Both the position numbers and the translations under genes were made by a program. A DNA stretch of 64,000 nt from Candidatus Heimdallarchaeota archaeon (GTDB lineage Archaea; Asgardarchaeota; Heimdallarchaeia; JABLTI01). Shown piece by piece: positions 1 to 64,000 of this stretch. Each line of letters starts with the position of its first letter. Position 1 is the first letter of the stretch. The stretch is taken from positions 93,943-157,942 of the forward strand of contig JAHLVW010000015.1 in NCBI GenBank assembly GCA_019058275.1. The letters run 5' to 3'. The notes below the pieces were generated by a model that made no database searches, was not told the DNA's origin, and was given only the letters and a program-made list of their open reading frames with translations.

Positions 1-240
1 ACGATTGAGCAGGAAGAAAGGGAAGATGACTAATCACGCTCAAAGAAAGGGAAAAGGGGAATTTCCTTAAATAACGGAGATAACAAATAATGTTTCAATA
101 GTAACTTACGTTATAAACTATTTAAACTACCAAAACTTTTTCTTATAAATTTAATTAAGTATAAGTTAATGGAGTATATTGCAAACATTTTTAGAAATAA
201 TGACTAGGTTGTCAAGTATGAAGCAAGTGAGGGATTTAAA

Positions 241-1143
241 TTGATCAGAAGAATAATTGATTACAAGGACTCTTTAGATGGTACAATAGAATACCGATGG
301 ATAAAAGGGAAGATCGAAACAAACAACTTAAGCAATGTGCCTAAACACACCCTTTTAGTTGCTCAGAAATATAATCAAATAAAATCAAAATCCTATCCTC
401 TGGAGCTTGCTAATGAGATTATTGTGATAGGAGAGAAAGATGGAGATATTGGTATACAATCGCTTATACTTGCATTGCGTCGAGCTGAAAGAAAGAAAAA
501 TGCAAATTATATTTCTGTTATTAATTCCTCATTAGATAAAATTGCTAATGAACTTGGTTTTGAAGATCGTTTTGAAATGATTTCATTCTTTAATCCTCCT
601 GAAATCATTGCTGAGGTTCCTTATCCTTATGATCTAACAGCTGATCGAGATTTTGATGAAAAATTACTTGACATTTACTCTTCTATTTTGAGAATTATCC
701 AAGAAGTTCGACCAAATATCCAAGTTACTCTCCCTCGTATTGCTGAACTTGCAAATTCACCAAAGAAGTACATTGATGATGTCATTATTGCTATTCTCGA
801 ACAAAGACCTGAGTTGGGAGAATTTTTGAAATTAGAACAAGTTTTCATTAGAAGAGAGAATACTGATGAGCTCATCGATGATTTAATTTCTCACCCTATT
901 CCTCGCTATGGAACTTATAATTGCTTCTATTGCCATACTATTATTGAAAATCGTTCTGCAACCAATTGCCCCAGTTGTAATGAATCTATTCTTCGGTGTA
1001 TTGTTTGTAAATTGCCGATCTCATCAAATGAATTCATTGGAGCTTGTAAGGAATGTCAAGGAGTTGCTCATTTAAATCATCTACAAGAATGGGTAAAAGT
1101 GAAAGGGACTTGTCCTGTTTGTCAGCGAAAAATATCAATCTAA
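241..1143 (+). CDS. Protein with C-terminal zinc ribbon + RING-H2-like domain (putative E3 ligase-like)
   Basis: C-terminus CFYC..CPSC..CIVC..CKEC.G..HLNH...W.....CPVC; TTG start after GAGGGA. Confidence 0.75.
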   Translation: MIRRIIDYKDSLDGTIEYRWIKGKIETNNLSNVPKHTLLVAQKYNQIKSKSYPLELANEIIVIGEKDGDIGIQSLILALRRAERKKNANYISVINSSLDKIANELGFEDRFEMISFFNPPEIIAEVPYPYDLTADRDFDEKLLDIYSSILRIIQEVRPNIQVTLPRIAELANSPKKYIDDVIIAILEQRPELGEFLKLEQVFIRRENTDELIDDLISHPIPRYGTYNCFYCHTIIENRSATNCPSCNESILRCIVCKLPISSNEFIGACKECQGVAHLNHLQEWVKVKGTCPVCQRKISI

Positions 1144-1185
1144 TAATTAGAGAATGTTTTTTAATGACCGTCATAAAAAGCTATC

Positions 1186-2403
1186 TTGAGGATAATGGGA
1201 AAAGATATACTTAGATTTTGGTTTGTTTGTTTTATTATCTTAATTTTATTACCTGTTGAATCAAAATTTGTTGATACAAAGAAACCCGCTCAGGAAGAAT
1301 TTAGATTTCTCACTAACAGGCTCTTTGAAAATGAATTTCTTATAAGCAACACAGTAGATGCTGTAATAGATATCGAATATGATAGCAATCTTACAGATTA
1401 TAGTTTTCCAGGCGATGGTTCTGTAAGTAATCCTTACAGAATTGAAGATTATGTTATTGACACAACCATGAGATATGGGATTAAAATCATTAATACTACC
1501 AAACATATCCTCATCCAAAATTGTTCTATTAGGGCTGAAGGGAGAGCTATTGGAGTTTTCCAAACTGCTTCAAATACAATTACTATTGATAACTGTACAT
1601 GTGACAGCTTTGATCGGTTTGGTTTGCTAGCAAGCTATGTCCCCAAGATGGTTGTTACAAATAACTTGTTTATCGATAACGAACAAGGCATTAATTACAA
1701 TAGTTGTTTTGAAGCACTAATTGCTAACAACACTTTTGTCGATAACGATATAGGTATCAGAATTGAAAATAATTCTACTTATGGTGTTTTATCTGGCAAT
1801 TATATTTACGATAATAGTAATGGTATGCAACTAACAAATGCCCCTGGCAATCAAATAAAAGAAAATATTCTCTTTAACAATGGTGTTGGTATCATTCTAG
1901 ATAGTACCTACCCAGAAGGAGCATCAACTAATTGTGAAATTAGCTATAATCTTATTGAAAATACTACTTCCTTTGGTCTTATAATATCAGCTTTCTTAAG
2001 TCAAGATTTCTCAAGTTACAATGAAATCCATCATAATTCCTTTGTCAATAATAATCTCAATGGAAAGAGTCAAGCCAAAGATGATGGAGTAGAAAATCTT
2101 TGGTCTAAAGAAGGTACTAGAGTAGGTAACTACTGGTCTGATTGGTGGGGAATTGGTTCCTACAAGATTAATGGTTCTGCTGAAAACAAGGACAGATATC
2201 CAATATCAATACCTCTTCATACCTTGCAAACATCAGTTCCTACCATCCTTAAAGGAAGAGCTATTATTTTTGGAACTCTTATACCAGTATTAGTTATTGG
2301 TTACATTGTTGTTAATGAATCCAAGAGAAACAGAAAAGCAAAAGGTCAACAACTAGTAATCGTTGAAGAGGAAGAAAAAGAAGCTAATGAAGATAACTCT
2401 TAG
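1186..2403 (+). CDS. Membrane-anchored right-handed beta-helix (NosD/CASH-like) surface protein
   Basis: Signal peptide, Asn/Ile-rich GI-x-x-x-N repeats, GNYWSDW motif, C-terminal TM helix with charged tail. Confidence 0.8.
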   Translation: MRIMGKDILRFWFVCFIILILLPVESKFVDTKKPAQEEFRFLTNRLFENEFLISNTVDAVIDIEYDSNLTDYSFPGDGSVSNPYRIEDYVIDTTMRYGIKIINTTKHILIQNCSIRAEGRAIGVFQTASNTITIDNCTCDSFDRFGLLASYVPKMVVTNNLFIDNEQGINYNSCFEALIANNTFVDNDIGIRIENNSTYGVLSGNYIYDNSNGMQLTNAPGNQIKENILFNNGVGIILDSTYPEGASTNCEISYNLIENTTSFGLIISAFLSQDFSSYNEIHHNSFVNNNLNGKSQAKDDGVENLWSKEGTRVGNYWSDWWGIGSYKINGSAENKDRYPISIPLHTLQTSVPTILKGRAIIFGTLIPVLVIGYIVVNESKRNRKAKGQQLVIVEEEEKEANEDNS

Positions 2404-2484
2404 CAAGCAAATCCATGCTTTGATTTGAAAAGGTTTTAAAAGTTGATTACAGAATTACTTCATGTTTGTTTAGGTGATAACTGA

Positions 2485-2832
2485 ATGTCACTCTATTGTC
2501 CAAGTTGTGGAGCAGTAAATGAAGAATTCGCAGAATTCTGTGCAAGTTGTGGAGAATCTCTTGCTAAAGCTAGAGACCGCAAAGTCAAACATGAAAAAGC
2601 AAAACAAGAAAAGACTTCTGAAGGAACTGAGGAGAAGAAGCTCTATCGTTCTCGTACAGACAAAATGGTTACTGGTCTTTCTGCTGGTCTAGCTAAATAC
2701 CTGGATCTAGATATTGACTTAGTCCGAATTTTGTGGTTGATTGCTTTTGTAGTTTCCGGTGGAATTGTTTTAGTAGTCTATTTAATTATGGCTATGGCTA
2801 TTCCTCTTGAGCCTGAAGTAGAAACTACTTAA
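2485..2832 (+). CDS. Zinc-ribbon + PspC domain protein
   Basis: CPSCG..CASCG ribbon, then KKLYRSRTDKMVTGLSAGLAKYL..LVRILW..YL PspC signature. Confidence 0.85.
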   Translation: MSLYCPSCGAVNEEFAEFCASCGESLAKARDRKVKHEKAKQEKTSEGTEEKKLYRSRTDKMVTGLSAGLAKYLDLDIDLVRILWLIAFVVSGGIVLVVYLIMAMAIPLEPEVETT

Positions 2833-2876
2833 AACTACTTCTTTTTTATTTTTCTTTTCGTTTTAAGCAGTTGTTT

Positions 2877-5762
2877 TTAGATCTCTTTAATCATTACTGC
2901 TTCTTCTTTCCTTGCAGAAATTATTCCTGGAATTACTGAGCTAAGTAATGATGCACCAAACATGATAGCTATCGTTAGTATCAATTTCAGTGACGAGTAA
3001 ACCATCTCCCATGGTGGGATAAATGAGTTTATCGCAATAATTGACATGAACATATATGATGCAAAAACCCCAAGTAGTATCCCCGTAAAAGCACCTAATA
3101 ACAAGACAGTAAATGATTCAGTATAGAAATAGCTAAACAACTGTCTTGGAGAAATACCTATGGTTTTCATAATCCCAACCTCATTTGTTCTCTCGAGAGT
3201 ATGAATTACCATCATTATTGACATAGCAAAAACTAATATCAAAATAGAAGCGATGAAATTGGAATTCAATGCTCCAAAAATTACCGTTGACCTTAAACTT
3301 CCTTCTGAGAAAGTAACTCTCTCTGCAATACTATCTACTTTTCTTCCATATGTCCATTCTTCTATTCCTTGAACAACTGATTCAGTAGCATAGTCATCTT
3401 TGACCTTAACGAATAGTTGTGTGTAAAAATCAGAACTGTCTCCAGATAGATTGAAAATATGTTCTGATGAAGCAACCAAAGAAAGTTCAAACTGAATTGT
3501 ACCAAATGTTGGTTTTTTAACGTAAACTACTGGCCAGAAATTGTAAAAATCTACAATCTTTGCTTGTTTTGTATCTATATCTGAACTACCTGAAAATTTA
3601 GGAATGTATATATCAAATAAGTCTCCTTCTGAGACATTAAAGGAAGATGATTGGTCATGTTGCATGATAATATTTAGTGAAACATTCGATTCTAAGGGGG
3701 CGTCTAGTTTCGAGATTATTTCCATAGTATCTGAATCAAGGTATTCCCGGTCGAAATAACCAACCTGTCCAAACTCTGACGTGTTTATCCCCATAAATGT
3801 AAAATGATAAACCACACTACCACGTGTTATAGGTGCTGTAGAAAACCAAGTAACATAAGTTGTAGCTTCTACTCCTTCTACTGCTTCTATATTTTGTCTA
3901 AAAACCTTATCAGATAAAGCCACATTGGAAATGACTATATCCGAACCTATAGTATAAGCTGCATTTTCATAATCAAATCCTTGGTAACTATCTGGTATTA
4001 CTATCGAGACAGTTGCCATGGTGAATGTAAGCATAACTAATACTAACGATCGCATGGTGGCACTTCTGCGCCTTCCTAAGCTTCTAAAAGCAATACTCAG
4101 TAACTCTAGTTTATGGAATTTCCATGTAACTTTGGAAAGCCACTTCGTTATTATAGGAAAGAGCCTTGTCACGACCATGATAGTTCCAATAATAACTAGA
4201 ATGGGAGCGGGAGTTCCCAATAACCTAGCAAACGCTATTGAGACATTAACGTTTTTGAGCTGAATCCAGGTAATTACCCAAGCAATTATGCCAACAACTA
4301 GTAGAAAGATATCAATGTAAAACCTTTCCCAAAATGGTTTTTTATCTCGCATTTCACTAAAAGCTTCTTCTTTCTCTAGTTGACTTAGATTCCTTATACT
4401 CCCTACATTTACAAGTAGAGAGCCAATAAAACCTGCAATAATTACTATCTCCAATATTAACACAAAGAATCGGGGAATTACAGTTGGACCTGTGAAATTT
4501 AAAAATGCAGCACTTTTCAGTATCAGAAATGTATAAGGATATGCAAGTATAAATGCTAATACTATCGCTATTGCTGTGAATATTACTAACTCCACCAGAA
4601 GCATTACTACAATTTCAGCTTGAGAACTACCTCTCATATTAAGAAGACCCAATTGTCGTTTCCTACGTTTCTTAATCAAATTTGAAGAATAAGCTGTTAA
4701 AGATAATGCCATGCTAATCATTGGAATCATAAACATAATGATTAAAATTCTGAAAATCTCAAATTCACTAACAAAATCTTGTAATATAATAATAATGTTC
4801 AAATCAAGATGAACTTCATTTGTAAATTCAGTGTCTTCAATCGAAGAACGTATTTGTTCTGTGAATCCAATAAACTTCTCAATTTCATTTTTTAAGTTGA
4901 AAGCATCAATTTCGTCTAGATTGAAAGCTATTGATCCTATAAATGTAGATTGATCTGGTGCTACCTGTGAAGGTGTTCCTGTTAATCCATGAGTGAAATC
5001 CATTAATGATTTATACGATGAAAGAATCAATTGATCTTCAGCGAGAATTGAGAAGAGATTTGTCAAGAAAGCTTTCTCTTCATAACTATTGTTTAAAGAT
5101 TCTTGTAACTCATAAACATCAATAACCCCTGTAATGTTTAGTGTTGCACCTGCAGCAGGGATACCTTGTTCAACACCAGCAGCAAGGTTTAGTGGATTGT
5201 AAATAGTAAAAACATTGTTTAATCCTTTAGATAGATTGGTATTTCTTAACATATCTGGTCTGAGAAGTAAAAGGACTTCACTAGAATTTGATGGAAGAGT
5301 CCCGTCATCTTGAATGTATGGGCTTAGTATATCAAAGAAAAAACTTGGTACACCAACATAATTAACAGCTACTAACTCAGTATTGTTATAATTCAAATAA
5401 TCAGTATAAGGAAGTACTACAGCCCGCCGATTGATCCAATACCTAAAAGCAGTAGTCCCTTCTAACCCAGAGGAAACGAGCGCTTTATCTACAATTGTCT
5501 CGAGTTCAGGTACAATCGTATCCTCTCTATTATAGGTGTTAATCATATTTGTTGGCGTTATTGTTATTTGTTCTTCTGGATTCTCTCTTATGTAAGTATT
5601 AAAAGCATCATATTGAAAGCTATAAAGAAAGATCAAGCTTTCAGCAACTAATGCAAGGCTAATTCCCAAGCCAATAAATGCGACCAGAGTATATCTTTTG
5701 TTAATGAAAATTATTCTGAAAAACAGATTTATTTTCTCATATACTCTACGTATAGTTGCCAA
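2877..5762 (-). CDS. FtsX/MacB-like ABC transporter permease (duplicated FtsX domains)
   Basis: KRRKRQLGLLNMRGSS and ERTNEVGIMKTIGISPRQL motifs, two large extracytoplasmic loops, many TM helices. Confidence 0.85.
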   Translation of the reverse strand: MATIRRVYEKINLFFRIIFINKRYTLVAFIGLGISLALVAESLIFLYSFQYDAFNTYIRENPEEQITITPTNMINTYNREDTIVPELETIVDKALVSSGLEGTTAFRYWINRRAVVLPYTDYLNYNNTELVAVNYVGVPSFFFDILSPYIQDDGTLPSNSSEVLLLLRPDMLRNTNLSKGLNNVFTIYNPLNLAAGVEQGIPAAGATLNITGVIDVYELQESLNNSYEEKAFLTNLFSILAEDQLILSSYKSLMDFTHGLTGTPSQVAPDQSTFIGSIAFNLDEIDAFNLKNEIEKFIGFTEQIRSSIEDTEFTNEVHLDLNIIIILQDFVSEFEIFRILIIMFMIPMISMALSLTAYSSNLIKKRRKRQLGLLNMRGSSQAEIVVMLLVELVIFTAIAIVLAFILAYPYTFLILKSAAFLNFTGPTVIPRFFVLILEIVIIAGFIGSLLVNVGSIRNLSQLEKEEAFSEMRDKKPFWERFYIDIFLLVVGIIAWVITWIQLKNVNVSIAFARLLGTPAPILVIIGTIMVVTRLFPIITKWLSKVTWKFHKLELLSIAFRSLGRRRSATMRSLVLVMLTFTMATVSIVIPDSYQGFDYENAAYTIGSDIVISNVALSDKVFRQNIEAVEGVEATTYVTWFSTAPITRGSVVYHFTFMGINTSEFGQVGYFDREYLDSDTMEIISKLDAPLESNVSLNIIMQHDQSSSFNVSEGDLFDIYIPKFSGSSDIDTKQAKIVDFYNFWPVVYVKKPTFGTIQFELSLVASSEHIFNLSGDSSDFYTQLFVKVKDDYATESVVQGIEEWTYGRKVDSIAERVTFSEGSLRSTVIFGALNSNFIASILILVFAMSIMMVIHTLERTNEVGIMKTIGISPRQLFSYFYTESFTVLLLGAFTGILLGVFASYMFMSIIAINSFIPPWEMVYSSLKLILTIAIMFGASLLSSVIPGIISARKEEAVMIKEI

Positions 5763-5938
5763 CTACTTTACCTCAACAATAATTATAAGAAATCCGTTTT
5801 AAGCATTTAGACCAATTTTATTTTAAAGAAGCTCATGAAGTAAACAAGAAAAAACAACTTTTTGATAAGAATTAAATTCTATTAGGATATAGATTTCATT
5901 ATAGTTGTATTATAATAAGCAAGGTTGTTTTAACTGTA

Positions 5939-8125
5939 ATGAAAGCAAAATATCAAATAAGATTTCTATCCATAATCGTAACGATTGTTATACCATTAGT
6001 ACTACTTAGTTCTAATTCCAATCTGGATAAGTATTTTGTAGAAAACGAACTTGCAAATTTTCCTTTAACAAATACCATTGAAATGAATGGTTATACAGAT
6101 ATAGAATCTTATTTTGATAATCCTATCTGGATAAATGATAACATTATTGGATCTATTATTTCTTCACCAACAATTAGTGATTTAGATAATGATTCAGATA
6201 TGGAAATTATATTATTAACTGATAGGAATTTTGTTTATATTTTGGATCACACTGGATTACCTTTGGATGGTTGGGGTGAGCCTTTTGCACTACATTTAGA
6301 TGAGGACCTAACTTCACATTCTGGTGATGCTCCACACCCAATAGTATTAGATTTCAATGATGATGGTGAACAAGAGATTATTGTTGCAACATTCAATGGG
6401 ACAATTCATGCATTCTTCTTAAATGGTACAGAAGTTCCTGGTTGGCCTGTATACATTGACGGGAATATTTCTTCTTCACCAGCAGCAGGGGATATAGATG
6501 GCGATTTGCAAGATGAGATTGTTGTAAGTAGTTGGAATTTTAATATCCATGCTTTTGAATTAGATGGGAATAATGTTACTGGATTTCCATTTACTGGATC
6601 AACAGATCAAATATTTAGCACACCTGCTCTTGCCAATCTTGATAGTGATCCCGAACTAGAAATAGCATTTGGTTCAGATGATAGCAACGTATATGTTTTA
6701 AACGGAGATGGAACAGTTATGCCAGGTTGGCCTAAAGAAACTAAGCATCATGTAAAATCAGCACCAGCTATAGCAGATTTGGATCTTGATGGTAAAAATG
6801 AGATAATTGTTGGTTCAGTCGATAAGAGCATCTACATTTTTAGAAATAACGGTTCTAATTTTGGCAGCTGGCCTTGTAAAACACCCATTTCGATTTATAC
6901 TAGTCCAACTGTTGGTGATATTAATTGTGATGGGTTTATTGATATTGTAATTCAAGCTAATAGTTCACTATATGCTTTTACAGATGTAGTGAATAGTAAT
7001 GACACTGAATGGACTAACTACTATCCAGGAGTAATAAGTAGGGAACAGATTATTGTTGACATTGATGGAGATCTAGTTCCTGAGATTATTCAAGTTACTA
7101 GTATTGGTTTTATTAGAATAATATCAAATAATGGCACTACTATACATTCGAAATTGTTAACGTTTAATGGAATCGAATCTCAACCAGCAGTTGGAGATAT
7201 AGATGGGGATAAAATTCTTGAAATTATTTTTACAACTAGAGCTACTGGTACAGTTGAAGCAATTGCTGAAGTTCATGCTTTCAAGTTAGGGTCTTTAGGA
7301 TTACTACCTTGGGGTGGATTCAGAGCAGGAAGAGAAAGAAATGGTAGACCATTTGATAGCGATGGTGATGGTTTAAACACAGCTGAAGAAGAGATTTTAG
7401 GAACAGATGAAAACAACCCAGATACAGACGGGGATACAATACTTGATGGTGATGAGATCTACAAATATAATCTTAATCCTGTGATACCAGATGCAGATGC
7501 AGATTATGATAATGATTTATTGAGTAATGTAGATGAGTTCGATATCTACAACACTGATCCTACAAATCCCGATACAGATGGGGATACATTAGAGGATGGG
7601 GAAGAAGTTTATACTTATGGAACAGATCCTACAAAATCAGATACCGATGATGATTTCATGCCTGATAATTTTGAGGTTAGGTTTGAGAACACCGATCCTC
7701 ACGTTCCTGATACTTATCAAGATCTTGATGAAGATAATTTAACTAATGTCGAGGAATATGATCAGGATACTAATCCAGACAATCCGGACACAGATGGTGA
7801 CTCTCTTCTAGATGGAGATGAAGTGAAAAGATACCATACAGATCCAAATGTGCCTGATGCGGATTTGGATTCTGATGGAGATGGACTTACCAATGTTGAC
7901 GAAGTAGACCTTTATGGTACAGACCCTACAGATCCTGATTCAGATGACGACGGATATGATGACTACTACGAGGTTAAACGTGGTACGGACCCAAATGACC
8001 CCAACAGTACGCCATTCCCATTATGGACTATTGCCCCAATAACTTTAGGTTCAAGTTTAATACTGGGAATTGCAGGTTACTTTACTATCAAAAATATTTA
8101 CTTAAAGAAAAGAAGAGCCATTTAA
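5939..8125 (+). CDS. Surface protein: FG-GAP/VCBS beta-propeller + TSP3-type Ca-binding repeats + C-terminal TM anchor
   Basis: Repeated SSP-x-x-GD-x-DGD-x-x-EI units, then DPTNPDTDGD-x-L-x-DG-x-E repeats, TM helix and KKRR tail. Confidence 0.85.
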   Translation: MKAKYQIRFLSIIVTIVIPLVLLSSNSNLDKYFVENELANFPLTNTIEMNGYTDIESYFDNPIWINDNIIGSIISSPTISDLDNDSDMEIILLTDRNFVYILDHTGLPLDGWGEPFALHLDEDLTSHSGDAPHPIVLDFNDDGEQEIIVATFNGTIHAFFLNGTEVPGWPVYIDGNISSSPAAGDIDGDLQDEIVVSSWNFNIHAFELDGNNVTGFPFTGSTDQIFSTPALANLDSDPELEIAFGSDDSNVYVLNGDGTVMPGWPKETKHHVKSAPAIADLDLDGKNEIIVGSVDKSIYIFRNNGSNFGSWPCKTPISIYTSPTVGDINCDGFIDIVIQANSSLYAFTDVVNSNDTEWTNYYPGVISREQIIVDIDGDLVPEIIQVTSIGFIRIISNNGTTIHSKLLTFNGIESQPAVGDIDGDKILEIIFTTRATGTVEAIAEVHAFKLGSLGLLPWGGFRAGRERNGRPFDSDGDGLNTAEEEILGTDENNPDTDGDTILDGDEIYKYNLNPVIPDADADYDNDLLSNVDEFDIYNTDPTNPDTDGDTLEDGEEVYTYGTDPTKSDTDDDFMPDNFEVRFENTDPHVPDTYQDLDEDNLTNVEEYDQDTNPDNPDTDGDSLLDGDEVKRYHTDPNVPDADLDSDGDGLTNVDEVDLYGTDPTDPDSDDDGYDDYYEVKRGTDPNDPNSTPFPLWTIAPITLGSSLILGIAGYFTIKNIYLKKRRAI

Positions 8126-8200
8126 ATTCCTAATCCTCTCTTTTTTGTTCTATTTTTTTTTAACAAGATTATTAGAAATGCTTTTTATTGCAAGAGACTT

Positions 8201-8965
8201 TTGATAACTAAGCTGGATGTGAGTAGATTGGCAAAAGATGAAGATTATGTAATTGTTACTAAAGGATTAACAAAAGAATATCCATTTGGGGAAACTACAA
8301 TTAAAGCTATCAATGGCATTGATTTTGCTATTAAGAAAGGGGAATATGCAACAATTGTTGGTCCTTCTGGTAGTGGTAAAACAACTTTCCTCAATTTAAT
8401 CGGAACTATTGATAATCCTACATCTGGAGAAATATTCTTCAATGGAAGAAAAGTTTCTGAAATGACTGGTAAAGAAATTAGGGAACTTAGAAGAACAAAA
8501 ATTGGTTTTGTTTTTCAAGCTTTCAACCTCCTGGAAATTCTTACGACCGCTGAAAATATCGCTCTTCCTATGATCATTAATGGTACTCCAGCTGTTGAGA
8601 GAGAAGAACGAGTACAAGAACTTCTTGAGATAATTGGTCTTCCAGATAGAGGAGAACATTTCCCAATGGAACTTAGTGGTGGTCAAAGGCAAAGAGTGGC
8701 TATTGCAAGATCATTAGCTAATAAACCTGAAGTCATTCTTTTAGACGAACCAACAGGTCAAGTTGATAGTAACACTTCTCGTGAAATTATGGATTATCTT
8801 TTGAAAATCAATAGAGAAGAAGGTGTTACATTAATTGTCGTTACTCATGAAGATATGATTGCTTCTGAATCAAGAAGACCTTTAACAATTATCGATGGCA
8901 AAATCTATGAAGGAATTCTTGAATCATTCTTAGACATTAAAGCCATACAAGAAGGAACATTATAG
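8201..8965 (+). CDS. ABC transporter ATP-binding protein (LolD/MacB family)
   Basis: GPSGSGKT, VFQAFNL, LSGGQRQRVAIAR, LLDEPT, VVTH. Confidence 0.95.
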   Translation: MITKLDVSRLAKDEDYVIVTKGLTKEYPFGETTIKAINGIDFAIKKGEYATIVGPSGSGKTTFLNLIGTIDNPTSGEIFFNGRKVSEMTGKEIRELRRTKIGFVFQAFNLLEILTTAENIALPMIINGTPAVEREERVQELLEIIGLPDRGEHFPMELSGGQRQRVAIARSLANKPEVILLDEPTGQVDSNTSREIMDYLLKINREEGVTLIVVTHEDMIASESRRPLTIIDGKIYEGILESFLDIKAIQEGTL

Positions 8966-9210
8966 ATAAATCCTTTTGTCCTTTTATTTCTCTTTTCTAC
9001 TTTGTATTGAACATCTAATTGAGAATACTCTTAGTAAATGCTCAAGTTTAAAGTTCCCTAAAAGGAAAATTAAAATAGAGTGACTTTTCTTTTTAATCAA
9101 TGAATGTCAAAAATGACTTCATTTTTGTTAAAAACATAAAATTACTATGCTGATAATATATGACATTAAAAAGTTAATAGTCTAATAATAATTATGAGGG
9201 GAATAAAAAG

Positions 9211-11568
9211 ATGTCTACACAACCATCTATAACACCATTCCTAGATAGGATTGGTTTAAGTGAAGAAGAACAAAAAGTGTATTTTGCTTTACTCGCTCTC
9301 GGTCCTTTAACTGCTGGAGAGATATCCAAATATTCTAAAGTGAAGCCAATTTCTAAAGTAAAAACAACTCTTGGAAGTTTATTCGCAAGAAATTACGCTT
9401 ACAATATTGAAGGATTAGTCGATAAAGCAATTGGACTTTATCCTTTTAGAGAGATCGCTAAAGAAGCAGGTAAAGATGCTAAGAAAATTGATCAACTTAT
9501 TGCTGAGCTTAAATCCTATGTTGCTGAGCAAATCAAGCATTTTGACCAAGTGATGGAAGATACCAAAGATTATGTTCGCAGTGAGAAGAAGAAGAAGAGT
9601 GACACAGTCACTGCAAATAGCAATGAGAATCGAGCTGGCATTGAAGCTAAATTAACAGAAGCTACAACTACCATTACAACAACTGTTGATACTACAAAGA
9701 AAAGCATTACAAGTGCAGCTAATAGATTCCTCAAGAAGCAAACTGAAAATGCTGATACCTTCGAAAGCGGTACAATTGAGAATTTTGACTTGTTTGCTGC
9801 TGACTTGAAAGAAAAAAATGAATCAGCACTTCAAACTTTAAGTGACGATATTAAAGCTAACAATGATAGCTTTCTTGCTGATGGAACAAGAGCATTAAAT
9901 TCTACTCATCAATCTATTTCTTCGAAAGCAGATAGTTTAGGTGATACTCTCAAAGGAGATTCCAAAGAAAAACTAGACAACACTAGAGACCATGTTCTTA
10001 TTGGTTTGGAATCATTCATTAGTGAGTCTGAAGGTAATGTTAATAGCTTGAATGAAATCTTAACAACTGAAACAAATGAACAATCTTCAACTATCAAAGC
10101 AACAGCTGAAAAAGCTAAGAAAAATAGAATTGATTTGAACAACCAATTCAAGAGTGGTATTGCTGAAAATTTTGAGAAGGTTAAAACTGATTTTGCTCAA
10201 GATTTTGAAGTATTTCAAGGCAAGTTTACTAAGCAGTTGGATAGGATTGCAGAGAGATTCAAAAAGCAAATTGATGATCTAAAAGCTAGTACAGCAACCG
10301 ATGTTGGTTTACTGTGTGAAGAAGCATCAGCTTCAGTAACAGAACTTGTCAATAAACACAATGAGGAAATAGCTGCTAACGTTGATTTAGATAACAAAGC
10401 AGTGGAAGATGGAACAACTGCTATGCTTGCTAAAGTGAATGCACAAAACACCAAAGCAATTAAAGGAATTGATTCATCAGTTGGTGCTCTTAATTCAAGT
10501 ATAATTTTATTGAAAGCTAATTACAGTGCTGATATTAACTCTAGAATAGATGAAACGATATCTTCGATGGACACAGCAATTGATGGTACTGTCCAAGAAA
10601 CAAAGGATGAATATGAATCTGCAAGAGTTTCAATTGTAGATAAATTAGAAACCTTAACTTCTGGTAATTCAAACACTACCTCTAATGTAACTATTACACA
10701 AACAGAGGAAATAAAGGCAACAACTGATGCTCTAGTTACAGGTAGTAAAGAACAACTTGCAGAAACTAAGAGTGAAATGCTAAGCAGCACAAAGAAGACC
10801 AAGCAAAAGATTGCTTCTGATTCCACAAGTGGTTTTGATACAATTGGTACAACAGCAACTACAACACTAAAAGAAACAGCTGAAACAGCTAAAACTGGAA
10901 TCAGAAATAATGAAGAAACAACCATTGGTGCAATTAATGCAATTACTAATGTCGTAGAAACATCAGTAAGAAAAGAAATCGAAGCAGTAAAAGGTGGCTT
11001 CAATGATTACTACAAACGTTTTGCTAAAGATGCTCTCAAAATTTCCAAATTACTAATGGATTTCGAGAAGCAACATATCGCATTCCAAGATACAGTAATG
11101 GTCTATCCAAGGCCAAAAATTGAAACTGCTATTCTATATAGTAAGGATGCTATCTTTGATAGATTAGATGATATGCTTACTAATAGAATCAAATCTAACG
11201 TAACACTGGTTATTCCTGATCCAACTGATATTCCAACTAGGTCTTTAGCTAAGGTCAAAGATCAAGCTAAAATGACTATTATCTCAAAGATCGATGAAAT
11301 TGGTAATAAGGACATCATTGATCAGATAAAAGCAGCTGATGCTCTTGGTCGAGCTAAAATCAGAAAGATCGGCATGCAAGACATGGTAGGTTACTCTGAA
11401 TACATTGCTTTTGACAGAGATGGTGGCGAAGAGATGCTTATAGCATTCAAAGATGAAACAGAGAAAGATTGGGTAGGAATTCTATCCACATCAGATGGTT
11501 TCAAGAATGTTGTTATAGGCGAAACTCTTGGCAGACAAGCACTATCAATTTCAAGAGAACTGAAATAA
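9211..11568 (+). CDS. TrmB-like wHTH + very long helical/coiled-coil region + TrmB C-terminal-like domain
   Basis: N-term LDRIGLSEEEQKVYFALLALGPLTAGEIS is a TrmB HTH; about 500 aa proline-free helix; C-term alpha/beta domain (..YIAFDRDGGEEMLIA..). Confidence 0.7.
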   Translation: MSTQPSITPFLDRIGLSEEEQKVYFALLALGPLTAGEISKYSKVKPISKVKTTLGSLFARNYAYNIEGLVDKAIGLYPFREIAKEAGKDAKKIDQLIAELKSYVAEQIKHFDQVMEDTKDYVRSEKKKKSDTVTANSNENRAGIEAKLTEATTTITTTVDTTKKSITSAANRFLKKQTENADTFESGTIENFDLFAADLKEKNESALQTLSDDIKANNDSFLADGTRALNSTHQSISSKADSLGDTLKGDSKEKLDNTRDHVLIGLESFISESEGNVNSLNEILTTETNEQSSTIKATAEKAKKNRIDLNNQFKSGIAENFEKVKTDFAQDFEVFQGKFTKQLDRIAERFKKQIDDLKASTATDVGLLCEEASASVTELVNKHNEEIAANVDLDNKAVEDGTTAMLAKVNAQNTKAIKGIDSSVGALNSSIILLKANYSADINSRIDETISSMDTAIDGTVQETKDEYESARVSIVDKLETLTSGNSNTTSNVTITQTEEIKATTDALVTGSKEQLAETKSEMLSSTKKTKQKIASDSTSGFDTIGTTATTTLKETAETAKTGIRNNEETTIGAINAITNVVETSVRKEIEAVKGGFNDYYKRFAKDALKISKLLMDFEKQHIAFQDTVMVYPRPKIETAILYSKDAIFDRLDDMLTNRIKSNVTLVIPDPTDIPTRSLAKVKDQAKMTIISKIDEIGNKDIIDQIKAADALGRAKIRKIGMQDMVGYSEYIAFDRDGGEEMLIAFKDETEKDWVGILSTSDGFKNVVIGETLGRQALSISRELK

Positions 11569-11584
11569 ACTGCAAACACTATTA

Positions 11585-11625
11585 GGATCTATATCATTAT
11601 AGATCCACTCTCTAATTTTTTTTTT
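11585..11625 (+). terminator. Hairpin + U-tract putative terminator
   Basis: GGATCTATA-TCAT-TATAGATCC perfect 9-bp stem followed by a 10-T run, 16 nt after the stop. Confidence 0.6.
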
Positions 11626-11788
11626 CCTCAAAATCCTTAAATTAATGTGAGAAGAGAGTGATTCTCAGAAAATCAATATCAAATCTAAAATATGAGAATG
11701 AATAAATATTCTTTTAAGAAAAGAACTTGCAGTGCAAGATATCCAATAGAATTGCTTATCTAAAAATATGAAATAGGAATGGTAGAAA

Positions 11789-12532
11789 ATGACACAAACA
11801 GAATCTGATTACAAAAGCTTCCTTTTTGGTAGCGATGTTGATTTTGATAGTAAGCAATTAGCGGTAGTATTAAAGTTAGGAATTTATGGTGCAATTAACA
11901 ATCCGATTGATATCACTAGTAGTGAGTTAGGGAGATACTTAGGAGTATCCCAACAAACTGCTGCAAGGTATTTAGTTGAATTAGAAAAGAACCATTTGAT
12001 TGAAAGAACTAGAACTTCTAGAGGACAATCAGTCCAAATAACTAAACTTGGTCGAGAACTGCTGGAAAACTTGAGCATAATGATAACTAAAGCTCTTTAT
12101 TCACAAACTCGTTCAGCCACAATTTATGGGGAATTAGAGAGTGGCTTAGGAGAAGGAGCATGGTATATCTCACAAGAAGGATATTCACAACAATTTATTG
12201 ATGTATTGGGGTTTGTTCCCTTCCCTGGAACATTAAATCTACGTATTTTGAACATTGATGATTTAAAGAAAATTGCTCATATAAGGCAATCAGAACCTTA
12301 TATTATTCGAGGATTTCAAAAGAAAGGACGACATTTTGGAGATGTCATGTGCTATAAAGCTCGATTCATAGATGGAACAATGGGCGCAATAATAATACCG
12401 AGCAGGACACATCACAACAAAGATATTCTTGAAGCAATTGCTCCAGTAAATCTTAGAGAGAAATTAGCGGAAAACCCTAACATACCACTAAGAGATGGTG
12501 TTAACATAAGAATTGATGTTCTGCTTCAGTAG
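11789..12532 (+). CDS. ribK: CTP-dependent riboflavin kinase with N-terminal HTH (RbkR-type)
   Basis: HTH (SSELGRYLGVSQQTAARYL), SGLGEGAWY, PFPGTLN, PSRTHH, EAIAPVNLRE. Confidence 0.92.
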   Translation: MTQTESDYKSFLFGSDVDFDSKQLAVVLKLGIYGAINNPIDITSSELGRYLGVSQQTAARYLVELEKNHLIERTRTSRGQSVQITKLGRELLENLSIMITKALYSQTRSATIYGELESGLGEGAWYISQEGYSQQFIDVLGFVPFPGTLNLRILNIDDLKKIAHIRQSEPYIIRGFQKKGRHFGDVMCYKARFIDGTMGAIIIPSRTHHNKDILEAIAPVNLREKLAENPNIPLRDGVNIRIDVLLQ

Positions 12533-12579
12533 TAGCGGAACTCATCATTCTTCTTTCTTTATTATAAACAACTATTCAT

Positions 12580-13083
12580 TTAATAAACTGATTCAAGTGT
12601 TGCTATTAACTCATTGAATAGTTTCTGAGCTATTTCTTTTTTAAGATCATGTCGGTTTTTCTTAGGATCAAGCTCCAATTCACGAGCAATAGTTGTTTGA
12701 CCAGCTATAGCTACCCCAATAAAAACAGTACCTTTTAATTTTCCCTCAATTGACTCACCGATTACTCCAGTAGTAGACAAACCTATGTCAGCATCGTATT
12801 CTAATACACCTTCAGCCATCATTTTAGCTACTTCAAGAGAGATTGTTCCATGATCGCGAATAATATATGATGGGATGCCCAAGAATTCTTCTTTTGAATC
12901 AATGGTATAAGCAACAATACTATAAAGGAGAACATCTGAAGAATCATCAAGATCTGTAAGAAGAGATGATACTAGTCCGCCTGTACAGCTTTCTGCAATA
13001 GCAAGTGTTAAAGTTCGAGTACGAAGTTCATGAAGAACTTGTTCTGCTAGTTCAGATAGTTCATCATCAATAGTCAAATTCAT
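12580..13083 (-). CDS. CinA C-terminal / PncC-like NMN amidohydrolase
   Basis: LAIAESCTGG, AKMMAEG, LSTTG motifs. Confidence 0.85.
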   Translation of the reverse strand: MNLTIDDELSELAEQVLHELRTRTLTLAIAESCTGGLVSSLLTDLDDSSDVLLYSIVAYTIDSKEEFLGIPSYIIRDHGTISLEVAKMMAEGVLEYDADIGLSTTGVIGESIEGKLKGTVFIGVAIAGQTTIARELELDPKKNRHDLKKEIAQKLFNELIATLESVY

Positions 13084-13678
13084 GCACCTATTTCTACAGA
13101 TATTTGCTTAATTAAAAGAGTATAGATTATTGTCTCTATAATTTTTTTTCTAATCCTAAAAGTCAGTTTAAAAAGCTCTTACCAAGATAGAAGAACACTT
13201 TATTGAGGAGACGAGATTCTAGTGAACGAAAATGTTTGTCCGCATTGTGGAACAATTCTTGATTTGAAAGATATTTATTGGAACACTAAAGAAAATAAAT
13301 GACTTTTCAAGGGAATTAATCATAAATCCCATTGGCAATTGGCAAAGATATACTACAAAAAGCTGGGAGGAATTAGTAATGAATAGAGTTAAAGAAATTT
13401 ATCTTGCACATAGTAAACCTTTTTCAATTAGAGATTTAAATTAAAACAAGAAGTATAAAGTACATAAAAAAAGCAAGAACAAATTAATAAGAAATAGTTT
13501 GGTCATTTTAATTGAAACCAATTTAATGACCATAAACTAATGCATAATCCATTCTTGCTTTATTTTGGAATTTTTTGATTTGATCTTTAATTGTTTTTTT
13601 GTGATAGATTTCTTGTCTCATTTTTTATTTCTCCGTCTTGTTTTTTAAGATACTATTCTCACACAGATATATAAGGGT

Positions 13679-13695
13679 TTCTCAAATAATGAGAA
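13679..13695. promoter_or_regulatory. Palindromic putative operator TTCTCA-N5-TGAGAA
   Basis: Perfect 6-bp arms next to an ATATATAA box, upstream of a wHTH gene. Confidence 0.4.
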
Positions 13696-13806
13696 GAAAA
13701 TATTATATATTTAGAATGCGATTTCAAAAGTTAAGAATAACATTTAAATATACAAGAATGCATTATATTAATATAAGAAATAAATACTAAACAATAAGAA
13801 AATGAG

Positions 13807-14451
13807 GTGATAAGAATGAGTCAAGACGTGATAACTTACAAACAACAAACAGTAATGGCACTTAACGAAGAGCAAGTAGATTTGTTATATAGTGATGCTA
13901 ACTTAAGCTACATTATCAAGTTCTTAAGAGCAGGTCCACGAACTGTAAAAGAATTGGAAAAAGATTTCACAAAGAAAGGTATCAAAAAATCGGATAAATC
14001 AATTTATCGTTACTTAAAGAATTTAACAGAAGTTGGAATGGTCGCAAAAGCAGGTAAGAGGATCACATCGAAAGGAGCAAGTGAACTTCAGACTGAAACA
14101 ATTTACATACGAACCTCAAAAATGTTTTTAACAGAGAATCTTAGAAAAAAGATGAATACTTTAGATAAAAAAGATGTTGAGTTGTTTTATGATACAATTT
14201 TCTCTTTACTTGCTGGTAAATTCAAAGATAAGATAAAGTCCGATAAAGGTGTTGATAAGCTAATTAATACTCTTGAATCTAAAAAATTCGAACTTGTGAA
14301 TGACATATTAGGAAATGCTGATGAAGAAACGCTAGGTAAGGTAAACAAACTAGATTGGGGCTTACTTGATTATTTAATAGAATATATTGGATGGTTAGCC
14401 CTAAGTTTAGATTACAATGTTGTTGAAGAAATTGAAGATTGCTGTTGCTAA
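13807..14451 (+). CDS. Winged-helix (ArsR-like) transcriptional regulator
   Basis: IIKFLRAGPRTVKEL..KSDKSIYRYLKNLTEVGMV..Y-x-RT pattern. Confidence 0.75.
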   Translation: MIRMSQDVITYKQQTVMALNEEQVDLLYSDANLSYIIKFLRAGPRTVKELEKDFTKKGIKKSDKSIYRYLKNLTEVGMVAKAGKRITSKGASELQTETIYIRTSKMFLTENLRKKMNTLDKKDVELFYDTIFSLLAGKFKDKIKSDKGVDKLINTLESKKFELVNDILGNADEETLGKVNKLDWGLLDYLIEYIGWLALSLDYNVVEEIEDCCC

Positions 14452-14497
14452 ATTAAATTTAGGCTCTTGAAAAAGATAATAAAAGAAATTTAAAGAG

Positions 14498-14560
14498 AAG
14501 GAGTTAACCTTCAATTGGTTTAGCTTCCTTTCTTTTATATTTTATTTTTAATTTATTTTC
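14498..14560 (+). terminator. Hairpin + U-rich putative terminator
   Basis: AAGGAGTTAACC/GGTTTAGCTTCCTT imperfect stem followed by a long T-rich tract. Confidence 0.45.
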
Positions 14561-14874
14561 TTTCGTTTCTGAAATAGAATAACAAAAAATGATACAATGA
14601 ATATTGATGAAATCATGAGATTATGATAAGAAAGGAAGAATTACTAAAGATTATTTTTTTGAAGTAAATGGTAAGAAATCATAGCAATTATCGTCAAACT
14701 GCTAATTGTGAGACTGGTCGTTCTGATTAATGGAACACCAAAAACAATGTTAACGAGTTGGTTACCTACTACTATCCACAATGCAGGAAGAAAGTAATAA
14801 TATAATAAAAAAGCGGAAGATGGAGAGTGTCTTCTCTTTTTTCTTGAGTTTCTTAGAAAACATTTAGAAAAAAT

Positions 14875-15008
14875 TGGAGTGCAGGGCGAGATTCGAATTC
14901 GCGCAAAGAGAAAGGTTTCTGTTTGTCTCGCGTACAGCGGATACCAACAAAATCCGAACACATCAGATTTTTCTGCAGTCCGCCGCCTCGCCTCTAGACT
15001 ACCTGCAC
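14875..15008 (-). tRNA. tRNA-Cys(GCA) with two introns (14943-14972 at 37/38; 14898-14926 at 53/54), CCA encoded
   Basis: Acceptor GTGCAGG/CCTGCAC, D stem GTCT/AGGC, anticodon stem GCGGA/TCCGC with CT-GCA-G, T arm GCGAG-TTCGAAT-CTCGC after intron removal, U73 discriminator; spliced length 75 nt. Confidence 0.93.
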
Positions 15009-15143
15009 ACTTTTTCGGTTGTTTTATTCTCTACGACAATTATTTTTAAAGATAATGGCAAATATTGCTTATAAGTTACACATAGTTATTTCTTATTATT
15101 GATTTCTATATCTATTATTATTTATCTCATCCGTCACTCCAAT

Positions 15144-15485
15144 TTATTTTTTATTCTTCATTTGTTTTTCTTTTAAATCTCTTATATGATTGAAAACATC
15201 TTGATCATGACATATATATCGTGTAAAACTAAATATCAGAATGAGTAAGAACGTAACGATTGGTAAATAAAAAGCATATGTCAGTTTTAACTCATTGTAA
15301 ATCCCTTTTAGAACTTGATTATATATTCCCCAAAATATCAATCCAATAAACCCAATAAGAGTAAAAGCAAATAGAAGGCTGTAACCTAAAATTATCCTAC
15401 TATTTACTCTCTTTCTCACCATGAAAATAAATCCCAATAAAAGAGAGCACAAAATTATTTTTAAAACCTTTACATTAAAAAACAC
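15144..15485 (-). CDS. Small hypothetical membrane protein (3 TM)
   Basis: 113-aa ORF with three hydrophobic segments and a basic tail. Confidence 0.5.
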   Translation of the reverse strand: MFFNVKVLKIILCSLLLGFIFMVRKRVNSRIILGYSLLFAFTLIGFIGLIFWGIYNQVLKGIYNELKLTYAFYLPIVTFLLILIFSFTRYICHDQDVFNHIRDLKEKQMKNKK

Positions 15486-15654
15486 TATTAATATAATTAA
15501 TAAAGGAAAAGAAAAAGTAAGGTATTGTTTTAAAGAAAATGAGCATTTTAATTAGTAGACATTAGTGGCAAATCAAAACTTATTTTCCAAAAAGTTTTAG
15601 ACTTAAAGCATCTTGGATATAATCATAGGAAAGTAGCTTGTTGGAGCTAATTGT

Positions 15655-18426
15655 TTGAGTAAATTAATTGAGCAGATGAAAGTGTATATTAGGGTGCTCC
15701 TACTAAATCGACGCTCCACACTTCTCTCATTTCTAGGGTTGGGGTTGAGTCTGGTTCTCATATCAGAGGGACTGATTGTTGCTTACACCTATCAATATGG
15801 TGCTTTTGTGGAGCATGTGGGGGAGACTCCATCAAAACAATTAACAGTATCTATGTCTGCCTTTGACATTGAAGACAATTCGAGAGAATTAAATGACTAT
15901 TTTCATGAAATAACTGCTCAAATTTCCTCTGAACTTGGGTTGACAACTTACATACGCAAAATGGATTGGTATTTTGAAAAATTTCTTATCCTTGGTATAC
16001 AAGTTCCAGCTGTTAATGGAAATTTTCAGTACCTTCGAGATATTAACTTATATGGTGTTTCTTATGATTACTTTAGTGTATTTCAATCACTTCTGTTTAA
16101 CGGTTCGCTCCCATCTAATTCTGATGATGTGTTAGTAGTGGCTAAAAGCAGCACATTTATGAATTCCAACTTGAGTGTGGGAACATTTCCTTTGTACATA
16201 CCAACATGGGGAGGTGTAATGAGAATTGGTGATATTAATGTCTCTGGAATAATCAAAAAAGAACAATTTAATACCTATGACGGTTCATCTCAAGAAGATC
16301 TCAAAGCAATGACTGAGTACTTTACAGAAGAATTCATGTTGATTAACATAGATAATTTCCCAAATGGTGTAATGAGACCATTGGGGCGATATTCCTTTTA
16401 TATTGAAGATATCGACTCATTCAATATTGATGAAGATATAGCAAATATTAATGCATTAAGCCAACAACTCACAAGGGAATTTAAGGAAGCTGGATACACG
16501 TTACATGTGTACAATCATCTAAATGAGCTTCTAAGGGATTTTGCTGATGAATTTAAACTGTTTCAACTTTTTGGCATCCTATTCCTTGTTCCTCTTGCAG
16601 TAGTTTCTATTGCACTTGCCAGTTTTTCAGCTAATCTATTAAAACGAAGACAGAGGCAACAAATCGCGAGTTTGTTTCAACGAGGTTCCTCACAAACTGC
16701 AGTGTGGGTACTGTTATTTGTTCAGCTTGTAGAAGTAACGGTATCTGGAATAATATTTTGTTGTGCAATTGGCTATCCTTTTACATGGCTGATGCTGAAA
16801 AGCACAGATTTTCTTGCTTTTGCTAAAGTAGGGCTTGTACCTGTAATTAAGGGTATCATTTTTTATGTTATTATAGGAGCAGCTTTTGTAATTTCGTTTG
16901 TAATAAATTTATTAGATATAAAGGATCTCAGTAAAATCTCCTTAACTGAAGCACATGAGGAAGTACAACAAAAACAACCTCTATGGAGGAAATTATACTT
17001 AGATATTTGTTTGTTAATTATTGGTCTTATAATTTGGCTGATTGTAAAATATCACCTACAAGCGACAGCAGCGTATACTTTCGCATATAATTTAGGAATT
17101 ATTGCACCAGCTTGTATTATTTTAGGAGGAATTTTACTTGCAGCTCGTTTGTATATAATTATTACAGAAGTGATCTCAAAGGAGTTATGGAAAAGTGAAA
17201 AATTAGGGATATTTGCTTTTTCGACAAAACGCAGTAGTAGACGAAAGCAAACAACACTCAGAAGTGTTCTACTCATTGCTCTAACATTTACTCTGCTTTT
17301 TACAGTATTAATAAGTGTTGAATCATACAAGAAGTTTGATACTGAAAAAGCCTATTATTCAGTAGGGGCAGATATTCTTGTAAAAAATGTTAATTCATTT
17401 TCAAATGAAACAAAGAACCAAATACTGGCAATTCCCGGAGTGCAAGAAGCCACCTATCTTTATTATACAAGTCAGGTAGTATCCTATAGTAATATATTAT
17501 ACTCCTATCTTATAGTGGGTATAGATCCACAAGAATTTACAAAGACTGCTTATTTTGATAAAGAGTACTTAAATGGCAAGACTCCAGAAGACTTCTTTAA
17601 TACCATAAATAAGACCACTGATGTTGTGATGCAATATGATCAATATGCAAAAGCTTTCAATGTTTCTAATGTGAATATTACTGTTCCAGTTGAAAAATAT
17701 CCTGAAGGAATGGTAACTCATGATTTACAAGTCGTTGGCTTATACAAGTTTCTACCACGATTCTTCATTGAATTCCCATCAATAGAGTCAACAACTTTTA
17801 GCTTTACTATAATTAGTAAATATGCTCTCGTTGATGAGCTTGCTTATAGTCCCATTAATATTGCTTATGATATTATTGTAAAGGTAACAGAAGAGCACAG
17901 TATTACCCAAGTAGCGGAAAAAATTGAAAATACATTGAATATGGAAACAGAAAATGTTGAAGATGTCATTAATCGTTACTCAAGAAGCTTTCGAAATACC
18001 ATGCTATATAGTTCGTTAAATACTACATTCATATTTTCGATAATCATTGCAGTAGCGTCTATTTTATTATTAATTCTTATACAATTAGTGGAAAATAAAA
18101 GAGAAATTAACATATTAAGAATCATTGGGTTTTCTCCAAAACAATTTTACAAACTTTTTTTAACAGAAGTATTTCAAATAATGTTTTTCTGTTCAATAAT
18201 AGGTTTATTTTTAGGGATTTTGACTTCAACGATGTTGATGGATATCTTAACATTTAAAACAGCAATACCATCAGATGAATTATCTTTCCCTTTTACACAA
18301 TTATTCATAGTAATGTTCACGATAATGGCTATTGCTTTACTAACAACAGTGATAACAGTAGGAATTATTTTTCGAAAAGAAGCATACAAAGAAAAAGAGA
18401 AAGAAATTAAAAGTAAGAGTAACTAA
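15655..18426 (+). CDS. FtsX/MacB-like ABC transporter permease, paralog of 2877-5762
   Basis: Same architecture; KRRQRQQIASLFQRGSS, AYYSVGADI, ENKREINILRIIGFSPKQ. Confidence 0.85.
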   Translation: MSKLIEQMKVYIRVLLLNRRSTLLSFLGLGLSLVLISEGLIVAYTYQYGAFVEHVGETPSKQLTVSMSAFDIEDNSRELNDYFHEITAQISSELGLTTYIRKMDWYFEKFLILGIQVPAVNGNFQYLRDINLYGVSYDYFSVFQSLLFNGSLPSNSDDVLVVAKSSTFMNSNLSVGTFPLYIPTWGGVMRIGDINVSGIIKKEQFNTYDGSSQEDLKAMTEYFTEEFMLINIDNFPNGVMRPLGRYSFYIEDIDSFNIDEDIANINALSQQLTREFKEAGYTLHVYNHLNELLRDFADEFKLFQLFGILFLVPLAVVSIALASFSANLLKRRQRQQIASLFQRGSSQTAVWVLLFVQLVEVTVSGIIFCCAIGYPFTWLMLKSTDFLAFAKVGLVPVIKGIIFYVIIGAAFVISFVINLLDIKDLSKISLTEAHEEVQQKQPLWRKLYLDICLLIIGLIIWLIVKYHLQATAAYTFAYNLGIIAPACIILGGILLAARLYIIITEVISKELWKSEKLGIFAFSTKRSSRRKQTTLRSVLLIALTFTLLFTVLISVESYKKFDTEKAYYSVGADILVKNVNSFSNETKNQILAIPGVQEATYLYYTSQVVSYSNILYSYLIVGIDPQEFTKTAYFDKEYLNGKTPEDFFNTINKTTDVVMQYDQYAKAFNVSNVNITVPVEKYPEGMVTHDLQVVGLYKFLPRFFIEFPSIESTTFSFTIISKYALVDELAYSPINIAYDIIVKVTEEHSITQVAEKIENTLNMETENVEDVINRYSRSFRNTMLYSSLNTTFIFSIIIAVASILLLILIQLVENKREINILRIIGFSPKQFYKLFLTEVFQIMFFCSIIGLFLGILTSTMLMDILTFKTAIPSDELSFPFTQLFIVMFTIMAIALLTTVITVGIIFRKEAYKEKEKEIKSKSN

Positions 18427-18520
18427 AGACCAATCTCGTTAATTAGTGGTGAATCAGATAGCTTCATAAATAAGACAATTAGAGTAGAAATACTATTATT
18501 TTTTAAAAGAGTATTGTACT

Positions 18521-21500
18521 ATGAGAGAAGAGATGATTCTGCTTTCCAATAAAAATTATAAGCAAATGCTATTTGTGATTTTATTTATTGAAATATTGCT
18601 AGTGAATATAGCTTTTTCAGAGAATAATGGGAGAATACAAGCTTCATATAATAGCAAAAAGTGTAACAGTTCTGATGAAAAGTTTAGCTCAGCAGATACT
18701 CTCTCTGAAAATCCTTTGATTTCATCAACTGTAAACAGTGAATCTAGTATAGGAGTGAGCAGTTATGGAATCCAAGCGGAAAATTACACAAGCTATTTGT
18801 GGACAATAGACACAGTGCTTCAAAATGATGTCAGTTATGTTTTTGATTTGAAGATAGTTGCTGACAGCGAAGATAACATACATGTAATAATACTTGGAAA
18901 AATAAATGATAATATAGGAATATATCATAAGATATTTTTCAAAAACAATCAATCTTGGAATGAATTAAAGTTTATAGGAACAGCTGCAACTAGCTCATAC
19001 CTTTCCACAATGGATGTTGTAGCTGGTCGAAATGGTACAATCCACTTAACCTACCAACTTTCTGGAGTTTGGTATCGGTTGTTTAGAAATGAAATGTGGG
19101 AGGATGGCATTCTGATTAGTTCTGGTATTCGACCGAAAATACAAACAAGTTTTAATGGACTCCCTAAAATCTTTTTCTATGATGATTGGAATTATGAGGA
19201 TGGAAGATGGAATCCAGAAACATTTTGCCTTGCAGAACAATTAATAAACAGCACATGGGCAGATAATAGGTTTTTTGATCCTTTCCCATATGGTGTTTTT
19301 AATTATGATTTAGCTATAAGTTACAGAAATCATCAAGAAATTGTAGATATGTATGTTTGTGGGATTGAGAGTATCTATGATTGGGATATCCATCAATATA
19401 TAGGGAAAAGATATAATTTCTATCATATTTCAAAATCAAATATTTCTGATGATTTATCTTCAATTAGTAATTTCCAAAATTATGTAGGGCATTATTTTGT
19501 ACCTTATGGACAAGTAGAATCATTACTGATAGCTGACCATGATGGAATACTCCACTTATTTGCGAATATCCCTTACATGACTGAAAACAGATTATATTAT
19601 CAAACATATAATGGTACTGTTTGGAAAGATCCTATTACTTTAGCTCAAAGAACGACAGACTATCTCAATATCCGTGCAAACAAAGCAGCTGCTGTAGAAC
19701 CATCTAACAGATTAGCATTTATCTGGTCATATGGAGATAGTATTAATTATTTGATGGTCGGAAAAATGCAACTGAAAACCTATCAAGAAGCTAATGGGTG
19801 GTCCGAAACAGAAGACCTACACAGCTACATAACCTATGCAAAATACCCCAACATAGTGTTTGATTCCATAGGAGATGCTCACTTAGTTTGGTGGGAAATG
19901 GTTGATGATGAACAAACAATACGATATAAATACGGATATGGTGACAGTGATGGAGATGGACTACTAAATAAAGATGAACAAGAAATTTATGGTACTGATC
20001 CATTTGATTTTGATACTGATGATGATGAATTCTCTGATGGGGAAGAAATAAGTTTAGGATTTGACCCCCTTAATCCTGATGAAGATGGGGATGGCATGTA
20101 CGATGGTTGGGAGTATCATCATGGATTAGATCCTTATATTGATGATTCAAATGATGATTTAGATATTGATCTGCTGTTAAACATTGAAGAATTTTTAGTG
20201 GGAACCTACCCAGATAGTAACGATACAGATGCAGATGATGTGAGCGATTATGATGAAGTGAAAATTTATTTTACTAATCCTTTACATGAGGATACTGATG
20301 GTGATCAAGTTCTAGATGGCATAGAGATTTATGATTTAAATTCGAATCCTAATAATACTGATACAGATGCCGATGGTATGGATGATTATTATGAGTATAC
20401 ATGGCAAGTTGTTCTTGATATCTTAGTGAATGATTCCTATCAGGATCCTGATGGAGATGGTTTGCTGAATATCTATGAATACCAATGGAATATCAATCCA
20501 AACAATCCAGATCATGATGGTGACGGATTGAATGATTATGATGAAGTAATTGTCTACTTCACTCAACCAACTATACCCGATACTGATGGAGACGGACTCT
20601 CAGACGGAGAAGAAGTCCATACATATGGTACGGACCCAAATGAAATGGATTCAGATAATGATTATGTTGATGACAAGGTAGAAATTGATAATGGGTTTGA
20701 TCCCTTAAATAATGATACAGATAATGATTTAATGCTTGATGGGTATGAATGGCTATTTGGACTCGACCCATTAAATGCTGCTGATGCTAATTATGACTAT
20801 GATTCAGATGGATTAGTGAATTATCAAGAATCATTGTACTGGTCTGATCCTTTCTCAGAAGATACTGATAACGATAATTTAACTGATAAAGAAGAGGTTG
20901 ATATTGGCACTAATCCAATCCTGCCAGATACTGATGGAGACTTATTAGACGATTATTTAGAAATCATGTTTTTGCATACAAATGCTACAAATGTTGATAC
21001 CGATTATGATGGGTTAACCGATTATCAAGAATATATAATTTATCAAACAAATCCTACAATCGCCGACACAGATGAGGATTTTTTAGGTGATGGTGATGAA
21101 GTGTTAATCTATGGTACTAATCCACTCAAGGAAGATACAGACGGCGAAGGACTTAGTGATGGAGATGAGGTTGCCTTAGGAACTAATCCATTAAATAGAG
21201 ACACAGAAGGTGATGGTATGGATGATTTTTGGGAGATAAGCAACAACCTTAATCCTTTGGCAGATGATGCTTCAGGTGATGCTGATAGTGATGGTGTTTC
21301 TAATCTTACTGAATATCAATTTGCTTCTAATCCACAAGAAAGAGATACTGATCAAGATGAATTAACAGATTATCAAGAAATCTATGAATATGGAACATCT
21401 CCAATAAACAATGATACAGATTTTGATGGTTTAACTGACTATGATGAGTTGATGATTTATCACACTTCACCTCTTGACATAGACACTGATGATGATAGAA

Positions 21501-21766
21501 TAAATGATGGGGAAGAAGTACTCATCGGTACCAATCCCACATTGTTTGATACTGATGGTGATGGTGTTGGTGATGGTCAAGAAATAAAAGATGGTACTGA
21601 TCCTCTTAATCCAAATGATAATAAACTTAAAAATGTTCGTAATTTTGTAATTGGATTGACTATAATTGCAATCAATTTTCTATTCCTATATTACTTCATT
21701 CCAACCTTTGTAATGAAAATTAGAACTAGAAAAGTTCGTAAAGAGCTGAATTCTAAGTCATTTTAG
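18521..21766 (+). CDS. Large surface protein: beta-rich (propeller-like) head + long TSP3-type Ca-binding repeat stalk + C-terminal TM
   Basis: Signal peptide, D-x-x-G-x-x-H-L-x-W repeats, more than 20 TNP..DTDGDGL.DG.E units, TM helix and basic tail. Confidence 0.85.
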   Translation: MREEMILLSNKNYKQMLFVILFIEILLVNIAFSENNGRIQASYNSKKCNSSDEKFSSADTLSENPLISSTVNSESSIGVSSYGIQAENYTSYLWTIDTVLQNDVSYVFDLKIVADSEDNIHVIILGKINDNIGIYHKIFFKNNQSWNELKFIGTAATSSYLSTMDVVAGRNGTIHLTYQLSGVWYRLFRNEMWEDGILISSGIRPKIQTSFNGLPKIFFYDDWNYEDGRWNPETFCLAEQLINSTWADNRFFDPFPYGVFNYDLAISYRNHQEIVDMYVCGIESIYDWDIHQYIGKRYNFYHISKSNISDDLSSISNFQNYVGHYFVPYGQVESLLIADHDGILHLFANIPYMTENRLYYQTYNGTVWKDPITLAQRTTDYLNIRANKAAAVEPSNRLAFIWSYGDSINYLMVGKMQLKTYQEANGWSETEDLHSYITYAKYPNIVFDSIGDAHLVWWEMVDDEQTIRYKYGYGDSDGDGLLNKDEQEIYGTDPFDFDTDDDEFSDGEEISLGFDPLNPDEDGDGMYDGWEYHHGLDPYIDDSNDDLDIDLLLNIEEFLVGTYPDSNDTDADDVSDYDEVKIYFTNPLHEDTDGDQVLDGIEIYDLNSNPNNTDTDADGMDDYYEYTWQVVLDILVNDSYQDPDGDGLLNIYEYQWNINPNNPDHDGDGLNDYDEVIVYFTQPTIPDTDGDGLSDGEEVHTYGTDPNEMDSDNDYVDDKVEIDNGFDPLNNDTDNDLMLDGYEWLFGLDPLNAADANYDYDSDGLVNYQESLYWSDPFSEDTDNDNLTDKEEVDIGTNPILPDTDGDLLDDYLEIMFLHTNATNVDTDYDGLTDYQEYIIYQTNPTIADTDEDFLGDGDEVLIYGTNPLKEDTDGEGLSDGDEVALGTNPLNRDTEGDGMDDFWEISNNLNPLADDASGDADSDGVSNLTEYQFASNPQERDTDQDELTDYQEIYEYGTSPINNDTDFDGLTDYDELMIYHTSPLDIDTDDDRINDGEEVLIGTNPTLFDTDGDGVGDGQEIKDGTDPLNPNDNKLKNVRNFVIGLTIIAINFLFLYYFIPTFVMKIRTRKVRKELNSKSF

Positions 21767-22010
21767 AATTGAATATGAGAAAACATGAGCGTTATTAACT
21801 ATCTTGAGTTTCTGATGATGAATTTACTTAGTGTATTTAGTGTTACTGTTAAAAGACATAGTAAGAAAAAAGCAAGTCACATTTTGTGACCTCATTTTGA
21901 GTCTTCAAACTGTGAATCTGCTTTAAATATCATTTTCAGTATGTGTATCTTGTGTGGTGATATCTATGATAGAAAAAATAACAGTTAGAAAACAAAGGAA
22001 AGACTTCCGA

Positions 22011-22165
22011 AAGGAGATTCGAGTTCCTGATATGTTTGCAAATAAGAAAATTATCCCTTATTAAAAACGAATGAATGCCCAGTCCCCAAAGTATTACTCA
22101 TTTTGTCTCCGAGATGAGTTGAATTCTAGAAGGGTTAGAGTTTGTCAGGAACTCCAATCCTTCTA
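22011..22165. ncRNA. Candidate structured ncRNA or MITE-like element (unassigned)
   Basis: GAGTTCCTGA (22021-22030) pairs with TCAGGAACTC (22145-22154) with flanking extensions; internal hairpins; alternative hairpin 22127-22165. Confidence 0.4.
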
Positions 22166-22240
22166 CTTATCCGTGATTATTTCGCATTATATGTCACTAA
22201 TTTTTTAAGTCTCTTCTATTAGCAACATTATAGTGTTTAT

Positions 22241-23197
22241 TTGGAGTTTTGCGTTTTGCCTAAGAAAAGCTCAAGTCACAAGCTTAAAGTCGTTAAACAT
22301 GCGAATATCTGGAAAAATATGACTGTAGCAGATTTGCTTAAAGAATACAAGAAAATCGGCTTTAGCGGTAAAGAGCTTGCTAAAGCTCGTGATGTTATGA
22401 AAGCAATGCTTGAGGATAAGGATTGTATTAAATTCGCCACTCTTGCTGGTGCTCTTATTCCTGGTGGTCTGAAAAAAGTTATCTACAGTTTAATTGAAAA
22501 TGATTTGGTTGATGCATTAATAGTTACTGGTTCAATTCTCACACATGACTTGATTGAAGCCTTTGGTGAAGCTCATTTCCATGCTCCATTAAAAGTTCCT
22601 GATTATGAATTACAAAAGCAAGAGCTCAATCGAATCTACAATGTTGTAGTACCAACAAAAGGCTATCGAGATTTAGAGGATGGGTTACAAGCAATTTTTC
22701 CTAAGCTCCCACAAGAAACCATGTCAGCTGCAAGATTTCTTCATGAGCTCGGTAAACAAATGCCTGTTAATTGTCTGGTAAAAATTACTGCGGAAAAAAA
22801 TATCCCTATCTTTTGTCCCTCTTTACCAGATAGTATTCTTGGATTTCAAATCTGGATGTTCTCAAATCTACATAAACTAAAAGTTAATCCTTCACTGGAT
22901 CAACAAGATTTATTGGACTTTACTTGGAAATCTGACGATGATCAAACTAGAGTAGGAGCACTAATTGTTGCTGGTGGTGTGCCAAAACATTTTCTGGCTT
23001 TAGCAGCTCAAATTGCAGGCAAATCACTTAACTATGCTGTCCAAATAACTATGGATCGTCCTGAGCATGGTGGTGTTAGTGGAGCATCAATAAGTGAAGC
23101 AGTTTCTTGGGGAAAAGTTGATGAAAAAGCAAAAACAGCTAATATTATTGCTGATGCTACAATAGCTCTCCCTCTTTTGATAGCTTCTTTGCTATAA
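22241..23197 (+). CDS. dys: Deoxyhypusine synthase
   Basis: TGSILTHD, PIFCPSLPDS, GGVPKH, GGVSGA..SEAVSWGK with catalytic Lys, DATIALP. Confidence 0.95.
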   Translation: MEFCVLPKKSSSHKLKVVKHANIWKNMTVADLLKEYKKIGFSGKELAKARDVMKAMLEDKDCIKFATLAGALIPGGLKKVIYSLIENDLVDALIVTGSILTHDLIEAFGEAHFHAPLKVPDYELQKQELNRIYNVVVPTKGYRDLEDGLQAIFPKLPQETMSAARFLHELGKQMPVNCLVKITAEKNIPIFCPSLPDSILGFQIWMFSNLHKLKVNPSLDQQDLLDFTWKSDDDQTRVGALIVAGGVPKHFLALAAQIAGKSLNYAVQITMDRPEHGGVSGASISEAVSWGKVDEKAKTANIIADATIALPLLIASLL

Positions 23198-23369
23198 AAT
23201 TACATTCAAACGCATAAAAAAGTTCAATCTAATTTGAACGAAAAGAAAAGATAAAATACTAAAAAGACTATATATTATATATAAGAAATAAAGTAGTTCC
23301 CAAAAGTTTATTATAACTTTAAAATTCGCTTTTGGTAAATTTACATGATTTGATGGTTGTATTTGAATA

Positions 23370-24026
23370 TTGGAGGAAATGATTTCTAGAATGTCTACTC
23401 AAGACGCCAATTATAATTTACTTGAATCCGTTGTCCGAGAAATAGGTGGAGATGATGCTGTAAAAGTTGCATCCCTTCTCGACCCTACAGAAGAAACAAC
23501 TGATGAAGCTATTGCTGCTGGAGCAGAGATGAAATTAAATGCGGTTCGTAAAGTTCTCTACCGATTGTATGATGCAAGACTAGCTGAATTTAGACGAATA
23601 AGGGATAAGAGTACAGGTTGGTTTATCTACTTCTGGCGTTTGAAGCCTAATAGAGTAGAAGAGCTAGTTATTAATCGTAAGAAAACTGTTTATCGAAAAT
23701 TAAAGGCTCGATTGGATTACGAACAGAAATATCATTTCTTCAATTGTGATCAAAATTATTGTCCAAGATATACTTTTGATGAAGCTATGGAAAATAACTT
23801 TAAATGTATTGAATGTAATGGTGAGCTTCGAGCTTTTGACAATTCTGATATTATTAAGAATCTTAGTAAAAAGGTCAAAGAATTGCGAAAATCATTAAAA
23901 GAATCTGGTGTGAATGTTGACCAAATAGACACTGGTATAGAGGAACAAACTGGTCAAATTATTGCTACAACTAAACCTACAGCAACTGCTGATAGTACTG
24001 GTAATAGTTCACATGGTTCCAAATAA
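23370..24026 (+). CDS. tfe: Transcription factor E (TFIIE alpha homolog)
   Basis: TDEAIA..LNAVRKVLYRLY..RDKSTGWFIYFW wHTH, Zn ribbon (FKCIECNGEL..DNS). Confidence 0.95.
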   Translation: MEEMISRMSTQDANYNLLESVVREIGGDDAVKVASLLDPTEETTDEAIAAGAEMKLNAVRKVLYRLYDARLAEFRRIRDKSTGWFIYFWRLKPNRVEELVINRKKTVYRKLKARLDYEQKYHFFNCDQNYCPRYTFDEAMENNFKCIECNGELRAFDNSDIIKNLSKKVKELRKSLKESGVNVDQIDTGIEEQTGQIIATTKPTATADSTGNSSHGSK

Positions 24027-24075
24027 ACTCACTAAATTCTAGTTATTTGTTTTTGTAAATGATATACATTATTTC

Positions 24076-24867
24076 ATGTTGGAGTGCGAAAGTATTTTGA
24101 TAAAAGTTAGTTTAGCAACAAAGATTCATACAAAAAAGCGAGAATCATTTAGATTATTTGATAAAGAAGTAAGAGATGCAATAAAAGACCTTGATGTTTC
24201 TATTTCAGCTGTTATTTTTGAAGAAGCAGGATACGTCACTATATCCTTGAAAGGAGATGATGAAATTGCAGCTGCTAACTACCTAACCTCTTTGTATGGC
24301 AAAAGAGCAAATCTAGGCGAGTTGAAGGAAGGGGATATTGTAAAAGGATACATTTGTTCTAGTGGTAAAGTTGGTTTCGGTATTTTTGTAGATATAGGTA
24401 TCAAAGAACCTTATGCTGTCGATGCACTACTACCAATGTATGCTCTCAGAGAACAGCTTACAGAAAACAAGAAAGTTCCAGTAAGGAAGATAATTGATAG
24501 TTTTGGACTTGTTAACAACATTCCATTGGAATTAACTATCGTGAAAGCTAGCATTGGTTTGAAAAAGATTGAAGCAAAATTATCACAAAATCAACTTGAA
24601 TTATTTGAACGTTGGATGGAAGAAAGTTTAGATAGACTCTATATTGTTGGTGCTTTTGAGAATGAAATAGAAAATGCATTAACTAGCACTAATCATGAAA
24701 AAGATATTATTTCAATTGAAAAACTTGGTTGGATGGAAAATATAATTTCATGCAAATTTAACACCAGTGCTAAAGGTCTTATCCCAATATTAGGTCGAGT
24801 TTTACCAAAAGCAAAATTCGAGATTTTTTCTCCATCGAGAATAAAGAAAGTATTGAAGGAAAACTAG
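24076..24867 (+). CDS. DUF2110 family protein
   Basis: Typical archaeal neighbour of tfe; GDDEIAAANYL..GKVGFGIFVDIG. Confidence 0.75.
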   Translation: MLECESILIKVSLATKIHTKKRESFRLFDKEVRDAIKDLDVSISAVIFEEAGYVTISLKGDDEIAAANYLTSLYGKRANLGELKEGDIVKGYICSSGKVGFGIFVDIGIKEPYAVDALLPMYALREQLTENKKVPVRKIIDSFGLVNNIPLELTIVKASIGLKKIEAKLSQNQLELFERWMEESLDRLYIVGAFENEIENALTSTNHEKDIISIEKLGWMENIISCKFNTSAKGLIPILGRVLPKAKFEIFSPSRIKKVLKEN

Positions 24868-25535
24868 GTATCTATTTTGTTTTCTTCTTTTAATTCTTCT
24901 TCATCTACCAAAACTTCCTTCTTTATCAATCCATGGATTAAATTGTAAAGAATTTCAACAATATCCTCAATACTTTGTTCACTGTCAATTAGGAAATAAT
25001 TTCCTACTTGATCATTGTTATATATCTCTAGAAAAAGGTCCCTAACTTGCTGTAGGTATTGCTGCCCTTCAAAGGTATTGATTTTTGATCTATCCTTTAC
25101 AATTCTTTGAATAGCAACTTTAACATCTAGATCAAAAATTATTGTTAAATCTGGTTCCGGGAATTTATCCCTATTCGTGTTAAGTATACTCTCCCAATCA
25201 TTATTATTACGAACACCTTGATAGCAAGCAGTTGAAAAGAAGTATCTATCCATAAAAACAATCTTTTTCTCTTCCAAAGCTGGAAGAATTCGATGTTCAA
25301 CATCCCATCCTCTATCTTCCAAAAACCATTGTAGTTCAGTTTCAAGTGAAGGTCTGTCATTCACATAGCTTTCTCTAATTTTCTTACCAGCTTCAGTTAT
25401 ATTTGTAGGTTCTTTGAATATTTCAATTGTAAAGCTCAGTGCTTCAAAACGTTTCTTAAGCATTATAGCTAGAGATGTTTTCCCTGTACCATCAATTCCT
25501 TCAAATGCTATTAACAGACCTTTTTTCATTTTCAC
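24864..25535 (-). CDS. tmk: Thymidylate kinase
   Basis: FEGIDGTGKT, KEP, DRYFFSTACYQG, PEPDL. Confidence 0.93.
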   Translation of the reverse strand: MKMKKGLLIAFEGIDGTGKTSLAIMLKKRFEALSFTIEIFKEPTNITEAGKKIRESYVNDRPSLETELQWFLEDRGWDVEHRILPALEEKKIVFMDRYFFSTACYQGVRNNNDWESILNTNRDKFPEPDLTIIFDLDVKVAIQRIVKDRSKINTFEGQQYLQQVRDLFLEIYNNDQVGNYFLIDSEQSIEDIVEILYNLIHGLIKKEVLVDEEELKEENKIDT

Positions 25536-25621
25536 AATAATCTATCCTAATTGTTTTTACTCAATAAACTATTCTAGCTTGAAAATTAAAAAGTATTATT
25601 ATTTTATATTAATAAAAAAGC

Positions 25622-25645
25622 TGTGAAAGGATAAATCCTTACACA
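25622..25645 (-). terminator. Hairpin + U-tract after thrS
   Basis: Minus strand TGTGTAAGGAT-TT-ATCCTTTCACA then GCTTTTTTATT. Confidence 0.5.
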
Positions 25646-25646
25646 A

Positions 25647-27533
25647 TTAATTCATCTGAGAGAAGATTGGACGTAGTGTTAGCAATTGAGATAGAGTTAA
25701 AGGAACAAAAGGCAAACCTTCTGTTTCATCTTTTATACGCTTAATTAATGCTTTTTCAGTCATTGGTTTCTCTTGTCGTCCCTCACGTCTTATACGTACA
25801 TTGAATTTAACTGAATCAATTTCCTTATCGCCAATAACAAGAATATAAGGAATCCATTCTTGTTCTGCTTTTCTTATTTTCTTTCCTATTCGTTCAGAAC
25901 GATCGTCGATATCCACTCTGATTTTATGTTTAGTCAATTTCTTAACTAGCTTTTTACTAAAGGCTAAATGTTCTTCAGTTATTGGCAATAGTCTTACTTG
26001 AACAGGTGAAAGCCAAACTGGAAATGCAGGTGCTTTTCCTTGTTGTTGTTCGGTATATGCTTTTTCAAGTAAAGCATAAACAATACGCTCAATAGCTCCA
26101 GATATGCTTGTATGAAGTATTAATGGTCGTTGTTTTTCATTGTTAGAATCAATGTAGCTAATATTAAATCTCTCTGAGTTCTCGACATCGATTTGAACCG
26201 TGCTTAATGCAGCAGCTTTGTCTTGATTGTCTATGAAATTGAATTCAAATTTAGTAATGAAGTAAGCATATCTTTTATCAAACAATTCAATTAAAGCTGG
26301 TCTCTTTCTTGCTTTAACCATCTCAATGTACCAATCTTTGTTCTCCTTAAAGAAATCCTTTTGAGCACGAAAAGCTGATTCGTAATCTAGTTCAAAATAA
26401 TCAAGATTCTTTGCTGAAAGCTCATATTGTTCATTGAAATACTTCTTTGCTTCCCTTATATCTTTACATAGTGTATGCATATCTGGCATGGTAAAGGTTC
26501 GTAATCTTCGTAAAGCAGCAACCTCACCTCTTTGCTCACGTCTAAAGGAATAATGAGTCATTTCAAAGAGTTTTATTGGGAGATTATTATGTGAAATTTG
26601 AGCATCAGCACTAATTAGAAATTGTCCAAAACATGCAGCAAATCGTAGAAAATAATTATCAGTACCTGATTTTAGCACATATTGCCTTGCAGGAAAACGA
26701 TGCATGTATTCCTCTATCGCGGGATGTGTATAACTATACATGATTGGACTTTCGATAGGCATTGCCCCATACTCTATAGTCATATCTTTTACTAGTTCCT
26801 CTATCAAGTATTTCATAATCCATCCTTTAGGATACCAACGATAGTTTCCAGCATCACTTCCAGGTTCATAATCTACGAGTTCTAGCTTTCTCATTAAATT
26901 AGCATGTGGTGGAGGAATATCAGATGAGCGTTTTTTTGCAGTTTCATAGTTTGCAAATTTCTGTAGATTTTTGTGCTTGTTAAAATTGTAGTCTTTTACC
27001 GGGATTAATGTTCCATCGGGATCCATTATGAAGAATTCATGTTTTAATTCTTCCTCGCCTCTAAGAGCAGCACTTTCAACAGATTCATCTTTCTCTTTTA
27101 CTTTAGTTACTTCTCCAACTACAATTGACCTTGAAAGCTCAGATAATGGATGTCCTTTACACTTGATATCGAATGCTTTATACCAACCAAAAGGAGCACG
27201 TGTAACAGTGTAGCCTTTCTTCTTAAGGACAGTTTCCATGTCTTTTAGTACTCTTAAAGCAATATCTGGTCTTGAAGGATTATTAGATAAATGAACCCAA
27301 GGATATAATACAACATTCTTGGAACCAACTTGATCTGAGACAGCTTCAACTTCAGTAACAGCTTTTTTACTAACTTCTTCAAAATGCTCTTCATCGTTTT
27401 TTTCAACAGAAGAGAACACAACTAGACATTCTTCAACACGTCTTAGCTTTTTCTCAATTTCCTCTGCTGCCTTTATTGCTTTCTTTTTTGGTTCGAATTC
27501 TATGAAATCTGAATGAACAATTAAAATACGCAA
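25647..27533 (-). CDS. thrS: Threonyl-tRNA synthetase (archaeal type with N-terminal editing domain)
   Basis: MRILIVHSD, RAPFGWYKAF..CKGHPLSELSR, LRFAACFGQF, FRREQRGE, FTMPDMH. Confidence 0.97.
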   Translation of the reverse strand: MRILIVHSDFIEFEPKKKAIKAAEEIEKKLRRVEECLVVFSSVEKNDEEHFEEVSKKAVTEVEAVSDQVGSKNVVLYPWVHLSNNPSRPDIALRVLKDMETVLKKKGYTVTRAPFGWYKAFDIKCKGHPLSELSRSIVVGEVTKVKEKDESVESAALRGEEELKHEFFIMDPDGTLIPVKDYNFNKHKNLQKFANYETAKKRSSDIPPPHANLMRKLELVDYEPGSDAGNYRWYPKGWIMKYLIEELVKDMTIEYGAMPIESPIMYSYTHPAIEEYMHRFPARQYVLKSGTDNYFLRFAACFGQFLISADAQISHNNLPIKLFEMTHYSFRREQRGEVAALRRLRTFTMPDMHTLCKDIREAKKYFNEQYELSAKNLDYFELDYESAFRAQKDFFKENKDWYIEMVKARKRPALIELFDKRYAYFITKFEFNFIDNQDKAAALSTVQIDVENSERFNISYIDSNNEKQRPLILHTSISGAIERIVYALLEKAYTEQQQGKAPAFPVWLSPVQVRLLPITEEHLAFSKKLVKKLTKHKIRVDIDDRSERIGKKIRKAEQEWIPYILVIGDKEIDSVKFNVRIRREGRQEKPMTEKALIKRIKDETEGLPFVPLTLSQLLTLRPIFSQMN

Positions 27534-27649
27534 AATTAACCACCTATAATTTGCGATAAATCTATACTTATCTGTTTTAGATGAATTCTTTCGAACTTTG
27601 CATTAATAAAAGCTTTTGGAAATAGTAGGGAAATAGAGGAAAGAACAGC

Positions 27650-28483
27650 TTATTTTAGCATCTTCATTATAGCATAATCGATTATAGATGTTGGTAAGAA
27701 CTCAAGAAGTCTTCGTGTTTTATGATTCTTAACCTTGTAACGAGCTTTGACTCTCTTTTTATGAAGAGCCTTGTAAACAGCTTTTGCAACATGTTTTGGG
27801 TCAGATCCTTTTTCCAGTTCTTTTTCACAAGTAACAATTACTTGTTCAATGAGATTCCTAAACATTGTTTTCTCTATGTCAATATCCTCAGCATATGTGC
27901 AATAGATTTTTTCTAAAAGATCAGTCTTTATTGCTCCGGCTTGTAAATGAACTACTTTAATTCCTTGAAACATAACTTCTCTTCTTAGTGCATCTGAAAA
28001 AGCCTCGAGAGCAAATTTACTCATTGAATAGGGACCATTTAACGGAAATGCTATTCTCCCAGCTTCTGAACCAATGTTAATGATCCTGCCTTTTCTTGCT
28101 AAAATTAATGGATAGAGAGCTTTGGTTACTTTGTAAGTACCTATAACATTGACATCGATTATCTTTTGCATTTTTTTTTCGGAAACTTCAATTAAGGGGC
28201 CACCAACAAATAATCCAGCATTGTTAACTAATCCATCTATTCCTTCAGATATTTCTAGTATCTTTTCTTTTGCATCTTTGATTGATTGTAAATTAGTAAT
28301 ATCTAATAAAAGAGTGCTAATGTTTTCTCTCCCTTTTAGTTCATTCAAAGCTTTCTCATCTATATCAGTAGCTATAACGTGATCTCCTTTTTGTGTCAAG
28401 TACTCTGTAATAGTCAATCCTATGCCATTTGCTGCTCCTGTAACGAGAACTATTTTCTGTTCTTTACCCATATTTGGAAACAT
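27650..28483 (-). CDS. Short-chain dehydrogenase/reductase
   Basis: TGAANGIG, NNAG, S..YSMSK catalytic residues. Confidence 0.92.
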   Translation of the reverse strand: MFPNMGKEQKIVLVTGAANGIGLTITEYLTQKGDHVIATDIDEKALNELKGRENISTLLLDITNLQSIKDAKEKILEISEGIDGLVNNAGLFVGGPLIEVSEKKMQKIIDVNVIGTYKVTKALYPLILARKGRIINIGSEAGRIAFPLNGPYSMSKFALEAFSDALRREVMFQGIKVVHLQAGAIKTDLLEKIYCTYAEDIDIEKTMFRNLIEQVIVTCEKELEKGSDPKHVAKAVYKALHKKRVKARYKVKNHKTRRLLEFLPTSIIDYAIMKMLK

Positions 28484-28547
28484 CCTAAATAGTTAGTAAT
28501 AAATTCAAATTTTGAAGAACTAAGAACTTTAGTTCCTTTAAAATTAC

Positions 28548-29540
28548 CTATGTTTCTTCGGTGGCAAGTAATTTGTAAAGCTCCTCTTTAAATTCAGTTA
28601 CTTCTTCCTTTGACTTGTTTCTTACATTTATCACTACTAAAAATAAGACTAAAGCAGCTGTTACAAAAAGTGAGACAAGTAAAATTACTAACCAATTGAA
28701 TACTTTGGGTAATGAGAAGTGTTCAGTGGAAACATAGAATTTCGCTTCAAATGAACCTCTAGCTGGCATAGCATTTTTCCTACAATTGAATACCAACCAG
28801 TAATTTCCTTCGGAATCTGATTCAGTATCATAACTTAGGATATAGTAATCTTTCATAAATTGCTCAACATCAAATTCTATATTATCCAGAAAATCAGATG
28901 TAACATTTTCTTCACCAACATCTATTGGCATTTTAATTTGAAGTTCTTGGCATTCTAAATCAGCATCCCATGCTGGTCTAATTAAGTCTATGACAATGAG
29001 GTTGGTATCAACTCTATAATGAGCTATTTGCTCTGATAGAAAGAAGTTAGCATTGTAAGAAAAGTAGTATTGTAAAGTTGTATTTGTTTTGATTAAGGAG
29101 TTATTTTCAAGATAGACTCTATAGGAGAGATCAAAATCATTTGATGCACTATGATTTACAGTAAATTGCTGACCATCTTGAATTGCATAGGTTTGATCAT
29201 CAATTACTTCAACAATTTCTCCACTCTGTATGGTTCTAAAATACATGCCTACATGGTCAGTATTTGAAGGAGTACAATTAATTATAATCGTGACTTTACC
29301 AGATCCTTTTCTATCCATTTCTAAGACAGTTTTAATCCAATGCAAATCAGCATTATAAAACCCTTCACTTTTTGGTTCTAGAGTCATTGTTGTTGAAATT
29401 TCTTCCTTTTCAACAATGGTTACTAAATTTCTTGACATAGAATTTGCTGGGGTAAAGAATACAATTACACTAGAAAGTAGAACTAAATTTATTGCTAAGA
29501 TGAGAGTGAGAGATTTTCTTATATAGGTCATGTAAAACAA
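28548..29540 (-). CDS. Hypothetical single-pass membrane/surface protein
   Basis: Signal peptide, beta-rich ectodomain, C-terminal TM. Confidence 0.65.
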   Translation of the reverse strand: MFYMTYIRKSLTLILAINLVLLSSVIVFFTPANSMSRNLVTIVEKEEISTTMTLEPKSEGFYNADLHWIKTVLEMDRKGSGKVTIIINCTPSNTDHVGMYFRTIQSGEIVEVIDDQTYAIQDGQQFTVNHSASNDFDLSYRVYLENNSLIKTNTTLQYYFSYNANFFLSEQIAHYRVDTNLIVIDLIRPAWDADLECQELQIKMPIDVGEENVTSDFLDNIEFDVEQFMKDYYILSYDTESDSEGNYWLVFNCRKNAMPARGSFEAKFYVSTEHFSLPKVFNWLVILLVSLFVTAALVLFLVVINVRNKSKEEVTEFKEELYKLLATEET

Positions 29541-29687
29541 ACTCTTTCTATGATGCTAGTTTGATTATGGAAATATAATTCAAAAAAGCTACTGTAATGT
29601 TGTTATTTGAAATTTCAGAGTTATATTTGCTAAAAATATTTATTTTCAAAACAAATAAAGGATAACTAAAAGCAATGAGGGATTTAA

Positions 29688-32012
29688 ATGCCAAATAAAA
29701 CACCCAAAAAATCACTTGAAAAAGAACTAAAGAAGAACAGACAAGTTATTGTTCCAGTGATACCTGAAATGATTGATGCAAGAACTAAGCTTGGCAAGGG
29801 TGAGATTGAAGTTCCAGCTGAAATAAAAGAAATTGAAGCTTTGATCTTTTCTAGAGGTAGACTAAATGTTCAATTTTTCCGAGGTAGATCTAATCTCTAT
29901 GTTGTTCCTAGTTGGGTGAAAGAAATGCTTTCAGTTAATAGTCCTGGAGTGATTTCATTAGGTCATAATTCTTCCCTGATTAACTCAAACTACCGTGATT
30001 GGGTTGCTTTTGGTGGAATTGACTGTGAATCTGAGGGAACAGTAACAAGCAAAGGATTAGTCGTTCCATTGATTGATGGTTATGGCATTCTTTCAGGTTC
30101 ATTGATTAATAATGCTCCTAATTATATAACTCGAGATGGAACAAGTTCACAAGAGCTTCTAAGTGGTTCCTTACCTATTGTTATTAATAATTGGAAAATT
30201 AAAAAGAAAAACTATCAGCAAATCGTTTTTGGTGGGAAATCAGGGAAAAGCGAAATTGGAGTTATGACATTTAAGAAAACGGAGAATGATAATACAAAGC
30301 TCCTTTTATCAATTAGACCGTTCAATCAAGAAGGAGTATCACTAATTAATAGTATAACTTATCGTCCCAAAGATCAAGCTATTCTCATAAACAAGGAATT
30401 AGCATTCAAGATTATACAAGAACCTGAAAAAATAGCTGTAGCTAATTACCAAAATGAGGGCGATTCAGCTGTCAAACTTTTGAAGATTGCAAAGGATGTT
30501 GATCAGAACGAGGAGTTGTTGATAAATTGCTCTATTGGATTAGCAAATATGACACTAATGTTTCCAGAGAATACATCTGAAATTGAAATTTTCTTCAGAA
30601 TGAATAAGAAACCAATAGCTGCTCCACCAACTTTGGAAAAAATAAAGAATACTTGGACAGAAAAATTATCTTTAGGATTGTCTCTCAAAACAGGAAATCA
30701 TGAGATAGATAGGTTATTTTCAGCTAGCGTGACAAATTTACTTTTACTTGTTGATCCAAATAATATAACTCCGGGTCCAACTGAATATCATCGATTTTGG
30801 TGTAGAGATGCAGCTTTTCTCATAAATGCTTTAGACAAACTAGGTTATCACAAATATGCTGAAGAAGCTCTTGTTCAATTTATACAAAGACAAAGAAGTG
30901 ATGGTTTCTTCTACAGTCATGAAGGTGAATTTGATTCGAATGGTGAAGGCATTTGGGTTCTTGCTGAACATGCTAAATTCACGAAAGATTACTCTTGGTT
31001 AGAAAAAACGTTTGATTCCATATACAAAGCTGCTGTATGTATAATTAATACAAGAAAACAACCTAAAGTAGATCTACCTTCTGGCAAAATGGATTTGGTA
31101 AAAGGATTGCTTCCTCCAGGATTTAGTGCAGAACATTTAGGACCTTGCGATTACTTCTATTGGGACAATTTCTGGGGAGTTGCTGGTTTACGAGAAGCAG
31201 CAAATTGTGCTAAAACTATCAAGCATAAATCACTTGAATTATTACAAAGTGAATATGAGAGCTATCTTTCGGATTTAATGTTAAGCATAGATCAGTTACA
31301 TAGTGATTATGGTTACTTACCTGTTGGACCATTTAGAGAACTAGATAGTGCAATAATAGCGAATTTATGTGCATATCATCCTACAAAGATCTTTAATTCT
31401 TCGAGTGAAATACTAATGAACACAACAAATGCTATCTACAAAAATTTCACCCATAAAGGTGGATTTTTCCACGAAGTTGCTTGGAACTGTTATGGTACCT
31501 ATTTAACAATGCATTTAGCCCAAGCTTATCATGAAGCAAATGATGAGGAGAAGGTAACTGAGATTTTGGAATGGCTTGTTAAACACAAAACATGTGCTAT
31601 GGGATGGGCAGAAGGAATAAGCCCTCAGACAATGAGGGGAGGAATGGGTGATTCCCCACATGGATGGGCAAGTGCAGATTGGATTCATCTTCTTAGAAAC
31701 ATGTTTGCAAATGAAACTAAGGATGGTAGTTTGAAATTACTTAGTGGGTATCCTGTAAAATACCTTACAAATGGCATTTCTACTAGCAAATTAAAAACAC
31801 ATTTTGGTGAAATTCAATATTCTGCTAAAATCTATGATAATGTTTTAAAGCTTGAAATTGAAAATAATTTATCATTGGAAACCTATCAGATTATGTCTCC
31901 TTATATTGTAACCAGTATCAGAACTGATAAGGGAGAGGCTTATATTGAATCTAGCAAATGTGTTAAAGTCAGTAACAAAGCAACTAAAATTACGATAGGA
32001 TTAGATGTTTGA
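29688..32012 (+). CDS. Six-hairpin (alpha/alpha)6 glycoside hydrolase-like protein
   Basis: YHRFWCRDAAF, Q..DG, YWDNFW, W.EG..PHGWASA motifs. Confidence 0.7.
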   Translation: MPNKTPKKSLEKELKKNRQVIVPVIPEMIDARTKLGKGEIEVPAEIKEIEALIFSRGRLNVQFFRGRSNLYVVPSWVKEMLSVNSPGVISLGHNSSLINSNYRDWVAFGGIDCESEGTVTSKGLVVPLIDGYGILSGSLINNAPNYITRDGTSSQELLSGSLPIVINNWKIKKKNYQQIVFGGKSGKSEIGVMTFKKTENDNTKLLLSIRPFNQEGVSLINSITYRPKDQAILINKELAFKIIQEPEKIAVANYQNEGDSAVKLLKIAKDVDQNEELLINCSIGLANMTLMFPENTSEIEIFFRMNKKPIAAPPTLEKIKNTWTEKLSLGLSLKTGNHEIDRLFSASVTNLLLLVDPNNITPGPTEYHRFWCRDAAFLINALDKLGYHKYAEEALVQFIQRQRSDGFFYSHEGEFDSNGEGIWVLAEHAKFTKDYSWLEKTFDSIYKAAVCIINTRKQPKVDLPSGKMDLVKGLLPPGFSAEHLGPCDYFYWDNFWGVAGLREAANCAKTIKHKSLELLQSEYESYLSDLMLSIDQLHSDYGYLPVGPFRELDSAIIANLCAYHPTKIFNSSSEILMNTTNAIYKNFTHKGGFFHEVAWNCYGTYLTMHLAQAYHEANDEEKVTEILEWLVKHKTCAMGWAEGISPQTMRGGMGDSPHGWASADWIHLLRNMFANETKDGSLKLLSGYPVKYLTNGISTSKLKTHFGEIQYSAKIYDNVLKLEIENNLSLETYQIMSPYIVTSIRTDKGEAYIESSKCVKVSNKATKITIGLDV

Positions 32013-32231
32013 AGAAACAATCGTTGATAACTTATTTATTACATCAACATCCAATCGTTTAGAACGTTCCTTAATGCCTATACTATTTAACCTAATAATA
32101 AACCACTCTGGAAATCAAGAGATGCAAATCGTTAAATTAGTTTATTACAGTAGTATTGATTGGTTCTTCAGTAGACATTTGGGATCCTTTTTGTGAGCTG
32201 ATATTATATTATTTGTTTATTTTATTAGAAA

Positions 32232-33515
32232 TCATTCTTGTTCAGCGTCAGCAGTTAATCCAAGCTCTTCAGCAAAAATTAACCTTAATTCAGGTTTGAT
32301 TTCAAAAGAGACGATACGTCCATCTCGGTTCTTATTGAGAAAGTTTAAAGCAGCCATTTGGTTTAGATATCGAGAAAGATTTCCTTGATCCATTCCTAAT
32401 TCATCTGATAATGCTGTGCCAACAATAGGTCCACCATTTTTCTCGCTAATAATTACCTCAAGAATATCTCTCATCTTTGGTGTGAGGATTTGTTTAATTC
32501 GCTCACTTTGTGCGTCCTTCAGCTTTTCTCTAGCAAATTCAACACCATCATTAATGGCATCTAAACCTATTTTCTTAACATCATTCTGAGCAGCAACATC
32601 AAGAATTGATCTTAAAACTAAGAGAAGCATTCTTGGATTACCTGTTGCATATTTCTTGTTCACTTTTGAGATAACTTCTTCATCAAATGGTTCTAAGCTA
32701 TCTGGTTTCTCTGGTCTGAAGGCTGTCAATCTTTTTCGTATTATTTCAATAGCAATCTTGTCTGTTACTGGTTTGAATTCAATCTCCACATGAACTCGAG
32801 TAGCAACAGCAGGATGAATTTCTTTTAGTGAAGCCCAGGCATTAGGTGTGGAACAAATAACAGTTATGTGTCCAGGAATACCAACTGCATGACTAAAATA
32901 CTCTCTTAAAATCTCAAATGTTTTTCTAATTTCACGTTGAATGCTTGCCTCAATAATCTCTTCAAATTCATCTATTATTAAACCTGAAAGAATATCTTGA
33001 TCACCAATTTTCTTGAAAATCTTAGCTAAGTCCTCACCAGCCTCATAAGGTTTGAACTTCGATTCAGGTATTGAATTAATATCACGATATTTTTCCCAAA
33101 GTTTTTTAGCAAAATCTCTCAACTCATCAGAAGCTTTGTCATTATTCATAATTGGTACACAAACACTCTCAAATAAAGCATATGTTACAATACCAGGTGT
33201 ACCGCCTGGCAATTTTGTATAAAAGACAAAAGCATCTTTTCTCATAAGGGTCTCTTTAATAGAGCTAGCACGAATAGACTTTCCTGATCCATATTCACCT
33301 ATAAGTGCAACAGTAGCAGAACCACTATTCAAAATTGTAGACAGATTTGAAGCTATTTTTTTATCTGCTGCAGTCACCACATGCATTTTTACTATTTCTT
33401 CTGCAGTCATCGATTCTGCTGAGATTTTATCAAAAGGATTTCTTTTAAGATCATATTTCGTTAGGTAATTATCTTCACTGAGCATATCATCATATATAGA
33501 CAAACAAGTCACCAC
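32232..33515 (-). CDS. AAA+ ATPase with C-terminal wHTH (Cdc6/ExeA-like architecture)
   Basis: LKRNPF, GEYGSGKS Walker A, IIDEFE Walker B, GNPR, C-term HTH (LSDELGMDQGNLSRYL). Confidence 0.8.
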   Translation of the reverse strand: MVTCLSIYDDMLSEDNYLTKYDLKRNPFDKISAESMTAEEIVKMHVVTAADKKIASNLSTILNSGSATVALIGEYGSGKSIRASSIKETLMRKDAFVFYTKLPGGTPGIVTYALFESVCVPIMNNDKASDELRDFAKKLWEKYRDINSIPESKFKPYEAGEDLAKIFKKIGDQDILSGLIIDEFEEIIEASIQREIRKTFEILREYFSHAVGIPGHITVICSTPNAWASLKEIHPAVATRVHVEIEFKPVTDKIAIEIIRKRLTAFRPEKPDSLEPFDEEVISKVNKKYATGNPRMLLLVLRSILDVAAQNDVKKIGLDAINDGVEFAREKLKDAQSERIKQILTPKMRDILEVIISEKNGGPIVGTALSDELGMDQGNLSRYLNQMAALNFLNKNRDGRIVSFEIKPELRLIFAEELGLTADAEQE

Positions 33516-33622
33516 ATTCTGTTTAAGAGATGAATAAATGTAAATTACTTAGTAAATTAATGTTCTTTCAAGTAAAAGAATGTTATTATTTGTAAATAAA
33601 GAAAGGAAAGGGTGTAATTTTC

Positions 33623-34060
33623 TCATTCTTTTGTTCGTATAGGATATGCCAATACGATTTGAGTGGGATCTAGTTTCTTAAAATTGATGAAGAACTCAAT
33701 GAACAAAGCTGCAAATACCAGATCAACTGCCCCAACTACCAGCATTGGTATGCCACATAAGTTCATTATGAAGAAAATTAAATAAATCATAAACAGAGAG
33801 ATTTTTAAAAGAATTCCCGCAGAAACCACTAAATGATTTTTAGTGATATCAAGACCAACTAGAAAATACATAAATCCTAAATTAATAATTAGGAAAAGAA
33901 AGCTATAAAGCCAAATGTAAATTTCAGGTTTCTTATAAATAACAAATATTTGCAAGAAAGTATCCACTGTTGGAGCTAAAACAGCAAAGATAATTGCAGC
34001 AAGGATGTATCCGATACCTGCGACCATAAACATGTACTTGTAATAAATTGCTTTGTTCAT
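33623..34060 (-). CDS. 4-TM membrane protein
   Basis: Four hydrophobic helices, ..DLVFAALF. Confidence 0.7.
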   Translation of the reverse strand: MNKAIYYKYMFMVAGIGYILAAIIFAVLAPTVDTFLQIFVIYKKPEIYIWLYSFLFLIINLGFMYFLVGLDITKNHLVVSAGILLKISLFMIYLIFFIMNLCGIPMLVVGAVDLVFAALFIEFFINFKKLDPTQIVLAYPIRTKE

Positions 34061-34108
34061 CTAAACACCCGATTAGTATTATGTAGTTATAGTAAATATT
34101 CTTTTTGT

Positions 34109-34126
34109 ATTTGTACAGAGACAAAA
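34109..34126. promoter_or_regulatory. Operator copy (ATTTGT-ACAGAG-ACAAAA)
   Basis: Near match to the palindrome family at 35.3 and 36.2 kb; about 50 bp upstream of the 34060 start. Confidence 0.45.
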
Positions 34127-34217
34127 AAAAAGAATAAATAGATAGTATTTCCTGCGAATGGAAGAAGAAAGAGCATTTTTGCTTGTCTTTCTCTTAAAAT
34201 AGCTCATTTACTATCTA

Positions 34218-34508
34218 TTATTCTCTGAAATCTTCACCATGGAAGATGCCCATTGGATAGACCCCTTCGGTTGGAATCGCTTCGACTTTGTCAGTAATTT
34301 TCTTAACTGACTCAAGATCTTTAGTATCCCATTGACAAAGGATCTTGATTATCTTCCCTTCTTCATTGAAGATACCCCAGCTTTTTATCCAATAAGCATC
34401 TTTGGTGTTTAATGCTTTGAAGGCTTTACCAATTGGTGTAGCCTGTTCTATGGTTGCTGGAATAGGTACTGGATGAACAGCTAAAAATTTTGGCATTTCT
34501 CTTTTCAC
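34218..34508 (-). CDS. DUF4242/SCO4226-like small ferredoxin-fold protein (probable start MPKF at 34496)
   Basis: MPKFLAVH..WIKSW..KILCQWD pattern; GAGGTG RBS before the ATG. Confidence 0.6.
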   Translation of the reverse strand: MKREMPKFLAVHPVPIPATIEQATPIGKAFKALNTKDAYWIKSWGIFNEEGKIIKILCQWDTKDLESVKKITDKVEAIPTEGVYPMGIFHGEDFRE

Positions 34509-34522
34509 CTCAATTTTATTTA

Positions 34523-35299
34523 TTATGGAATGGTAGTTGGCAAACTAACGTCATGATATTGTGACCAACCAAATAGATGGATGCATAGTGTTGCTTCAAA
34601 ACCAAATAAATCGAGTGCTGTTTGTACGATTAAAGTAACAAAAACACGATCAAAGATCCTAGATATTTCTAGTCGAAGATGATTATTTGAAAAAACATTT
34701 CCCTTAGCAGAATTTATGACACTCATTTTATCAACAAATATCATAGGTGCCTCAAGTGGTGGGAAGTAGCAATAATCGAATATCAGTTGTTTTTCATAGA
34801 GAATTTTCTCGATCTTATGAAACTCAGAGATGAATTTCGCTTCAAGATAATCTTTTATTTCTCCCTCTGCGACAATATAGTTATCATATATTCTATGAAG
34901 CTTGACAATTTTTCGTTCAAGCTTTACGCAGCGATGTTGAATTAAGCCATCAACGAACATATCTTCTAGAGTGAACAAAAGTATTTCAAAATCATCTCCA
35001 GGCATTCGTGGATGATAATAGTTAACTATATCATAATTTCCACTAGCTAAAATCCCGTCAATATCTTCTTCTGGTCTTAAAGTGAATTTTATTCCAAGCT
35101 CTAATGCTTGTCCAAATGTATCCTCAAAAAGTTGCTCTTGCAATTCTGTTACTACAGGATGAGGGGAAAATCCCTCCCAAATGTAATCAACTTCAATGTA
35201 TTCTTGTTCTTTGTAAGCATAAGTATTTGTTGCAATTAGTGGCAAGGGCATACATAGTACTAAAATGATAGATATTCTAGATAATTTCAGTAAGTTAAT
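34523..35299 (-). CDS. Secreted protein resembling a circularly permuted SBP family-5 domain; paralog B; probable ATT start at 35299
   Basis: ORF extends upstream into a signal peptide INLLKLSRISIILVLCMPL preceded by GGGAGG; ELGIKF..GNYDI and NSAKGNVFSNNHLRLEISRIFDR motifs. Confidence 0.65.
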   Translation of the reverse strand: MNLLKLSRISIILVLCMPLPLIATNTYAYKEQEYIEVDYIWEGFSPHPVVTELQEQLFEDTFGQALELGIKFTLRPEEDIDGILASGNYDIVNYYHPRMPGDDFEILLFTLEDMFVDGLIQHRCVKLERKIVKLHRIYDNYIVAEGEIKDYLEAKFISEFHKIEKILYEKQLIFDYCYFPPLEAPMIFVDKMSVINSAKGNVFSNNHLRLEISRIFDRVFVTLIVQTALDLFGFEATLCIHLFGWSQYHDVSLPTTIP

Positions 35300-35318
35300 T
35301 TTTAAAATCCTCCCAAAT

Positions 35319-35380
35319 TATTTTGTAGTGTGATAAAATATAGTTAAGGTGCTATAAGGATTTCGTAGTTCTACAAAAAT
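35319..35380. promoter_or_regulatory. Two operator palindromes flanking a minus-strand TATA-like box
   Basis: TTTTGT-AGTGTG-ATAAAA (35321-35338) and TTTCGT-AGTTCT-ACAAAA (35361-35378), 40 bp apart. Confidence 0.7.
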
Positions 35381-35396
35381 AACAGAAAAAATAAGA

Positions 35397-35420
35397 GTGA
35401 TCCGGTTAAGAACCGGACAC
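35397..35420 (-). terminator. Hairpin + U-tract after paralog A
   Basis: GTG-TCCGGTT-CTT-AACCGGA-T-CAC then TCTTATTTTTTCT on the minus strand. Confidence 0.55.
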
Positions 35421-35437
35421 TAATAAAAGCAACACGA

Positions 35438-36178
35438 TTAGGTGGGATAACAATTGGGTAAACTGGAATCATGATAAGATGCCCATTGGAACATGTGATA
35501 AAACTCATAGACAGGGTATGGATTATAGGTTGAATGATAATCTAGGAAAACTGATCGATCAATAATTGAATTAAATTCTAATCTCAAAGCGTCATCTGCG
35601 AAAACACGTCCTGGCAAACAATTTACGTTCATACTCTCTCCATTCCTAAGAGCTGGTTCCACCCATCGAACAAATGTGAACATATACTGATTCTCCCAAA
35701 GACATTCTTCGATATCATGGAATTTATCGGTCATATCGTCTAAGAAATCTTCATCCACTACATAAGGATTCTCTTGAGCTTCCCAAAACATTCCGTAAAT
35801 CTTATCAGTTTGCTTTATGAGTTTTGGATCATCAGGTTTCAAAACAATATAGTTAAGAATCCCTAAAATGTAAGCATGAGTGAAAATATCATCGACATTC
35901 GGGATATTCAGAATCCCTCCATAGGTTAAATCCCAATCATCTGTGAATGTGGCACGTTCACGCCACTCATCAAAATTAAGATAAATAGGATTTACCGATA
36001 ATCCTAAGCTTTCCGCTTTGAATATTATTTCATCAACTATTACTTGTTTTTCTGGAAATTCCAACCAGATAATCATATCAATCGCATTTGTTTCGTCAGC
36101 AGTCGTTGAAAAAATGGTTGTTAAAGGTAAACAAAGAACTAAGATTATGAGAGTTATTTTTATGTGCTTTAATCTAAT
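35438..36178 (-). CDS. Secreted protein resembling a circularly permuted SBP family-5 domain; paralog A; probable ATT start at 36178
   Basis: Upstream signal peptide IRLKHIKITLIILVLCLPL after GAGGAG; SLGLSV..DWDLTYGG, then NCLPGRVFADDALRLEFNSIIDR. Confidence 0.65.
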   Translation of the reverse strand: MRLKHIKITLIILVLCLPLTTIFSTTADETNAIDMIIWLEFPEKQVIVDEIIFKAESLGLSVNPIYLNFDEWRERATFTDDWDLTYGGILNIPNVDDIFTHAYILGILNYIVLKPDDPKLIKQTDKIYGMFWEAQENPYVVDEDFLDDMTDKFHDIEECLWENQYMFTFVRWVEPALRNGESMNVNCLPGRVFADDALRLEFNSIIDRSVFLDYHSTYNPYPVYEFYHMFQWASYHDSSLPNCYPT

Positions 36179-36197
36179 TTTTCTTCTCCTCTCTGAG

Positions 36198-36261
36198 GAT
36201 TTCGTAGTGTGACAAAATATGATGGAATTGATATATAAATATTTTGTAGTGAGACGAAAAG
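36198..36261. promoter_or_regulatory. Two operator palindromes flanking a TATA box in the divergent promoter
   Basis: TTTCGT-AGTGTG-ACAAAA (36200-36217) and TTTTGT-AGTGAG-ACGAAA (36242-36259), 42 bp apart, with TTTATATA (minus strand) between. Confidence 0.72.
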
Positions 36262-36303
36262 ATTTTTATGTTTAGAAAATCTAAAGATATATGAGTGGTA
36301 AGT

Positions 36304-36909
36304 ATGCCTAAAGAAAAAAGAAAAGTTGGACGACCAAGAAAGTACGAAACACAATCAGCACGACAAAAAGCCTATCATGAACGCAAAAAACAAAAAATGA
36401 AAGAATTAGAAGAGGAAGTTAAAAAATTGGAGAAGCATACTCTATTCCCCTCTGATTCACTAGATGATGTTTTTGAAGAACTTGCTTTCAAAGAAGTGTC
36501 TAAATTTCCTTGGAAAAAGATTACCCCAAGTGAGATTGCTCTTATGGGAACACAGGATCTAGAATTATTGGTTAGAGAATTTCGAGAGAGAATCCAGGGG
36601 CAATCATCATTTAACAGATCCCTAGAAAATATAGTAATGGGTATTATCAATAAAAATTACCTTGCAACTAGAGAAAACCCTCCTTTAGAAAGACTAAAAG
36701 GAGTCACTGTACAAATTCAAGAAAATATTGGGAATTTAGAGGAAAGAATGCAACAGCAAACATTACTTTATCTAATGGAGGCAGAGCTTACAAATCGAGA
36801 GAGATTAGATGGTCGAAAAACAAAGTTAGATCTTTTTGAAGCTAAAATAGATGAATTGGAAAAAGAAGTTAAGGAAAAGAAAGTTGAAGTGAAGAAAAAA
36901 GCTCATTAG
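36304..36909 (+). CDS. Putative DNA-binding regulator with basic region + coiled coil (bZIP-like)
   Basis: KRKVGRPRKYETQSARQKAYHERKKQKMKELEEEVKKLE followed by a helical domain. Confidence 0.65.
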   Translation: MPKEKRKVGRPRKYETQSARQKAYHERKKQKMKELEEEVKKLEKHTLFPSDSLDDVFEELAFKEVSKFPWKKITPSEIALMGTQDLELLVREFRERIQGQSSFNRSLENIVMGIINKNYLATRENPPLERLKGVTVQIQENIGNLEERMQQQTLLYLMEAELTNRERLDGRKTKLDLFEAKIDELEKEVKEKKVEVKKKAH

Positions 36910-37056
36910 CTAATCATTTTTCTTCCATCTTTTTTGTCATTAAAATTTATTTTAATGAAGTATATTAGTTAAAAGGCAAGGGTTAGAATTTCCTTTTGTG
37001 TTGTAAAAAACAAATTCCTAACTCAGGGGCAATATTTCAAAAGGACCAGGGCTAAA

Positions 37057-38871
37057 ATGGAAGATGGTTTAGAAGAGATAATGAGTTTATACAAAGCTCG
37101 TAAATTTGAGGAGTGCTTGAATTCGGTTCTTGAGCTTGAAAAACAAAGCAATTTAAATGCTAATCAAAAAAAGAAAATTTCTGACTTTAAAATTCGATCA
37201 CTTATCAGATTGAATAAGTTTACTGAAGCTCATAGTATCATTGATCAAGCAATCAAGAAGTACTCAAAAAATAAAGATTGGGAAAATGTTCTTGAAAATT
37301 TAATCTCGAAAATTAGTATATTAAATGGAGAGTGGAAATTAAAAGAAACATTAGATGTAATTGATCAAGGAGAATCAATTTTAAAACAAATCAAAAAACT
37401 AACTGCAGGATTAATTGAGAGCAAGGGATGGTTATTATACTGGAAAGGTTTTATCCATCACTTTCTTTTTAAAACAAAGGAATCTATTGAATTTCTTCAT
37501 GAGTCATTAGATTTTGCAGAAAAAAATTCACTTAATGTTATTAGAGGCCAAACCTTACATTGGTTAGGTAATGGATATGGCACATTAGGGCAATATGATT
37601 TAGCTCTCAAATATAAAAAGCAAGCGCTAAAGTATTTCAAAGAGATAGGAGTTGATCTCAATGTTTTACACCTATTACACAACATTGGTATAACTTATGC
37701 TGAAAAAGGAGAATACAAAAAAACTAGAGAATATTTTAAAGAAAGATTCAAAATCACTGGCGAATACCCTCATGCCATAGCTGCCATTGGCGATAGTTAT
37801 TGGCGCGAAGAAGAATTGGAGAAAGGATTAGAATATATTGAACGTGGATTAGAAAAGCTTCAGGAGCAATTTAAAAGCATTGACAAAAATTTTATTGTTT
37901 CTTTTATACTTGCCAATTTACATTCTCGAATTGGAAAAATGGATGAAGCAATGGAATTATACAAGAAAACAATTGATCTTGCGAGTGTTTTTCCATGTCT
38001 AGCTACCATTGGTTTTAGCAATGTTGGTATTTCCACAGTTTATTTTTTCCGAGGAGAATTAGAAAAAGCATTAGAACATGCTAAAGAAGCATTAAGAATT
38101 TTAGAAGACATCGAAAATAGATATGGTATGAGTTGGGTACATTTTAGTATAATGAAAATATACCACGAGAAAAATGACTAGGAAAATGCTCTTTTACATG
38201 CACAAATTTGTTTAGATCTTCGAATGGCAATGGGGAATAAATAGGATATTGCACAAACACTGCGTTTTCTAATCACATTTTTATTAGAAAAAGAGAGCTA
38301 TGATGAAACAGATTCATATATGAAGCAACTTGAAGAAGTGGCATCAACAACTGATAATAGGATTGTAAGGCAAAATTGTCAACTTTCTGAAACATTAATA
38401 CTTAAATCAAAAGGTAGACCGAAATATTGGACACAAGCTATTGATATCTTAGAAAAAATAGTTAGTGAACCTATTGCAACTTACAATACTACTCTTGTTG
38501 CATTGATTAATTTATGTGAATTATTACTAAATGAATTCAGCATTTCTGGAGATGAGGAGGTATTAAACGATTTGCAAACACACACCAGTAGATTACTCGA
38601 TATTGCTCAGAAGCAGAACTCCTATACTTTAAGAGTTGAGGTTTATCATATTCGTATCATTACGTTATGGCTACAAGCACAACATACAAAGCTAGATATC
38701 AACATACAAAATGCATGTAGGTTGTTACAAGAAGCACGTGATCTAGCTGATTCACATGGATTGATTAAATTATCATCAAAAATCACTACTCAAAATGATA
38801 AGATGCTTGACCAGTTAGAAAATTGGGATGAATTCATAAGAAAATATTATGACTTTATCAAATCAAGCTAG
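37057..38871 (+). pseudogene. TPR-repeat protein interrupted by two in-frame TAG codons (38179, 38242)
   Basis: ORFs 37057-38181 and 38320-38871 share a frame and the TPR pattern continues across both stops. Confidence 0.8.
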
Positions 38872-39018
38872 TGATTTTATTTTAACAGAATTTTCCTTAG
38901 TTGATAAATAATAAATCAATATTAAAAATTGAAGTAGCCTTTTTCCTAAGTAGAAATAAATGATAGTTGTTATTGATGTACATTACTTAATTTTAGTTTA
39001 TTTAATTCCCAGGGGAAG

Positions 39019-40859
39019 CTTGTTGGAAGATCAATTGATTAAAGAACTATCAGAAATTGAGAAAGATATTAGTTGGCATAATTTCAGAATTGCACATGAT
39101 AAATTAGAAAAATTGAGTGAAAGAAAAAATCTACCAGAAGAAGTTTGGGTAAGAATTAAGCTTTTGAATAGTAGAAATTTAGAAGAATTTGATCCTGAGA
39201 TGAGATTGAAATTTGCAGAAGAAGCTTTGGTACAAAGTAAGGAATGAAATAATCAAGAAATGCTTTTAGATGGATTGATAGAAGTAGCTCGTTGTAAACA
39301 GCAATTAGCTTTATTTAATGAAAGTTTAGAAGTGATAGAAGAAGATGAGGAAATACTAAAGATAATAGAACAAATGGAAAACAGGGAACTGATTAAAAGA
39401 AGAATATTGTTGTTATATTACAAAGGAATTAATTTAGATAGATTGGCAGAATTAGATTTAGCTTTTGAAATCCTGACTAAGGGTAAAAATCTTGCAAAGA
39501 AAATAAATGAAATGAAATTATTAATGGATATTTATTATTGGATGAGTGTCCTCCTTTTGCATGCAGAGGATTATGAACATGGATTGAAATTAGCCTTCAA
39601 AGCAAAAGAAATTGCTATAGAAATTGAGCATAAAGTGAGCGAAGCGGAATGCAATCTTTTGATTGGATCTAATTATCAATGGACAGGTAAATATAGTAAA
39701 TCCTTGGAATTTTTCGAAGATGGTATTAAAATTCGTAAAATGCTCAATAAAAACTATAATGAGTTTAAATTTAGAATTGGATTAACTTATTTTTTTTTAT
39801 TGGAGAATTAGACAAAGCAATTGAAATGTTCCATGAAGCATCAAGTAAAATTGATAAAAAGAGCATAAATTACATGCTAAGAAGAAAGATGGATGGGAGG
39901 ATGCTTTAGTTGCATGGAAAAAAGGGGAGTTAGATGATGCTATCAAGTTCATGAAGAATTATATAGATATATGCAAATCCGTTTGAGATAAATATCACGC
40001 AAATCTAAACTCGATTTTTTTAGCTGCAATATATTTTGATAGCGGTAATATTGATTTAGCACTAGATATAACTCTCAAAGCACTTGAAAATTTACCTTTA
40101 AGTTCTCAAAACTATTCTATAAGTTTAGCTCAACAACTATTAGGGAAAATTTACCAAGTAAAAGGTGATTTTAACCTTGCATTAGATCATACACAAAAAA
40201 GCTTGAAAGTTCAAACAAAGATGGAAGTAACTCATCATCTTATAGAAACATTACTTCTATTAATCAGCATAGCTGTTGATAAGGGAGACATTAATTTAGC
40301 TAATAACTATTTAGAAAAACTTGGCAAAATTACAAAGAAAATTGAAAGTCTGTATTTCAACCAAACGTTCATTGTTAGGCAAGCAATAATTTTGAAAGCT
40401 AGTTCTAGACCTAAAAAATGGATTAAAGCAATTGAACTTTTAGAAGAAGTAATTACCGGTGATATAACGAATCATTCATTGACAGTTTTTGCAATGATAA
40501 ATCTATGCGAACTACTAATTAACGAATTCAGTATCTCTGGAGATACAGAAGTTCTACTCGAACTAGAGAAATACACTGAAACATTGACTAATATCGCAAA
40601 AAAGCAAAATTCTTACAATCTTAAAATAGAAGCAAACAACATTCGACTCCTTACACTTTGGCTGAAAGCACAGTTCTCCATTGTTGATACTGATATTCAA
40701 AAAGCAAAAGAACTTCTAGTAAAAGCTCGAGATATGGCTGATGAAGAAGGATTGCTTAGATTATCAGAAAAAATAACTCAACAACATGGAGCAAGGATTG
40801 CACGTATAGATCACTGGGATGAGTTTATCAAGAAATACTATGAATTCCTTAAGAACTAA
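39019..40859 (+). pseudogene. Paralogous TPR-repeat protein, disrupted
   Basis: In-frame TGA at 39245 and 39984, frameshift at the T9 run 39790-39798 and a second near 39890; C-terminus (NLCELL.NEFSISGD..WDEFI.KYY.F.K) nearly identical to the preceding gene. Confidence 0.8.
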
Positions 40860-42076
40860 ATTATTAATTCTTCAATGTCTACTTTTCGTTTCTTTAAAGA
40901 TAAATCAGCTACCAGAAACTTGGTTTCATCATATAATTCTACTTCTTTTAAATCTAAGCTTTTTGCTGCAGCAATCCGACCAATTGCATCTGCTTTCATG
41001 ATTCCTGAACCTGAAGTCCCACTCATCCATTGAATGTTAGATACTTTTTCAATAACTGGATTCTTGTCAGGCCAATAATATGCATAATAACCAGCCCATT
41101 TAGAAAAGAGACTATAATCTTCTAGCTGCGGAAAATAATGATTTAAAACTGGTTCAATAACATGTTTGAAGTAATCTTCCTCTGCAGCAGGTGGATAAGT
41201 ATCTATTTGATATGGGTTACCTAGCTCATTCGCACACCCAACCATTATCAAGCTGTTTTGAAGAACGGGTTTTATATACACTCCACTGGAAGGCAGAACA
41301 AGTATTGGAATCCTCTTTTTAATATCAAGAGCATTCTGATCTGGTTTAACTCTTAATGTGAACATCTGACGTTTTTGAGGATAAATTTGGGAAGCAATTC
41401 CATAAGGAGCTAATAGAGAGTGTGTCCATGCGCCTGTAGCAAAAATATAGTCCTCAGCAAAGTAGTCTACACCGTTATGATCAGTTATTGATTCAATATT
41501 GATATCTGTCCAGGGTGGATAAAAACGATCTTTCTCTGTTAAATTAATTTCTTTTATTTCTGCAAGAATTTGTATCTCTTCACCTAATTTCACAAATTGT
41601 GCTGCATAGTATCTAGCTAATTTTATTGCAGATAGAGAACCACACCGATGACCAAAAAGAATACACTTAACTTCACTAAATTCATTAGATTGTGTGGTAT
41701 TTATCCTAAGGTTTTGGGGAATATCTTTAACTGATAAAATTTCGAACCGGTCTTTCTTTTCATCAAGCTTATTTAATCCTGCCTTTGCCTTTTTATAATC
41801 ATCTCGAGATAACATCCAGAAATAATCAAGCTCTTTCAGACTAATTTTATCTGCGATACTTTCATATTAGCTTATCGAGCTATTAGCCAACACCTGACTT
41901 GTTTTAGAAGAAAAGAGATTCTTATACAATGCAGCACTTTTGGAAGTGTTTGCCATAGCAACTTTGTCATTTTTATCAATGAGTAATATTTTCTTTTTTG
42001 TAGATAAATGTTTCAACTGGTATGCTATACTTGCTCCAATAACTCCTGCTCCAATTATTATTGTATCGTACTTCAT
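40856..42076 (-). pseudogene. FAD-dependent oxidoreductase (DAO/sarcosine oxidase beta family) with in-frame TAA at 41867-41869
   Basis: YDTIIIGAGVIG N-terminus and GSGIMKADAIGR C-terminus in one frame: SSIS*YESIADK. Confidence 0.8.
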
Positions 42077-42154
42077 GAAGTATCACTTAATGAACTATGA
42101 ATTGTACTTAAAATAATATTTCTAGTTAAAATATGAAATAAAAAGAAATAAGGA

Positions 42155-42172
42155 GAAGGAATAAATTCCTTC
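42155..42172 (-). terminator. Hairpin + U-rich tract ending the kor-hdr-mvh-tfr operon
   Basis: GAAGGAAT-TT-ATTCCTTC then TCCTTATTTCTTTTTATTTC. Confidence 0.5.
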
Positions 42173-42178
42173 GAAAAT

Positions 42179-43831
42179 TTATATTAAGAAATCAGTTGGT
42201 AAAACTCTATCTTTGTGTTTGGCTTCTGTGTAATCTGGGAAGAGTATTGGAGATGGTGGGTTCTTAACTTTATGCTCATCACAGAATGCATTGTATTGAC
42301 TAATATGAGCAAGTGTTAGTTTACCTAAAGTAACTTTACCTATTTTCTTAGCTGCTGAAATACCAGCAGTACGACCAAAGACACTAATTTCTAACAAACT
42401 ATTACCCATCAAACGGTTGCTTCCATGTGTTCCACCACAAACTTCACCAGCAGCATAAAGATTCTTCATCTTTGTCTCAGCATTTTCATTAATTGCTAAG
42501 CCACCATTTTGATAATGAAGTGTAGGATAAATTAGGAGCGGATCTTTAATCATGTCAACTCCAAATCGTCCAAATTGTTTAACCATTGCAGAGAAGTTCT
42601 TTTCTATGGTTCCTTCACCATGAAGGAGTTCTATTAAAGGTGAATCTAACCATAGACCATGTTGACCTGTGGGAGTGATTATACCATTGTTCTTACCAAA
42701 ACATTCACGAATGAGTAAACTGGCTTCAACATCTCTTGTTTCCAATGGGAAGCAGAATTGTTCACCGTTTTTATTTAATACTTGAGCACCCTTTCCTCTA
42801 ACTTTTTCAGTTACAAGTAAACCTACAATTTGCTCAGGGAAAGCAGCTCCAGTAGGATGGTATTGAACTGATTTCATTAGTTTCAATGGAACACCAGCAC
42901 GGTAACCCATTATGCATCCATCAAAAGTAGCGCCATAGTGATTTGTTGTTGGGAATCCTTGAATGTGTAGACGTCCAAAACCGCCAGTGGTAAGAATAGT
43001 AGCTTTTGCTCTAACTACAATATACTCTTTGCTGTCAAGATTTAGCAAGACAACACCAGCAACCTGACCGGTTTCATCTTTTATTAATTCAACTGCTGGA
43101 GAGAATTCAAGAACTTTGATGTTATTATTGAAGACTTCATCACGCAATGTTTTCATTATTTCTGCGCCAGTAAAGTCTTTAGCGAAATGCATTCTCTTCC
43201 TAGAGGTACCACCTCCATGAATCGCATCCATGGTTCCATCGTCGAATTTGTCAAACATCATTCCTAATTCTTCATACCATTTCAAGATAAGAGGAGCATC
43301 TCTTACAAGTCTTCTGACTAGTGGAGGTTCATTCTCATAGTGTCCACCACCGAAAGCATCTAAATAATGGATAGCTGGATTATCTACTGATCTAACTGCT
43401 GCTTGGATACCGCCTTGAGCCATAGTAGTGTTTGAATCTCCCATTCTTAGTTTAGTAACGATTAAGATATTTTCGGGTTTCACACCACTTTTCATTGCCC
43501 ATAAAGCAGCATTTGCACCAGCACCGCCACCACCGACAATCAGGATATCAGTGTCGAAATCGATTTTCTTCAAATCAATTGCTTTAGGATTAAGAACAGA
43601 TTTCGTTTCTACGATTTTAGCTACTTCAAGAGGAACAACTTCACCTTTGGATATACCAAAACGAAGTTTAGTTTTTTGTTCTTTTATGAAATCAGGATGG
43701 AAATTATTCAAAACATCAGTGATTTCATCAGGTGAACAATGGTCTATGGTTTCTTTTGCTCGTTTGTCTCGAGTTTTCTCTACTTTGTTAATTGATTCAC
43801 GCATATAATCTGGATAAGGATCTACTGTCAT
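42179..43831 (-). CDS. tfrA: Fumarate reductase/succinate dehydrogenase-type flavoprotein (TfrA-like, non-covalent FAD)
   Basis: GGGGAG, SNTTMAQGG (Asn where SdhA has the FAD-linked His), QYHPTG, TEKVRG, TRD, HYQNGG, HGSNRLMGNSL. Confidence 0.8.
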   Translation of the reverse strand: MTVDPYPDYMRESINKVEKTRDKRAKETIDHCSPDEITDVLNNFHPDFIKEQKTKLRFGISKGEVVPLEVAKIVETKSVLNPKAIDLKKIDFDTDILIVGGGGAGANAALWAMKSGVKPENILIVTKLRMGDSNTTMAQGGIQAAVRSVDNPAIHYLDAFGGGHYENEPPLVRRLVRDAPLILKWYEELGMMFDKFDDGTMDAIHGGGTSRKRMHFAKDFTGAEIMKTLRDEVFNNNIKVLEFSPAVELIKDETGQVAGVVLLNLDSKEYIVVRAKATILTTGGFGRLHIQGFPTTNHYGATFDGCIMGYRAGVPLKLMKSVQYHPTGAAFPEQIVGLLVTEKVRGKGAQVLNKNGEQFCFPLETRDVEASLLIRECFGKNNGIITPTGQHGLWLDSPLIELLHGEGTIEKNFSAMVKQFGRFGVDMIKDPLLIYPTLHYQNGGLAINENAETKMKNLYAAGEVCGGTHGSNRLMGNSLLEISVFGRTAGISAAKKIGKVTLGKLTLAHISQYNAFCDEHKVKNPPSPILFPDYTEAKHKDRVLPTDFLI

Positions 43832-43852
43832 TTTCTTGCACCTCAGTTCCTC

Positions 43853-44545
43853 TTAGTCTTTCTCCCGCACTCTAGCATTGTAGAGTTTAGCAATTTGCTT
43901 TTTCTCAGCTTTCATCATTTTATCAATTTCAGCATCATATATGCCTTTTTCAACTTCCTTCACTCGTTTGTCTAGTTGCTTGTATTTTGGAGCAATGTAT
44001 CTTCCATATAATCTTCGAGCAAGAATGCCAACATTGAATTGAGAGATTTCTGCTGGGCATCTGGTTGCACATAAACCACACATTATACAATCAAAGCTTA
44101 GAATAGCTGCTTGTGCGATGTCTCCTCGCAAAGCTGCTTGGACATAATCCATAACTTCAATATCCATTGGGCAAGCTTTTGTGCAAGTATTGCAGGATAT
44201 ACATTTAGCAATTTCTGGATAATACTCTAGCATGGTGTTTGGTTCTGCTTTTAATGCTTCAATATCGTATTGTTTTTTGTTTGCAGGACTAATAGGTATC
44301 TGAGCAATCAACATACCATCTTCTACTTTGGTAGCACAAGCTAACCCTGTGTATAACTTATGATCACCCTGTAACCTATAGATTGTACTGCAGGCTCCAC
44401 AAAAACCTCCACGACAACCAACACCACGATCTAGTCTCCAACCAAGATACTCTAGTGCTTTCATTATCGTAAGATTAGAAGGAACCTCATATTCCGTATT
44501 TGCAACAATAATTTTTACTAATTTATGTTTGATTTCGGTTGCCAT
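43853..44545 (-). CDS. tfrB: Fumarate reductase Fe-S subunit (2Fe-2S + two 4Fe-4S; TfrB N-terminal-like, no CCG domain)
   Basis: GCRGGFCGAC..LAC, CISCNTCTKACP, CIMCGLCATRCP. Confidence 0.75.
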   Translation of the reverse strand: MATEIKHKLVKIIVANTEYEVPSNLTIMKALEYLGWRLDRGVGCRGGFCGACSTIYRLQGDHKLYTGLACATKVEDGMLIAQIPISPANKKQYDIEALKAEPNTMLEYYPEIAKCISCNTCTKACPMDIEVMDYVQAALRGDIAQAAILSFDCIMCGLCATRCPAEISQFNVGILARRLYGRYIAPKYKQLDKRVKEVEKGIYDAEIDKMMKAEKKQIAKLYNARVREKD

Positions 44546-44555
44546 TTCTGCTACC

Positions 44556-45476
44556 TCATTTTTTTGCTTTCACGGGAACTATCGCAGCTGTTCCCAATAA
44601 CTTCCGTTTCTTTAAGACGGGAGTAGGATCGACATAATGTTCTTTAAAACCTAAATCCTTTGGATCAGCACCTAAAGCTAGAGCCATTAATTGAGTGAAG
44701 TATACTATAGGAACTTCAGGAAGTGATGAATTCAACTCTCTGGCCTCTTTTTGGCGTTGATCTAAATTGAATTGACATAATGGACAGGAAACCATTATGA
44801 TATCAACATCTTTTCTAGCCATCGAACCAATTATCTTGTTTGTTCGATCAGCAACTAGATGCTTATCTTTAACTGTAAGGTAAGAACCACAACATTCGCT
44901 CATGTATGGTGCTTCTACTGCTTCACCACCAAGAGCGAAGATCAAATCAGAAAGAATTGATGGTTTTTCAGGATTTTCATCAATTGTCACTTCTGTAGGT
45001 CGTAAAAGAGTACATCCATAATAGGGAGCTATTTTCAGTCCTTTTAATGGATTAGTAATTTTTCCTCGTATTTTTGTGATGCCAATTCTTTCTTTTATGA
45101 TATCAAGCATATGTAAAACCTTGACATCACCTTTATAATCCTCTTCTTCGTACATGAAAGCGTTTAATCGAGACGCTTTTTCTTCATCATTTTGAAATAA
45201 CAAATTTGCTCGCTTCAGTGTATTATAACACATTGAACATGTAGTAGTAACTTCAGAGAATCCATCTTCTCTGGTACGAATCATATTCCTTATTGGAGCT
45301 AATTGACTTGTGAGATTGTCATCAGCTAAACCAAAAAAGGTACCACAACAAGTCCACCGTGATAACTCTACTAACTCAATACCAAATTCCTTCATAACTG
45401 AACGAGTTGTTGAGTCCATATATTTGGCATATGATTTTGCTGTGCAACCTGGATAATAAGCTATTCTTTTGGTCAT
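44556..45476 (-). CDS. hdrB: Heterodisulfide reductase subunit B
   Basis: YYPGC..CCG..CSMC and YYGC..CCG..CPLC (two CCG domains). Confidence 0.92.
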   Translation of the reverse strand: MTKRIAYYPGCTAKSYAKYMDSTTRSVMKEFGIELVELSRWTCCGTFFGLADDNLTSQLAPIRNMIRTREDGFSEVTTTCSMCYNTLKRANLLFQNDEEKASRLNAFMYEEEDYKGDVKVLHMLDIIKERIGITKIRGKITNPLKGLKIAPYYGCTLLRPTEVTIDENPEKPSILSDLIFALGGEAVEAPYMSECCGSYLTVKDKHLVADRTNKIIGSMARKDVDIIMVSCPLCQFNLDQRQKEARELNSSLPEVPIVYFTQLMALALGADPKDLGFKEHYVDPTPVLKKRKLLGTAAIVPVKAKK

Positions 45477-45494
45477 TTGTATCTTTGCTCCATT

Positions 45495-45911
45495 CTATGA
45501 TGTTTGTTTCTTGAAGCTACTGATCAAAGCTATTTGTGGTAGAACTTCAAGTTCCTCTTTTGTTAATGCCTCGAGTTCTACATATCGTTTCTTTGAACGT
45601 AAAGAGATTTCTCGTAATGATTCCATAACTTTTGCAATGTCTATTCCTTTTGGACACCTTGCACTACAAACTAAACACGAGGAACAAATCCAATAGGTAT
45701 TTACGTCTAACACTGATTCATCGCCTAGTTGTATCTTATGTATCACTTGATTCGGCAGAAGATCCATTACTGCAGCTTCGGGACAGCCACCAGAACATTC
45801 ACCACATTGATAGCATATTTGTATGTCATCACCTGCTAGTTCCATGACTTTTTCCCTGAAACGAATGTTTTTCTCGCTTTTTGTTAATTTAACAAAGGAC
45901 ATTTCTTTCAC
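45495..45911 (-). CDS. hdrC: Heterodisulfide reductase subunit C
   Basis: CYQCGECSGGCP, WICSSCLVCSARCPKGIDI..VMESLR. Confidence 0.92.
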   Translation of the reverse strand: MKEMSFVKLTKSEKNIRFREKVMELAGDDIQICYQCGECSGGCPEAAVMDLLPNQVIHKIQLGDESVLDVNTYWICSSCLVCSARCPKGIDIAKVMESLREISLRSKKRYVELEALTKEELEVLPQIALISSFKKQTS

Positions 45912-45929
45912 TCCAAACTTTATCTTTAA

Positions 45930-46460
45930 TTATTCTTGGTTATTTTTAGGTAATATTTTCGTGAGTTCTTCCTCAACCATAGCTACTGCTTTTGGAATAG
46001 CTTTTGCTACTTTTTCTGATAGTGATTCACTAAATTCATTGAAATTTTCTGCTTCAATTCCGATGATAATTACTTCATCAGGTAATTTTTCCGGACCAAG
46101 CTCCTTTTTTAGAACTGCATAGGCTGTTGCCAAATTACAATCATGAGCACAATACATACGCTTAGTTTTACCGAAATCATTAATTGTCAGTCTATGAACT
46201 GCTCCTGGAGTGCCATTATCCAAAGCTAAAGCATCAATCATTATGACTTTTTTATAGCCAACGAATCTCTCCGCTAAGCTTAATCCTCCTGTTGATAGAT
46301 CATCAAACTCTAAATCAGAAATGTTTGAATATTTCTTCCGAAGCTCTTCTAAAACATGAATACCAACTCCATCATCACTTAGAATGGGATTGCCAACGCC
46401 AAGAATGAGTGTCTTAGCGTCACTAGTTTTATTGAAAATTTGAGAAGAATATCCATTCAT
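45930..46460 (-). CDS. Hydrogenase maturation protease
   Basis: LGVGNPILSDDGVG, IDA, AH motifs. Confidence 0.92.
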   Translation of the reverse strand: MNGYSSQIFNKTSDAKTLILGVGNPILSDDGVGIHVLEELRKKYSNISDLEFDDLSTGGLSLAERFVGYKKVIMIDALALDNGTPGAVHRLTINDFGKTKRMYCAHDCNLATAYAVLKKELGPEKLPDEVIIIGIEAENFNEFSESLSEKVAKAIPKAVAMVEEELTKILPKNNQE

Positions 46461-47917
46461 TGCCTTCTAACCACATCCTTTAATTTACGTTCTTTATCGA
46501 AGATTTTAACTTCCAGAGGTAAGCTTCCATGTGGTGTGTGTGTTGAACAAGCTAGACAAGGATCATAGGATCTAAAAGCCATTTCCACCATGTTAAGTAT
46601 GACTTCATTTTCATAATTACCATTCTTTATTACTTGTTTTGCTACTTCTCTGACACTAATGTTTATTGGTGCGATGTTATGAGTAGTTGCAACTATTAGG
46701 TTTACTTTAGTCATCATAGCATTTTCATCTACAGTGTAATCATGAATCAATGTTCCTCTTGGTGCTTCAACAATACCAATGCCTCTTCCACCAATTGGTC
46801 CTTCTGGAATTACTCGATATTCATTGTTAGTTATGTAAGGCTTCTTAGCAATTTCGACCATAATTTCAGCTGCATTTAACATTTCCACTAGTCGTACCCA
46901 ATTTGATACAAGTTGAAGATGACAAGGTTTACCAACTGTATCAACAATTTTCTTTTTAGCTTTTTGTGCGAGTGGAGTGGAGTATTCACCAACATTAAAC
47001 CTAGCAAGTGGTCCTACACTGTAAACACCACTATCAGCACCAGACTCAAAACCTTTCCAACCTATTTTTCGAACAAAGGTTTGTTTTGATGTGCACCAAG
47101 GTTCACAATGCTCACTAATATGTTCATAATATTTGTCAGATGAAAAACGAACAATCTCTTCACCATCTGGATTTACGATTACTTGTTCGCCTTCATAATA
47201 ATCAATATGCCCTTTATCGTTAACAGTACCCATATAGTTGTAAGCATTTTTGTAAATTTTTCCAACAACTAAATCCAAGATTTGCTTATTTGCTAGAATT
47301 GTATCAAACCAATCAAGGACTAATTGGGAAAACTTAACCAAAGCTTCTGAGCGTTCTAATATTTCTTTGCGTTTTTCTTCTGCGAGTTTAAATGACATTC
47401 CACCAGGAATTGCAGTTACTGGGTGAGTGGATCTTCCACCTAAAATTTGTTGAATTACATAAGAATGATTTCTTCCTTCTAGTGCTTTAACTGTAAAATC
47501 TTTATCAGCATGTAAAATTCCAAGCAGGTTACGCTCAGCAGGATGTGCATCAGGACCTAAAACAAAGTCTGGACCAGCTAGTGCAAAGAAATGCGCTGAA
47601 TGAGAATACCAAATATGAGCAACACATGCTAATTTTCTTAGATCTTCACCAGTTTTTGGTGGTTCTACATGAAATGCTTTGTCTAGAGCTTTAGCACTAG
47701 CAATGTGATGCGGCCATGGACAAACACCACAAATCCTAGAGACAATTCGAGGCATTTCCTCTGCAGCTCTACCAATGCAGAACTTTTCGAATCCTCTGTA
47801 TTCAGTTACTTGGAAGTAAGCGTCTTCCGCATTACCCTTATCGTCTAGGAAAATTGAAATTTTTGCTTCTCCTTCCAATCGAGATACAGGATTTATTTCT
47901 ATTGTTTTTTTAACCAT
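46457..47917 (-). CDS. mvhA: [NiFe] hydrogenase group 3c large subunit
   Basis: SRLEG, RGFEKF, RICGVCPWPH (L1), EAPRGTLIHDY, RSYDPCLACSTH (L2) + cleavable tail. Confidence 0.95.
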   Translation of the reverse strand: MVKKTIEINPVSRLEGEAKISIFLDDKGNAEDAYFQVTEYRGFEKFCIGRAAEEMPRIVSRICGVCPWPHHIASAKALDKAFHVEPPKTGEDLRKLACVAHIWYSHSAHFFALAGPDFVLGPDAHPAERNLLGILHADKDFTVKALEGRNHSYVIQQILGGRSTHPVTAIPGGMSFKLAEEKRKEILERSEALVKFSQLVLDWFDTILANKQILDLVVGKIYKNAYNYMGTVNDKGHIDYYEGEQVIVNPDGEEIVRFSSDKYYEHISEHCEPWCTSKQTFVRKIGWKGFESGADSGVYSVGPLARFNVGEYSTPLAQKAKKKIVDTVGKPCHLQLVSNWVRLVEMLNAAEIMVEIAKKPYITNNEYRVIPEGPIGGRGIGIVEAPRGTLIHDYTVDENAMMTKVNLIVATTHNIAPINISVREVAKQVIKNGNYENEVILNMVEMAFRSYDPCLACSTHTPHGSLPLEVKIFDKERKLKDVVRRQ

Positions 47918-47935
47918 TTTATTTCCTCCATTCTC

Positions 47936-48958
47936 TCATTTGGTTGAATCTGATTTCTCCTCTTTAGCTTTCTTTTGCTTTAGATGCATTAAAATTTGAG
48001 GAACAGCAAATCGATAGAATGTACCAAAGGGGTCAACTACCTGATCCACAAGTTTCTTCAATCCAGCTTCTCCAAGTTCATCTTCTTTCTTAGCTCCAGC
48101 AATTGATGCTATAGCAGAAAGCATTTTCAAACCAGGATTATCTACTTCGGGTGCAGGACCAAAACAACCTCTACAAGGCATATTGGCATCTCCAGTGCAC
48201 TGATTACCACAACCAGCTCTTGTAGCTGGTCCCATACAGATAAGTCCTTGAGCAAGTAGACATATTTTAGGATCTGGATTAATCTCATATGGTCTAAAGA
48301 ATTTATTGATGACAATTTCATCAGGTTTTTCTCGACCACATTCTTCACACCGGGCTTTATCGCCTGCAACCACTGTTCCTTTAGGTGGTAATTCACCATT
48401 TTTAATAAAGTTGGTAATTATATCAATGAGAACTAACCATTGATCACGAACAGGTGGACATCCTGGAACATAGTAATCAACATCTACTTCTGCGGAAAGT
48501 GGCATACAAGAGTCTAACAGCTTTGGTAAAGTCATTTTTCTTCCTTTTTTGTATTCAGATGAAGTACGCATATGGTTTGGACCAGAATCATCCATATTAT
48601 AGCCATGGGCATAAGCCTCATCAAGTAATTCAGAAGCAGTAAATGGATTAGCCAATTGAGGGATTCCACCGAAACATGAACATGCTCCATAGGCGATTAG
48701 TACCTTACTCTTCTTTCTGAACAAATGAGCTAATTCAGCATGTTCAGAAGTTCTTATTGGACCATGATATAGTGTAATGTCAATTTCATTGTCTTTAAGA
48801 GCTTTAACATTTTTTATCTTAAAGTCAGCAGCTAATTGCCAATATTGAAGCTCAATTGCTTCATCTATTGGAATCAGTAGCTCATTTAAATCAACAATAG
48901 ACATATCACAACCTCCGCAGTATGATCCTGCAGCAACTGCTAGTTTTATTTTAGTCAT
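47936..48958 (-). CDS. mvhG: [NiFe] hydrogenase group 3c small subunit
   Basis: CGGC, GACSCFGG, PGCPP, CLLAQGLICMGPATRAGC..C..PCRGCFG. Confidence 0.93.
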   Translation of the reverse strand: MTKIKLAVAAGSYCGGCDMSIVDLNELLIPIDEAIELQYWQLAADFKIKNVKALKDNEIDITLYHGPIRTSEHAELAHLFRKKSKVLIAYGACSCFGGIPQLANPFTASELLDEAYAHGYNMDDSGPNHMRTSSEYKKGRKMTLPKLLDSCMPLSAEVDVDYYVPGCPPVRDQWLVLIDIITNFIKNGELPPKGTVVAGDKARCEECGREKPDEIVINKFFRPYEINPDPKICLLAQGLICMGPATRAGCGNQCTGDANMPCRGCFGPAPEVDNPGLKMLSAIASIAGAKKEDELGEAGLKKLVDQVVDPFGTFYRFAVPQILMHLKQKKAKEEKSDSTK

Positions 48959-48959
48959 G

Positions 48960-49406
48960 TTAATGTTTTACCTCCTGGATTAATCCATGTGGTTTAAGTG
49001 GATTTGGGGGGAGATGTTTTAATTTCTCAATAAAATCACTTATTACTGTAACATATTTCTTTGCTTCAGCAGAAGATATCCATTCAAGATGAATTCGTTC
49101 ATCTTCAATACCAAGCTGTCTTGCGAGTTCTTTCACTAATAGCATTCTTTTAAGCGTTTTGTAATTCCCGACTACATAATGGCAATCACCTGGATGACAA
49201 CCAGCTACTATGACTCCATCTGCTCCTTCAGTCAGTGAATCAAAAACATAGTTTGGATCAACACGTCCTGAGCATGGTGTTTCAATAGTAATAACATTGT
49301 CTGGGTACTTCATTCGTGTAACACCAGCAAGGTCTGCAGCATTACTACTACACCATTTACATAGAAATGCTATGACTTTGGGTTCAGGATTTAGTATTTT
49401 AGACAT
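48960..49406 (-). CDS. mvhD: Methyl-viologen-reducing hydrogenase delta subunit
   Basis: FLCKWC..ADLAG, PCSGRVDP, GADGV..GCHPGDCHY. Confidence 0.95.
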   Translation of the reverse strand: MSKILNPEPKVIAFLCKWCSSNAADLAGVTRMKYPDNVITIETPCSGRVDPNYVFDSLTEGADGVIVAGCHPGDCHYVVGNYKTLKRMLLVKELARQLGIEDERIHLEWISSAEAKKYVTVISDFIEKLKHLPPNPLKPHGLIQEVKH

Positions 49407-49424
49407 CTAACTCACACACTTTTT

Positions 49425-51419
49425 TCATTTTGCTTCCTCTTTTAAAGCAACATGGATCATTCTTTCCATCTGCTTATGAGTTAGGTTCTTTAATGACAAT
49501 GCTTGACTTGCGCATGCACTGACACAAGTTCCACAACCCTCACATAATATTTCGTTAATGACTGAAGTTTTGTTAGTGTCATCAAATGTTATAGCTCCAT
49601 ATGGACAGAGACTTTGGCAAACCTTACAGCCACAGCACATATCGGCGTCTACAGTTGAAACTAATGGTTCATGGAATAATTTTGGTTGGGAGAGGAAAGT
49701 GATTGCTTTGACAGCTGCTGCACTGCCTTGTGCGACAGATTCAGGAATATCTTTTGGTGATAAAGCTGTACCAGCAACGAGCAAACCAGAAATTAAACTT
49801 TCAACAGGTTTAAGCTTCATATGAGCTTCTTTAAAGAAGCCATATTCATCTAAGCTGCATTTAGTTATTAACGAAATAGACTTTGTATCAAATGATGGAA
49901 TCATTGCAGGAGCTAAAACAACCATATCAGCTTCTACCTCGAGTCTTTCACCAGTCAATGTATTAGCTGCCCATACAATTGTTTTATCATCCTCTCTGAA
50001 GATCTTGGATGGTTTACCCCTGATATATATAACACCTTTTTCTTGAGCTCGTTGTATGAATTCCTCATAACCTCGACCTGCTGCTCTGATGTCAATATAG
50101 AAAACATATACCTCAGTATCAGGAGCCAGATCTTTAAGAAGTAAGGCATGTTTCCCCGTATAAGTACAACATATTTTACTGCAATAAGCCATATGATGTT
50201 CTGGATCACGACTTCCGACACATTGTACGAAAACTACAGTTTCTGGTTTCTTATGATCAGAAGGTCTTAAAACAATACCACTGGTTGGTCCTGAGCTGCT
50301 TAACAATCGTTCGAATTGTATGCCGTCTATAACATCAACATCAGTTCCAAATTCATATTCTTGGATTTTAGAAATATCATAGAGATCGAAACCAGTTGCA
50401 ATTATTATGGAACCGAATTCCATGTTCTTAATTTTTGTTACCATGTCATAATCAATAGCTTCAGGTCCACAAGCGTCCTTGCATTTTGAACAAATTAATG
50501 GATGTATACCTAAACAATTTTCCGTATCTAAAGTATACACACTAGGTACTGCTTGCGGAAATGGTATATATATTGCTTTTCTTGGCCCTAAAGCGCCTTC
50601 AAATTCAGCTGGCACAACTACTGGACATACTTTTACACAATCATCACACAATGTACATTTATCGGGATCAACATATCGGGGATACTCTATAATTTCGACT
50701 TTAAAATTTCCAACAAAACCAGAAACACTTGTCACTTCTGCATTTGTTATTAAATTAATATTCTCGTGGTGTGCAATTGCAGACATTTTTGGTGATAGAA
50801 TACATTGCGAACAATCAAGCGTTGGAAAAGTTGAGGACAATTGTGCCATATGTCCTCCAATAGTTGGGGATTTCTCGACAAGAGTTACTTTAAAACCAGC
50901 ATTAGCTACATCTAAAGCTGCCTGTATTCCAGTTATACCTGCACCAATTATTAAACATGTTCTATTTACCTCTACAGAGGATGGAGTTAGAGGTTCATTA
51001 AGTAATGCTTTTTCAACTTTTGTTTCTATAATTTTAATTGCCTTTTCAGTTGCTTTTTCTCTATTAGTATGAACCCAGCTGCATTTCTCTCTGATATTTG
51101 CTATTTCAACTTCATATTTATTCATACCAACACTTTCTGCAGCACTTCTGAAAGTTTCTTCATGTAATGTTGGAGAACAACATGCACAGACTATTGCATT
51201 TAATTTGCTTGTTTTTATGGCATCTTGCAGTTCCTTTTGTCCGGGTTCTGAACAAAGGTAATGACTATGTGTTGTAAAAGTAACACCTTCAAGATCTTTT
51301 GAAACATCTGCTGCTTTCTTTACATCAACCATTTCAGCAATATTTTTACCACAATGACAAACAAAAACACCTATTCGTTTATTGGTTGCTTTACTACTTT
51401 TCTTTCCATCAGCAGTCAC
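49425..51419 (-). CDS. hdrA: Heterodisulfide reductase subunit A (flavin-bifurcating)
   Basis: VFVCHCG, CSP..HE, NIREKCSWVH, TFPTLDCSQCIL, QCVGSRD, CSKICC, PKDIPESV, C-terminal ferredoxin. Confidence 0.96.
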   Translation of the reverse strand: MTADGKKSSKATNKRIGVFVCHCGKNIAEMVDVKKAADVSKDLEGVTFTTHSHYLCSEPGQKELQDAIKTSKLNAIVCACCSPTLHEETFRSAAESVGMNKYEVEIANIREKCSWVHTNREKATEKAIKIIETKVEKALLNEPLTPSSVEVNRTCLIIGAGITGIQAALDVANAGFKVTLVEKSPTIGGHMAQLSSTFPTLDCSQCILSPKMSAIAHHENINLITNAEVTSVSGFVGNFKVEIIEYPRYVDPDKCTLCDDCVKVCPVVVPAEFEGALGPRKAIYIPFPQAVPSVYTLDTENCLGIHPLICSKCKDACGPEAIDYDMVTKIKNMEFGSIIIATGFDLYDISKIQEYEFGTDVDVIDGIQFERLLSSSGPTSGIVLRPSDHKKPETVVFVQCVGSRDPEHHMAYCSKICCTYTGKHALLLKDLAPDTEVYVFYIDIRAAGRGYEEFIQRAQEKGVIYIRGKPSKIFREDDKTIVWAANTLTGERLEVEADMVVLAPAMIPSFDTKSISLITKCSLDEYGFFKEAHMKLKPVESLISGLLVAGTALSPKDIPESVAQGSAAAVKAITFLSQPKLFHEPLVSTVDADMCCGCKVCQSLCPYGAITFDDTNKTSVINEILCEGCGTCVSACASQALSLKNLTHKQMERMIHVALKEEAK

Positions 51420-51986
51420 TTATTTCTTAGCCTCCTGCTGTTTTACTTTTTTAGCATATTCTATCCCCATTTGGAATGCTTTTTGATTTAAATCTTTGAA
51501 TCTTGCTGGTACCATTCGAAGAACGGATTTGAGAATTGCATCTTTACTAACTAGATTATTTAGCTCAGCAAAAAAACCGAGCATTACAATATTCGCTACA
51601 ATTCTCTTTCCTAATTTCTTCTCAGCAATTTCTGTTGCTGGGATTTTGTAAATTTTACTAGCTTTATTCATTCTTTCATCTACAGGTACTAGATTTTCTT
51701 CGTAAAGAAACAATCCACCTTCTTTTAATGAATCAATATACTTTGTGTAGGCTTCTTTACTCATACAAATGAAAATTTCAGGTTCTGTGACATAAGGAAA
51801 ATCTACTATTTCATCTGATATCACAACATTACTTGCACTTGCTCCTCCTCTGCTTTCAGGTCCATAGGATTGAGTTGTTACACTATTTTTCTTTTCAATA
51901 AAGGTAACTGCTGAACCCAGAATCTTTCCAGCTAAGGCAATACCTTGTCCGCCAAATCCACATATTCTGATTTCGTGTCGAGTCAT
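51420..51986 (-). CDS. korC: 2-oxoacid:ferredoxin oxidoreductase gamma subunit
   Basis: GFGGQG, QSYGPESRGG, ANIVMLG. Confidence 0.9.
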   Translation of the reverse strand: MTRHEIRICGFGGQGIALAGKILGSAVTFIEKKNSVTTQSYGPESRGGASASNVVISDEIVDFPYVTEPEIFICMSKEAYTKYIDSLKEGGLFLYEENLVPVDERMNKASKIYKIPATEIAEKKLGKRIVANIVMLGFFAELNNLVSKDAILKSVLRMVPARFKDLNQKAFQMGIEYAKKVKQQEAKK

Positions 51987-51991
51987 CTATT

Positions 51992-52861
51992 TCACCGTTT
52001 TTTCTGTGCTTTCTTAGCAATTAATGCTAAACGATCAGCAAGAGTTAACAGACCTTTCTTATCAACAAACTCTCCAACAATTAAGTCGTCTCCAAAAACA
52101 ATATTAGTTTCTTTTGGATCTATTCCATGTTTTATTACTGCGTGTTTTTTGAAGAAATTAAGCATTTTTAAGCCAGTATCGAATTTATTCCTTCGTCCAA
52201 ATGTTGTAGGACATGGATTGATAACTTCAATAAAATTAAATCCTTTTTTAAGAATTGCTGTTTCCATTGAGCTCATTAATCGTCGTGCGTTCAGTGAAGT
52301 CCAACGAGCAACATAAGATGCACCTGCAGCAGCAACTAATGCACTCAGATTAAATGATGGTTCTACATTACCGTGAGGTGAGGTAGTAGTCCAAGCTTCT
52401 TCTGGAGTAGTAGGAGCTAATTGACCACCAGTCATACCATAGTTGAAATTGTTTGAACAAATAACTGTGATATCTACATTCCTTCTTGCTGCATGAATTA
52501 TGTGATTTCCTCCAATAGCGAATAAATCACCATCTCCTGAAAAGACTACTATATTTAATTCAGGCTTAGCTAATTTTAAGCCAATAGCAAATGGAATTGC
52601 TCTACCATGAGTTGTGTGAAAAACATCTAGGTTCAAATAACCTGAAACTCTTCCAGTGCAACCTATTCCAGAAACAACTACGAGTTTGTTTAGATCTATA
52701 CCAGAATTTGTAATTGCTTGGACAAAGCATGATAATACACTACCAAGTCCACATCCGCTGCACCAAACATGGGGTAACCTATCCCATCGTAGCAAATGAT
52801 CCATAGGATGTTTTTTTGCTTCTAAAATAGTGTCTCTTACTTCTTTTTCTGTAGCAGTCAT
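51992..52861 (-). CDS. korB: 2-oxoacid:ferredoxin oxidoreductase beta subunit
   Basis: WCSGCG, SGIGC, HTTHGRA, GDGD..GGNH, NNFNYGMTGGQ. Confidence 0.92.
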   Translation of the reverse strand: MTATEKEVRDTILEAKKHPMDHLLRWDRLPHVWCSGCGLGSVLSCFVQAITNSGIDLNKLVVVSGIGCTGRVSGYLNLDVFHTTHGRAIPFAIGLKLAKPELNIVVFSGDGDLFAIGGNHIIHAARRNVDITVICSNNFNYGMTGGQLAPTTPEEAWTTTSPHGNVEPSFNLSALVAAAGASYVARWTSLNARRLMSSMETAILKKGFNFIEVINPCPTTFGRRNKFDTGLKMLNFFKKHAVIKHGIDPKETNIVFGDDLIVGEFVDKKGLLTLADRLALIAKKAQKKR

Positions 52862-54024
52862 TTCTTTGTGACATCCTCTATTTTTTCAAGAATTTCTTTT
52901 GGTGTATGAACTATACCACCAAGTTTCGGTGAAAGAATAATAGGTATTTTCTTGTTAGTTGCTTCTTTTACTTCTTTGATGATTTGACCATTATTTATCT
53001 CAGCAACTACAATAGCGTTTACCTTCTCTGCAAGTTTTTCAATTAATTTTGTTGGAAAAGGCCATATAGTAATTAATCGCAAAAGTCCAGCTTTTATACC
53101 TTTCTTACGTGCAAGATTCACAGCACCTTTCGCAGAGCGAGAGGTAATACCATAAGCAATAACCAAGATTTTTGCATCATCTACTTTATAGCTTTCAGTG
53201 TTTCTAATCTTCTCTTCATTCAACAAAATTTTATCGCATAAACGTTTCACAAGTTTTTCTTGTGTTTCAGCATTAATAACAGGATAACCCTTTTCATTAT
53301 GAGTTAAACCAGTTACAAATACTTTGTATCCTTCACCAGCTACTGCCATAGGAGGAATTAAATCGTCATCAGGTTTAAAAGTAAGATAAGTTTTAGGAGT
53401 AACTTTAGGTTTCTTTCGGTTCTTAATTTTGATCTTACTTTTAGGTGGTATTATTAGTTTCTCGAACATGTGACAAATCGATTCGTCTGTAAGCATTATT
53501 ACAGGACAACGATATTCTTCTGCTAAATTGAATGCCTCAATGGATAGATCGAATGCTTCCTGTACTGAATTAGGAGCAATTGCAATCAATTCATAATCAC
53601 CATGGGAACCCCATCGTGCTTGCATAACGTCTCCTTGACCAACCAAGGTTGGAAGACCAGTAGAAGGTCCACCTCTTTGGACATTTATTATAACACAAGG
53701 AGTTTCAGTCATGGCACCTAGACCAATATTCTCCATCATTAATGATATACCAGGTCCTGATGTTGCAGTCATAGATTTCTTTCCAGCCCAGGATGCACCG
53801 AGAATTACTGCCATTGAAGCAATTTCATCTTCCATTTGAATGAAAGTTCCGCCTAATAATGGAAGACGAAGTGAAATGCGTTCAGCAATCTCACTAGAGG
53901 GTGTGATAGGATATCCTCCAAAAAATTGACACCCAGCTGCTAAGCAACCCTCAGCAATGGCTTCATTACCGCTTATATAGTGCTCACCGGTTAAAACTTC
54001 CTTTTGTGATGCTTTCTTACTCAT
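52858..54024 (-). CDS. korA: 2-oxoacid:ferredoxin oxidoreductase alpha subunit
   Basis: GYPITPSSE, QMEDEIAS, TATSGPG, QRGGPSTGLPT. Confidence 0.92.
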   Translation of the reverse strand: MSKKASQKEVLTGEHYISGNEAIAEGCLAAGCQFFGGYPITPSSEIAERISLRLPLLGGTFIQMEDEIASMAVILGASWAGKKSMTATSGPGISLMMENIGLGAMTETPCVIINVQRGGPSTGLPTLVGQGDVMQARWGSHGDYELIAIAPNSVQEAFDLSIEAFNLAEEYRCPVIMLTDESICHMFEKLIIPPKSKIKIKNRKKPKVTPKTYLTFKPDDDLIPPMAVAGEGYKVFVTGLTHNEKGYPVINAETQEKLVKRLCDKILLNEEKIRNTESYKVDDAKILVIAYGITSRSAKGAVNLARKKGIKAGLLRLITIWPFPTKLIEKLAEKVNAIVVAEINNGQIIKEVKEATNKKIPIILSPKLGGIVHTPKEILEKIEDVTKK

Positions 54025-54073
54025 TCATTCTCGCCTTGCTTTAAGTTTTAGTTTAACCTTAGATTCGATGTTT

Positions 54074-54382
54074 TTAATCGATTTTTACATTTGAGCTTTT
54101 TTTATCCTTCTCTAGAAATATAGAGAATTCTGGGCAAATCAACTCACAAAAACCACATTTTGCACAATCATCCATTGTTTCACCCTCTTTCAATATTGGA
54201 GGATGGTAACCTTTAGCATTGATTTCAGGTGAACTTTCTAAAATTTCAGTTGGACAAAACGTTATGCAAAATAGACAACCTTTACAACGATCAGTTATAA
54301 TTTTTAGCTGCCATTTCTCCTGTTCTTTATATTCAGGGGGTATAAATGATATTGCTTTCTTCAGTGTCATATGCAAACGCAA
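54074..54382 (-). CDS. korD: 2x[4Fe-4S] ferredoxin, delta subunit (start may be ATG 54370)
   Basis: CKGCLFCITFCP..NAKGYHP..CAKCGFCELICPEFSI. Confidence 0.88.
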   Translation of the reverse strand: MRLHMTLKKAISFIPPEYKEQEKWQLKIITDRCKGCLFCITFCPTEILESSPEINAKGYHPPILKEGETMDDCAKCGFCELICPEFSIFLEKDKKSSNVKID

Positions 54383-54610
54383 CGATTAGGATTTGTGACC
54401 AACGTAAAAGATTTAATCACTTAAAAAATTATTCTATATAATTGTAATCAATAACCGATTATTGCTATTTTTTTATTATTCAAATTGGAAAATTATCAAC
54501 TAAATTAACAATTAGCTAGTTAATTTCTTGTTTTTTGAGGTCAATCTAAGCTCAGAAGCAGTTTTTTCGTAATTTTTCTCCCTAAATCAAGACTAAAGTA
54601 AAATATAACT

Positions 54611-54723
54611 TATGTAAACTATGTAAAATATGTAAATTATGTATAATATAAAACTAATTTTATGTAATTTATGTAAAGAATGTAATGAATGTAAAGTATG
54701 TAAGGTATGTATTTGATGTATTT
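54611..54723. repeat. Degenerate 9-bp tandem array, 11 units (4+7) with invariant ATGTA core
   Basis: tATGTAaac tATGTAaaa tATGTAaat tATGTAtaa / 14-nt gap / tATGTAatt tATGTAaag aATGTAatg aATGTAaag tATGTAagg tATGTAttt gATGTAttt. Confidence 0.9.
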
Positions 54724-54728
54724 TCTGC

Positions 54729-55652
54729 TCATGCTATGTCTAAAGGGTATAAATCACTAATAATTTTATGGAGTTTTACTGCCTGATCATTATACGGATG
54801 TATTACTTTGTGAATATTCTTAGCGATTTCAATAGCTCTTGGTATAGAGTCGTTTGAACCAACAATTAATGCTACAATTTTTGTATGCAATTTAACAATA
54901 ATTACCTTATAATTGGCTATTTTGATTACCTCTTCTCCTATGTCATGATAACGCATTGTTCTTGAAAAAATTACTATTTTACGTTTTACTTCCCGCATTA
55001 TGGTTAAAAGAGAGATATTTGGAGTATCATCTAAAATCGCTCCCATTTGTGTGTTGCTTTCTTCAAAAAAAGCCATGCAGGCAGCAATTTTAATATAATT
55101 AATAATACGTTCTCTCTGCTTAAACAACACTTTGTTTAACCACTCTTCTATAGCATATAATCCTTCACCAGTTTTTGAAGAGTATTTAAAGAGGTCACAT
55201 TTGCATTTTGTACTATCCAGTTCCATCAATCTTAAGGAATTTATTAGTTCCCCAACTGAAGCAGAGCTTGGCAAGTCAGATTTAGATCCCAATATCAATA
55301 ATCTAATTGGGAAATTCTCATAGACAAGTTCTAAAAGCAATTTTCTATTTAAGTCAAAACTTTCTCTATCTATGGTATCCACAACAAAGAAAAGTGCATC
55401 AGCACCCAAAATGGAACGTTTCCATAATGCTTTGTTAGCAGGAATACTGTTCTTTAAATCCCAAGTTAAAAGAGTTAAATTACCAAACATTTGAAATTCA
55501 AATTCAGAAGTATTCCCAACTGAAGCTAGTATGTGTTCATCTGATTGTAAAATTCGTTTAACTAACTCACTCTTTCCAGAATTGGTTAATCCTATAATTG
55601 CAATTGAGACCTTTCTATTTTGTTTATTTATGAGGGTTTTAATTGCAGACAT
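54729..55652 (-). CDS. Arf-like small GTPase (degenerate G3) fused to a roadblock/longin-like domain
   Basis: GLTNSGKS, LLTWDLKN, FFVVD, SKSDL, YSSKTGEGL..WL; about 130-aa alpha/beta C-terminal domain. Confidence 0.78.
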   Translation of the reverse strand: MSAIKTLINKQNRKVSIAIIGLTNSGKSELVKRILQSDEHILASVGNTSEFEFQMFGNLTLLTWDLKNSIPANKALWKRSILGADALFFVVDTIDRESFDLNRKLLLELVYENFPIRLLILGSKSDLPSSASVGELINSLRLMELDSTKCKCDLFKYSSKTGEGLYAIEEWLNKVLFKQRERIINYIKIAACMAFFEESNTQMGAILDDTPNISLLTIMREVKRKIVIFSRTMRYHDIGEEVIKIANYKVIIVKLHTKIVALIVGSNDSIPRAIEIAKNIHKVIHPYNDQAVKLHKIISDLYPLDIA

Positions 55653-55769
55653 AATATCAATTCCGGATTTCTACTCAGCATACTTCTTTATGTTAATTAT
55701 AGAACTAAATGTTTTAAATTATACTTTTATGAACTAATTTAGCAAAATTTAATGAAAAGTTAAAATTAA

Positions 55770-55790
55770 GGGGGAAGGAATTTTTCCCTC
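55770..55790 (-). terminator. Hairpin + U-rich tract after the polyproline protein gene
   Basis: Minus strand GAGGGAAAAATTCCTTCCCCC then TTAATTTTAACTTTT. Confidence 0.35.
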
Positions 55791-55815
55791 TATCAATCAA
55801 TACAAAATTATTGGG

Positions 55816-56826
55816 TTAATCCCGGGTTTCTTCGCTCATGAACTTCTTCAAACGAGCTAATTCTCTTAACATTTCCATCCTTAAACCGCTAATACTTTGT
55901 CCTTCAGCAGCAGGTGCTGTAGGAGCTGCTGATGAGCTTGTTGGAACAGGTGGGGGAGCCATTTGAGAAGTTGTTGGTGGTGCTACTGGCGATTGTGTTG
56001 GAACTTTTGGTGGCATTGGTGGAGAAGATATTGTTGGAGGTGCTACACTAGGTGGAACTACTGTAGTTGGTCTTGCATAAGAAGGACCGACTGCTGGAAT
56101 CTTTGGTGGTGTTGGAATTGGTGATGCTGGCTTTGATGGTGGAATTCCAGCACTTGGAGGACCTGATGAGGGCAACGAGGGAACTTTTGGAGGTCCAGAT
56201 ATTGGGGTACTTGGTAGTCCACTACCTGGAACAGGTGGGGCACTTGGTGGAATACCGGGAGTTCCAGAAGTTGGAGAGGGTTTAGAACTTGGCATAACTT
56301 CTCCTCTAATTCTATCTCTACTTTGTTCTAGACTCTCAGCAAGGGATTGATATTCTTGCGCTCCTGATCTGCGTTTTAAATCAGTATCAATTTTAGCTAT
56401 TCTTGCTTTGTATCTATTTGTAAGAGAATCGCTTACTCGTGAACTTATTCGCTTGCTTTTTCTTGCATCTTTTACAGCTGAGAGAGCTGTACTTGCAGCA
56501 ACACGCTCAATTGATAAAATAGACATAACTTCTTTGGGGTCAGCGGATGCTGTTGTATCATCTGATATTGGTTCAGAGGATGCCAAAGCAGCTAGTGCTG
56601 AAACATCTACACTTTTCTTCTTCTTATAGTAATATCTTATAATAAGGATAACAGTGATTAGGACTAACAACCAACCAATAGAAGCGAATATTAGAGTATT
56701 GGTAGCTCCACTCAGTCCTGGAATAATATCCATGTAATCACTAAACCTAAAATTTATCTTCAAACTCATTACTTTTGCCCCTTCTACATTGATTTTCTGC
56801 TTTTTTTTGAATGTTAAATTCTCCAA
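55816..56826 (-). CDS. Single-pass membrane protein with helical domain, long Pro-rich region and C-terminal amphipathic helix
   Basis: TM WLLVLITVILII + KKKK, about 140-aa P/S-rich tract, terminal SISGLRMEMLRELARLKKF. Confidence 0.75.
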   Translation of the reverse strand: MENLTFKKKQKINVEGAKVMSLKINFRFSDYMDIIPGLSGATNTLIFASIGWLLVLITVILIIRYYYKKKKSVDVSALAALASSEPISDDTTASADPKEVMSILSIERVAASTALSAVKDARKSKRISSRVSDSLTNRYKARIAKIDTDLKRRSGAQEYQSLAESLEQSRDRIRGEVMPSSKPSPTSGTPGIPPSAPPVPGSGLPSTPISGPPKVPSLPSSGPPSAGIPPSKPASPIPTPPKIPAVGPSYARPTTVVPPSVAPPTISSPPMPPKVPTQSPVAPPTTSQMAPPPVPTSSSAAPTAPAAEGQSISGLRMEMLRELARLKKFMSEETRD

Positions 56827-57064
56827 TTTTTCAATCGATAATGCTATCTGAAAGCGATTTCTTTATCAAAGATGTATCTTTTACTTTCTTATAAGACCTT
56901 TGTTATATGCCTAACTGAGGTCTATTTCCTATCGAAAATATTTACTATATCATTATTATTTATTGTGTTTTTGACATTTAAAATAATTCGTATAGTAATA
57001 TATGAGAAAAGTACTTTTTTAATATTAGTGTTTTGTCATAGAAGAGCTTATGCTAGTGTTTTTT

Positions 57065-57412
57065 CTATTGTTTAGTCCTCTTTTTGTTAGTTGCAGGAAA
57101 ACGTTGAGTATTCTTATCGATTTTCTTAATAATACACTCAAATAAATCGATATTTAAGCTCTTAGCTAAGCTAATAGAGTAAATTATGATGTCTGCAAGT
57201 TCATCTTTGGTCTTTTCAAAAAGATTTAGATTTGATATTACTTCTTCTACAGGAGGATCTTCCCATTGGAACAGTTCCATTAATTCAGAAGATTCAATAG
57301 CAATTGACATTGCAAGATTTTTTGGCGTATGATATTTTTTCCAATTTCTTTCTTCAAGAAACAAATCTATTCGGTTTTTAATAAATTCAAATTGATCCAA
57401 ATCATCCGACAT
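57065..57412 (-). CDS. MazG-like nucleotide pyrophosphohydrolase (dCTPP1-like)
   Basis: ERNWKKYHTPKNLAMSIAIESSELMELFQW..DELADI. Confidence 0.92.
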   Translation of the reverse strand: MSDDLDQFEFIKNRIDLFLEERNWKKYHTPKNLAMSIAIESSELMELFQWEDPPVEEVISNLNLFEKTKDELADIIIYSISLAKSLNIDLFECIIKKIDKNTQRFPATNKKRTKQ

Positions 57413-57532
57413 TTTTACACCACTAAATCATATTTAGAAATTAGTTATTATTTAAAGGTTAAGAAACTAGATAAATAATAAAGAATTAAAAGTTATCCAA
57501 AAGAAATAGTATCGTATATTGGCTGTGTAGAA

Positions 57533-58498
57533 ATGGATAATAGAGAAGTAAGGGACTTAGCTGAAAAGTATGGCTATCTACATGAAACAATTGAAAGATA
57601 CATTCGGATTTTTGGTATGAAGGAAACCGCTGCTTTACTTAAGGGGTATGAAAAAAAGCCAAAACAATCCATACGAGTTAATGAATTAAAAATTTCAAAA
57701 GATGAATTAGTAGAAAGAATGCTAAATAAGGGATTTAGCTTTGAGAATGTTGAGTGGTATAATAATGGTCTGATAATTGAGAAGTCACCTTTTTCGCTAG
57801 GATCCACAACAGAGTATCTGTCAGGATACTATTTCATACAATCAATAGCTTCTTGGATTCCTACATTAGTTTTAGATCCGAAACCAGGAGAAACAGTGGT
57901 GGATTTAGCTGCTGCTCCAGGTGGGAAAGCTACACACATTGCCCAGCTCATGAAAAATAGAGGACTACTGTATTGTCTGGATATATCCAGAGAGAGAATT
58001 AAATCTCTAAGATCGAATCTGGCAAGGTGTGGAGTTTTAAATTCTGTTTGTATAAGAATGGATGCAAGAAAATTCTCTAATTATAATCTTAAAGTTGATA
58101 AAATATTACTGGATGCACCATGTTCGGGAGAGGGTTTAATGGCTATAGATGCATCAAGACGAAAATCACGAAATTTTGAAGATATAAAACGAATGAGTGA
58201 GTTACAAAAAGAACTTCTTTCTACGAGTATAAAATCTTTGAAAAGGGATGGTATTCTAATTTATTCCACATGCTCTACATCTCCCGAAGAAAATGAAGAA
58301 GTAATTGATTGGGGATTAACTAATTTTCCAATAAAAGTAGAAAATATTACACTCAATGATTTTAGTCCCGGATTAATAGCAGCATTTGATAAACAATATA
58401 ACCCGGATTTAAAAAAAGCGAAAAGATTGTATCCGCACAGAGATAACACTGAGGGATTCTTTGTTTGCAAGATAAAACTTCTAAAGGAGGTTTCTTAA
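57533..58498 (+). CDS. NOL1/NOP2/Sun family RNA m5C methyltransferase
   Basis: DLAAAPGGKATH, LLDAPCSGEG, YSTCS..PEENE, EGFF. Confidence 0.95.
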   Translation: MDNREVRDLAEKYGYLHETIERYIRIFGMKETAALLKGYEKKPKQSIRVNELKISKDELVERMLNKGFSFENVEWYNNGLIIEKSPFSLGSTTEYLSGYYFIQSIASWIPTLVLDPKPGETVVDLAAAPGGKATHIAQLMKNRGLLYCLDISRERIKSLRSNLARCGVLNSVCIRMDARKFSNYNLKVDKILLDAPCSGEGLMAIDASRRKSRNFEDIKRMSELQKELLSTSIKSLKRDGILIYSTCSTSPEENEEVIDWGLTNFPIKVENITLNDFSPGLIAAFDKQYNPDLKKAKRLYPHRDNTEGFFVCKIKLLKEVS

Positions 58499-59034
58499 TG
58501 GTAATCGAATTTAGAGAATTGACAAAAGAAGAAGAATCCATCTTCAAAGAATCATTAGATTATTGGCTAATTGATCCTACATTAATTGAAAATTTCAAGT
58601 TCATAATAGGGGAAGGAAATTGGAAAGAGGTTTTTGTTGCTACTGATGAGGTTATGGAATCATTAAGTAAACATTCGCAAATAACTCCATATAGTACTGG
58701 ACTTGGGATTGGTGAAATAAAAGAAGGAAAGTTCATTCTTTCATTAAGTGGGGGGAGTTTTATCTCAAAATACACAAATAAAAAAGCCGTTGTGAATGAG
58801 GAAGCAGAGCAACTATTTCTATATAAAAGAAATATATTAGGAAAATCAATTCATAAGATTCATGAATCAATTGAAGAAAAAGATAAAATCTTAGTTCTTA
58901 GTGAAAATAATGATTACTTAGGAATTGGTCAATTGTTAGTTGATAAATCGCTTTTAACAAAACTTGAATTTTCGGAAAAGAATGTATTAAAAAACATAAT
59001 AGATTTGGGATGGTATCTTAGAAAAGGAAAGTGA
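58498..59034 (+). CDS. nip7: Nip7-like PUA-domain ribosome biogenesis protein
   Basis: AEQLFLYKRNI..DLGWYLR; ATG overlaps the NOP2 stop (TAATG) after GGAGG. Confidence 0.85.
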   Translation: MVIEFRELTKEEESIFKESLDYWLIDPTLIENFKFIIGEGNWKEVFVATDEVMESLSKHSQITPYSTGLGIGEIKEGKFILSLSGGSFISKYTNKKAVVNEEAEQLFLYKRNILGKSIHKIHESIEEKDKILVLSENNDYLGIGQLLVDKSLLTKLEFSEKNVLKNIIDLGWYLRKGK

Positions 59035-59055
59035 AAAGGAATGAATAAAGGAATA

Positions 59056-59793
59056 TTAATCCTTGAAAGTAAATGAATCTATGAAGACAACTTCTTTACA
59101 ATCAGGAAAGTTTTTGTTAATGTCACTAGCAATTCGTAGTTTTCTAAATTGAATATAAGGATCCTTAGTTATTATTTCCTCAGGTATTGAAATAGAAACT
59201 TTGACTTTTTCATCCTTAATAGTAAATGTACTCAAATCGATTCCAGGTAAACGATAATCCATAAGTGCTTCTAGCTTTTTCTTTGAACCTGAAATTTTCT
59301 CATTGATTTTAATATCATACACAATAGTTTGACCAACAAGTGGATGGTTGAAATCTACTCGAACCCTTCCTCCTACCATAGTTCGTATGACACCATTTTG
59401 ATTACCCCATGTAATTTGCTTGCCAACTTCCGGGATAATATTTTTTGCTACAAGTTCTTTTCTTCCTAGCAGCTTAATTTTTGTTGGATCTCTTTGACCA
59501 AAAGTATCTTCTGGGGGAATTGAAACTTTGAATTTGGTTCCGATTTCTTTTCCAATAACAGCTTCATTAAGTTTATGAAGATACATTTCTTCGTTACCAA
59601 CGATCATTAAACGAAGTCCATAACTATTCTTTTCATCAAAGATACCAGACTTTTTAGCAACATTTTCACTTGTTGTTTCAATAACCTGGTTAGTGCCTTT
59701 TACCTTCAAGGTAAATGATATTTTAAGGAAGTCACCCTTCTTTACTTTAGCCATTTTTCTATATCCTACTGGATTTTTATTGACAGTCTTCAC
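59056..59793 (-). CDS. FKBP-type peptidyl-prolyl isomerase (long archaeal SlyD-like)
   Basis: IPPEDTFGQRD, GGRVRVDFNHPLVG. Confidence 0.9.
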   Translation of the reverse strand: MKTVNKNPVGYRKMAKVKKGDFLKISFTLKVKGTNQVIETTSENVAKKSGIFDEKNSYGLRLMIVGNEEMYLHKLNEAVIGKEIGTKFKVSIPPEDTFGQRDPTKIKLLGRKELVAKNIIPEVGKQITWGNQNGVIRTMVGGRVRVDFNHPLVGQTIVYDIKINEKISGSKKKLEALMDYRLPGIDLSTFTIKDEKVKVSISIPEEIITKDPYIQFRKLRIASDINKNFPDCKEVVFIDSFTFKD

Positions 59794-59898
59794 TGTATTA
59801 TTTTTTGATTACCCATGATTAAAATTGCATTCAAAAGATTTTTGTTGAATCGACTATTAAGAGAATGGTTTTGACTTAATTATAGTGTAATTTCGTTA

Positions 59899-60876
59899 TC
59901 AGATGTTAGTCAAAGCAAAGTGTATGTATGTTCGATACTCTTTTTTGTTAGTCTCCAAAGGGGTGCCATCAAAACTACTAACTATCTTCTCGAAGATAGC
60001 TTCATTAATTGGGCCCAAGCCAACAGCTGTTTTTGTTCCTGGAGCAATTTGGGTTTTTCCAACATCTCTAATTAAGGAGTAATTTATCTTCAGTTTTTGA
60101 GCTTGACGATAGATACTTAGCAAATTGCTTTCATCTTTAACTGTCCATATTTCAATTGGTCTTTGTTCAAAATCCCATCTTTTACCTCTCTCAGGAAGTA
60201 AACTTACAATTGCATGTGCTGTTTGTGCACTAAATTTACCTTTACCCAAACGCAGATCTTTTCTTAAAATTACACCAACCATCTGTTTAGACATTCTTTC
60301 TAGTTGAAAGAAATTTACTGCCAAGATCTTGTTGCTTTGCCAATAAGATTCAATGCTATCCTTATTCCACCAACCCTTTAATTGAGGTTTAAGAATCAAC
60401 TTAGGTTTATAGAAAGTTACTTGCCCAGTGGAAAGTATGAATCCTTCACTATTTTCCCCTCTTATCTCCAACAATTGCTTGCCTTTGAATTCTTTATCTA
60501 ATTTCTTTAATGCACTACGTATTGCGATATCATGCAAATGAACAGCTTGAGTTTCTTGAATAGTATAATCTAAACCTGAATCTATATTGGAGGGATTGGT
60601 GTCATAAACATCAGCAGCATAAGTTACTAACCACTCGAGAATCTCTTTGTTATTCTTAAGAAATTCAAAATAACTATTTTCAAAGTGCACTAGAGCTTCT
60701 TCTCGAGACAGTATTTTGTTGTCAAACAGGTGAGCAATTTCCCAGTTATCCTTCCTGAATTTCTCCGTTAGTTCTTTTCGTCTAATGCTCCTCTTTTTTC
60801 CTGCATATCCGGGTCGTCCAAGAATAACCCTATTGTTTACTACTTTGAAGGTATTGTTCAATTGCATAGTCCTCAA
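59899..60876 (-). CDS. Peptidyl-tRNA hydrolase 2 domain fused to an unknown ~195-aa N-terminal domain
   Basis: C-term ILRKDLRLGKGKFSAQTAHA..IRDVGKTQIAPGTKTAVGLGP. Confidence 0.8.
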   Translation of the reverse strand: MRTMQLNNTFKVVNNRVILGRPGYAGKKRSIRRKELTEKFRKDNWEIAHLFDNKILSREEALVHFENSYFEFLKNNKEILEWLVTYAADVYDTNPSNIDSGLDYTIQETQAVHLHDIAIRSALKKLDKEFKGKQLLEIRGENSEGFILSTGQVTFYKPKLILKPQLKGWWNKDSIESYWQSNKILAVNFFQLERMSKQMVGVILRKDLRLGKGKFSAQTAHAIVSLLPERGKRWDFEQRPIEIWTVKDESNLLSIYRQAQKLKINYSLIRDVGKTQIAPGTKTAVGLGPINEAIFEKIVSSFDGTPLETNKKEYRTYIHFALTNI

Positions 60877-61023
60877 GCTTTCAAAATATCATCTTGATTA
60901 TTACTTTATATTTCCTTTTAAGATGTCTAATTCTAAATTTATATGAGATGTTGTCAATGGGGAATCAAAAAGTATTTGTAACGTATTATGGTCATTCTAT
61001 TATCATTTATTGTGTGATGTTAA

Positions 61024-62931
61024 ATGAAGTTGAAAATCAAAAGCAGTTCTTTTATTGATGAAAAGAACCGTTCAGTTCTATTACGTGGTGTGAATTTAGG
61101 TGGAAGTACAAAGGTTCCAGTAAATCCAAATGGTGCTACTCATCTCAAAACTGATTTCTCTGATCATCGTGATGTTTCATTTATTGGTCACCCATTTCCA
61201 TTAGATGAAGCTGATGAGCATTATTCTAGATTGAAGAATTGGGGTTATAATTGTTTGAGATTTTTAACTACTTGGGAAGCAATAGAACATAAAGGTCCAG
61301 GGAATTATGATATGGAGTATCTAAAGTACCTACGAAAACTTCTTGAAAAAGCAAATGATTACGAATTTTATTGTTTCATAGATCCACATCAAGATGTTTG
61401 GAGCAGGATGACTGGCGGAGATGGAGCACCAGGTTGGACCTTTGAAAAAGTTGGACTAGACTTTACGAAGTTCAATGAGACTGAAGCAGCTCTACTTATG
61501 CAAGAGAAATATCCTGATGAGTATCCATTAATGATATGGTCTTCAAATTACTATCTTTTTGCTACATCTACAATGTTTACTCTCTTTTTTGGTGGAAATG
61601 AATTTGCACCAGGATTCACCATAGAGAAAAAAACAATCCAAGATTATTTACAAGAACACTTCATAAATTCAATGAAAGAAGTTACTAAAATTTGTAAGGA
61701 CTTGCCATATATTATTGGTTATGACATTTGGAATGAACCAAATAAAGGATTCATTGGTAATGAGGATTTATCAAAAGCATATGAGCTAACATGGGGTTTA
61801 CGGTTTAGTGGATTTGAAGCAATGGCAACAGCTTCAGGTTATTCTATGAATATTCCATATTATGAAATTAAAGGTATTAGTATGAAACATACAAAAACTA
61901 AGCTAGTTAACCCAAGAAATATTTCATGTTGGTTGCCAGATGCTAAAGATATATGGAAGGAATTAGGAATTTATGAAGATGATACTAATGGAAATCCAGT
62001 GTTAAGGAAGCCACATTACTTTTCAAAGGGAGAAAAAACTAACTTCTTCTGGAACCACTTAAAAACATTTATCAATAGATATGCAAAAGCTATGCAAACC
62101 ATCGATGAAGATGCAATGATTTTTATTGAATCAGATCCCTTTGAAATTCTCTCTAGTACTAGTACTTCTATTCAAAAAAGTGATTGTGTGTGGAGGGTAA
62201 GTGATGCAAAAAATATTGTTAATGGATCTCATTGGTATGATGGTATAACACTTTATATGAGAAAATTCATCAAGCATTTCAATGTGGACACACAAACGCG
62301 AAAACCTGCATTTCTTTATAGAAATGTAAAGAAGCTATTCATTAGGCAGCTAAACAACATCAAAGAATTTTCAAAGAAGTTAAATAATTGTCCAACATTG
62401 ATAGGAGAATTTGGCATACCATTCAACATGTATAACAAAAAAGCTTACAAAGATGGTAATTGGAAGAAACATATAGATGCTTTAACGCTTCATTTAGAGT
62501 GTATGGATGCTAATTTACTCCATTATACAATCTGGAATTATACAGCAGATAATTGCAATGAATGGGGAGATTTGTGGAACCTAGAAGATTTGTCAATTTT
62601 TAGTCGAGATCAACAATCGAGCCCTGAAGATTTAAACAGCGGTGGTCGAGCCATTGAAGGTTTCTGTAGACCTTTTGCAGTACATACAGCAGGCAAAATT
62701 ATTTCAATGTCATTTAATAGAAAGAGAGGAATATTTGTTTTAGAATACGAAAATAATTCAAAAATTAAGGAGCCAACTATTATCTATCTTCCAGATATAC
62801 AATATCCTAACAATATTGAAGTTAAGGGTACAATTGAAAATTATGAATGGAAACGTGAAAAACAAATATTAAACATCTATAATGAAAATGATGGCTATCA
62901 AAAAATTGAGATTTGGAGAAGTAACAGATGA
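61024..62931 (+). CDS. GH5 endoglycoceramidase-related glycosidase with GH5_C domain
   Basis: LRGVNLGG..KVP, TWEAIEH.GPG.YD, DPHQDVWSR.TGGDGAP, WNEP acid/base, IGEFG nucleophile, WNY..DN..WGD.WN.EDLSIFS. Confidence 0.88.
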   Translation: MKLKIKSSSFIDEKNRSVLLRGVNLGGSTKVPVNPNGATHLKTDFSDHRDVSFIGHPFPLDEADEHYSRLKNWGYNCLRFLTTWEAIEHKGPGNYDMEYLKYLRKLLEKANDYEFYCFIDPHQDVWSRMTGGDGAPGWTFEKVGLDFTKFNETEAALLMQEKYPDEYPLMIWSSNYYLFATSTMFTLFFGGNEFAPGFTIEKKTIQDYLQEHFINSMKEVTKICKDLPYIIGYDIWNEPNKGFIGNEDLSKAYELTWGLRFSGFEAMATASGYSMNIPYYEIKGISMKHTKTKLVNPRNISCWLPDAKDIWKELGIYEDDTNGNPVLRKPHYFSKGEKTNFFWNHLKTFINRYAKAMQTIDEDAMIFIESDPFEILSSTSTSIQKSDCVWRVSDAKNIVNGSHWYDGITLYMRKFIKHFNVDTQTRKPAFLYRNVKKLFIRQLNNIKEFSKKLNNCPTLIGEFGIPFNMYNKKAYKDGNWKKHIDALTLHLECMDANLLHYTIWNYTADNCNEWGDLWNLEDLSIFSRDQQSSPEDLNSGGRAIEGFCRPFAVHTAGKIISMSFNRKRGIFVLEYENNSKIKEPTIIYLPDIQYPNNIEVKGTIENYEWKREKQILNIYNENDGYQKIEIWRSNR

Positions 62932-63362
62932 AACAATTTTATGTAGGTGTTGGAGCATTAGTCGAAAAAGATGACAAATATCTTGTTTTAAAAAGATCCC
63001 CCGATAAGGATGTAGGAGCAAATTTATGGGAGATCGTAACAGGTCGCTTAGAAAAAGATGAGAATCCAATGGATGGAGCTATTAGAGAAGTTAAAGAAGA
63101 AGTGGAATTAGAGGTAGAGGTAATCATGCCGTTAGATACGGGATTTTTCTATCGAGGTGGTATAGAATTTCCAATGGTTTTCATTGTATTTTGGTGTCGT
63201 TATAAAAGTGGTAACGTGAAAATTTCTTGGGAACATAGTGAATATAAATGGATTACTTTGGAAGAAGCAATTAATGATCCTGAGCTTGCACTATATACAG
63301 CAAGATTTGAAATGGTTAGAAAATTAAAAGGTTACTTACCTGAAAACTTCAAATTAGATTGA
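62928..63362 (+). CDS. NUDIX hydrolase
   Basis: GRLEKDENPMDGAIREVKEEVEL Nudix box, SWEHSEYKW. Confidence 0.92.
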   Translation: MKQFYVGVGALVEKDDKYLVLKRSPDKDVGANLWEIVTGRLEKDENPMDGAIREVKEEVELEVEVIMPLDTGFFYRGGIEFPMVFIVFWCRYKSGNVKISWEHSEYKWITLEEAINDPELALYTARFEMVRKLKGYLPENFKLD

Positions 63363-63370
63363 TGTAGAAG

Positions 63371-63664
63371 TTAAATGGTTGGCGGATGTCTTTGCAATTC
63401 TTGTTCTTTAGACATGACTTTCAATTGCTCTTTTGAATATTTCACCTTTACATTCCCATCTGTTTGCAATTGAGCATCCCTAGTTCTTACTTTGACTTTG
63501 ACTTTAGGACCAATTTTGATTCGCTTATCAAGTTCTATCTCAATAAAATTAACTGAAATTTTATTATAGTGTTCTCTGATTACTTCTGTAATTGTACCAG
63601 CTCTAATTCCATTTGAGTCAAAGACTAATTTTGATTTCAACATATCTGGTGTAATTTTACTCAT
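63371..63664 (-). CDS. PRC-barrel domain protein
   Basis: LKSKLVFDSNGIRAGTITEV pattern. Confidence 0.7.
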   Translation of the reverse strand: MSKITPDMLKSKLVFDSNGIRAGTITEVIREHYNKISVNFIEIELDKRIKIGPKVKVKVRTRDAQLQTDGNVKVKYSKEQLKVMSKEQELQRHPPTI

Positions 63665-63781
63665 AGTGAATATCTCCTATTGGATTAAGTGTTTTTCATA
63701 TGTCAAGTGTATTGTTTGTATAATTGAGTAGTTATAATATCTTTTGACTAATTAAAAAAATATGCAAAGTGGCAAATCTTG

Positions 63782-64000
63782 CTATATAGCAAACGCAAAA
63801 GCAATTGTAAAGAATAAAATAAGGGTTGATGATACAAGATTCGAAAGTGCTGCAATGATAGGAACTGCGAAATTATCTGGATCAAAGCCTTTCTTAAAAC
63901 CAAAGATCATCAGTATGAAAGCTATAGATTGGACAACTAGAAATCCAAATATGTTTATCATTAAAGATATACCAAGGACTAATCCTATTTTCTGAAAATC
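63782..64000 (-). CDS. MgtE-like divalent cation transporter, C-terminal part (5' end outside window)
   Basis: Minus frame reads ..FKKGFDPDNFAVPIIAALSNLVSS.., an MgtE/SLC41 DPDN motif; not in the ORF track. Confidence 0.7.
   Translation of the reverse strand, partial: DFQKIGLVLGISLMINIFGFLVVQSIAFILMIFGFKKGFDPDNFAVPIIAALSNLVSSTLILFFTIAFAFAI

What the first reader, a model, noticed from the sequence alone, without database searches (positions are those of the whole stretch)
33623..36909. Self-contained candidate regulon: bZIP-like regulator, five operator palindromes and four small target genes
Seen: an 18-bp palindrome TTTYGT-N6-AYRAAA occurs at 35321, 35361, 36200 and 36242, with a near match at 34109. 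Two copies bracket the TATA-like box of each secreted paralog (40 and 42 bp apart), and one lies upstream of the 4-TM gene. The 36200/36242 pair is also in the divergent promoter of a basic-region/coiled-coil gene (36304). Inference: that protein binds the sites, autoregulates, and controls two exported permuted-SBP proteins, a DUF4242-like protein and a membrane protein. I do not recognise this module as described.
Basis: partly seen in the sequence, partly recalled or inferred. Interest (0 to 1): 0.8.

Follow-up and report, generated by a model that had tools for sequence, protein, structure and literature searches.

The report
Heimdallarchaeal zipper-like regulator with local operators
A small Heimdallarchaeal protein with an AT-hook and a bZIP-like basic helix sits beside four copies of an 18-bp palindrome found nowhere else in its genome, and comparison with relatives indicates it is a new kind of archaeal transcription factor that controls itself and neighbouring genes for secreted proteins.

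Summary
TTTYGTAGT-N3-AYRAAA occurs exactly four times in the 4.12-Mb genome, all within 940 bp of this locus, as two pairs 40 and 42 bp apart. The looser palindrome is at background frequency elsewhere.

The two downstream genes share only 27% protein identity, yet both keep the site pair. Four congeneric genomes keep the same gene order and the same pairs (spacing 40-43 bp), while the spacers between sites drift.

The adjacent 201-aa protein belongs to a family seen only in Heimdallarchaeia/Asgard records (76 homologues, all 'hypothetical'). Almost every member carries a TTTYGT-N6-ACRAAA palindrome 58-63 bp before its own start codon. The central 6 bp change together with the variable residues of the basic helix.

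I read it as an autoregulated local transcription factor, probably a repressor. Targets are the two secreted solute-binding-protein-like paralogues and the SCO4226-like gene.

The fifth site, and so the 4-TM gene as a target, is weak. 'bZIP-like' is a resemblance, not membership: the best solved-structure matches are Pap1/Yap-type bZIPs at E 1.5e-4, but the Pfam score is below threshold, the zipper has two heptads, and the operator is 18 bp. No binding experiment exists.

The parts
36304..36909 (+). Regulator, 201 aa. It has an AT-hook (G9-R10-P11), a basic helix plus two-heptad zipper (predicted helix 17-44), a conserved W-KITPSEIALM motif, a helical domain, and a 73-residue C-terminal helix.
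   Evidence: ORF. Weak Pfam hits to AT_hook and bZIP_1. 76 homologues, named ones all Heimdallarchaeota/Asgard. Invariant residues. AF2 model with pLDDT 82. Family profile best matches bZIPs among solved structures.
36242..36259 (+). Operator R, TTTTGTAGTGAGACGAAA. It lies at -62 to -45 from the regulator ATG and is the distal site for parB.
   Evidence: 15 of 18 columns are invariant in 5 genomes. Family-wide position near -60.
36200..36217 (+). Operator L, TTTCGTAGTGTGACAAAA. It is the proximal site for parB and lies over the expected parB transcription start.
   Evidence: 11 of 18 columns invariant, against 3 of 22 in the spacer.
36232..36239 (.). TATATAAA box between the two operators. It reads TTTATATA on the - strand and is the likely parB TATA.
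   Evidence: Sequence and paralogue promoter alignment. It is not conserved in three orthologues, which carry a TATA in a 50-bp insertion instead.
36263..36270 (+). TTTTTATG, a TATA-like box 3 nt after operator R and the likely regulator promoter. An equivalent box follows the -60 operator in nearly all family members.
   Evidence: inference from position.
35438..36178 (-). parB: secreted solute-binding-protein-like protein, 246 aa, with a signal peptide. Probable ATT start 7 nt after a GAGAGGAG Shine-Dalgarno sequence.
35400..35418 (-). Terminator-like hairpin plus T-run after parB. It separates the parB and parA transcription units.
35361..35378 (+). Distal operator of parA, TTTCGTAGTTCTACAAAA. 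This is the most symmetric copy.
35350..35359 (-). TATA-like CCTTATAGCA between the two parA operators.
   Evidence: inference.
35321..35338 (+). Proximal operator of parA, TTTTGTAGTGTGATAAAA.
34523..35299 (-). parA: secreted solute-binding-protein-like paralogue, 258 aa, 26.6% identical to parB. Probable ATT start.
   Evidence: AF2 model pLDDT 77.5. All 50 best structural matches are periplasmic binding proteins, Z 6.0-7.1.
34218..34508 (-). 96-aa SCO4226-like (former DUF4242) gene, 14 bp after parA and probably co-transcribed with it.
   Evidence: Pfam PF14026, E 0.017, below threshold. It has its own operator pair in genome G072 (L034 10912 and 10954).
34109..34126 (.). Weak fifth site upstream of the 4-TM gene. 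On the - strand it reads TTTTGT.CTCTGT.ACAAAT and overlaps a second candidate CTCTGT.ACAAAT.ACAAAA.
   Evidence: It is conserved in 3 orthologues but lacks the GTAGT core.
33623..34060 (-). 145-aa membrane protein with 4 predicted TM segments. It is a possible target but this is not established.
37057..38871 (+). TPR (MalT-like) gene, the conserved neighbour of the regulator family. Here it is interrupted by in-frame TAG codons at 38179-38181 and 38242-38244. Orthologues are single 602-603-aa ORFs.

Best explanation
The 36304-36909 gene encodes a sequence-specific DNA-binding transcription factor of a family found here only in Heimdallarchaeia.

Proposed DNA contact (all inferred): an N-terminal module of about 50 residues contacts each half of an 18-bp palindrome. 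The AT-hook would lie in the minor groove of the outer A/T tract. The basic helix would lie in the major groove over YGT/ACR and the centre. The short zipper, probably helped by the long C-terminal helix, would join two subunits.

Arrangement and proposed effect: in this genome the cognate operators (TTTYGTAGT-N3-AYRAAA) exist only in this locus. Each parA or parB promoter has one operator abutting the BRE/TATA and a second about 42 bp away (four helical turns, same face of the DNA) over the expected transcription start. Occupancy should therefore exclude TBP/TFB or RNA polymerase, which means repression. Operator R also overlaps the BRE position of the regulator's own promoter, which would give negative autoregulation.

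Targets: parB; parA together with the SCO4226-like gene; and the regulator itself. The 4-TM gene is only a possible target. The inducing signal is unknown. The conserved adjacent MalT-like TPR protein is the best candidate for a sensor or co-regulator.

Shown: motif uniqueness, conservation, synteny, the family-wide position near -60, and protein-operator covariation. Inferred: binding, dimerisation, the sign of regulation, and the role of the TPR protein.
For: (1) The strict motif has 4 hits in 4.12 Mb, all in this locus. The loose motif gives 8 strand-hits against 0.41 expected in the window.

(2) parA and parB share only 26.6% protein identity, yet both promoters keep two operators, the Shine-Dalgarno sequence and the start context.

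(3) The orthologous loci in 4 congeneric genomes keep the gene order. They keep operator pairs 40-43 bp apart before each parA/parB copy; the exception is parA in G075, which has only a degenerate site. G072 has an extra pair before its SCO4226-like gene.

(4) Footprint across 5 genomes: 11/18 and 15/18 invariant columns in the two operators, against 3/22 in the spacer.

(5) Of about 33 distinct family loci, 26 have a match with at most 1 mismatch to TTTYGT-N6-ACRAAA starting at -58 to -63 from the start codon, often with a second site at -100 to -118. The background rate for such matches is 0.034 per kb.

(6) The operator centre tracks the basic-region class..QKAYH with AGTRAG; RIH..SRAYY with GTTATC; ATNADRQRAYY with AACAAT; PKEDKYARQKAYY with ATAAAT or ATAATT; AERKKAYR with CTCGGG. 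The last class carries an Arg at the position aligned to the centre-contacting Arg of bZIPs and has a G/C-rich centre.

(7) Proteins of 49-57 aa that consist only of AT-hook, basic helix and short zipper exist, and one has its own -60 palindrome (L036:6357-6518). The module therefore looks autonomous.

(8) The family profile's best solved-structure matches are bZIP DNA-binding domains, aligned in register over the basic region: 7aw7 E 1.5e-4, Pap1 E 0.034 to 0.008.

(9) The GRP core and R20, A23, Y24, R27, K28, K29 are invariant. AF2 predicts a disordered AT-hook followed by a 28-residue helix.
Against: There is no experimental binding, expression or transcription-start data.

Regulator and operator diverge along the same tree, so the covariation is not phylogenetically independent. 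I see about six operator classes.

An 18-bp palindrome whose conserved halves are 12 bp apart centre to centre is not canonical bZIP geometry, and the zipper has only about two heptads before a proline.

The TATA box between the parB operators is not conserved in three orthologues. There a 50-bp insertion carries the TATA downstream of both sites. That arrangement looks more like upstream activating sites, so the sign of regulation is uncertain.

The N-terminal motif also occurs in hundreds of unrelated short proteins, at least some bacterial, whose function is unknown.
Confidence: 0.75

Rival explanations
1. Same protein and same sites, but the protein is an activator or a dual regulator. Paired sites upstream of or abutting the BRE/TATA would recruit TFB/TBP, in the way described for archaeal activators that bind just upstream of the BRE.
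For: In G076, G075 and G072 both regulator-type sites lie upstream of the strongest TATA of parB. At the regulator's own promoter the operator ends 3 nt before a conserved TATA-like box, which is the position used by upstream activators. The right half-site ACRAAA looks like a BRE.
Against: In the window and in G081 the proximal operators of parA and parB lie 15-22 bp downstream of the TATA-like box, over the expected start site, which is a typical repressor position. Overlap with the BRE more often blocks TFB.
Confidence: 0.3
2. The palindromes are operators of some other factor, and the 201-aa protein is a non-DNA-binding coiled-coil protein that merely shares the divergent promoter. One source labels a homologue as phasin-like.
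For: No direct binding evidence exists. No recognised DNA-binding Pfam domain reaches threshold. The whole-protein fold search found nothing.
Against: The palindrome follows the family everywhere at a fixed distance from the start, including in 50-aa mini-paralogues. Its centre changes with the basic-region residues. The AT-hook core and basic residues are invariant. The best profile matches are bZIP DNA-binding regions.
Confidence: 0.08
3. The repeats are passive leftovers of a duplicated promoter, or they act as RNA hairpins in the 5' leaders, not as protein-binding DNA sites.
For: The two promoters are paralogous. Palindromes can fold in RNA, and the proximal copies may be partly transcribed.
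Against: The coding regions have diverged to 27% identity and the spacers are free to vary, while the sites stay nearly invariant in five species. The distal copies and the regulator's -62 copy lie upstream of the TATA-like boxes and so are probably not transcribed. The sites are asymmetric (GTAGT on one side only) with non-complementary centres, which would make poor hairpins.
Confidence: 0.04

Closest known systems
Eukaryotic bZIP factors of the Pap1/Yap type (PDB 1gd2; 7aw7)
   Same: A basic helix runs directly into a heptad-repeat helix. The segment RQKAY-x-ERKK followed by MKELEEEVKKLE aligns in register with AQRAFRERR/K followed by the zipper, including the Yap-specific Gln and aromatic residue. 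These are the best solved-structure matches of the family profile. The sites are palindromic, which implies a dimer.
   Different: The Pfam bZIP_1 score is below threshold (15.4 against 27.6 bits). The signature Asn and Arg positions are variable (Gln and His in this protein). The zipper has only about two heptads. An AT-hook is fused N-terminally and there is a 150-residue helical C-terminal part. The operator is 18 bp with conserved outer halves, not 8-10 bp of abutting half-sites.
[quoted passage not shown]
   Same: It is an archaeal repressor proposed to grip promoter DNA with paired basic helices reminiscent of bZIP/bHLH rather than a helix-turn-helix. It is a precedent for zipper-like DNA binding in archaea.
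   Different: AmzR is a large one-component protein with PAS and GAF ligand-binding domains and a disulfide-linked dimer. The protein here has none of these, has an AT-hook, is seen here only in Heimdallarchaeia, and is paired with a separate TPR protein.
GvpE, haloarchaeal gas-vesicle activator described as bZIP-like (my own knowledge: Krueger et al. 1998; Ploesser and Pfeifer 2002; it is modelled with DNA in the AmzR preprint)
   Same: A small archaeal regulator with a basic region next to an amphipathic helix, acting on promoters in its own gene cluster.
   Different: No sequence relationship was detected or tested here. GvpE is an activator that binds upstream of the BRE and has no AT-hook.
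AT-hook proteins (HMGA; bacterial CarD-type)
   Same: An invariant GRP core flanked by basic residues, next to A/T-rich DNA (the TTTT/AAAA ends of the operator).
   Different: Classical AT-hooks give low-specificity minor-groove binding and occur in arrays. Here a single hook is fused to a specific basic helix.
Archaeal repressors whose operators flank the TATA or cover the transcription start (for example MDR1, LrpA, Phr, TrmB; my own knowledge)
   Same: Operator placement relative to BRE/TATA and start site, autoregulation, and a small local regulon.
   Different: Those use helix-turn-helix or winged-helix domains. This protein has none.

Membership tests
bZIP (Pfam PF00170 bZIP_1) | Score at or above Pfam's gathering threshold | tested here: not met
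   15.4 bits against a cut-off of 27.6, E 0.021, residues 21-44 only.
bZIP (Pfam PF00170 bZIP_1) | Basic-region signature N-x7-R/K | tested here: not met
   In the register given by HMMER this protein has Gln17 and His25. Both positions vary in the family. The C96 paralogue class does have N-x7-R.
bZIP (Pfam PF00170 bZIP_1) | Leucine zipper of about 4 or more heptads directly after the basic region | tested here: not met
   L35, V39 and L42 are followed by a proline at 49. The predicted helix ends at residue 44.
bZIP (Pfam PF00170 bZIP_1) | Significant profile similarity to solved bZIP domains | tested here: inconclusive
   Best PDB matches of the family profile are bZIPs: 7aw7 E 1.5e-4 (full profile) and 4e-4 (N-terminal profile), Pap1 E 0.034 and 0.008, GCN4/Jun/CREB E 0.1-0.4. 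Designed coiled coils score in the same low range. Only 2 of 112 remote N-terminal-motif hits carry bZIP_1.
bZIP (Pfam PF00170 bZIP_1) | Parallel homodimer or heterodimer on abutting half-sites | not testable with these tools
   No DNA-protein modelling or assay was available. The operator is an 18-bp palindrome with conserved outer halves.
AT-hook (PF02178) | R-G-R-P core in a basic context | tested here: met
   G9-R10-P11 are invariant and R12 is at least 90% conserved in 25 sequences. The Pfam score of 16.4 is just under the 17.4 cut-off.
AmzR family | PAS and GAF sensor domains behind the basic N-terminal helix | tested here: not met
   No PAS or GAF hit in Pfam. The protein is 201 aa and all-helical.
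Family-5 solute-binding proteins (PF00496 SBP_bac_5), for parA and parB | Sequence match to the family profile | tested here: not met
   No Pfam or NCBIfam hit. Only language-model features point to SBP_bac_5 (0.94; 24 of 30 hits).
Family-5 solute-binding proteins (PF00496 SBP_bac_5), for parA and parB | Periplasmic-binding-protein type II fold | tested here: inconclusive
   All 50 best chains are solute-binding proteins, but at Z 6.0-7.1. Residues 31-180 align to the C-terminal lobe of OppA/DppA/NikA-type proteins. Foldseek E-values are 0.015 or higher. The proteins are about half the size of a family-5 SBP.
SCO4226-like (PF14026, former DUF4242), for the 96-aa gene | Score at or above the gathering threshold | tested here: inconclusive
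   15.7 bits against 28.5, but the alignment spans profile positions 1-71 of 76.

The most novel reading that the evidence does not exclude
The N-terminal AT-hook plus basic-helix plus short-zipper module is a true homologue of the eukaryotic bZIP domain (Pap1/Yap-like), not a convergent look-alike. It would be preserved in Heimdallarchaeia and related to the widespread prokaryotic GRPRKY-x3-AERQ-x-AYRERKK motif. That would give bZIP factors, so far regarded as a eukaryotic invention, a prokaryotic or Asgard root, with a readable residue-to-base code (positions 17 and 25 against the operator centre).
Probability: 0.15. Interest if true: 0.9.

Novelty: new variant of a known kind. Interest (0 to 1): 0.62.

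Why it matters
Archaeal transcription factors are almost all helix-turn-helix proteins of bacterial type. Only scattered zipper-like cases are known (GvpE, and AmzR in a 2025 preprint).

This is an uncharacterised family with no Pfam model, found in the archaeal lineage usually placed closest to eukaryotes. Its predicted DNA-binding part is an AT-hook fused to a bZIP-like basic helix. It comes with unusually clean predicted operators, unique in the genome, and about six natural 'specificity swaps' between paralogues.

That makes the DNA-recognition code directly testable with short peptides and oligonucleotides. It also gives a concrete handle on whether bZIP-type recognition predates eukaryotes.

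In addition, the work defines a recurrent Heimdallarchaeal module: a secreted or surface-protein gene, divergently transcribed from the regulator, followed by a MalT-like TPR protein.

Tried and rejected
- Homodimer prediction for the regulator (two copies, alignment A2): no verdict, score 0.03. I do not use it either way.
- Foldseek search of the regulator model against the PDB: no match better than E 0.5.
- Atlas feature search with residues 1-60: only small hypothetical bacterial or viral proteins at 0.81-0.86, below the level that counts.
- NCBIfam: nothing for any of the five genes.
- RNA evidence: no RNA holder is listed for this stretch. The DNA is held only by sediment-metagenome runs that may be its source, so no start sites or expression data could be obtained.
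- Literature: full-text searches for bZIP + Asgard + archaea, and for Heimdallarchaeota + transcription factor terms, found no description of this family.
- Genome-wide regulon: rejected. Strict sites occur only in the locus, and sites with up to 2 mismatches elsewhere look like chance.
- Homology between the 4-TM gene and the 4-TM gene next to a mini-paralogue in L036: none detected.
- TAG read-through of the interrupted TPR gene: no tRNA with a CUA anticodon among the 24 tRNAs that ARAGORN found. Independent contigs of three runs show the same two TAG codons.
- Naming the organisms behind the remote N-terminal-motif hits: 10 clusters looked up, and only one carries an organism name (an Anaerolineae bacterium).


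Full report
**1. Observation**

The window is contig C1:93943-157942 of a 4.12-Mb genome in 118 contigs with 32% G+C.

That is 8 strand-hits against 0.41 expected from shuffles.

The four locus sites are not simple palindromes. All carry TTTYGTAGT on the + strand and a weaker right half. The resulting pattern TTTYGTAGT-N3-AYRAAA has exactly four hits in the whole genome, all here. TTTYGT-N6-ACRAAA occurs at only six genomic positions, three of them in the locus. With one mismatch allowed there are 141 positions, or 0.034 per kb. Outside the locus the loose motif is at background, so this is a local regulon and not a global one.

**2. Anatomy**

On the - strand lie four genes:
- a 4-TM gene (33623-34060);
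- a 96-aa gene with a sub-threshold, full-length match to SCO4226-like/DUF4242 (34218-34508);
- two paralogues with signal peptides, parA (34523-35299) and parB (35438-36178).

parA and parB are only 26.6% identical as proteins. Aligned, their upstream regions still keep two operators, a GGAGG-type Shine-Dalgarno sequence and the context AAAAATT.

In gene orientation each promoter reads as follows: distal operator; 0-3 nt; a TATA-like box; about 15-20 nt; proximal operator; Shine-Dalgarno; start. A terminator-like hairpin (35400-35418) separates parB from the parA promoter. The SCO4226-like gene follows parA after 14 bp.

The regulator (36304-36909, + strand) diverges from parB. Operator R (36242-36259) lies at -62 to -45 from its ATG and is followed 3 nt later by TTTTTATG.

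**3. Comparative test: orthologues**

The regulator has 76 homologues in the large protein collection. Nearly all of those that carry a name are labelled Heimdallarchaeota or Asgard 'hypothetical protein'. In one genome per species of its class it is found in 24 of 83 genomes, mainly in two genera.

Four congeneric genomes (loci L032-L035) keep the order 4-TM, SCO4226-like, parA, parB (one or two copies), then divergently the regulator and a TPR gene. They carry operator pairs 40-43 bp apart before the parA/parB copies. Two details differ: G075's parA has only a degenerate site, and G072's SCO4226-like gene, which there has its own intergenic region, has its own pair.

In a five-genome alignment of the parB-regulator intergenic region, the two operators have 11/18 and 15/18 invariant columns. 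The spacer between them has 3/22.

**4. Comparative test: the whole family**

Across about 33 distinct loci, 26 homologues carry a match with at most one mismatch to TTTYGT-N6-ACRAAA that starts 58-63 bp before their start codon. A second site often lies at -100 to -118. At a background of 0.034 per kb this cannot be chance, even if only the roughly six sequence classes are counted as independent.

The outer halves are constant. The central six bases differ by class and track the variable residues of the basic region:

| Basic-region class | Operator centre |
|---|---|
| ..QKAYH | AGTRAG |
| RIH..SRAYY | GTTATC |
| ATNADRQRAYY | AACAAT |
| PKEDKYARQKAYY | ATAAAT or ATAATT |
| AERKKAYR | CTCGGG |

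The genome's own second copy (contig C96, L001:5541-6140, 35% identical) belongs to the last class. It has TGTCYCGRGACA sites 35 bp before its ATG and in the promoter of a small secreted-protein gene.

Proteins of about 50 aa that consist only of the hook, basic helix and short zipper also exist, and one has its own -60 palindrome. This is the pattern expected of a DNA-binding module and its cognate operator.

**5. What the protein is**

The invariant residues are the GRP core, R20, A23, Y24, R27-K29 and L35/E36, then a W-KITPSEIALM motif and a QQQTLLYLMEAEL motif.

AF2 (pLDDT 82) predicts:
- a disordered tip, residues 1-16;
- a helix, 17-44;
- a small helical domain;
- a 73-residue C-terminal helix.

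Pfam gives only sub-threshold AT_hook and bZIP_1 hits.

A family profile searched against all PDB sequences finds bZIP DNA-binding domains first: 7aw7 at E 1.5e-4, Pap1 at 0.034 (0.008 with the N-terminal profile), then GCN4, Jun and CREB at E 0.1-0.4. The basic regions align in register. In that register the Yap-type Gln and aromatic residue are conserved. The two classic base-contacting positions (the signature Asn and Arg) are exactly the ones that vary between operator classes.

Against membership:
- the Pfam threshold is not reached;
- the zipper has about two heptads;
- the operator is 18 bp long.

A profile of the first 54 residues finds 634 proteins (E up to 1e-3) among 1.84 billion representatives. 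Beyond the family these are mostly short proteins, the one named example being bacterial, that carry GRPRKY-x3-AERQ-x-AYRERKK, often in tandem. Of 112 such proteins scanned against Pfam, 7 match AT_hook and 2 match bZIP_1.

I therefore call the module bZIP-like in how it probably works, and do not call it a member of the bZIP family.

Archaeal precedents for zipper-like factors are GvpE (my own knowledge) and AmzR. AmzR has PAS and GAF domains and is unrelated in architecture.

**6. Mechanism**

Operator pairs centred about 42 bp apart lie on one face of the helix. In the window and in G081 one operator abuts the TATA/BRE and the other covers the expected start site of parA and parB. Operator R overlaps the BRE position of the regulator's own TATA-like box, an arrangement repeated in nearly all paralogue promoters.

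Repression with negative autoregulation is the simplest reading. However, in three orthologues a 50-bp insertion places the best parB TATA downstream of both sites. It also adds a CTCGGG-type site, the operator type of the other paralogue, over the start region. Activation or dual control, and cross-talk between paralogous regulators, therefore remain open.

**7. Targets and partner**

parB draws family-5 solute-binding-protein features in the Atlas (0.94). An AF2 model of parA (pLDDT 77.5) matches only periplasmic binding proteins among its 50 best hits, at Z 6.0-7.1. Residues 31-180 align to the C-terminal lobe of OppA/DppA/NikA-type proteins. This supports 'small secreted SBP-like protein' at moderate confidence. 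Circular permutation was not tested.

The regulator family is followed by a MalT-like TPR protein at every locus with enough flank: the window, L001, L033-L035, L036 (twice), L037 and L039. The C-terminal domain of that protein belongs to a large Heimdallarchaeal expansion, present in 79 of 83 genomes with up to 22 copies. At other family loci the divergent neighbours are again secreted or surface proteins.

In the window the TPR gene carries two in-frame TAG codons. Independent contigs confirm them, and no suppressor tRNA was found. The partner may therefore be inactive in this organism.

**8. Verdict**

Still inferred are binding, dimerisation, the sign of regulation, the signal, and the status of the 4-TM gene as a target.

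The system is a new variant of a known kind: a locally autoregulated archaeal transcription factor with an undescribed AT-hook/bZIP-like DNA-binding module.

Noticed in passing
window 35297-35299 and 36176-36178 (- strand); L032-L035: All parA and parB genes in five genomes appear to start at ATT (ATA in two parA copies), exactly 7 nt after a strong GGGAGGAG Shine-Dalgarno sequence. In the window, and in several orthologues, no in-frame ATG/GTG/TTG lies between the upstream stop and this codon. parA homologues in other metagenomes have ATG at the same position.
   Followed up: partly
window 38179-38181 and 38242-38244: The TPR gene next to the regulator is a single 602-603-aa ORF in orthologues. 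Here it has two in-frame TAG codons (Tyr and Gln in the orthologues), with the frame otherwise intact. Independent contigs from three runs show the same letters, and no CUA-anticodon tRNA was found. It is probably a recent pseudogene or a split gene.
   Followed up: partly
L001 (G000 contig C96:26000-38000), 4661-8005: A second module exists in the same genome. It contains a regulator paralogue (5541-6140), a fused 497-aa TPR gene on the opposite strand (6173-7666) and a 52-aa mini-paralogue with only the hook, basic helix and zipper (7848-8003). It has its own operator type, TGTCYCGRGACA, at 4661, 4727 and 5505, including in the promoter of a small secreted-protein gene.
   Followed up: partly
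L032 about 2337; L033, L034 and L028, about -157 from the regulator start: The CTCGGG-type operator, the type of the other paralogue, sits in a 50-bp insertion between the regulator-type sites and the parB start in three or four congeneric genomes, but not in the window. This suggests cross-regulation between paralogous regulators.
   Followed up: no
proteins P0121-P0237: The motif GRPRKY-x3-AERQ-x-AYRERKK is widespread in short, mostly unannotated proteins, one of them from an Anaerolineae bacterium. It is often repeated in tandem or sits at the C-terminus of large proteins, once behind a GntR/FCD regulator. Apart from AT_hook it has no Pfam family.
   Followed up: partly
G000 contig C7:6238: A perfect palindrome TTGTCTCGAGACA of the C96 operator type lies elsewhere in the genome. 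It could be a further target of the paralogous regulator.
   Followed up: no
window 38320-38871 and class-wide: The C-terminal domain of these TPR proteins has no Pfam family. It is expanded across Heimdallarchaeia (79 of 83 genomes, up to 22 copies), usually at the end of 600-780-aa TPR proteins, and several copies carry internal stop codons.
   Followed up: no
window 32232-33515 (- strand): An AAA+ ATPase with a C-terminal winged-helix domain (weak BrxC/D, ORC/Cdc6-like and NACHT hits) is the conserved neighbour beyond the 4-TM gene in the orthologous loci.
   Followed up: no

What the first reader, a model, noticed from the sequence alone, without database searches (positions are those of the whole stretch)
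36304..36430. Yap1-like bZIP basic-zipper segment in an archaeal protein
Seen: ARQKAYHERKKQKMKELEEEVKKLE, preceded by an AT-hook-like GRPRK. From memory, yeast Yap1 reads AAQRAFRERKERKMKELEKKVQSLE, which aligns without gaps at 15 of 25 identities. bZIP factors are generally regarded as eukaryotic, so an Asgard proto-bZIP next to candidate dyad operators would matter. Caveats: the invariant bZIP Asn and Arg align with Gln and His, the zipper is only about two heptads, and GRPRKY..A.RQ.AY motifs also occur in small prokaryotic DNA-binding proteins.
Basis: partly seen in the sequence, partly recalled or inferred. Interest (0 to 1): 0.7.

Follow-up and report, generated by a model that had tools for sequence, protein, structure and literature searches.

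The report
bZIP-like self-regulating archaeal DNA-binding protein
A Heimdall-group archaeon encodes an uncharacterised small regulator whose DNA-reading head looks like a eukaryotic leucine-zipper (bZIP) factor and probably controls its own promoter, but the head fails the bZIP tests and has closer relatives in bacteria and phages.

Summary
Window 36304-36909 (+) encodes a 201-aa protein with GRPRKY, a basic helix and a two-heptad zipper, in the same register as bZIP factors.

It belongs to a roughly 200-aa family found in only 3 of 30 Asgard families sampled, at 1-6 copies per genome. A ~600-aa TPR gene usually follows it.

The likeness to Yap/Pap1/HapX bZIPs exceeds what composition gives: hhalign P=2e-7, against a maximum score of 21 (real 35) in 400 shuffles. 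bZIP membership still fails:
- The Pfam score is 15.4 bits against a cut-off of 27.6.
- The Asn and Arg of N-x7-R are Gln and His here, and vary across the family.
- The zipper stops after two heptads.

The basic motif GRPxxY-x-(S/T)NA-x-RQxAYRxRK also occurs, without a zipper, in bacterial and phage proteins.

The strongest new evidence is an 18-bp dyad, TTTYGT-N6-ACRAAA. It lies about 60 bp upstream of 44 of 55 family genes, and its central 6 bp change with the basic-region residues.

The best reading is an autoregulating, probably dimeric DNA binder that works like a bZIP with an AT-hook arm. Shared descent with eukaryotic bZIPs is not shown.

This scan reached the same reading before on other DNA (e1-5538510, e1-5449693, e1-5525992).

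The parts
36304..36909 (+). Gene for the 201-aa regulator (P0001), stop codon TAG included
   Evidence: ORF and translation. The ATG at 36304 matches the N-termini of homologues. Family HMM match E=9e-64.
36328..36345 (+). GRPRKY (residues 9-14), an AT-hook-like extended arm before the helix
   Evidence: G9, R10 and P11 are invariant. Pfam AT_hook scores 16.4 bits against a cut-off of 17.4. DSSP shows no helix for residues 1-16. The same GRPxxY occurs in bacterial and phage proteins.
36352..36396 (+). Basic helix (residues 17-31, QSARQKAYHERKKQK), which aligns to the bZIP basic region
   Evidence: R20, A23, Y24, R27, K28 and K29 are conserved in 94-99% of 146 sequences; residues 17, 21 and 25 vary. 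Gapless alignments to HapX, Pap1 and GCN4.
36397..36435 (+). Short zipper (residues 32-44, with M32, L35, V39 and L42 at a, d, a, d)
   Evidence: L35 is L/M/I in all 146 sequences and L42 in 144 of 146. The next d position is mostly S, K or T. The AlphaFold2 helix 17-44 is continuous, with pLDDT about 90.
36451..36906 (+). C-terminal helical domain (residues 50-201): W.KITPSEIALMG motif, a three-helix bundle, and a 73-residue last helix carrying the conserved QQQTLLYLMEAEL..R motif
   Evidence: Alignment; model. Structure matches are generic, spectrin- or Snf7-like, with Z up to 8.8.
36242..36259 (.). Proximal operator-like dyad TTTTGTAGTGAGACGAAA, 62 bp before the ATG, directly upstream of a TATA-like TTTTTAT (36263-36269)
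   Evidence: A site lies at -59 to -63 in orthologues and paralogue groups from other genomes.
36200..36217 (.). Distal operator-like dyad TTTCGTAGTGTGACAAAA, 42 bp upstream of the proximal one
   Evidence: The same 40-42 bp pairing is seen in L013, L016, L017 and L019.
35361..35378 (.). Same dyad type (TTTCGTAGTTCTACAAAA) upstream of the minus-strand gene 34523-35251
   Evidence: It is one of only 6 exact matches in the 4.1-Mb genome.
35321..35338 (.). Same dyad type with one arm mismatch (TTTTGTAGTGTGATAAAA), 40 bp from the previous site
34109..34126 (.). Weaker dyad (ATTTGTACAGAGACAAAA) upstream of the minus-strand gene 33623-34060
   Evidence: one mismatch. On its own this site is not distinguishable from chance.
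37057..38874 (+). Downstream TPR partner gene: 605 codons, interrupted by two in-frame TAG codons (38179-38181 and 38242-38244)
   Evidence: Pfam TPR_12/TPR_MalT. It reads as one frame when TAG is read through. The closest orthologue has Y and Q at those codons. A partner TPR gene lies directly downstream on the same strand in 17 loci, nearly all of the ~200-aa forms.
38959..40859 (+). Second TPR partner gene, broken into at least four pieces
   Evidence: The TPR-partner HMM matches four ORF fragments in two frames.
35438..36076 (-). Divergent neighbour (212 aa), a probable co-regulated target sharing the 36200/36242 sites
   Evidence: ORF; the sites lie in the shared intergenic region. Regulation is inferred.
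34523..35251 (-). Paralogue of the divergent neighbour (242 aa), with its own pair of dyads upstream
   Evidence: Regulation is inferred.

Best explanation
The gene encodes a sequence-specific DNA-binding regulator of an uncharacterised family restricted to Heimdallarchaeia.

Proposed mechanism:
- Two copies of the protein bind the 18-bp dyad TTTYGT-N6-ACRAAA.
- Each basic helix (residues 17-31) lies in the major groove. Its invariant residues (R20, A23, Y24, R27) read the invariant GT/AC at positions +/-4-5 from the dyad centre.
- Its variable residues (17, 21, 25) read the clade-specific central base pairs.
- The extended GRPRK arm reaches the flanking A/T tract (TTTY/RAAA), probably through the minor groove.
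- The two helices are held together by the two-heptad zipper (M32, L35, V39, L42). The C-terminal helical domain and its long coiled coil help hold them.

In the window, two sites 42 bp apart lie in the promoter region. The proximal one abuts a TATA-like box, so the protein most likely represses its own gene and the divergent gene. A second site pair suggests the same control for the paralogous neighbour. The ~600-aa TPR protein usually encoded just downstream is probably a co-regulator or sensor.

What is shown: the motif, its register, its conservation, and the conserved, co-varying dyads.
What is inferred: DNA binding itself, dimer geometry, repression rather than activation, and the TPR role.

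The protein works like a bZIP carrying an AT-hook arm but is not a bZIP family member. Its head motif is shared with bacterial and phage proteins.
For: 1. Anatomy. Residues 1-16 are non-helical and contain GRPRKY, and a single helix runs from 17 to 44 with pLDDT about 90. R20, A23, Y24, R27, K28, K29, L35 and L42 are conserved in 85-99% of 146 sequences.

2. bZIP-like register.
- Alignments to HapX, Pap1 and GCN4 are gapless.
- 16 of 27 family representatives hit bZIP_1 below threshold, and 10 of 27 hit bZIP_2.
- hhalign P=2e-7, with the shuffle maximum at 21.3 against 35.3.
- The basic part and the zipper part each contribute in the same register.

3. Operators.
- 44 of 55 non-redundant family genes have a dyad with at most one arm mismatch within 130 nt upstream. 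That is 68 sites in 6,215 positions, against 78 in about 298,000 positions elsewhere in the same loci.
- The proximal site sits at -59 to -63 in the 200-aa forms and -75 to -80 in the 280-300-aa forms.
- The 4.1-Mb genome has only 6 exact matches, 3 of them in this region. The group-specific form occurs almost only here.

4. Co-variation. The central 6 bp follow the basic-region signature:
- RQKAYH: AGTNNG
- RS[RK]AYY: GTTATC
- [KT]YARQKAYY: ATAAWT
- NADRQRAYY: AACRAT
- [ND]AERKKAYR: CYCGRG

5. The same head motif is attached to DNA-acting enzymes of mobile elements: phage-type Dam methylase, protein-primed PolB and a helicase-like protein. This fits a portable DNA-binding peptide.

6. Stand-alone 52-54-aa copies of only the head exist, with their own dyad upstream.
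Against: - No experiment shows DNA binding.
- Two heptads are too few for a stable zipper on their own.
- The invariant part of the operator is its outer arms, 12 bp apart centre to centre. That would equally suit two separate reading heads joined by the C-terminal coiled coil.
- A few family groups show no such dyad upstream, for example NAARKKAYR 196-aa forms and the window genome's own paralogue.
- The co-variation rests on only about six independent clades.
- Both TPR partner genes in this window are disrupted, so the pair may be decaying here.
Confidence: 0.65

Rival explanations
1. It binds the dyads, but not like a bZIP. Each subunit's GRPRK arm and basic helix reads one outer arm (TTTYGT) independently. 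Dimerisation comes from the C-terminal bundle and coiled coil, and the 'zipper' is only a linker helix.
For: - The arms are the invariant part of the site and lie about one helical turn apart.
- The head motif occurs without any zipper in bacterial and phage proteins.
- The zipper has only two heptads.
- The most conserved block of the protein is C-terminal, residues 150-167.
Against: - L35 and L42 are almost invariant and in exact bZIP register.
- Stand-alone 52-54-aa head-plus-zipper proteins lack the C-terminal domain yet keep a dyad upstream.
- The central base pairs co-vary with helix residues nearest the zipper, positions 4 and 8.
Confidence: 0.22
2. It is a true homologue of eukaryotic bZIP factors. 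Either it is a relic of the archaeal ancestor of bZIPs (a proto-bZIP) or it was acquired from a eukaryote.
For: - In-register similarity to the Yap/Pap1/HapX type: PDB profile search E=1e-4 to 5e-4 and hhalign probability 93.6%.
- Many divergent members carry N at position 0 and R at position 8.
- Some members come from MAGs labelled Hodarchaeales.
Against: - It is below Pfam cut-offs in every member tested.
- N and R are not conserved, and the AA pair is replaced by an invariant Arg.
- The zipper has two heptads.
- It was found in only 3 of 30 Asgard families sampled, and not in two single-contig genomes of the same class.
- The basic motif is about 50% identical over 32 columns to bacterial and phage motifs, against 38% over 29 columns to HapX. 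The bacterial comparison is biased by how those sequences were found.
- A 29-column helix can arise by convergence.
Confidence: 0.12
3. It is not a DNA-binding protein. It would be a coiled-coil scaffold or adaptor, for example for the TPR partner, and another factor binds the dyads.
For: - One source names a homologue 'phasin'.
- The protein is all-helical with generic bundle matches.
- A TPR neighbour is usual.
Against: - The dyads travel with the family even where no TPR gene is adjacent, as in the 280-300-aa forms.
- The dyad centres co-vary with the basic-helix residues.
- The head carries a GRP arm and an invariant R/K cluster, and it is found on DNA enzymes of mobile elements.
Confidence: 0.06

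Closest known systems
Eukaryotic bZIP domain (Pfam PF00170/PF07716), especially the fungal Yap/Pap1/HapX type (PDB 7aw7 HapX, 1gd2 Pap1)
   Same: - A basic helix continues into a heptad Leu repeat with the same spacing.
- It shares the Q-x-A-(Y/F)-x-E-R-K core.
- Its sites are palindromic. The GT/AC at +/-4-5 resembles GTTAC|GTAAC-type sites; that comparison rests on my own knowledge of Pap1 and PAR sites.
   Different: - It scores below Pfam cut-offs.
- Asn(0) and Arg(8) are not conserved, and Arg replaces Ala(3).
- The zipper has only two heptads.
- An extra GRPRKY arm precedes the helix and a 150-residue helical domain follows it.
- The site is 18 bp long with A/T arms.
- It is prokaryotic and narrowly distributed.
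Bacterial and phage GRPxxY-x-(S/T)NA-x-RQxAYRxRK motif proteins (N-termini of phrog_9651, 6334, 10506, 28252, 23279; no curated Pfam family found)
   Same: The GRP-Y-(N/D)A-R-Q/K-x-AYR-x-RK motif is nearly the same and has identical spacing.
   Different: - Those proteins have no zipper after RKK.
- The motif is usually a terminal tail on small ORFs or on enzymes (Dam methylase, protein-primed PolB, helicase-like).
- Some variants have Cys at two positions after a CxxC (L098, L105).
- Their function is also untested.
AT-hook (Pfam PF02178; HMGA, Myxococcus CarD)
   Same: A GRP core flanked by Arg/Lys, next to an A/T tract in the presumed site.
   Different: The score is just under the cut-off (16.4 against 17.4 bits). 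There is a single copy, and it is fused directly to a basic helix. Minor-groove binding is inferred only.
Archaeal 'zipper-like' regulators AmzR (bioRxiv 10.1101/2025.05.05.652248) and GvpE
   Same: Archaeal regulators proposed to grip DNA with paired basic helices rather than a helix-turn-helix.
   Different: AmzR is a PAS-GAF one-component sensor whose head could not be recognised from sequence. I found no sequence relation to it, and it has no GRP arm.
Skn-1-type and Maf-type bZIP relatives with an extra N-terminal arm or extension (own knowledge)
   Same: A basic helix plus an N-terminal arm that reads flanking A/T base pairs, which lengthens the site.
   Different: This is an analogy of mechanism only. 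It was not tested here.

Membership tests
bZIP (PF00170 bZIP_1 / PF07716 bZIP_2) | Score at or above the Pfam gathering cut-off | tested here: not met
   P0001 scores 15.4 bits (E=0.021) against a cut-off of 27.6. Among 27 family representatives, 16 hit bZIP_1 (best E=1.6e-4) and 10 hit bZIP_2 (best E=4e-4). In the six-frame search of the own genome the family's matches scored 12.2-18.2 bits and nothing passed the cut-off.
bZIP (PF00170 bZIP_1 / PF07716 bZIP_2) | Basic region directly continuous with the heptad Leu repeat at fixed spacing (position 0 plus 18 is the first zipper Leu) | tested here: met
   Alignments to HapX, Pap1 and the Pfam profile are gapless. Q17 plus 18 is L35, with M32, L35, V39 and L42 at a, d, a, d. 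The predicted helix 17-44 is continuous.
bZIP (PF00170 bZIP_1 / PF07716 bZIP_2) | Signature N-x2-A-A-x2-(S/C/F)-R, that is invariant Asn(0) and Arg/Lys(8) | tested here: not met
   The window protein has Q17 and H25. Across 146 family sequences, position 0 is N 34%, R 25% and D 17%. Position 8 is R 44%, Y 27% and H 24%. Position 3 is Arg in 99%, not Ala.
bZIP (PF00170 bZIP_1 / PF07716 bZIP_2) | Leucine zipper of several heptads (typically four or more) sufficient for dimerisation | tested here: not met
   Hydrophobic a/d positions are conserved only to L42. The next d position is S, K or T in most members, and the predicted helix ends at 44.
bZIP (PF00170 bZIP_1 / PF07716 bZIP_2) | Parallel dimer that binds a short dyad-symmetric DNA site | not testable with these tools
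   Conserved dyads upstream of family genes fit this. Binding and oligomeric state need experiments.
AT-hook (PF02178) | GRP core flanked by basic residues, scoring over the Pfam cut-off | tested here: inconclusive
   16.4 bits against a cut-off of 17.4 (E=0.0077). 7 of 27 members hit. G9, R10 and P11 are invariant.
Prokaryotic/phage GRPxxY-NAxRQxAYRxRK head motif (phrog_9651, 6334, 10506, 28252, 23279) | GRP, then Y/H five residues on, then (N/D)A, then R-(Q/K)-x-A-Y-R-x-R-K at fixed spacing | tested here: met
   The family consensus GRPRKY.TNAERKKAYRERKK matches bacterial and viral sequences position for position. The same-genome paralogue P0081 hits phrog_9651 at E=3.7e-4 and phrog_6334 at E=1e-3, as do the bacterial and viral examples. 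The window protein itself deviates at three positions (Q17, S18, H25) and did not hit these PHROGs on its own.
Heimdallarchaeial ~200-aa family defined here (alignments A1/A2) | Full-length match: head, W.KITPSEIALMG motif and QQxTLLYLxEAEL..R motif | tested here: met
   76 clusters at 90% identity, with E down to 1e-96. 41 representatives at 50% identity. Alignments.

The most novel reading that the evidence does not exclude
The widespread prokaryotic/phage GRPxxY-NAxRQxAYRxRK basic motif would be the evolutionary source of the eukaryotic bZIP basic region. On this reading the Heimdallarchaeial family is a surviving intermediate in which that motif first became fused, in the bZIP register, to a nascent leucine zipper. 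The motif alone already resembles the Yap-type basic region: hhalign P=5e-4 over 18 columns.
Probability: 0.08. Interest if true: 0.9.

Novelty: new variant of a known kind. Interest (0 to 1): 0.55.

Why it matters
Archaeal genomes are short of recognisable transcription factors, and nearly all known ones use helix-turn-helix folds. This is a family with a different DNA-reading head: an AT-hook-like arm, a basic helix and a mini-zipper.

Its likely operators can be read directly from the genomes, and they change in step with the protein. That gives a ready-made specificity code to test at the bench.

The work also links that head to an unannotated motif on bacterial and phage proteins, and pairs the regulator with a large TPR protein that may be its sensor.

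For eukaryote origins it is a caution. A bZIP look-alike in the archaeal group closest to eukaryotes is not evidence of ancestry, because the closer relatives are prokaryotic.

Tried and rejected
- Homodimer prediction (complex prediction, two copies with alignment A1) scored 0.02 against a mark of 0.42. That is no answer and was not used either way.
- Foldseek against the PDB with the full model gave nothing at E<=0.001. VIA-align wide gave only generic helical-bundle matches for residues 51-201 (spectrin repeat, Snf7), with Z up to 8.8, below what is meaningful for helical proteins.
- NCBIfam gave no meaningful hit.
- The ESM Atlas feature search of residues 1-50 scored 0.81 or less and was uninformative.
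- tblastn of the head against the phage and plasmid collections found no match, probably because of low-complexity filtering.
- Single-sequence phmmer over 1.8 billion representatives found family members only, with no bZIP or bacterial protein at E<=0.001.
- The word-indexed search with the head profile, longer proteins allowed, listed 120 rows, all family members. The other 238 weaker hits were not visible.
- Searching the genome with Pfam bZIP_1 found both family copies only at 13-18 bits. The control genomes also 'ring', one of them over the cut-off, so this model is prone to coiled-coil noise.
- Literature searches for bZIP plus Asgard, and for the motif strings, found nothing relevant.
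- I considered TAG recoding as an explanation for the two in-frame TAGs in the TPR gene and rejected it. TAG ends 458 long ORFs in this genome, including this regulator's own gene.

Full report
**What is there.** Window 36304-36909 (+) is a 201-codon gene.

AlphaFold2, run with 40 homologues, gives mean pLDDT 83.8. The predicted parts are:
- an unstructured stretch, residues 1-16, that holds GRPRKY;
- one continuous helix, residues 17-44, with pLDDT about 90;
- a small helical bundle;
- a 73-residue last helix.

**The family.** The protein belongs to an unannotated family of about 190-205 residues. There are 76 clusters at 90% identity and 41 representatives at 50% identity among 1.8 billion proteins. 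Longer forms of 280-300 aa exist, as do stand-alone 52-54-aa copies of the head alone.

In 301 Asgard genomes the family, and likewise its 50-residue head alone, was found only in 4 genera of 3 families of the window's own class, at 1-6 copies per genome. It was not found in the other 27 families, nor in two single-contig genomes of the same class. Source names are Heimdallarchaeota, Heimdallarchaeaceae, Hodarchaeales and AB_125. The window's genome has a second full copy and a 52-aa head-only copy on contig C96.

**Is the bZIP likeness real?** It is real as a likeness. Several searches agree:
- Pfam places bZIP_1 as the top named hit after AT_hook, at 15.4 bits (E=0.021) against a cut-off of 27.6.
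- 16 of 27 family representatives hit bZIP_1 (best E=1.6e-4) and 10 hit bZIP_2. No other coiled-coil family is hit by more than 6.
- A profile of the family searched against all PDB sequences puts the HapX bZIP first (E=1.1e-4, or 5.4e-4 with the head alone). GCN4 and Pap1 follow, all aligned in register. A few unrelated coiled coils score between them.
- hhalign of the head profile against 109 HapX bZIP segments gives probability 93.6% and P=2e-7 over columns 17-45 without a gap.

The controls for that last result are clear. Reversed sequences score 12. Two hundred column shuffles reach at most 17.3. Two hundred shuffles that keep the heptad register reach at most 21.3. The family's own C-terminal coiled coil scores 16.6, against 35.3 for the real comparison. 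The basic part (P=1.7e-3) and the zipper part (P=1.3e-4) each contribute in the same register. Composition alone therefore does not explain the match.

**Is it a bZIP?** The membership tests mostly fail.
- No member tested reaches the Pfam cut-off.
- Across 146 distinct family heads, position 0 is Asn in only 34% and position 8 is Arg in only 44%. The window protein has Gln and His there.
- The position that is Ala in all bZIPs is Arg in 99%.
- Hydrophobic a/d positions stop at L42, which gives two heptads.
- What is conserved instead is G9-R10-P11, Y14, R20, A23, Y24, R27, K28, K29, L35 and L42.

**Closer relatives of the head.** The paralogue in the same genome hits the N-termini of several phage protein families of unknown function: phrog_9651 at E=3.7e-4, plus phrog_6334, 10506 and 28252.

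I then scanned one genome per prokaryotic species and the IMG/VR viral contigs, using only the pattern [KQ][KR]AY[RYH][EQD]RKK. Besides 42 Asgard loci, this returned proteins from Synechococcus, Xanthobacter, Vogesella and a Bathyarchaeota MAG, plus two viral contigs. All of them also carry GRP (or a near variant), the Y/H and the (N/D)A at the same spacing, although those residues were not part of the search pattern. A stricter DNA pattern found 12 more viral contigs of 51-72% G+C. By my own estimate from base frequencies, about 0.003 matches would be expected by chance.

In these proteins the motif has no zipper after it. It forms the tail or the head of one of the following:
- a small ORF;
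- a phage-type Dam methyltransferase;
- a protein-primed family-B DNA polymerase;
- a DEAD/ResIII-like protein.

The family head is 50% identical to this motif over 32 columns. That figure is inflated by how the sequences were found. The identity to HapX is 38% over 29 columns. The prokaryotic motif on its own also resembles the Yap-type basic region (P=4.8e-4 over 18 columns). So the resemblance to bZIPs is a property of this wider prokaryotic motif, and the zipper is the lineage-specific addition.

**Operators.** The intergenic region upstream holds two 18-bp dyads: TTTCGTAGTGTGACAAAA (36200-36217) and TTTTGTAGTGAGACGAAA (36242-36259). They are 42 bp apart, at -104 and -62 from the ATG. The proximal one is immediately followed by a TATA-like TTTTTAT. 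Three more sites lie upstream of the neighbouring minus-strand genes, at 35361, 35321 and, weaker, 34109, as an earlier first-reader note also listed.

The whole 4.1-Mb genome has only 6 exact matches to TTTYGT-N6-ACRAAA, 3 of them here. The group-specific form TTTYGTAGTNNGACRAAA occurs, at up to 2 mismatches, only here and once on C96.

The decisive point is conservation across genomes and paralogue groups.
- Of 55 non-redundant family genes fetched from other genomes, 44 have such a dyad (at most one arm mismatch) within 130 nt upstream.
- That is 68 sites in 6,215 positions, against 78 in about 298,000 positions elsewhere in the same loci.
- The proximal site sits at -59 to -63 in the 200-aa forms. 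It usually has a second site 40-42 or 56 bp further up, and it is followed by a T-rich TATA-like element.
- The 280-300-aa forms have sites near -78 and -31.

The central six base pairs differ by clade and follow the basic-region signature:

| Basic-region signature | Central 6 bp |
|---|---|
| [QR]S/A.RQKAY[HY] | AGTNNG |
| .A[DE]RS[RK]AYY | GTTATC |
| [KT]YARQKAYY | ATAAWT |
| NADRQRAYY | AACRAT |
| [ND]AERKKAYR | CYCGRG |
| a head-only protein, NAERYKAYY | GTTAAC |

The arms are constant, as is the GRP...R..AY..RKK skeleton. Clades with Arg at position 8 have a G/C centre, and those with Tyr or His have A/T centres. This rests on about six independent clades, so it is suggestive and not proof. 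A few groups, including the C96 paralogue, show no site of this form.

**Mechanism.** The most economical reading is an autoregulator that binds its own promoter as a dimer.
- The invariant helix residues would read the invariant GT/AC at +/-4-5.
- The variable residues 17, 21 and 25 would read the centre.
- The GRPRK arm would reach the flanking A/T tract.

This is how a bZIP with an extra N-terminal arm would work. A site that abuts the TATA/BRE region suggests repression. All of this is inferred.

The main mechanistic rival is two independent heads joined through the C-terminal domain. That would fit the 12-bp spacing of the arms and the very short zipper. The head-only proteins, and the co-variation of the centre with the residues nearest the zipper, argue for the fork model. 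The dimer prediction gave no answer.

**Partner.** In 17 loci, nearly all of the ~200-aa forms, a ~600-aa all-TPR protein (TPR_MalT/TPR_12) is encoded directly downstream on the same strand. None lies beside the 280-300-aa forms. In the window the first TPR gene (37057-38874) is a full 605-codon frame with two in-frame TAG codons, where the closest orthologue has Tyr and Gln. The second is in at least four pieces. TAG is a normal stop in this genome, so these look like recent nonsense mutations or population variants.

**Precedents and novelty.** I found no paper describing this family. Archaeal 'zipper-like' DNA binding has been proposed for AmzR and GvpE (10.1101/2025.05.05.652248), but these have different architectures.

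This scan has met the family before, on other DNA: the C96 paralogue of this genome (e1-5538510) and two other genomes (e1-5449693, e1-5525992). The readings were the same. It also noted phage regulators with a similar head (e1-4038588, e1-3434360), which I did not test.

I rate it a new variant of a known kind: a basic-helix/zipper DNA binder, outside the bZIP family, with a head shared with mobile-element proteins.

Noticed in passing
window 37057-38874: The TPR gene downstream of the regulator is an otherwise intact 605-codon frame with exactly two in-frame TAG codons (38179, 38242). The closest orthologue has Tyr and Gln at those positions. TAG is a normal stop elsewhere in the genome, so this looks like a recent pseudogene or a population variant.
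   Followed up: partly
window 38959-40859: A second TPR partner gene is broken into at least four ORF fragments in two frames.
   Followed up: partly
L012 9848-10006 (own genome C96:33859-34005); L014 2757-2921: Stand-alone 52-54-aa genes encode only the GRPRKY, basic helix and short zipper head. They lie next to TPR genes, and the L014 copy has a perfect-palindrome dyad (TTTCGTGTTAACACAAAA) at -60.
   Followed up: partly
L035-L045, L068, L070, L077, L078, L082: Long (280-303-aa) family forms carry N(0) and R(8) (NAERKKAYRERKK). They have no TPR neighbour and have two CYCGRG-centred dyads, at about -78 and -31.
   Followed up: partly
L093 1998-2570; L092 3-2168; L088 615-3308; L086 1986-2195: The same head motif is fused to a phage-type Dam methyltransferase (Synechococcus), to the C-terminus of a protein-primed PolB (Bathyarchaeota MAG) and inside a DEAD/ResIII-like protein (Xanthobacter). 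It also occurs in a 70-aa Vogesella protein with a weak MazE-like (PF11455) match.
   Followed up: partly
L098 166-221; L105 4090-4145: Viral variants of the motif have Cys at two positions (YCSxACRQxAYR), and in L105 a CxxC precedes them. This hints that the Cys-less motif may derive from, or be related to, a small zinc-binding element.
   Followed up: no
window 34523-35251 and 35438-36076 (minus strand): Two paralogous genes of unknown function each have a pair of the same dyads upstream. With the small gene 33623-34060 they may form the regulator's local regulon. The syntenic locus L016 has the same layout.
   Followed up: partly
own genome C96:30726; L016 3607; L017 and L018 at -157: A CYCGRG-centred dyad (TTTTGTCTCGGGACAAAA), typical of the other paralogue group, also lies near window-type family genes in several genomes. 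This suggests cross-regulation between paralogues.
   Followed up: no
control genomes: Pfam bZIP_1 gives matches at E<=10 in all 14 control prokaryotic genomes, and over its cut-off in one. Sub-threshold bZIP_1 hits in coiled-coil-rich prokaryotic proteins therefore need controls.
   Followed up: no
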